From contig JARKSN010000247.1 in the NCBI GenBank assembly GCA_029974275.1, positions 1-16,536 on the forward strand: 16,536 nt of DNA, written 5' to 3'. Both the position numbers and the translations under genes were made by a program. Below, piece after piece: positions 1 through 16,536 of the stretch (positions are counted from its first letter, which is position 1; each line of letters opens with the position of its first letter). A model generated the notes under the pieces. That model did not search any database. It worked only from the letters and a program-made list of their open reading frames with translations, and was not told where the DNA came from. This stretch comes from Candidatus Hydrogenedentota bacterium. Its GTDB lineage: Bacteria > Hydrogenedentota > Hydrogenedentia > Hydrogenedentales > SLHB01.

Positions 1-103
1 TGCATAGATTCAGCAGCCCGCACAGCAACGCGCAGTAGACGAGCATCTCTATGAGGGTATAACCCGTGTTTCCGGGCGCCGCGCGATGTCCGTTCCTGTC
101 CAT
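1..103 (-). CDS. Prepilin/pseudopilin-like protein, N-terminal part only (runs off the left edge)
   Basis: Not in the ORF track. Manual translation from ATG at 103 gives MDRNGHRAAPGNTG|YTLIEMLVYCALLCGLLNLC, a class III signal (G|aromatic-x-x-x-E) followed by a hydrophobic stretch. The ATG overlaps the upstream stop (TGATG) and is preceded by GGAGG. Confidence 0.85.
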   Translation of the reverse strand, partial: MDRNGHRAAPGNTGYTLIEMLVYCALLCGLLNLC

Positions 104-636
104 CACGCACCTCCCCTGTCTGCGATGAGCGTTTGCAACGATTTCGCGATCCGGGGGCCCTTGGCGACTTTCCACGCGATATGCACGCACACTTCCTTGA
201 GGCCAGGCGTTCCATCGGGCGCCGGCTGAATCGTCAGTGACGGTTGAACATCGACCAAACGATCGAGGCCTTCCGGTGCGTGTATGAACGCCGCGTTTTG
301 CCGGTCCGACAATTCGCTGAATTTCATTGCGCGCAGGGCTTCGATTTCATTTTGCAATGCCGTAGTCACGGCCTGCGTTTCGATAAACACACGCGAACTC
401 GCAAGGGAGTGCTGCATCATCTGAATCGTGGCAAACACCCCGCTGGTCACGATGGCGATGGCTGCGATCATTTCGAGTAAAGAGAAGCCGGAAGAGGAGG
501 ATTTTAACGCAGAGGCGCAGAGGCGCGGAGAAAGAGGAGAAGGAAGGATTCTCTTGGCCGCAGATCGACACAGATGAACACAGATAAGAGTTTCTTTTTC
601 TCTGCGCCTCTGCGCCTCTGCGTTAAAAGTCTTCAT
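103..636 (-). CDS. Prepilin/pseudopilin-like protein (minor pilin type) with a 50-aa repeat-derived leader
   Basis: G|FSLLEMIAAIAIV prepilin cleavage/methylation motif at residues 50-51. GGAGG RBS lies about 8 nt upstream of ATG 636, which is 3 nt downstream of the ATPase stop. No other in-frame ATG/GTG/TTG occurs before the motif. Confidence 0.88.
   Translation of the reverse strand: MKTFNAEAQRRREKETLICVHLCRSAAKRILPSPLSPRLCASALKSSSSGFSLLEMIAAIAIVTSGVFATIQMMQHSLASSRVFIETQAVTTALQNEIEALRAMKFSELSDRQNAAFIHAPEGLDRLVDVQPSLTIQPAPDGTPGLKEVCVHIAWKVAKGPRIAKSLQTLIADRGGA
502..628. repeat. Palindromic element A: 32-bp inverted arms of 8-bp tandem units, enclosing a solo 10-bp-period arm
   Basis: 502-533 TTTTAACGCAGAGGCGCAGAGGCGCGGAGAAA and 597-628 TTTCTCTGCGCCTCTGCGCCTCTGCGTTAAAA are reverse complements at 31/32 positions. 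Internal 558-590 reads CCGCAGATCG-ACACAGATGA-ACACAGATAA-GAG. Confidence 0.95.
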
Positions 637-639
637 CTT

Positions 640-1908
640 CTATCCCTCCGCCGCCGGCAGCACGCGTTGCAGCTCCTCGACCGTTGTGATGCCGCGCGCG
701 GCGCAGTGGAGAGCGGCGCGTTCGAGCGGGACCATGCCCTGGCCCAACGCGACGTCGTGCACCGTGCGCGTGCGCGACCGCGCCAACACGAGTTCCGCCA
801 GTTCCTCGTTCACGCGCAACGCCTCGCCGACGGCCGTACGCCCGGTATAGCCGATGCCCTTGCACGTCTCGCAACCGACGGCCTCGTACCATTCGCCGTT
901 CATCTCGTGCGCTCCGTAACGCGCGCAGAGATCGTTCGGCGGCGTCACGCGGCGTCGGCATTCGGGGCACACGACGCGCACAAGCCGTTGCGCAAGCACG
1001 CCGGTCACCGACGAAGCCACAAGAAACGGTTCGATGCCCATGTCGAGCAGTCGCGTAAAGACGCCCGCCGCCGTTCCGCTGTGAATCGTGCTGATCACGA
1101 GGTGACCGGTGAGGCCCGCTTGAACCGCGAGCCGCGCGGTCTCCGCGTCGCGAATCTCACCCAGCATGATGACCTCCGGGTCTTGTCGAAGGATTGCGCG
1201 AAACGCCGCGTCGAAGGTGAAACCCGACCCCGGCGCGATCTGCGTTTGCGACACGCCCGGCAGTTTGCACTCAACGGGGTCTTCAATCGTCACGATGTGC
1301 GCCGCGCGTCCACGCACCCGCGCGATTTCCTGCAACAACGCGTAGATGGTCGTCGTCTTGCCGCTCGAACTTGGCCCGGTGAGAAGCAACGTGCCCTGCG
1401 GTCGCGCGACGATCTCGCGCAGGCGCGTCACAATGGCGGCATCAAAGCCCAACGCGTCGAGTGCCGGTATCTCGCCCCGCGCGCCCAGCACGCGCACCAC
1501 GACCTTCTCGCCATGCACCGTCGGAAACAACGACACGCGCATCGCCTGCCCGCACGGCGTCGCGTCGGCGTCGATGCGCCCGTCCTGCGGCACGTCGCGC
1601 TGATAAACTGTGATCTTCGCAAGGATCTTCGTGCGTGCGACAATCTTCGCGTGGTGTTGTCGCGGCAACCGCGCGACCTCGTGCAGCAGACCGTCCACAC
1701 GCCACCGCACCGACGTCGCGTCCGCCCACGGCTCGATGTGGATATCGCCGACACCGTGCCGCACGGCCGCCAGGAACAACGCATTCAACGCGTTAGCGAC
1801 ACCCACCTCACCGGTGTCGAGCTCGGCCAACACCTGCGCCTCGACCGCCGCGAATGGGCCGGGCGCGCTGTCGGGCCTGTCGTTATCTAGAATGCGTAAC
1901 GTAACCAC
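640..1908 (-). CDS. GspE/PilB-family secretion/pilus assembly ATPase (short form, about 422 aa)
   Basis: DIHIEP, PQDGR, Walker A GPSSSGKTT, TIEDPVE Asp box, LRQDPEVIMLGEIRD Walker B, TGHLVISTIH His box and a CPEC...CETC Zn motif. Start set at GTG 1908, downstream of an AGGAGG RBS. The ORF-track start (1941) lies inside repeat B. Confidence 0.95.
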   Translation of the reverse strand: MVTLRILDNDRPDSAPGPFAAVEAQVLAELDTGEVGVANALNALFLAAVRHGVGDIHIEPWADATSVRWRVDGLLHEVARLPRQHHAKIVARTKILAKITVYQRDVPQDGRIDADATPCGQAMRVSLFPTVHGEKVVVRVLGARGEIPALDALGFDAAIVTRLREIVARPQGTLLLTGPSSSGKTTTIYALLQEIARVRGRAAHIVTIEDPVECKLPGVSQTQIAPGSGFTFDAAFRAILRQDPEVIMLGEIRDAETARLAVQAGLTGHLVISTIHSGTAAGVFTRLLDMGIEPFLVASSVTGVLAQRLVRVVCPECRRRVTPPNDLCARYGAHEMNGEWYEAVGCETCKGIGYTGRTAVGEALRVNEELAELVLARSRTRTVHDVALGQGMVPLERAALHCAARGITTVEELQRVLPAAEG

Positions 1909-1931
1909 GGATACCTCCTGATGAAGAAAGA

Positions 1932-2113
1932 AATGAACCACAGATGCACACAGATGGGCACAGATAAGAGAAGAATTTTTCGACAGGATTTACAGGATTA
2001 ACAAGATTAAAGAAAGAGGGAGCGTTTCCCCACGTTCTTAATCTTGTCAATCCTGTCGAAAACTCTTCGCTTTTCTTCCATCTGTGTGTATCTGTGTTCA
2101 TCTGTGGTTCATT
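1932..2113. repeat. Palindromic element B: outer 10-bp-period inverted arms nesting inner 9-bp-period inverted arms
   Basis: Outer arms 1932-1965 AATGAACCACAGATGCACACAGATGGGCACAGAT and 2080-2113 ATCTGTGTGTATCTGTGTTCATCTGTGGTTCATT (30/34 complementary). Inner arms 1977-2010 TTTTCGACAGGATTTACAGGATTAACAAGATTAA and 2038-2062 TTAATCTTGTCAATCCTGTCGAAAA (right arm one 9-bp unit shorter). A small GGGA/TCCC hairpin sits in the loop. Confidence 0.95.
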
Positions 2114-2120
2114 CTCTTTT

Positions 2121-3734
2121 TTATAAACTATAAAACAGCGTGTCCGACAGTTGTGAGATCACGCCGAGCGTCGCCACTTCGACCCACATAACACCAAGTC
2201 CAATAATCACCACACACAACGGCAACAGGATATCGAGGAGTATCCGCGCGCGTTTGCTGCTCTGTTGCCGGTAATGGCGTGCGACGTGGCCAAGGCACGA
2301 CGGCAACATCCCGGAGCTCTCACCAACCGCCGCCATCGAACGGAACGACGGCAAGAACAAGCGTTCGCGACGCAACGCATCGGCCAAGGACGTTCCCTGT
2401 TCGACCTTTGCCTGTATCCGTGTTAGCGCGCGCGCATATCCGCGACTGACCGATGCCTGCGCAACATCGCCCAGCGCGACATCCAGCGTGACGCCGTTCG
2501 CGAGCAGCCGTTCCAGCAGCAGACCGATATGTGCGAGATTGTTGCGTCGATAAAAGCCGCCGACCGACAGAAAAAGCCTGCTGCTTAAGGCGCGCGGCGA
2601 CACGATGAAGCGGCGAGAGATGGCGAGGCGGCTAAGCACGTGCCAGAATGTGACGAAAACGCAAAGTACAATGAAGAGAAAGAGGTAGTACTGCTGATAT
2701 TGGGATAAATGGATTTGCCTTTCGTTGTTCATGGTAAACGTGGTGAAGCCGAACAGCTTGCTCACAAATCCGCTGTGCGCTCTAAACAGCACGCCGAAGT
2801 CCATGACCATAGCCTCATACATTGGAAAAATCCAACTGGTGATAAAACTTATGAGGGTCACCAGCGCTGTAACCAGGAAAATAACATACGCCATCTGATT
2901 GCGGCGCGTGGTGCGGAACGCGATGTCGTCGCTGAGGTATACGGCGAGGTCTTTCAGCACGGTTTCGAGCGTGCCGGAACGTTCTCCCACGGCCACGAGG
3001 TCGGTATAGTACGTAGGGAAGAAGCGTGGACGTGTGCGCAGGGCGTCATGCAACGATAGCCCCTGTCGCAGGTCTCGCGCGATCCCGGAAAGCGACGATG
3101 CCGTCAGACCGTTGGGTGCATCGACCACGGCGCGCTCCAACGTGTCCGGCAAAAACGAGTTGCAGCGAATCGCGGATGCGAGCAGTTCGGTAACGTCTGC
3201 CAGCTCGCGTAGCCGCTTGAGCTTGCGGAAGACGATTAACGCGCGGCTACGTGCGCGGTTGGGCAGCAGCAAGACCAGCCAGACAATCCCAAGCGCGATC
3301 ACCATCGACTGAAGGAACCAAACCAGCATGTCTTCCGCGGGTAACCGCTCTTCGGTCAGGATGAACGCCACGTCCAGCAACAAGAACACAAGAAACATCG
3401 CGCCGATAAGACGGATATAGAATGTGCGCTTGCGCCAGAACGGCGACGGGCCGGAGGAAGCAGTTTCGAGGCGTTTGATAGGTTCTTTGGGCGGCTCAAC
3501 GGAGCGTTGCGCTCGCAGCAAATTGAGCGTCATTTCCAACAGAAGCAAACCCAAACCCAATGTCACTAAGGCCGCAACAATATAGCCTGCGATGACATCG
3601 CGCTGGACAAGCCAATAGGTCAACGCGCCCATGAGCAAGAAAGTCGCAGCGACAAACGCCGACACCCAGCCCGTGCTGACGGTTCGCCGCGTTCCGTCTC
3701 TGTCGCGCTTGTCGCGAAAATCGTCCTGCTTCAT
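2121..3734 (-). CDS. GspF/PilC-family platform protein with an extra N-terminal multi-TM extension (about 537 aa)
   Basis: Two T2SS-F repeats (GLSLHDALR...FFPTYYTDLVAVGERSGTL and GTSLADALR...MAAVGESSGML) with intervening TM segments. The likely start is ATG 3734, 2 nt after the upstream paralogue's stop. The longer ORF start overlaps the upstream gene. Confidence 0.88.
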   Translation of the reverse strand: MKQDDFRDKRDRDGTRRTVSTGWVSAFVAATFLLMGALTYWLVQRDVIAGYIVAALVTLGLGLLLLEMTLNLLRAQRSVEPPKEPIKRLETASSGPSPFWRKRTFYIRLIGAMFLVFLLLDVAFILTEERLPAEDMLVWFLQSMVIALGIVWLVLLLPNRARSRALIVFRKLKRLRELADVTELLASAIRCNSFLPDTLERAVVDAPNGLTASSLSGIARDLRQGLSLHDALRTRPRFFPTYYTDLVAVGERSGTLETVLKDLAVYLSDDIAFRTTRRNQMAYVIFLVTALVTLISFITSWIFPMYEAMVMDFGVLFRAHSGFVSKLFGFTTFTMNNERQIHLSQYQQYYLFLFIVLCVFVTFWHVLSRLAISRRFIVSPRALSSRLFLSVGGFYRRNNLAHIGLLLERLLANGVTLDVALGDVAQASVSRGYARALTRIQAKVEQGTSLADALRRERLFLPSFRSMAAVGESSGMLPSCLGHVARHYRQQSSKRARILLDILLPLCVVIIGLGVMWVEVATLGVISQLSDTLFYSL

Positions 3735-3736
3735 CG

Positions 3737-4948
3737 CTAGAACATCCCCGTTAGCGAATTCCCGCCCAGGAAAGTGGGCAGATAGATCGAGACCGCGATC
3801 GCCCCGACGGTCACTGCGATCACGATCAACAATGCCGGTGCCAAGGCCGCGCCGGCAAAGCGGTCGTAGTTCGCCACCCGCCGGTCGTATCCTTCCGCGA
3901 GAAACAGTAGCGTGTCGGCCATATCGCCACGCTCCTCCGCCGAACTCAGCATCCAACAGAACGCGCGCTCGAAACAGCCCGTTTCCTGCAACGACTCGCC
4001 CACGGGGGCTCCAAGCTCAATATTCGAAATGGCCTTGGTCGCGCCCGCGCGTAAACGTCCATCGCCCGCAGCTTCGGCGGCGATATCCAGCGCGTCCAGA
4101 ATCGGCACATCGCTCGATGCGAGCATTCCGAGCGCCCGCGTGAAACGCGCCATCGCGACCGCGCGGTGCATCCGGCCAAGGACAGGAAGGCGCGCCTTGA
4201 TCCAGTCCAGCGCAGGGAGACTTCGAGGCCCCGTCATTCCCCAGCCGCTCAGCAACCCAGCCGTGATGACGAGACCAAAAACCGCCCCCGCAATGGGGAA
4301 AAACCGGAAAAGAGGCAGCGTTGTTCTACTCGTAAGCGACTCGCCTAGCGACAGAAGCAAGCCCTGTTGCGCGCGGTATTCTGGCAAAACTTTCCACATG
4401 AGCAGCAGCAGCACCCCCAGCGCCACCGCTGACACGATCGCCGGATACGCCAGGGCCATTTGCATGCGGTCGCGCAGGGTGGCCATGCGTTGCGAGTATT
4501 GGACGAGGGTCGCGAAGACGCCGGGGAGGTTGCCGGTGCGTTCACCGGCGCGGACCATGCTAATGTAGACGGGCGGGAAGCTCGACTCGTGGATCATCAG
4601 GGCTTCTTCGAGCGAACTGCCGTGGGTGATGTGCTCGTGCATGTCTTCGAGCACGGCGCGAAGCTTGCGGCTAGACACGTCGCGCGCAAGGGCGGCGATG
4701 CTGGGCGCAAGCGGCAAACCGCTGCGGGTGATCGCGAGCATCTGTTCGTTGAAAAGTTCGAGGTCTTCCCAGGTCAGGCGCTGTTTTTGCCGTACGTAGC
4801 CCAGCCGCGCGATGACCGGCTCGACCTTGCTGACTTGCAGCCCCTGTTCTTGCAGCATTTGGACCACGCGTTGCTGCGTGGATTCCTCGATCTCGCCCTT
4901 GATGACGCGCCCGCCCGCGTCCACGGCTCGGTAACGAAATAGTTGCAT
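3737..4948 (-). CDS. GspF/PilC-family platform protein (about 403 aa)
   Basis: Canonical N-terminus MQLFRYRAVDAGGRVIKGEIE, then FPPVYISMVRAGERTGNL, ALAYPAIV, ARFTRALG and a C-terminal SIYLP. RBS GGAGAAGGA precedes ATG 4948. Confidence 0.93.
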   Translation of the reverse strand: MQLFRYRAVDAGGRVIKGEIEESTQQRVVQMLQEQGLQVSKVEPVIARLGYVRQKQRLTWEDLELFNEQMLAITRSGLPLAPSIAALARDVSSRKLRAVLEDMHEHITHGSSLEEALMIHESSFPPVYISMVRAGERTGNLPGVFATLVQYSQRMATLRDRMQMALAYPAIVSAVALGVLLLLMWKVLPEYRAQQGLLLSLGESLTSRTTLPLFRFFPIAGAVFGLVITAGLLSGWGMTGPRSLPALDWIKARLPVLGRMHRAVAMARFTRALGMLASSDVPILDALDIAAEAAGDGRLRAGATKAISNIELGAPVGESLQETGCFERAFCWMLSSAEERGDMADTLLFLAEGYDRRVANYDRFAGAALAPALLIVIAVTVGAIAVSIYLPTFLGGNSLTGMF

Positions 4949-5246
4949 GTCCTTCTCCCGTGAAGCCGCCTGGAAACGCTTTTCGCATACATATGACCGT
5001 CCGGCGCCAAGGCGATCACGCGAAACGCATATTCCCGGTCGAGAGTGGGGGGGGCAGGCTTCTGTTGAGGCGGTCCGGGCGGTTTGCCGCAACGTGCTGC
5101 GTGTGTTTTCACGTTGGATGCATACGGCATGTTCCCGTTCCGTGCGTCTTGACGGGGATGCGAGTCGTCGCATTCACATTTCGATTCGTCCGAACTTCTC
5201 GTCCCATTTTTCGCGCCGGTTTTGCCGTCTCGTTCATTCCTTTGTC

Positions 5247-5417
5247 TTTGTAGCGCCCGGTCTCTGTGCCGGGCGCATGTTGGGGCAAACGACACGACGC
5301 CATCCCTATCGCTCTGGATCAGAGTGACCAGAATGTCCCATCCCTCAAACTGACTTGGCGCACGAATATCGACCCTTGCGCCCAGACGCGCCCGGCACGG
5401 AGACCGGGCGCTACAAA
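5247..5417. repeat. Inverted REP doublet (REPIN-like), GTAG family
   Basis: 5250-5276 GTAGCGCCCGGTCTCTGTGCCGGGCGC and the reverse complement of 5388-5414, GTAGCGCCCGGTCTCCGTGCCGGGCGC, are 26/27 identical. Each is GTAG plus an 8-bp-stem hairpin (GCGCCCGG/CCGGGCGC). The pair is flanked by TTT/AAA with a 111-bp spacer. Confidence 0.85.
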
Positions 5418-5512
5418 AAAGTCGCCGATGACCATTCTCATGCGCAAGTGTTCGGTTTTTGAACACGATCCGTCAACGGGGATCGTTTTCATGACGAAAG
5501 GACAGGCGAGAA

Positions 5513-5528
5513 TGATACAATGTGTATC
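5513..5528 (+). promoter_or_regulatory. Candidate extended -10 promoter (TGnTACAAT) with an overlapping palindrome GATACA-N3-TGTATC
   Basis: TGATACAAT at 5513-5521, about 40 bp upstream of the ATG at 5563. A perfect 6-3-6 inverted repeat spans 5514-5528. Confidence 0.5.
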
Positions 5529-5562
5529 GAGAATGATTGGGGCATCGAGAAGGAGAGTTTTC

Positions 5563-8547
5563 ATGGGCGATACGACGCCAAAAAGGCCGGCCAAGGACCA
5601 TCGTGTTTGTGTTCGGCGGCCCTTCCGGTTCGCGGCGGCGGTTTTTGCGGCGTTGCTGGCGGCCTTGCCGGCGGCGGCGCTGCTGGCGGGCGATGTGGAC
5701 GGGTCCAATACGGTGGACAGCTTGGATGTCCAGATCGCCATTAATGCAGCGTTGCGGCTTCCGGTGCCGACGACGTATTGGCCGGACGTGGATTATAGCG
5801 GCGCTGTCGATGCATTGGATGTGCAACTGGTGATCAATGCGGCGCTGCGGCTCCCGGTCGACATCGACGGCGATGGCATTTGCGACGCCGCCGACGTCAA
5901 TCTCTTCACGCATATCGATTCCTTCGCCATCAACGGCGGGGCCGCCACGGCCAATGATCGCTCCGTCTATCTCAACCACGTATGCATCGGCGCCCCCACC
6001 GACTACATGGCCAGCGAATCAGCGGATTTCGCCGGAGCGCAGTGGCGGCCGTATTCGACGGCGCCGTTGTTCGTGTTGTCGGAAGGAAACGGCGCCAAAA
6101 CCGTTCATTTCAAGGTAAGGCGCTTCGTGAAGGACTCGAACACGCTCAGCGATGCGATAGCGCTTTCCTATGCGCCCACGCCGCCCACGTTGCAGTCGTT
6201 CGCCATCAACAACGGCGCGCCCGCCGCCGCTGGGCGAACCATCATCCTGAACAACATTTGCGTGGGCGGGCCGGACGAATGCCTGGCCAGCGAATCCGCT
6301 TCGTTCGAAGGCGCGGCGTGGCAGCCGTATTCCAGCGCCCCGTCGTTTGCCCTCGCGACGCCTGGCAACGGCGTCAAGACGGTCTATTTCAAGACGCGCA
6401 ACGCCCTTGGCGAATCGGCGACGCTCTCCGACCAAATTTCGCTGAACGAGCCTGTGCCGCCGGTGGTGACCGCGTTTCACATCAACAACGGCGACGCGCA
6501 AACCGGGAACCGGATCGTGACGTTGCATAACGTTTGCCTCAACGCGCCCACGCAGTATATGGCGAGCGGCGCGCCAAGTTTTTCAGGCGCTTCCTGGCAG
6601 CCGTATGCCGCGGCGCCGGCGTTTGTCTTGCCGGCGGGCAACGGGACCAAGACGGTCTATTTCAAGACGCGCAATGCCTATGGCGAGTCGTCCGTCGCGC
6701 AGGACGCGATAGAGCTCAAAGAACTGCAACTCGAGTGGAGTCGGAGCGTATTCGATCTTTCGCGGCGCGACAGCCATGCCGCCGTCGCATTGGGAGACGC
6801 CGTATGGGTTTTGGGCGGCAAGGGCAACGACGGCGCAAAGCTCAACGACGTCTGGCGGTCCGAGGACGGCGCGACGTGGACGCTTGCCACCCCTGCCGCT
6901 CCGTGGGCCGCGCGCACAGGACATGCCGCCGTCGCGTTCCATGGGCGCATCTATGTCATCGGCGGTTTTTCGGCGGCGGGCGCGCAACGCGATGTTTGGT
7001 CATCGGACAACGGCGTCGAGTGGCGCATCGAAACCCTACAGGCGCCGTGGTCGGCGCGATCGGCGCATGCCGCCCTCGTCTACCAAAACAAACTGTGGGT
7101 GATCGGCGGTTTCGATGTCCAAGGAAATCGCGTCAACGACGTGTGGCACAGCGACGACGGCGTCACGTGGTTGCCGAAGACCGCCGCCGCCGCATGGACC
7201 GGACGCGATGGCATCACCGCCGCCACGACCGGCGAAGGCACGCCGGACGCGCGAATGTGGATTCTCGGCGGACGCACCGCGTCGGAATACCCCGTCAGCG
7301 AGGTCTGGTGGTCGGCGGATGGCTCCACGTGGACGCAAGCCGCCGCACCGGGCTGGGAAGCGCGGCACTCCCACGCGACCGTGGTCACGAGCGCCGGCGC
7401 GATGTGGGTGATCGGCGGCATTGGAGCGAACTACAAGTACTTGCGCGACGCCTGGCATTCGACCAACGGCGCGACGTGGACTCGGGCCACGGGCGTATCC
7501 GGCGCGCCGTGGTCGGGACGCGGAAAACACGCCGCGGCCGTGACGGCGGGCGACGTGCTGTGGGTCCTCGGCGGCGAAGACGTGAACGTCACGTCCCTGC
7601 GCGACGTCTGGCACTCAACCGATGGCAACGCCTGGGCCCTCGCCAATGTTGCGATGCAGTGGGACGCGCGCCAAGACCACGCCGCGGTTGTCTCCACAGG
7701 GGCGATCGGATCGTATTTGTGGGTCCTTGGCGGCCGTGACGACGCCGAGAACCGCCTGCGCGATGTCTGGCGCACCGGCGACGGCGCAACGTGGACAAGG
7801 ACGACGGCCTCGGCGGAATGGAGCGCGCGCGCAGGCCTTGCCGCTACTGCCGCCGCCGATGGCAAGCTGTGGGTGTTCGGCGGATCCACCGATGTCGCGC
7901 CGGCAGCCGTGACGAACGATGTCTGGCACTCGACCAATGGCGCAACGTGGCTGCGGCAGACTGCCGGAGCGGAATGGCCGGCGCGCGCATACCACGCCTC
8001 CGCGTCGTTTCTGGGCAAACTCTGGATCGCCGGCGGCATGAACAGCGCCGGCGCGCCGCTGAATGACGTGTGGACTTCCGATACGGGCGCCACATGGACG
8101 AACGCGGGGCCCGCGCCATGGCCGGCCCGATCGCGGCATAGCATGATCGTGTTTTTGGACAAACTCTGGGTCGTCGGCGGCATGGACGCGAATTGGACTC
8201 CGTTCAACGACGTCTGGCACACCCAAAACGGCACGTCGTGGACCAAGGCGAGCGGCGCGGGCGCCCCTTGGTCCGCGCGGGCGGCCGCCGCCATGGCCGT
8301 TTTCGATGGCAAACTGTGGCTGCTCGGAGGCGGACGCTACACGATCGCCACGGGGATCTGGGCGACGTACGCCGATGCGTGGCACTCGGCCGACGGCCAA
8401 ACGTGGGCCCTTGCATTGACGGGAGCCGCTTCGCCCGCCGGACGCTACGGCTGCGCCGCCGCCGCCTATGACGGCAGGCTTTGGCTCCTTGGCGGACTCA
8501 TTTCGGGCGCGCCTATCGATGTATGGCACGCCTCTCTTGCGCCGTGA
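5563..8547 (+). CDS. Secreted modular protein: signal peptide + dockerin-like domain + 3 Ig-like repeats + 12 Kelch/Asp-box repeats (about 994 aa)
   Basis: AGGAG RBS at 5551 and ATG at 5563. Basic then hydrophobic signal peptide. Paired GDVDGSNTVDSLDVQIAINAAL / PDVDYSGAVDALDVQLVINAAL dockerin-type Ca loops. Three ~95-aa FxINxG...W.PY...GNG.KTVxFK.R repeats (~5915-6720). Twelve R..H.A...lWV.GG...DVW.S.DG.TW repeats (~6760-8544). Confidence 0.9.
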   Translation: MGDTTPKRPAKDHRVCVRRPFRFAAAVFAALLAALPAAALLAGDVDGSNTVDSLDVQIAINAALRLPVPTTYWPDVDYSGAVDALDVQLVINAALRLPVDIDGDGICDAADVNLFTHIDSFAINGGAATANDRSVYLNHVCIGAPTDYMASESADFAGAQWRPYSTAPLFVLSEGNGAKTVHFKVRRFVKDSNTLSDAIALSYAPTPPTLQSFAINNGAPAAAGRTIILNNICVGGPDECLASESASFEGAAWQPYSSAPSFALATPGNGVKTVYFKTRNALGESATLSDQISLNEPVPPVVTAFHINNGDAQTGNRIVTLHNVCLNAPTQYMASGAPSFSGASWQPYAAAPAFVLPAGNGTKTVYFKTRNAYGESSVAQDAIELKELQLEWSRSVFDLSRRDSHAAVALGDAVWVLGGKGNDGAKLNDVWRSEDGATWTLATPAAPWAARTGHAAVAFHGRIYVIGGFSAAGAQRDVWSSDNGVEWRIETLQAPWSARSAHAALVYQNKLWVIGGFDVQGNRVNDVWHSDDGVTWLPKTAAAAWTGRDGITAATTGEGTPDARMWILGGRTASEYPVSEVWWSADGSTWTQAAAPGWEARHSHATVVTSAGAMWVIGGIGANYKYLRDAWHSTNGATWTRATGVSGAPWSGRGKHAAAVTAGDVLWVLGGEDVNVTSLRDVWHSTDGNAWALANVAMQWDARQDHAAVVSTGAIGSYLWVLGGRDDAENRLRDVWRTGDGATWTRTTASAEWSARAGLAATAAADGKLWVFGGSTDVAPAAVTNDVWHSTNGATWLRQTAGAEWPARAYHASASFLGKLWIAGGMNSAGAPLNDVWTSDTGATWTNAGPAPWPARSRHSMIVFLDKLWVVGGMDANWTPFNDVWHTQNGTSWTKASGAGAPWSARAAAAMAVFDGKLWLLGGGRYTIATGIWATYADAWHSADGQTWALALTGAASPAGRYGCAAAAYDGRLWLLGGLISGAPIDVWHASLAP

Positions 8548-10520
8548 CGTGCGCGCGTGCAAGACGTCTTGATGCTGTCGCGCGCTTTCTCAACGGCGTG
8601 CGGCGGCGTCCCCTTTTTCTTCCGCTTGCGTTGATCTTTTTCGCAACGCTCGTCTTGGTGAGCCCCGTTGCGGATTTTCCGCTGAACGATGATTGGGTCT
8701 ACGGCAAAAGCGTCCAGATGTCGCTCGATCAAGGCCGCATCGTCATTCACCCATTCTCCATGACGTTCGCGCCGCTTCACATTGCATGGGGCGCGGCGTG
8801 GACGGCGATTTTCGGCTTCAGTTACACCGTGCTGCGCGCCTCCACGCTTGTATGGGCGCTGGCAGGGGCGTATGCCGTGGCGTGGGGCCTGCGGGCGCTG
8901 GGCGTGACGTGGCGCGTGGCGCTGTTCGCCGGGGCCCTGACGCTGCTGAATCCGCTCTATCTCAACCTAAGTTATACGTTCATGACGGACGTGCCGTTTG
9001 CGGCATGGAGCGCCGTGGCGGGTTTCTTCTGCCTGCGCGCGCTCCGCAGCGAACGGACGGCGGATATTTTGGCGGCGGCGGCGTGTTGCGTAGGCGTGGC
9101 GCTTGTCCGGCAGTTCGGCGTGTTGATCGCGGCGGCGTATGTGGCAGTTCTTGCGCTGGCATGGTTGCGAAAGCGGCGCCAACCTGCCGTGACGCACGTC
9201 GCCGCGTTCCTCCTGCCGTGGGTTCCTGCCGCGGCGTATGCCTATGCCTATGCGCGCCGCGATGGCGATTCGAGCCTGATCCTGCCGGACGAGCAGGCCG
9301 CCACGGGCTTTCTCCGCCAGGCGTCTGTTTTCTTTGAGGATGCGGCGTTGTGGTGCGGTTCGACGGGCGCCGTCCTTTTGCCGCTTCTTGTCGCGCTGGC
9401 GTATGCGGCGGTGGCGCGTCGTCGCGGCAGAGGATGGATCCGGATTGCATTGACCTTCGCCGCCATGGTCGGTTACGTTTTCGGCGTCATTGCTTTGGGG
9501 CTGAGTCCATTGTTGATGCAAGGCATCGAGACGTTGGGCGCATGGGTGTGGGAGGCCCTGCGATTCACCTATCTGTCCTTGGTTGCTCTGATGTACGTAG
9601 GCCTTTTTCTGGCCCCGCTTGGACTTGTTCGATTGTGGGCCATGGCGACGCGCCGGGAACGATGGGGCAAAGCCCGGTGGCGGACTTTTCTGGCATTTGT
9701 CGTTGCGGCGCAGACGCTGTGTTGTGGCGTGGCGAAGCACCACTTGCCGCTGTTGCGAAACATGCTGACCGACCTCGGCGTCGGTCCGCGCACGCTCGTC
9801 GAACCGTACCATCTTCACCCGTTCTGGGCCCCCGTGTCGATCGGCGGCGGGTGGTGGGTGATCACCGAGATCGCCCTCTTGACGGCGGGCATTCTGTTTT
9901 GCGACGGCATAGCCCTGTGCAGGCGGTCCTGGCGCGAGATCCAAACGCCGGAAAAGGAATTCGCATCGCGGCAGGGCCTGTTTTTGCTGCTGTGGGCCGC
10001 CATGATGACGGCGGCGCTGCTAGGACCCTGGATCAGCGCGCTCTATGACCGGTATCTCGTGCAGGCGCTGGTTCCGTGGTGTCTTGTGTTCGCATACACA
10101 ACGGCCAAGCGGCCTTCGCCGGGCCGGGCGGCGTGGGGCTTGGGCATCGCGGGGCTGCTGATTGTCGCCGCGTTCGGCGTGGCGTGTTTGCAGGACTATC
10201 TCGCGTGGAACCGGGCGCGCTGGGACGCAGTCCAACTGCTGCACGAACGGTTCCACGCGACCCCGGCGCAAGTGGACGGCGGCTACGAGTACAACGGTCT
10301 CTACACCAGCGATGGATATCAGGACCGAATGCGCGACAAAGGCGGGATGGAGGATAGCCGGGCCGGATGGTACCTGATCGACAATCAATACACGATATCC
10401 TTCCTGCCTCGCGAGGGCTACCGAGAGATCGCGCGCGCGCCGTATTTCTCCTGGCTGGGCATGGAGCGCCGAGAACTCCTTGTGGAAGAGCGGACCGATC
10501 CGGATACAGCGCACAACTAG
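8544..10520 (+). CDS. GT-C fold integral membrane glycosyltransferase (ArnT/PMT-like)
   Basis: Many hydrophobic segments. An acidic DFPLNDDWVY motif follows TM1, then FMTDVPF, RQ and DRY motifs and a soluble C-terminal tail. The start is uncertain: GTG 8544 (GTGA overlap with the upstream stop) or ATG 8523. Confidence 0.75.
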   Translation: MTCARARRLDAVARFLNGVRRRPLFLPLALIFFATLVLVSPVADFPLNDDWVYGKSVQMSLDQGRIVIHPFSMTFAPLHIAWGAAWTAIFGFSYTVLRASTLVWALAGAYAVAWGLRALGVTWRVALFAGALTLLNPLYLNLSYTFMTDVPFAAWSAVAGFFCLRALRSERTADILAAAACCVGVALVRQFGVLIAAAYVAVLALAWLRKRRQPAVTHVAAFLLPWVPAAAYAYAYARRDGDSSLILPDEQAATGFLRQASVFFEDAALWCGSTGAVLLPLLVALAYAAVARRRGRGWIRIALTFAAMVGYVFGVIALGLSPLLMQGIETLGAWVWEALRFTYLSLVALMYVGLFLAPLGLVRLWAMATRRERWGKARWRTFLAFVVAAQTLCCGVAKHHLPLLRNMLTDLGVGPRTLVEPYHLHPFWAPVSIGGGWWVITEIALLTAGILFCDGIALCRRSWREIQTPEKEFASRQGLFLLLWAAMMTAALLGPWISALYDRYLVQALVPWCLVFAYTTAKRPSPGRAAWGLGIAGLLIVAAFGVACLQDYLAWNRARWDAVQLLHERFHATPAQVDGGYEYNGLYTSDGYQDRMRDKGGMEDSRAGWYLIDNQYTISFLPREGYREIARAPYFSWLGMERRELLVEERTDPDTAHN

Positions 10521-10535
10521 GACCGCGGAGGGGAG

Positions 10536-12044
10536 ATGCCCGACTATCAAGCCGAATGGAAACGATTTCGCCAGGCACTCAATGAGGTGTACGATTTGCG
10601 CGCCGCGATCGCGTTGCTGCAATGGGACCAAGAGGTGTTCATGCCGCCCAAGGGAGCCCTCGCGCGAGGTTGCCAACTGGCCACGCTCTCGGCGCTTGCC
10701 CATCGCGCGTTCACGGCCCCTGAATGGGGCGAACGGCTCGATAAGCTCGCCGGCGCTGATCACGCCATCTCCACGGATGAACGTCTGCTGATCGCCGAAA
10801 CGCGGCATGACTACCTCCGTGCGACGCGACTGCCCGAGTCGTTCGTTCACGCGTTTGCCGCTGCCCAGAGCGCCGCATACGAGGCATGGGCGCACGCCCG
10901 GGCGCAGTCGGATTTTGCGGCGTTTCGCCCGCATCTCGAAACGATGGTGGAACTGGCCCGGCAAAAAGCAGACTACCTGGGTTACGAGGGATCGCCTTAC
11001 GATGCGCTCTTGGAAGAGTACGAACGCGGCATGACCGTGGCCCAGTTGCGACCGTTGTTGGCAGACCTCGCCGCGGCGCAGGGGGCGTTGGCCGGACGCA
11101 TCGCGGCGAACAATCCCCAACCCGATGCCGGGTGGCTCGAACAAGAATGGAACGAAGAAGCGCAATGGAAACTCACGTGCCGCGTTCTGCGCGACATGGG
11201 CTTCGATTTCTCCGCCGGGCGTCAGGACCGATCGCTGCACCCGTTCACCACCAACTTCGATCTCTGCGATGTCCGCATCACGACGCGCACAAACCCGCGC
11301 GAACTCTTCTCCGCGTTGACAGGATCGATGCACGAAGGCGGCCACGCCCTCTACGAGCAAGGATTCCTGGAAAACGACCGGCGCACAACCCTTGCCGAAG
11401 GCATCTCCCTCGGCATCCACGAATCGCAATCGCGAATGTGGGAAAACATCATCGGCAAAAGCCTTCCGTTCTGGAAACGCTACGCGCCGATCGTCCGACA
11501 GGCCTTTCCGGGACAACTCGACGCCGTAACCCCGGAACAGTTCTACGCGGCGATCAACCGGGTGCAGCCCTCGCTCATCCGCGTCGAGGCCGATGAATGC
11601 ACGTATAATCTGCATATCGTGCTGCGGTTCGAGATTGAAGTCGCGTTGATCGAAGGCGACTTGGCCGTCGCGGACGTGCCCGGCGCTTGGAATGAAAAAA
11701 TGCGCCGCTATCTGGGCATCGATGTGCCCGACGACGCGCGCGGGTGCTTGCAGGACATCCACTGGGCGCACGGTTCCATGGGCTATTTCCCGACCTACGC
11801 GCTCGGAAATTTATACGCGGCGCAGTTGTTCGAGGCGATGTCGCGCGATCTCCCGGAGCTGTGGTCCTTTGTCGAGGCAGGCGATTTCGGGCCGCTGCGC
11901 GAGTGGCTGCGAATCCGCGTTCATCAAGTGGGGCGCAGAAAGACCGCCGTCGCGCTGCTTCAGGACGTGACGGGACAGCCCCCCTCCGCGGGACCGTTCC
12001 TGGCATACCTCACGCGCAAATACGAATCCCTATACGGGTCTTGA
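10536..12044 (+). CDS. Peptidase family M32 carboxypeptidase (carboxypeptidase Taq-like)
   Basis: LLQWDQEVFMP, HPF, HEGGH Zn motif, HESQSR, IRVEADE, GCLQDIHW and GYFPTYALG signatures. GGAGG RBS. 502 aa. Confidence 0.97.
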   Translation: MPDYQAEWKRFRQALNEVYDLRAAIALLQWDQEVFMPPKGALARGCQLATLSALAHRAFTAPEWGERLDKLAGADHAISTDERLLIAETRHDYLRATRLPESFVHAFAAAQSAAYEAWAHARAQSDFAAFRPHLETMVELARQKADYLGYEGSPYDALLEEYERGMTVAQLRPLLADLAAAQGALAGRIAANNPQPDAGWLEQEWNEEAQWKLTCRVLRDMGFDFSAGRQDRSLHPFTTNFDLCDVRITTRTNPRELFSALTGSMHEGGHALYEQGFLENDRRTTLAEGISLGIHESQSRMWENIIGKSLPFWKRYAPIVRQAFPGQLDAVTPEQFYAAINRVQPSLIRVEADECTYNLHIVLRFEIEVALIEGDLAVADVPGAWNEKMRRYLGIDVPDDARGCLQDIHWAHGSMGYFPTYALGNLYAAQLFEAMSRDLPELWSFVEAGDFGPLREWLRIRVHQVGRRKTAVALLQDVTGQPPSAGPFLAYLTRKYESLYGS

Positions 12045-12053
12045 TCGCCCCCG

Positions 12054-12362
12054 TCAGGGCATCGCGTGCTCGGCCGGCTGTTTTTGCACGACCTCGCGGA
12101 ACAGTCGCGCCGCGTGCCCATGGACCGTTTCGCGATCGATCCAGTAGTACACATCCCGGTGCAGCTTTCGCGATCGCACAATGCCGGCATCCTTCAGAAT
12201 GCGCAGATGGTGGGATACGGTGGGTTGCGGTATTCCCAACTCAAGGGCCAACTCCGATACGTTATAGACGGCCTCGCACTGGCCGCTGTCGGGCAGCAGC
12301 TCCAAGATTCGAAGACGCAATGGATCTCCCAGCGCTTTCAATGCGCAACTCAGCTTTTCCAT
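12054..12362 (-). CDS. ArsR/SmtB-family transcriptional regulator (about 102 aa)
   Basis: LKALGDPLRLRILELL...VSELALELGIPQPTVSHHLRILKDAGIV...VYY winged-HTH signature. The likely start is ATG 12362 after a G-rich RBS. Confidence 0.93.
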   Translation of the reverse strand: MEKLSCALKALGDPLRLRILELLPDSGQCEAVYNVSELALELGIPQPTVSHHLRILKDAGIVRSRKLHRDVYYWIDRETVHGHAARLFREVVQKQPAEHAMP

Positions 12363-12421
12363 TGATCTTTTCCCCCCGCCCCAACGTTTCGTCAATCGAT
12401 TCGCCCTACAGGCACATAGGA

Positions 12422-12452
12422 ACATTAAGGACCATTCAGGCCCGAATGTCAA
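12422..12452 (-). promoter_or_regulatory. Candidate promoter/operator for the ArsR gene
   Basis: Perfect TTGACA on the minus strand at 12452-12447. The -10 is weak (CTTAAT at 17 bp or TAATGT at 19 bp). A 16-bp palindrome CATTCAGG|CCCGAATG (7/8 complementary) spans 12433-12448. Confidence 0.45.
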
Positions 12453-12583
12453 TAGCCATTTTCGCGGGAAAACGGTCCTTGGAAGCGCGACGACGCAATA
12501 CGGAAATACCCCCTCTCCGGAAAACGCCATCGAATCAGCTACGCGCCCGCCCCGTCTCGCATTGGCGGGATCCGGAGGCGCTT

Positions 12584-12592
12584 TGCTACAAT
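12584..12592 (+). promoter_or_regulatory. Candidate extended -10 promoter for the thi operon
   Basis: TGCTACAAT (TGn + TACAAT), about 150 bp upstream of the thiF/moeB start. Confidence 0.5.
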
Positions 12593-12742
12593 GGCCGCAG
12601 CGTTCTTGGCGCGTCTTCCGTATCGCGAAGGAGGCGTTTGCCGCAGGTTGCTCGTGTTACGGCGCGGCATGTTTTCCGCCTGCAGCGTGTTTAGGTCCGC
12701 AGGCAGAGGGTGCGAAGAAGCCAAGAGGAGTCGATCCCAATC

Positions 12743-13501
12743 ATGTTGACGGAGTTTGATCGTTCGCGGTATCAGCGCAATGTGCTGGTGCCAGGATTTG
12801 GCGAAAAGGGACAACTGTTGCTCGCCAAGGCGCGGGTGTGTCTTGTCGGCGCCGGCGGATTGGGAAGTCCCGTGGCGTACTACTTGGCCGCTGCCGGGGT
12901 GGGCGCGTTGGGCATCGTCGATTCCGACCGCGTCGAACTGTCGAATTTGCAACGCCAGATTCTCCACGGCACGACCGACGTCGGGCGTCTCAAAACGGAA
13001 TCCGCCGCCGAACGCATCGCCGCGCTGAATCCAGACGTCGCGTTGCAGACGATCCCGGAACGCCTGACGGCGGAAAACGCCGAGGCCATCTTGTCGGCCT
13101 ATGACGTCGTCGTCGAGGCGAGCGACAATTTTGCGACGAAGTATCTTATCAACGACACGTGCCTCGTGTTGCGCAAACCGTTCGCGACGGCGGGCATTTT
13201 GTCGATGTCGGGGCAGGGCATGTTTGTCGCGCCGGGCCAGACGGCGTGCCTGCGATGCGTTGTTGCGGAGCCGCCGGAGAACGTGCCGACGACTGCCGAA
13301 CTTGGCGTGCTGGGCGCAGTGCCGGGCATCTTGGGCAGTCTCGAAGCGCTGGAAGTCATCCGCTATCTGACCGGTTATTGGAAACCGCGTCCCAATGGCG
13401 AGGTCTTGGTGCATAGCGTCGACGGCGATGGCCCGCGTCTACGCACAATGGCCTGCCCGCGCCGGGAAACGTGCCGCTGCGCACCGTTGTGGCGCGACTA
13501 G
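12743..13501 (+). CDS. thiF: ThiF/MoeB/HesA-family sulfur-carrier adenylyltransferase
   Basis: RYQRN, GAGGLG nucleotide-binding loop, [24 protein letters not shown] and [17 protein letters not shown]. The symbol rests on adjacency to thiG/thiH. Confidence 0.85.
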
Positions 13502-13556
13502 AGGCGCAGTGGGGCATAACGCCGAAATTCCGCTCTTTGTGTTCACAGGAGATGCC

Positions 13557-14348
13557 ATGAACGATGCATTGACAATCGCCGGGCGGACATTCCGCTCGCG
13601 CTTGATGGTAGGCACGGGGAAATTTCCGTCCGCGCAGGCGTTGAAGGCCACCCTCGACGCGTCGGACGCGGAGATCGTGACGGTTGCGTTGCGCCGCGCG
13701 GATTTGTCGAAACCTGCCGAGGGCAGCATTTTGTCGGTGATTGACCGGTCGCGGCATTTGCTGTTGCCGAACACCTCCGGCGCGCGCACGGCGGACGAGG
13801 CGGTGCGTCTCGCGAAATTGGCGCGTGCGGCGGGACTCGAACCGTGGGTCAAACTCGAACTGACGCCGGAGCCGCGTCATTTGTTGCCGGACCCGATCGA
13901 GACGTTGCGCGCGGCGGAGACGTTGGTAAAGGACGGGTTTATTGTGCTGCCATACATTCAGGCGGACCCGGTCCTTGCGAAGCGGCTCGAAGAAATCGGC
14001 ACGGCGACGGTGATGCCGCTGGGCGCGCCCATTGGCACAAATCGCGGGTTGCGCACGCGCGACCTCATCAAGATCATCATCGAGCAGGTGAACATCCCCG
14101 TCGTGGTCGACGCAGGCTTGGGCGCGCCGTCGCATGCCGCCGAGGCGATGGAACTCGGCGCGGACGCGGTGCTCGTGAACACCGCGCTTGCCGACGCCGC
14201 CGACCATGCCGCGATGGGCCGCGCATTCGCCCTCGCGACGGAGGCGGGCCGTTTGGCGCACTTGGCCGGTCTCGGCCCCGAACGTACGGCCCCCGAGGCG
14301 TCGTCGCCGTTGACCGGTTTCTTGTTCCGCGGAGAAGCCTCGACATGA
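13557..14348 (+). CDS. thiG: Thiazole synthase
   Basis: [30 protein letters not shown] (catalytic Lys), [42 protein letters not shown] and ASSP. AGGAG RBS precedes ATG 13557. Confidence 0.97.
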
Positions 14349-15478
14349 GCTTCCTCGAAGAACTGCGCCAGTGGCCGGCCGCACGGGTGCGTGACGCCAT
14401 CGAGCGGACACGTCCCGCCGACGTCGCGCGCGCGCTAGGCCGCGAAGAACGCACGCCGGAAGACATGGCCGCGTTGCTATCGCCGCATGCCGTGGCGCAC
14501 CTCGAAGACATGGCCCGCGAGGCGCAACGGCTGACGCGCTGGCACTTTGGCCGGACCATCGGCCTCTACGTGCCGCTCTATGCCTCGAACATTTGCGGCG
14601 CGGACTGCGTGTACTGCGGCTATGCCGTGCGATCCCGCAGAAAAGAAAAGCGCCTCAAACTCACCCCGGACATCATCCGTCGCGAATGCGAGCAACTCGC
14701 CGCGCACGGCTTCAAGAACCTGCTCATTCTCACCGGCGAGGCCCGCGTCGCGACGCCGGTGCGTTACATTGCCGAGTGCGTCGCGATCGCGCGCGAGTAT
14801 TTCCCCTCCGTCTCCGTCGAGGTGTATTCGCTCCAAACCGACGAATACCGCACGCTTGTCGAACACGGCCTCGAAGGCGTTACGCTCTATCAGGAAACCT
14901 ACGATCCCGAGACCTACCCCCGCCTGCATCTCAAGGGCGAGAAGATGGACTACGCGTATCGCATCGATGCGCCGGAACGCGCCGGGCGCGCGGGCGTGCG
15001 CAAGCTGGGCATCGGAGCGTTGCTGGGGCTGTGCGATTGGCGCGTGGACGGATTTTGGACCGCGTTGCACGGACGCTATCTCGAACGCGCCTGCTGGCAG
15101 AGTTCGGTGAGCGTGTCGTTTCCTCGGTTGCGGCGCACGCCGGCGCGTTTCGCGATCCCGCACATTCTTACAGACGCGGAACTCGTGCAACTCATGCTCG
15201 CGATGCGCCTGTTCCTGCCGCACGCGGGCATCACGCTCTCGACGCGCGAACCCGCCGCATTGCGCGACCGCCTGATCCCGCTCGGCGTCACGATGATGAG
15301 CGCGGGGTCCTCGACGCGTCCCGGCGGCTACACGACGTTTGGCGAAGAGACCCTTCAACAATTCGAGATCGAAGACGCACGCAACCCCGAAGAAGTCGTC
15401 GAAGCCATCCGCCGCGCCGGCTATGACCCCGTGTGGAAAGACTTCGATCACGCTTTCGACGAGGCTGCCCGACGCTGA
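14345..15478 (+). CDS. thiH: 2-iminoacetate synthase (radical SAM tyrosine lyase)
   Basis: [16 protein letters not shown] (CxxxCxxC), [37 protein letters not shown] and PVWKD. The ATG overlaps the thiG stop (ATGA). Confidence 0.96.
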
Positions 15479-15501
15479 GGAACCCTCCTTTGGGCAAGGT
15501 C

Positions 15502-16536
15502 ATGCGGACAACGGGCGCGCGAACGCGACGGTTGTGGGCCGACGTGCGGCGACATCCGTGGCGCACGATGATTGCGTTGTGCGCGGCGATCGCGGCGGCC
15601 TGCGCGCTGATGCTGGCGTGGCCGATGGACCTGCATCGCTTTCTCGCGCCGCAGGGTTCCGGACTGATCCTCGATCGCAACGGCAACGTGCTTTACGCAT
15701 TCCTGGACCGCGACGATGCCTGGCGGTTCCCGCGCGAACTCGACGCGATCAGTCCGCGCCTGATCGAAGCGGTGATCGCCGCCGAGGACCAGCGCTACTA
15801 CCGCCATATCGGCGTCGATCCCGCGGCCATCGCCCGCGCGGCGTGGCAAAACCTGCGCGCACGCGGGATCGTCTCCGGCGCATCGACGATCACCATGCAA
15901 GTCGTCAAGCAAACCGCCGGGCGCGATCGCACCGCCTGGGGCAAGCTCCGGCAAGCCGTGCAAGCGCTGCGCTTGGAATGCCGCGTCGATAAACGCGCCA
16001 TCCTGGCGTCCTACCTCAACGGCGCGCCCTATGGCGGCAATCTAGTGGGATGCGAGGCGGCGGCGCGCCGCTATTTTGGAAAGGCCGCGTCGAATCTGGA
16101 CCTTGCCGAGGCGGCGTTGCTGGCGGGACTGCCGAAGGCCCCTTCGGCGCTGATGCCGCTCCATCATCCCGAAGCCGCGCTGGAACGGCGCGCGTACGTG
16201 CTGGCGCGCATGCGCGACGAAGGCTATATCGGCGCAGCGGATTGCGCCCGCGCCCAAGCGGCTCCGTTGAACGTTGCGCGGCATGACTTTCCCGCATTGG
16301 CGCCGCATCTTGCCTTGCAATTCCGCGAAGAATGCCAAAAAACCGGCGCGCCGATCGGCATGACGCTCGACGCTGCGCTGCAAACACGGGCCGAACGCAT
16401 CGTGCGCGAACACGTCCAACGCTACGCCGGCCAGATCACCAACGCCGCCGCCATCGTCGTGGACGTGCCGCATGCCGCCGTGCTGGCGCGCGTGGGTTCC
16501 GCCGATTTCGCGAACACGCCCGGCGGCGGACAGGTG
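15502..16536 (+). CDS. pbpC: Penicillin-binding protein 1C (class A PBP), partial, runs off the right edge
   Basis: Not in the ORF track. Manual translation from ATG 15502 gives a TM anchor, then DRNG...DDAWRF, transglycosylase motifs AEDQRYYRHIGVD, SGASTITMQ, YLNGAPYGGNLVG, YFGK and EAALLAGLP, followed by TLDAALQ and VGSADF...GQV typical of PBP1C. Confidence 0.9.
   Translation, partial: MRTTGARTRRLWADVRRHPWRTMIALCAAIAAACALMLAWPMDLHRFLAPQGSGLILDRNGNVLYAFLDRDDAWRFPRELDAISPRLIEAVIAAEDQRYYRHIGVDPAAIARAAWQNLRARGIVSGASTITMQVVKQTAGRDRTAWGKLRQAVQALRLECRVDKRAILASYLNGAPYGGNLVGCEAAARRYFGKAASNLDLAEAALLAGLPKAPSALMPLHHPEAALERRAYVLARMRDEGYIGAADCARAQAAPLNVARHDFPALAPHLALQFREECQKTGAPIGMTLDAALQTRAERIVREHVQRYAGQITNAAAIVVDVPHAAVLARVGSADFANTPGGGQV

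Follow-up and report, generated by a model that had tools for sequence, protein, structure and literature searches.

The window analysed here is a stretch of 16,536 nt that makes up the whole of one contig (C70); the genome (G000) comprises 4.38 Mb, divided among 342 contigs. The public sequencing runs that contain this stretch are wastewater, activated-sludge and digester metagenomes. On the minus strand, two T2SSF-like genes (PF00482; 3737..5173 and 2121..3956) are followed by the gene for a T2SSE-family secretion/pilus ATPase (640..1908; Pfam PF00437, E 7.9e-103), by a pilin-like open reading frame of 177 residues (103..636), and by the start of a second pseudopilin gene (2..103), which the contig end cuts off. 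The start of the ATPase gene is probably GTG 1908, which is preceded by AGGAGG; this start region is kept in a close relative, L016. The ATPase gene ends with the stop codon TAG at 642-640, and the ATG of the pilin gene (634..636) lies 3 nt past that stop. A Shine-Dalgarno-like GGAGG (645..649), conserved in L016, is found 8 nt upstream of the ATG, i.e., within the end of the ATPase gene. In mRNA sense, the junction reads GGAGGGATAG AAG ATG AAG ACT TTT AAC GCA GAG G... At its other end, the pilin gene is joined to the second pseudopilin gene by a TGATG overlap of stop and start.

A predicted prepilin with a forced 50-residue leader

The product of the 177-residue frame resembles type IV pilins with class III signal peptides. 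It has Gly at position -1, Glu at position +5 and a hydrophobic, presumably helical stretch of about 20 residues (SSSSG↓FSLLEMIAAIAIVTSGVF). The glycine is Gly50 (codon 487..489), in the motif G↓FSLLE, and prepilin peptidase is predicted to cut between 487 and 486. The Pfam N_methyl profile (PF07963) matches residues 46-64 with 20.1 bits, just under the curated cut-off of 21.2 bits. The cognate machinery is also encoded: in addition to the ATPase and the two T2SSF genes of the same operon, the genome contains a Peptidase_A24 gene (PF01478; contig C88, 74.7 bits). The remaining 127 residues (103..486, including the stop) would be a mature minor pseudopilin. This part has orthologues in 58 of the 133 genomes of the order, and 180 proteins of a representative protein library match it at E<=1e-3.

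From ATG 636 to the cleavage site the frame is free of stops, and this ATG is the sole in-frame ATG, GTG or TTG before the site; the next is that of Met56, past the cleavage point. Between the 3′ arm of the hairpin described below and G↓FSLLE there is no ATG, GTG or TTG, nor, by our reading of the sequence, any CTG, ATT, ATC or ATA. Thus, any pilin made from this gene requires the translation of repeat DNA. The original prediction was that ATG 636, with its ribosome-binding site and its 3-nt distance from the ATPase stop, is the only usable start, and that a 50-residue leader stays open in frame up to G50↓F51SLLE (489-487↓486). Both statements were confirmed, and so was the comparison with the adjoining pseudopilin, whose leader has 14 residues (MDRNGHRAAPGNTG↓YTLIEM). 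From these features of the sequence, we infer that translation starts at 636 and that the product is cleaved after Gly50. PMC3927602 quotes leaders of <10 residues for type IVa and of about 15-30 residues for type IVb pilins; unlike these, the leader is forced to 50 residues here, and the corresponding lengths are 70 in L016 and up to 126 in a further genome of the order, L030.

The leader region is a composite hairpin

The DNA between start and cleavage site had been described as a 127-bp palindrome at 502-628. An inverted repeat does lie there, but it is not a full palindrome, as only 74 of the 127 nt match their own reverse complement. Two arms of 35 nt (594..628 and 502..536, minus strand) that are 94% complementary enclose a non-palindromic spacer of 57 nt (537..593); a separate ungapped scan gave 37 nt at 92% for the same arms. 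The stem begins 8 nt after the A of the ATG, as had been stated. The view of the repeat as one element did not hold, however, since it consists of two modules. The arms are three tandem CGCAGAGG-type octamers with TTNAA ends, the 5′ arm (in mRNA sense) being TTTTAAC plus the three octamers, and the spacer holds, at 558-590, the 3′ half of a second hairpin module, of CACAGATG type. Read from ATG 636, the 5′ arm would be translated as FNAEAQRRREKE and the 3′ arm as ...SPRLCASALK.

The RNA of 480-660 (minus strand) has a calculated folding energy of -87.5 kcal/mol, compared with a mean of -54.5 kcal/mol (sd 4.25) for shuffled sequences (z = -7.8); none of 200 shuffles equalled it. A stem of such strength 8 nt after the ATG should hinder initiation.

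This stability is the first argument for an alternative explanation, namely that the hairpin owes its persistence to a use as RNA or DNA. It might protect the ATPase message, throttle pilin translation or enforce coupling between the two genes, and its translation would then be a constraint. A precedent is found in E. coli operons, in which REP stems stabilise the mRNA upstream of them. Against it, a terminator scan found no terminator-like T-run at the stem, and the search against Rfam gave no family above threshold. The sub-threshold matches were to eukaryotic miRNA hairpin models (24-47 bits, versus cut-offs of 62-211), and we treated them as generic hairpin matches.

Among the features of MITEs, the leader copy has the inverted arms and shows no clear target-site duplication. 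By our own count, excising the element together with a TTAA duplication would leave 31 nt and disrupt the frame, so the present length does not reconstruct the insertion event; an ancestral leader of 10 codons, MKTFKSSSSG, is only a guess. We consider the element to be, probably, a composite, non-autonomous hairpin repeat, with a spacer left over from a nested hairpin of CACAGATG type; this assignment is part of the main reading set out below and shares its probability.

The modules are dispersed and normally non-coding

One 21-nt motif from the arms and one from the spacer were counted genome-wide and compared with shuffled motifs. At <=4 mismatches, the arm motif occurs 37 times (3.6 for shuffled motifs) and the spacer motif 21 times (0.7); at <=3 mismatches, the counts are 13 (0.2) and 15 (0), respectively. 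The element is therefore a member of a dispersed, multi-copy family, but one of low copy number whose copies are modular and not full-length. BLAST with the whole element found only partial matches, on about ten other contigs, and neither module exists in many identical copies. Hairpins with arms of at least 22 nt and a match of at least 85% number only 55 in the 4.38-Mb genome, and 33 of them have no long open frame running through them. Elsewhere in the genome, the modules form short-loop hairpins, and stacks of these with other octamer modules and a GTAG-tagged REP (GTAGCGCCCGGTCTC...) are frequent. The core 12-mers of this REP, with about 80-90 copies, are the commonest words of the genome that are not codon repeats, and a doublet of it lies in the window at 5245-5419.

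A related composite hairpin (1921..2124) is found in the same operon, in the spacer between a T2SSF-like gene and the ATPase gene. Its outer arms are of CACAGATG type. An inner 87-nt hairpin of ACAGGATT type (about 1975-2064), bordered by CGAAGA/CGAAAA, is nested in it in G000 and is absent from L016. The modules thus are polymorphic between close relatives, as judged from these sequences.

Of the module copies, eleven that continue into a long open frame were inspected. Five have a clear canonical start after the module (on contigs C156, C204, C127, C141 and C240), five lie in what appear to be wrong-frame ORFs, and one is the pilin gene considered here; the pilin leader copy is the sole inspected one without a downstream start. 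The canonical starts after modules, together with the hairpins that lack open frames, indicate that the modules are normally non-coding. We conclude that they normally sit in spacers and 5′ untranslated regions, and that the pilin copy is the exception.

The same genome has 37 prepilin motif hits, and in only one of them is a long leader forced; each of the others has a start from which the leader would be about 4-20 residues long. Prepilin leaders in general are therefore not enriched in such repeats in this genome. The distinctive feature of the affected gene is instead that its start codon is locked to the ATPase stop, with no intergenic room.

The frame is kept open in close relatives

A word-indexed protein search returned two clusters at 90%, both of which carry the element. 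The first comprises P0001, P0154, P0152 and P0153. P0154, from another assembly, carries the same leader of 50 residues; P0152 has 197 residues and is annotated by NCBI as a prepilin-type protein, and P0153 (167 residues) is an alternative call of the P0152 gene with an internal ATG as its start. The second cluster is P0002, a protein of 177 residues that is 65% identical over its full length and has a 50-residue leader, MASINAEAQRRKEQRSLTCVHLCPSVIERSSSPHSLRLCVSALNSCSRSG↓FALIE. Thus all public members of the clade (P0001, P0154, P0152/P0153 and P0002) carry the element, open and in frame. The next best match in an exhaustive search of 1.84 billion representative proteins is 44% identical. An assembly artefact was considered and ruled out, since independent assemblies (P0154, L016, L017 and P0002) contain this element or a related one.

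An empty-site allele with a short leader had been proposed as a check; for this clade, none was found in the protein searches, in a scan of metagenome DNA or in a scan of genome contigs. The metagenome scan recovered only L016 and L017, both with the element, and the genome-contig scan only a contig from Polaromonas, an unrelated one in which the match is to the repeat itself. In the Logan contigs of 4 runs, the contigs break at the hairpin; none bridges it, and none shows a joint without the element. One public run holds the L016-type arm in its Logan contigs.

L016 and L017, which are identical over 1353 nt, represent the DNA of the 197-residue form. In its flanks, L016 is 90.5-94.4% identical to G000, and the ribosome-binding site, the ATG and the 3′ arm are the same. 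Its leader has 70 codons and differs from that of G000 by +68 and -8 nt, i.e., by a net 60 nt. The stretch between these two indels is read in different frames in the two relatives (LSVFLRVHLW in L016 versus LICVHLCRS in G000). Frame 0 is nonetheless free of stops in both, whereas frames 1 and 2 contain 1-4 stops, most of them TAA codons that come from TTAA ends. Where the frame differs, the amino-acid sequence of the leader is not conserved, as expected of a disposable peptide. Because the frame differs between the relatives and yet remains open, what is conserved is the open frame and not the peptide. By composition shuffling, the probability of an open frame is 0.15 for G000 and 0.04 for L016, each to be multiplied by one third for the frame. 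The modules contain few stop codons outside their TTAA ends, and for this reason an open frame at the G000 locus alone is not very improbable.

The comparison with L016 also bears on the possible usefulness of the hairpin. Its junction is calculated to fold with -126 kcal/mol, and between P0001 and P0002 the residues encoded by the arms are, by eye, the best conserved part of the leader (13/14 identical, versus 88/127 in the mature part). Both observations would fit a hairpin under selection. In L016, however, two G>A changes in the 5′ arm weaken the outer stem, and the 3′ arm has no change that would restore the pairs; this gives no indication that pairing is under selection. The inner CACAGATG hairpin of the spacer, complete in L016, has lost one half by deletion in G000.

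A further possibility is that the insertion has silenced the gene, or that the gene is dispensable in this clade, the open frame being a product of chance or of recent history. The strong stem beside the start codon is compatible with this idea, as are the stop-poor modules, which make an open frame fairly likely, and the nature of the protein, a minor pilin that the mature-part query finds in only 58 of 133 genomes. Yet an ORF of 177-197 residues is intact in all known members of the clade, across 35% protein divergence, and length changes are multiples of three. In the mature part, 11 of 381 nt differ between G000 and L016, 5 of them synonymous and 6 non-synonymous (dN/dS 0.37, from few events). 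Changes within the mature part are conservative, and the blocks conserved across the family are retained. The downstream pseudopilin is moreover still coupled through the TGATG overlap. The mature part thus looks functional, and we regard a silenced or dispensable gene as improbable.

Long open junctions recur in other lineages

To examine the junction across the order, the mature part was used as the query with an orthologue cut-off of E<=1e-10, which gave the 58 positive genomes among 133. The 58 loci analysed are the present one, L016 and 56 others; L063 and L064 were dropped, as they had no tblastn match. For each locus, the shortest possible leader was defined by any ATG, GTG or TTG start that gives at least 4 residues. 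Its median in the 56 other orthologues is 13 residues and its maximum 30, whereas G000 requires 50. The ATPase gene was found upstream in 33 of these 56, with a median of 47 nt from the ATPase stop to the cleavage site. An in-frame start lies <=10 nt from the ATPase stop in 30 of the 33, often as an ATGA overlap, which indicates that coupling without intergenic room is the ancestral layout.

The junction is shorter than 90 nt in 27 of the 33 loci, leaving no room for a hairpin like that of G000, and at least 90 nt long in 6. Four of these six are open from a start <=10 nt off the ATPase stop, and three of the four are built of repeats. No repeat was recognised by eye in L023 (junction 213 nt, ATG at +129, leader 28 residues), L060 (127 nt, ATG at +31, 32 residues) or L019 (95 nt, GTG overlapping the stop, 33 residues). 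The repeat-built junctions are those of L030 (374 nt, ATGA overlap, 126 residues) and L036 (278 nt, ATGA overlap, 94 residues), together with L045 (280 nt, ATG at +10, 90 residues), which looks repeat-built by eye. All three are open throughout from the coupled start, and their other two frames contain stops; with shuffled composition, the probability of an open frame is 0.03-0.07 for each, with the 1-in-3 chance of the right frame still to be applied. The inserts of L030 and L036 recur throughout the genomes that carry them, with 50 and 40 further matches, and they belong to families unrelated to that of G000, namely GTAG REPs with a GGAGACC... module and GGGACAGTCCCC-type palindromes, respectively. 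Congeners of these two genomes have junctions of 38-56 nt.

Repeats have thus gathered at the same junction in four lineages. This, too, could be explained by a useful hairpin, but the junctions of the other lineages are filled by unrelated repeat families, and most orthologues do without. Given these observations, the uncompensated changes in L016 and the halved inner hairpin of G000, we think it unlikely that the hairpin is kept for its own function.

In L016, L030, L036 and L045 there are candidates for in-frame starts within the insert, so translation of the whole insert is not forced in these loci. It is conceivable that translation begins inside the element, at a near-cognate codon of the spacer in G000 and at an internal ATG or GTG in L016, and that only the 3′ part of the repeat is translated. 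L016 offers an in-frame ATG (leader of 40 residues) and GTGs (33 and 29 residues), one public pipeline called the 167-residue form P0153, and initiation in the loop would avoid the closed stem. In G000, by contrast, the corresponding region has no ATG, GTG or TTG. The internal candidates also lack a properly spaced GGAG/GAGG core, with the exception of one TTG in L030; such a core precedes the coupled start in G000, L016, L019 and L045. Finally, internal initiation leaves unexplained why the frame is open upstream of those codons in G000, L016, L030, L036 and L045. On balance, initiation within the element seems to us a poor candidate, with about as little in its favour as the loss of the gene.

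Among the predicted orthologues of the public protein library, P0003, P0005, P0007, P0009, P0015, P0031 and P0139 also have long N-termini that, by eye, resemble translated repeats. A relative of two of them (P0009 and P0015), P0008, has a short leader.

Proposed explanation

Our main reading, to which we assign a probability of roughly 0.7, is that a hairpin repeat lies in frame in the disposable leader of a prepilin whose start is coupled to the stop of the ATPase gene. Because the start is locked to that stop and no intergenic space exists, an insert is viable only if it keeps the frame and brings in no stop. A repeat would have landed between two coding segments that have no spacer between them, and only in-frame, stop-free states would have survived. 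Ribosomes would initiate at ATG 636, probably aided by ribosomes that finish the ATPase gene and thereby open the base of the stem, and would read the whole repeat to give a prepilin with a 50-residue leader. Prepilins have an N-in topology, and Gly at -1 is dominant in their recognition. The long, net-positive leader would remain in the cytoplasm, and the A24 prepilin peptidase would cut after Gly50 to release a normal mature pilin. The leader peptide itself would have no function, and its open frame alone would be kept.

The anatomy of the element, the conservation of the frame, the recurrence in other lineages and the presence of a peptidase gene are direct observations; the start site used, the cleavage, the topology and any effect on expression are what the sequence leads us to expect. 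Translation of the pilin is probably reduced by the stem or made dependent on that of the ATPase, and any such effect looks like a by-product that was not selected. The one RNA run with part of the stretch covers 719-908 only, inside the ATPase gene, and may contain DNA.

The original prediction had regarded prepilin leaders as a safe haven in which the insert is removed at the protein level. The comparisons support this idea in part, as the frame has survived a 60-nt change in length, a switch of frame over part of the leader and a protein divergence of 35%, and as three other lineages show the same arrangement; enrichment is missing across the 37 prepilin motifs. Three observations had been named beforehand as counting against it: a pseudogene, repeat copies neither enriched nor frame-preserving in prepilin leaders, and a long leader conserved without palindromy. 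None of these was encountered as such, although only 1 of the 37 prepilin motifs of the genome is affected. A wider generalization has about even odds in our judgement, namely that selfish palindromic repeats find a harbour, in any lineage, in prepilin leaders whose start codon is tied to the gene before it. As such leaders would stay cytoplasmic and be removed, an in-frame insert free of stops would do no harm; leaders could reach 50-126 residues from unrelated repeat families, which would imply peptidases with essentially no upper length limit, and the stems would perhaps set the pilin-to-ATPase expression ratio.

If the main reading is true, prepilin peptidases and pilin biogenesis tolerate leaders several times longer than the textbook classes, and the locus is a natural example of a host neutralising selfish DNA at the protein level. 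It would also explain odd pilin annotations with long N-termini in metagenome-assembled genomes. For gene callers and signal-peptide predictors, it implies that leaders of this kind are probably genuine and do not result from wrongly called start codons. The coupling further predicts that the frame must remain open from the ATPase stop.

Relation to known repeats

A literature search that covered sources other than subscription journals found no paper on repeats inside prepilin leaders. The nearest described phenomenon, likened here by description, is the in-frame insertion of Rickettsia palindromic elements (RPEs). According to PMC10969869, RPEs are short, hairpin-forming, dispersed repeats that lie in frame inside protein-coding genes whose product is kept. 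The pilin element is likewise a dispersed hairpin repeat in frame in an intact ORF. There are three differences: RPEs are found in the mature parts of many unrelated proteins, whereas the segment that holds the pilin insert is predicted to be removed; some RPE families have about half of their copies inside genes, whereas only one copy is demonstrably coding here; and RPE families each encode a conserved peptide, whereas the peptide of the pilin insert differs by frame between relatives.

Mycobacterial MIRUs are short repeats between operon genes, with small reading frames that overlap the flanking stop and start, so that coupling is kept. MIRUs are thought to encode separate mini-ORFs; the pilin repeat is instead fused to the downstream protein as its leader.

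Like REPs and REPINs, the pilin element belongs to dispersed, intergenic hairpin palindromes that are often nested or in doublets. REPs and REPINs are built of imperfect palindromes of 20-40 bp, tagged at one end, that RAYT transposases move. In PMC3733652, REPs are defined by a GTAG or CGTC tetranucleotide tag. In contrast, the arms of the pilin element are arrays of CGCAGAGG octamers with TTNAA ends, which have no GTAG/CGTC tag and are not self-palindromic. The octamer modules also differ from REPs and REPINs in showing no association with a transposase at the two loci inspected among the four Y1_Tnp matches of the genome (C141, C268, C210 and C195). A palindrome of another kind flanks the Y1 gene on C141, the octamer modules being in a separate spacer some 700 nt off; the Y1 gene on C268 is flanked by GTAG REP doublets. 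The other repeat family of the genome, GTAGCGCCCGG..., does have the GTAG tag of REPs, and REPs of the GTAG type form part of the junction that would be translated in L030.

A nested hairpin upstream of the ATPase gene

The hairpin located between the T2SSF-like gene and the T2SSE ATPase gene (window 1921-2124) was compared with positions 1560-1760 of L016, the DNA of a relative that is ~92% identical. Inside this hairpin, at about 1975-2064, the genome that holds the window, G000, carries an 87-nt nested hairpin of the ACAGGATT type, bordered by CGAAGA/CGAAAA, that is missing from L016. The nested hairpin thus has the appearance of a newcomer that was recently inserted in the loop of a hairpin already in place.

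The divergence between G000 and L016 is uneven. The mature part of the pilin (window 103-486) is ~97% identical, with 11 differences in 381 nt, whereas the adjoining ATPase gene (window 640-1900) is only ~90.5% identical.

Repeats related to, or placed like, the leader element

The CGCAGAGG-octamer arms of the leader element recur in a hairpin at positions 1540-1665 of contig L078 (there TTCAACGCAGAGGCGCAGAGG ... CTCTGCGCCTCTGCGTTGAA), which lies between a phosphomannomutase-like gene on one side and a heptosyltransferase-like gene on the other. This contig derives from a MAG labelled Polaromonas, i.e., a betaproteobacterium according to its label. Either the family of octamer modules spans phyla, or the contig has been mis-binned.

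Among the distant orthologues of the pseudopilin in public protein sets, P0003, P0005, P0007, P0009, P0015, P0031 and P0139 have predicted N-termini of 36-99 aa that are internally repetitive; INGDSINGDS, RTSHLALRTSHLAL and a fourfold MFVVPALAG are examples. From their sequences, these look like other repeat families that are translated at the same position.

GTAG-tagged REPs and a RAYT-like gene

The window also includes a doublet of GTAG-tagged REPs (GTAGCGCCCGGTCTC...), at 5245-5419, which forms a hairpin with 44-nt arms. The core 12-mers of these REPs occur ~80-90 times in the G000 genome. On another contig of this genome, C268, a Y1_Tnp (RAYT-like) gene is flanked on both sides by doublets of GTAG-tagged REPs (122014-122982), which is the classic layout of a REPIN/RAYT system.

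Other genes in the window

Ten units of ~50 aa each, with 60-78% DNA identity, follow one another in tandem in a 1093-aa ORF on the forward strand (5266-8547). The units are spaced by 144-165 nt, except for the first interval, which is 291 nt, and three 276-nt repeats lie upstream of them. The second T2SSF-like gene (2121-3956, reverse strand) is unusually long as listed, at 611 aa; the best match to Pfam T2SSF is restricted to residues 483-592, and with the start as listed the gene overlaps the first T2SSF gene by ~220 nt.

What the first reader, a model, noticed from the sequence alone, without database searches (positions are those of the whole stretch)
1932..2113. Nested palindromes: three different tandem-unit inverted-repeat families sharing one architecture
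Seen: element B has a 10-bp-period pair (CACAGATGNN x3) enclosing a 9-bp-period pair (ACAGGATTN x3 on the left, x2 on the right). Element A has an 8-bp-period pair (CGCAGAGG x3) enclosing a solo 10-bp-period arm. All arms have about three tandem units around a CAG(A/G) core. The spacers are purine-rich inside the left arm and pyrimidine-rich inside the right arm, and two of the pairs carry TTTT/AAAA outer ends. They are not GTAG REPs, CRISPR repeats or simple terminators. Inference: a family of non-autonomous mobile elements that insert into one another, with each period matching a different binding protein. From memory (unverified), the peptides these arms spell (NAEAQRRRE, LCASALK, ICVHLC, NPVNPV) resemble sequences flanking GxxExxY-family and four-helix-bundle genes, which would be candidate autonomous partners.
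Basis: partly seen in the sequence, partly recalled or inferred. Interest (0 to 1): 0.85.

Follow-up and report, generated by a model that had tools for sequence, protein, structure and literature searches.

The report
Gene-less hairpins of nuclease-gene cassettes
The two nested palindromes are real, and they are gene-less copies of repeat arms that enclose a small, uncharacterised nuclease gene elsewhere in this genome and in many bacterial phyla, so they look like relics of a widespread selfish DNA cassette that I could not find described.

Summary
Element B (1921-2124) is an inverted pair of 10-bp units around an inverted pair of 9-bp units. Element A (502-628) is an inverted pair of 8-bp units around a solo 10-bp-unit arm. 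All the unit families are multi-copy in this 4.4-Mb genome: 141 arms of 3 or more units, against 19 in a reversed-genome control.

The same arms bracket GxxExxY (PDDEXK_3) nuclease genes at 4 of 5 copies in this genome. Across phyla, 55 of 74 GxxExxY loci carry such inverted tandem-unit arms, against 6 of 74 in the control. Protein identity tracks the arm word even between phyla, so gene and arms travel together. Four-helix-bundle (23S-IVS-type) genes in relatives have the same build (21 of 28 loci, control 1 of 28).

The orthologous gene junctions in other genera are short, so A and B look like insertions. A lies in frame inside the leader-peptide coding part of a pseudopilin gene.

Not shown: recent mobility, same-species empty sites, or what moves the elements. 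This scan has met the same class before on other DNA. I found no paper describing it. The closest published relatives are the ORF-bearing 23S rRNA intervening sequences (Coxiella: three tandem GACAGAT heptamers, cut by RNase III) and REPIN/RAYT systems.

The parts
1921..2124 (.). Element B, whole nested palindrome. It fills the gap between the T2SSF-like gene (stop 2121-2123) and the T2SSE ATPase gene (GTG start 1909, Shine-Dalgarno AGGAGG 1914-1919), both on the minus strand.
   Evidence: (pair I1); genes
1936..1970 (+). Outer left arm of B: terminus AACC, then three 10-bp units of CACAGATGnn, then AAGAG ('T' family).
2075..2109 (-). Outer right arm of B: the inverted copy of the T arm, ending GGTT.
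1977..2010 (+). Inner left arm of B: TTTTCG, then three 9-bp units of ACAGGATTn, the third being ACAAGATTA ('I' family).
   Evidence: pair I5
2035..2062 (-). Inner right arm of B: two inverted I units, then CGAAAA.
2011..2034 (.). Centre (loop) of B, with a small 5-bp G+C hairpin at 2017-2031.
502..628 (.). Element A, whole. It lies inside the ORF 103-636 (minus strand) as residues 5-44 of P0001, upstream of the prepilin G|FSLLE motif.
   Evidence: (pair I3)
504..536 (+). Left arm of A: TTAA, then three 8-bp units of CGCAGAGG, the third being CGCGGAGA ('Q' family).
594..626 (-). Right arm of A: three inverted Q units, then TTAA.
558..590 (+). Solo T-family arm inside A (2-3 units of 10 bp ending AAGAG), with no inverted partner of its own.
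   Evidence: (D18, 85% identical to 1938-1970)
103..636 (-). Pseudopilin gene (N_methyl motif at residues 46-64). Its ATG at 636 lies 3 nt after the stop of the ATPase gene.
   Evidence: the junction geometry in relatives is
640..1909 (-). T2SSE-family secretion ATPase gene, flanked by A and B.
   Evidence: PF00437, E 8.7e-103; start read
2121..3400 (-). T2SSF-family gene upstream of B (the start is approximate).
   Evidence: PF00482

Best explanation
A and B are gene-less, partly nested members of a family of palindromic cassettes. Each arm of such a cassette is about three tandem 8-10-bp 'words'. In its full form the cassette carries a small PD-(D/E)XK nuclease gene (GxxExxY, PF13366) between the arms.

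Shown:
- The same word families (T = CACAGATGnn, Q = CGCAGAGG, K = CACAAAGG/CACGGAG) bracket GxxExxY genes in this genome. The I word (ACAGGATTn) does so in related genera.
- Gene and arms are inherited and horizontally transferred as one unit across phyla.
- The two arms are unit-by-unit inverted copies of each other.
- The orthologous junctions of this secretion operon in other genera lack the elements.

Inferred:
- A and B were inserted in this lineage. B went between two genes. A went in frame into the dispensable leader-peptide codons of the pseudopilin.
- They are non-autonomous. The words are the cis sites on which a cassette-encoded protein acts at the DNA level, in the manner of REPINs with their RAYT. 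This makes the nuclease the most likely mobilising or maintaining activity.
- The nested forms arise because the centre of a palindrome is the cargo position and tolerates further inserts.
For: - Arm families are multi-copy. There are 141 arms against 19 in the control and 92 clusters. The T double-unit pattern (ACAGAT, 4 nt, ACAGAT) hits 30 times at 17 places, and the I double-unit pattern hits 3 places.
- There are 5 GxxExxY genes in the genome. Four are enclosed by inverted tandem-unit arms: C141 by T, C22 and C163 by Q, C191 by K. The fifth sits at a contig end.
- C22 and C163 are homologous from arm to arm. C268:7150-7600 keeps an arm plus a decayed gene remnant, so there is a path from full to gene-less form.
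- Across phyla, the inverted-repeat score is 20 or more at 55 of 74 GxxExxY loci, against 6 of 74 in the control. With relatives and own copies added, 87 of 106 loci score 19 or more.
- Protein identity against arm 5-mer similarity gives Spearman 0.36, with 0 of 2000 permutations as high. In cross-phylum pairs alone it is 0.38, with 0 of 1000. Arm similarity is 0.51 at 70% or more protein identity and 0.06 below 40%.
- At unit-specific spacer letters the two arms match at 0.78, against 0.19 when shifted by one period (29 loci).
- The gene order F-E-G is kept in 13 of 19 relatives' loci. The estimated F-E gaps there are about 9-54 nt in 12 of 13, against 211 nt here. The E-G junctions there overlap or are a few nt long, as with the ATG at 636 here.
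- The protein models confidently as a PD-(D/E)XK fold (pLDDT 93) with the D...E-x-K residues and the helix-1 Glu conserved. The nearest solved folds are Cas4, lambda-exonuclease-like nucleases and Hjc.
Against: - There is no sign of recent movement. No empty-site contig appeared in the 4 runs laid, and B is identical in three studies. The loops of copies with the same architecture are not alike.
- An unrelated four-helix-bundle protein sits in the same kind of arms. The arms may therefore be served by something other than the cargo protein.
- The link between T-word abundance and a close relative of the T-arm protein across 41 genomes is weak. It is 5 of 9 genomes with 5 or more hits, against 7 of 32 others. 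One T-armed gene is only 40% identical.
- No I-family gene was found in this genome.
- Recurrent arm combinations that are not complementary, such as T> ... Q< and K ends of two different types, are not explained by simple nesting.
- No PD-(D/E)XK protein of this size is known, to my recollection, to act as a transposase on its own.
Confidence: 0.6

Rival explanations
1. These are IVS-like elements that work at the RNA level. The arms form a long double-stranded RNA stem in the operon transcript, and RNase III cuts it, as in the ORF-bearing intervening sequences of 23S rRNA. The small genes are passengers, and spread happens by some other route. This reading is not exclusive of the best explanation.
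For: - The Coxiella IVS has a 28-bp terminal stem, a four-helix-bundle ORF, three tandem GACAGAT heptamers and RNase III cleavage at the first repeat (PMC4990558, passages read).
- Four-helix-bundle genes in relatives carry tandem-unit inverted arms at 21 of 28 loci.
- Elements sit mainly between co-directional genes, in 33 of 43 placeable clusters.
- The minus-strand (mRNA-sense) RNA of B folds at -94.9 kcal/mol.
Against: - Transition mismatches between arms show no bias to G-U on the sense strand: 199 against 175, p 0.23. Transversions are commoner, at 506 (88 loci).
- A cut in A's stem would separate the pseudopilin start codon from its ORF.
Confidence: 0.2
2. The words are operator or binding arrays for the enclosed protein, serving autoregulation or DNA looping. 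They are not borders of a mobile unit, and the gene-less copies are decoys or relics.
For: - Word cores are kept better than spacers: 0.95 against 0.78, though this difference is partly an ascertainment effect.
- Arm word and protein co-vary.
Against: - There are dozens of gene-less copies far from any such gene.
- The arms are exact inverted copies unit by unit.
- Homology between copies ends at the arm ends.
Confidence: 0.1
3. These are host REP-like structural elements (mRNA stabilisers, terminators, or sites for host proteins) that arose independently. GxxExxY genes merely tend to land in them.
For: The position is intergenic and mostly within operons, and the hairpins are strong.
Against: - Proteins 80-86% identical carry the same arms in seven phyla.
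- The genome has its own separate GTAG REP family with RAYT-like genes.
- No terminator-like tails sit at the arm ends: 2 terminator-like sites were found against 2.0 expected, neither at an arm end.
- Only 3 of 43 clusters lie between convergent genes, against 16% of gene pairs in the background.
Confidence: 0.07
4. Chance low-complexity sequence or an assembly artefact.
For: None.
Against: See the controls, the identical contigs from independent studies, and the z-scores of -7.8 to -11.7.
Confidence: 0.01

Closest known systems
ORF-bearing intervening sequences (IVS) of 23S rRNA (Coxiella burnetii, Leptospira; PMC4990558, passages read)
   Same: A compact unit bounded by inverted repeats that form a long stem, with a small ORF in the loop. 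In Coxiella, about three tandem heptamers (GACAGAT, close to the T word here) lie next to the ORF and vary in number. Distribution is sporadic, which suggests transfer.
   Different: A and B lie in a protein-coding operon, not in rRNA helices 25/45. They carry no ORF. Their words go with a PD-(D/E)XK gene, not with S23p. RNase III processing is untested here, and the G-U asymmetry test gave no support.
REP/REPIN elements with RAYT transposases (PMC3116915 and PMC3337134, seen as listing and abstract only)
   Same: Dozens of short palindromic extragenic copies per genome, together with a few genes flanked by the same repeats. It is a candidate non-autonomous/autonomous pair.
   Different: There is no GTAG head and no single imperfect palindrome; instead the arms are tandem words. 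The associated gene is a PD-(D/E)XK nuclease or a four-helix bundle, not a Y1 HUH transposase. The genes are multi-copy and horizontally transferred. This genome has a separate true REP/RAYT system.
MITEs (miniature inverted-repeat transposable elements)
   Same: Short, gene-less and multi-copy, with terminal inverted repeats shared with a longer gene-bearing form.
   Different: No recognised transposase is involved. No target-site duplication could be established. The whole element is a palindrome of tandem words.
Transposon ends with several tandem binding sites (Mu, Tn7; recalled, not checked here)
   Same: About three directly repeated protein-binding words in each end, with the ends inverted.
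   Different: The words here are only 8-10 bp long and abut each other. The protein is about 130 aa and belongs to an unrelated fold.

Membership tests
Tandem-word palindromic cassettes with GxxExxY cargo (class met repeatedly in this scan, not found in print) | Two inverted arms, each of about 2-4 tandem units of 7-11 bp, with the purine-rich arm 5' on either strand | tested here: met
   the same build is seen at 55 of 74 GxxExxY loci
Tandem-word palindromic cassettes with GxxExxY cargo (class met repeatedly in this scan, not found in print) | The same word flanks a GxxExxY gene | tested here: met
   T: C141. Q: C22 and C163. K: C191, all in this genome. I: only in relatives G015 and G003.
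Tandem-word palindromic cassettes with GxxExxY cargo (class met repeatedly in this scan, not found in print) | Cargo gene present between the arms | tested here: not met
   A and B hold no GxxExxY or other ORF of their own. They are gene-less forms.
REP/REPIN-RAYT | A 20-40-nt imperfect palindrome with a conserved head (GTAG type) | tested here: not met
   The arms are tandem words without a GTAG head. The genome's GTAGCGCCCGG REPs (86 copies) are a different family.
REP/REPIN-RAYT | The associated Y1 (HUH) transposase gene is flanked by the repeat | tested here: not met
   There are 4 PF01797 matches. C268:122362 and C195:3441 have GTAG REP heads within 600 nt, and C141:7201 has none. Tandem-word arms next to these genes were not looked for. 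The arms studied here flank PF13366 genes.
23S rRNA intervening sequence | Located in helix 25 or 45 of 23S rRNA | tested here: not met
   Both elements lie in a secretion-gene operon. Rfam gives no rRNA match in 300-2400.
23S rRNA intervening sequence | Terminal inverted repeats forming a stable stem | tested here: met
23S rRNA intervening sequence | Excision from the transcript by RNase III | not testable with these tools
   No RNA run holds the stretch. The indirect G-U asymmetry test was negative.
MITE | Target-site duplication | tested here: inconclusive
   The outer TTAA/TTTT-AAAA letters are themselves palindromic, and no same-species empty site was found.
MITE | An autonomous partner with a transposase that shares the ends | tested here: inconclusive
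   Gene-bearing forms share the arms, but transposase activity of GxxExxY is unproven. The fold is a generic PD-(D/E)XK nuclease.
Intrinsic terminator | G+C-rich hairpin followed by a T run | tested here: not met
   2 sites found against 2.0 expected, none at the arm ends.
CRISPR array | Direct repeats of 25-50 nt separated by unique spacers of similar size | tested here: not met
   The units are 8-10 nt, abut each other and are in inverted pairs.
Any Rfam RNA family | Match at the gathering score | tested here: not met
   19 matches at E of 1 or less, all microRNA- or snoRNA-type hairpin models far below their gathering scores (best 47.9 against 211 bits).

The most novel reading that the evidence does not exclude
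Two unrelated small proteins, the GxxExxY PD-(D/E)XK nuclease and the four-helix-bundle 'S23p/Avd-like' protein, each ride in one shared cassette design. In that design, inverted arms are built of about three tandem words specific to the protein clade. Together with their many gene-less hairpins, these cassettes form a cross-phylum class of prokaryotic mobile DNA that has no canonical transposase. This class would also be the source of the long-unexplained ORF-bearing intervening sequences of 23S rRNA. The words would be the recognition sites of the cassette's own protein, so one genome (as here, with T, Q, K and I words) would host several orthogonal protein-word systems that can nest in each other.
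Probability: 0.3. Interest if true: 0.85.

Novelty: new variant of a known kind. Interest (0 to 1): 0.68.

Why it matters
GxxExxY (PF13366/TIGR04256) genes are present in 38 of the 41 related genomes searched, and four-helix-bundle (PF05635/TIGR02436) genes in 36 of 41. GxxExxY relatives were found in many phyla. Neither family has a known function.

Tying both to one repeat architecture gives each family its first candidate nucleic-acid target. It also explains a common kind of unexplained intergenic hairpin, and the odd 'hypothetical proteins' that such hairpins spell when translated. It further links both families to the 30-year-old puzzle of where rRNA intervening sequences come from.

The idea is directly testable with one purified 130-aa protein and its 30-bp arm. 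For annotation, it shows that such hairpins can sit inside operons and even in frame inside genes.

Tried and rejected
- Rfam gave only sub-threshold hairpin look-alikes.
- A sequence search of solved structures with the 5-protein profile found nothing related; the only row has E 0.88.
- Foldseek against the PDB gave no match at E of 0.001 or less, only generic PD-(D/E)XK nucleases.
- No RNA holder was listed for the stretch, so expression could not be looked at.
- Laying four DNA runs gave no contig that joins across A or B. The 'joints' at 1964/1965 to 2079/2080 carry 35-37 other letters (written out for two of the four). I read them as other T-armed hairpins, not as empty sites.
- A TRF-based census and a strict periodicity census were too noisy or too strict. 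They were replaced by the generic-unit scan.
- The test of whether T-word abundance follows a close relative of the T-arm protein across 41 genomes was inconclusive.
- The sense-strand G-U asymmetry test was negative.
- The in-frame, stop-free state of A is not significant by itself. Of 282 frames in 47 elements, 112 are open, so about 13% is expected by chance.
- The long E-G gaps in L019 and L022 were inspected. They are not clear palindromes of this kind.
- My gene calls for the context count come from a rough GC3-based caller of my own, not from a trained gene finder.
- Literature searches: 'GxxExxY' (3 papers hold the term), 'PDDEXK_3' (1), the family accessions (3 papers hold at least one), and IVS terms (12). 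Going by titles and abstract starts, and by the passages read in three of them, none describes these cassettes outside rRNA.

Full report
**1. The observation**

The window is one whole 16.5-kb contig (C70) of a 4.38-Mb, 342-contig genome with 60.5% G+C. The best named relatives of its M32 peptidase are two Candidatus Hydrogenedentes MAGs, at 65% and 62% identity. That assignment is an inference from names.

- Tandem Repeats Finder reports period 10 at 1939-1965 and 2079-2106, period 9 at 1983-2010, and period 8 at 508-530 and 600-622.
- The repeat finder reports the inverted pairs 1921-1972/2073-2124 (77%), 1977-2004/2035-2062 (89%) and 502-536/594-628 (94%). It also reports the solo arm 558-590, 85% identical to 1938-1970.
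- The single strands fold far better than shuffles: B as DNA -59.4 kcal/mol, B as RNA -94.9 kcal/mol, and A as RNA -87.5 kcal/mol, with z from -7.8 to -11.7.
- Rfam has no family for them.
- There are no terminator-like tails at the arm ends.
- Contigs from two other studies carry B letter for letter.

**2. The families in the genome**

Words repeated at a distance of 8 nt (CTCTGC/CGCAGA, ACAAAG) and of 10 nt (CACAGA/ACAGAT) stand out from a G+C-rich background. They are not in the top 25 at distances 7, 9 or 11-13.

I scanned for the generic unit RCRRAK spaced 7-12 nt.
- It finds 141 arms of 3 or more units, against 19 in the reversed genome.
- These arms group into 92 clusters, of which 52 have two or more arms.

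I call the families as follows:
- T: CACAGATGnn, 10 bp
- Q: CGCAGAGG, 8 bp
- K: CACAAAGG/CACAGAGG/CACGGAG, 8 bp
- I: ACAGGATTn, 9 bp

Q and K differ only by transitions, and they often face each other in one hairpin.

Nested and composite forms are common. K>T>T<K< occurs once. K>T>Q<K< occurs about eight times, in both orientations. K>Q< occurs several times.

Placement relative to genes, from a rough gene caller of my own:
- Of the 52 multi-arm clusters, 33 lie between co-directional genes, 7 between divergent genes and 3 between convergent genes. Six fall in called ORFs and 3 are at contig ends.
- Background gene pairs are 2216 co-directional, 509 divergent and 533 convergent.
- The elements typically leave 15-40 nt on each side.

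The genome also has an ordinary REP system:
- 86 copies of a GTAG-headed hairpin.
- One inverted doublet of it in the window, at 5247-5417.
- Four Y1-transposase matches, one of them flanked by REP doublets on both sides.

The tandem-word elements are therefore a separate thing.

**3. The link to genes**

Between the T arms at C141:3863 and C141:4331 lies a 134-aa ORF. It matches TIGR04256 'GxxExxY' (E 1.5e-42) and PF13366 PDDEXK_3 (E 9.5e-42).

The genome has 5 such genes. Four are enclosed by inverted tandem-word arms, and the fifth is at a contig end:

| Copy | Arm family |
|---|---|
| C141 | T |
| C22 | Q |
| C163 | Q |
| C191 | K |

C22 and C163 are homologous from arm end to arm end. C268:7150-7600 keeps an arm and a decayed 3' remnant of the gene.

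Wider sampling gives the same picture.
- A profile of the five proteins fetched 80 loci from many phyla and one archaeon.
- Of the 74 with both flanks, the best alignment of the upstream flank against the reverse complement of the downstream flank scores 20 or more in 55. The control, reversed but not complemented, does so in 6. The medians are 23 and 12.5.
- By eye, most of the best arms are about three tandem units of 8-10 bp.
- 38 of 41 related genomes have the family, with 1-41 matches each. Their copies carry K, Q, T and also I arms.

- TIGR02436 four-helix-bundle genes occur in 36 of 41 relatives.
- 21 of 28 loci with both flanks have tandem-unit inverted arms, against 1 of 28 in the control. 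Their words are 7-9 nt, G-rich and different from those above.
- This genome's only copy is a weak match (44 bits) and has no arms.

**4. Gene and arms belong together**

Over 87 loci, protein identity and arm 5-mer similarity correlate: Spearman 0.36, with 0 of 2000 permutations as high. The correlation is as strong among the 3155 cross-phylum pairs (0.38, 0 of 1000).

Arm similarity depends on protein identity and not on sharing a phylum. Kin share labels, so this shows co-inheritance and joint horizontal transfer. It does not by itself show recognition.

The two arms are true inverted copies unit by unit. At letters that differ between neighbouring units, the partner arm agrees at 0.78, against 0.19 when shifted by one period (29 loci, all 29 positive). 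The choice of alignment register inflates this somewhat.

**5. The site in the window**

On the minus strand the genes run as follows:
- T2SSF (3737-5173)
- T2SSF-like (2121 to about 3400)
- element B
- T2SSE ATPase (GTG 1909 to 640)
- element A
- pseudopilin (to 103)

In 13 of 19 relatives' loci the order F-E-G is kept. There the estimated F-E gaps are about 9-54 nt in 12 of 13 loci and 98 nt in one. Here the gap is 211 nt, of which B takes 174-204 nt.

The E-G junctions in relatives overlap or are a few nt long, and the leader peptides are about 8-27 residues. Here the ATG at 636 lies 3 nt after the ATPase stop, behind a GGAGGG. The ORF from it reads through all of A before reaching the prepilin motif (N_methyl at residues 46-64).

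A is therefore most simply a 120-nt in-frame insertion in the leader-coding part of the gene (residues 5-44 of P0001). Open frames are common in these elements (112 of 282), so this is tolerable luck, about 13%, and not proof of selection. These comparisons are between genera. No same-species empty allele was seen.

**6. How it may work**

The GxxExxY protein models confidently (pLDDT 93.1, pTM 0.86). It keeps the Glu of helix 1 and the D...E-x-K residues in at least 90% of the 70 sequences. Its nearest solved folds are Cas4, lambda-exonuclease-like enzymes, MGME1, AddAB nuclease domains and Hjc. All are weak matches, the best at E 1.5e-3.

I favour a DNA-level, REPIN/RAYT-like reading, in which the words are the cis sites of the cassette's own protein and the gene-less hairpins ride on it.

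Four results count against this reading:
- An unrelated cargo protein sits in the same design.
- The genome-level link between T-word counts and the T-type protein is weak.
- There is no sign of recent movement.
- The recurrent non-complementary combinations remain unexplained. These are T>...Q<, and K ends of type AAGATTCACC paired with ends of type TTAAC(A/G)CA (18 left and 13 right full K ends, self-paired only at the gene-bearing copy).

The RNA-level rival has a published precedent. The Coxiella 23S IVS has a 28-bp stem, a four-helix-bundle ORF, three tandem GACAGAT heptamers and RNase III cleavage at the first repeat (PMC4990558). However, mismatches between arms show no G-U bias on the sense strand: 199 against 175, p 0.23, with 506 transversions.

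**7. Comparison and novelty**

Membership in REP/RAYT, 23S IVS, CRISPR, terminators and Rfam families fails on defining features; see the membership table.

This scan has met the same class on other DNA many times. Searches listed sixteen notes in all, eight on each cargo family. I reached the gene link before looking those notes up, and I tested the main claims here.

In the held library I found no paper describing the class:
- 'GxxExxY': 3 papers hold the term.
- 'PDDEXK_3': 1 paper, which lists the family's function as unknown (PMC3424549).
- The family accessions: 3 papers hold at least one.

Subscription journals are not covered.

This window adds the following:
- Four word families coexist in one genome, three of them with resident genes.
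- The forms are nested and asymmetric.
- The insertions sit inside a secretion operon, one of them in frame in a gene.
- A classical REP/RAYT system sits alongside in the same genome.

Noticed in passing
window 5247-5417: An inverted doublet of a GTAG-headed G+C-rich hairpin (arms 42 nt, 88% complementary, 87 nt apart) lies between the divergent genes 3737-5173(-) and 5266-8547(+). The head GTAGCGCCCGG occurs 86 times in the genome. One of four Y1-transposase matches (C268:122362-122601) is flanked by such doublets on both sides. This is a classical REPIN/RAYT-type system next to the tandem-word elements.
   Followed up: partly
G000 C127:2909-3069, C141:8183-8346, C163:3131-3288, C288:6042-6252, C295:9118-9231, C334:17022-17125, and mirrored at C268:50394-50544 and C288:4739-4900: A recurrent composite K> T> Q< K<. 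Its inner T and Q arms are not complementary, and its loops differ between copies. The full K terminus (AAGATTCACC...) is paired with a different terminus type (TTAAC...) at the other end. Simple nesting does not explain this.
   Followed up: partly
G000 C193:10340-11171 (L005): A tandem array of 243-bp units, each a Q> arm, about 190 bp that include a GTAG REP hairpin, and a Q< arm. Elsewhere there are at least 5 'Q< Q>' sites where two outer ends face each other across GTTGAAGAATCTTAAC-like letters (C222, C334, C298, C257, C193:47600).
   Followed up: partly
G000 C309:1490-2150 (L029): Another 10-bp-unit inverted pair (ATTCGCGTCT-type on the left, its complement on the right), 630 bp apart. 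The left arm lies just upstream of a DNA-methylase-like ORF (my reading of its N-terminus; no family search was run), and the right arm lies inside that ORF. The same word flanks a GxxExxY gene in relative G007 (L121).
   Followed up: partly
L022:2600-2840 and L019:2620-2816 (relatives G006, G022): In these two relatives the same ATPase-pseudopilin junction is about 200 nt long. In L022 the extra DNA is read in frame as a long pseudopilin leader and holds repeated ACATCCCCCTAA-like words. L019 has GGAGATA tandem words like the arms of a four-helix-bundle cassette in G016 (L151). These may be independent insertions at the same spot.
   Followed up: partly
G000 C302:14285-14327: An 11-bp-period run of TTATCCACA-like words (DnaA-box-like), possibly at the replication origin.
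   Followed up: no
window 5266-8547: A 1093-aa protein with a dockerin domain and about ten Kelch repeats (147-165-nt DNA repeats at 6842-8418). This is an ordinary repeat protein.
   Followed up: no
window 2121-3956 and 3737-5173: Two adjacent T2SSF-family genes. The listed ORF of the first overlaps the second by about 220 nt, so its true start is probably further downstream, near 3400.
   Followed up: no
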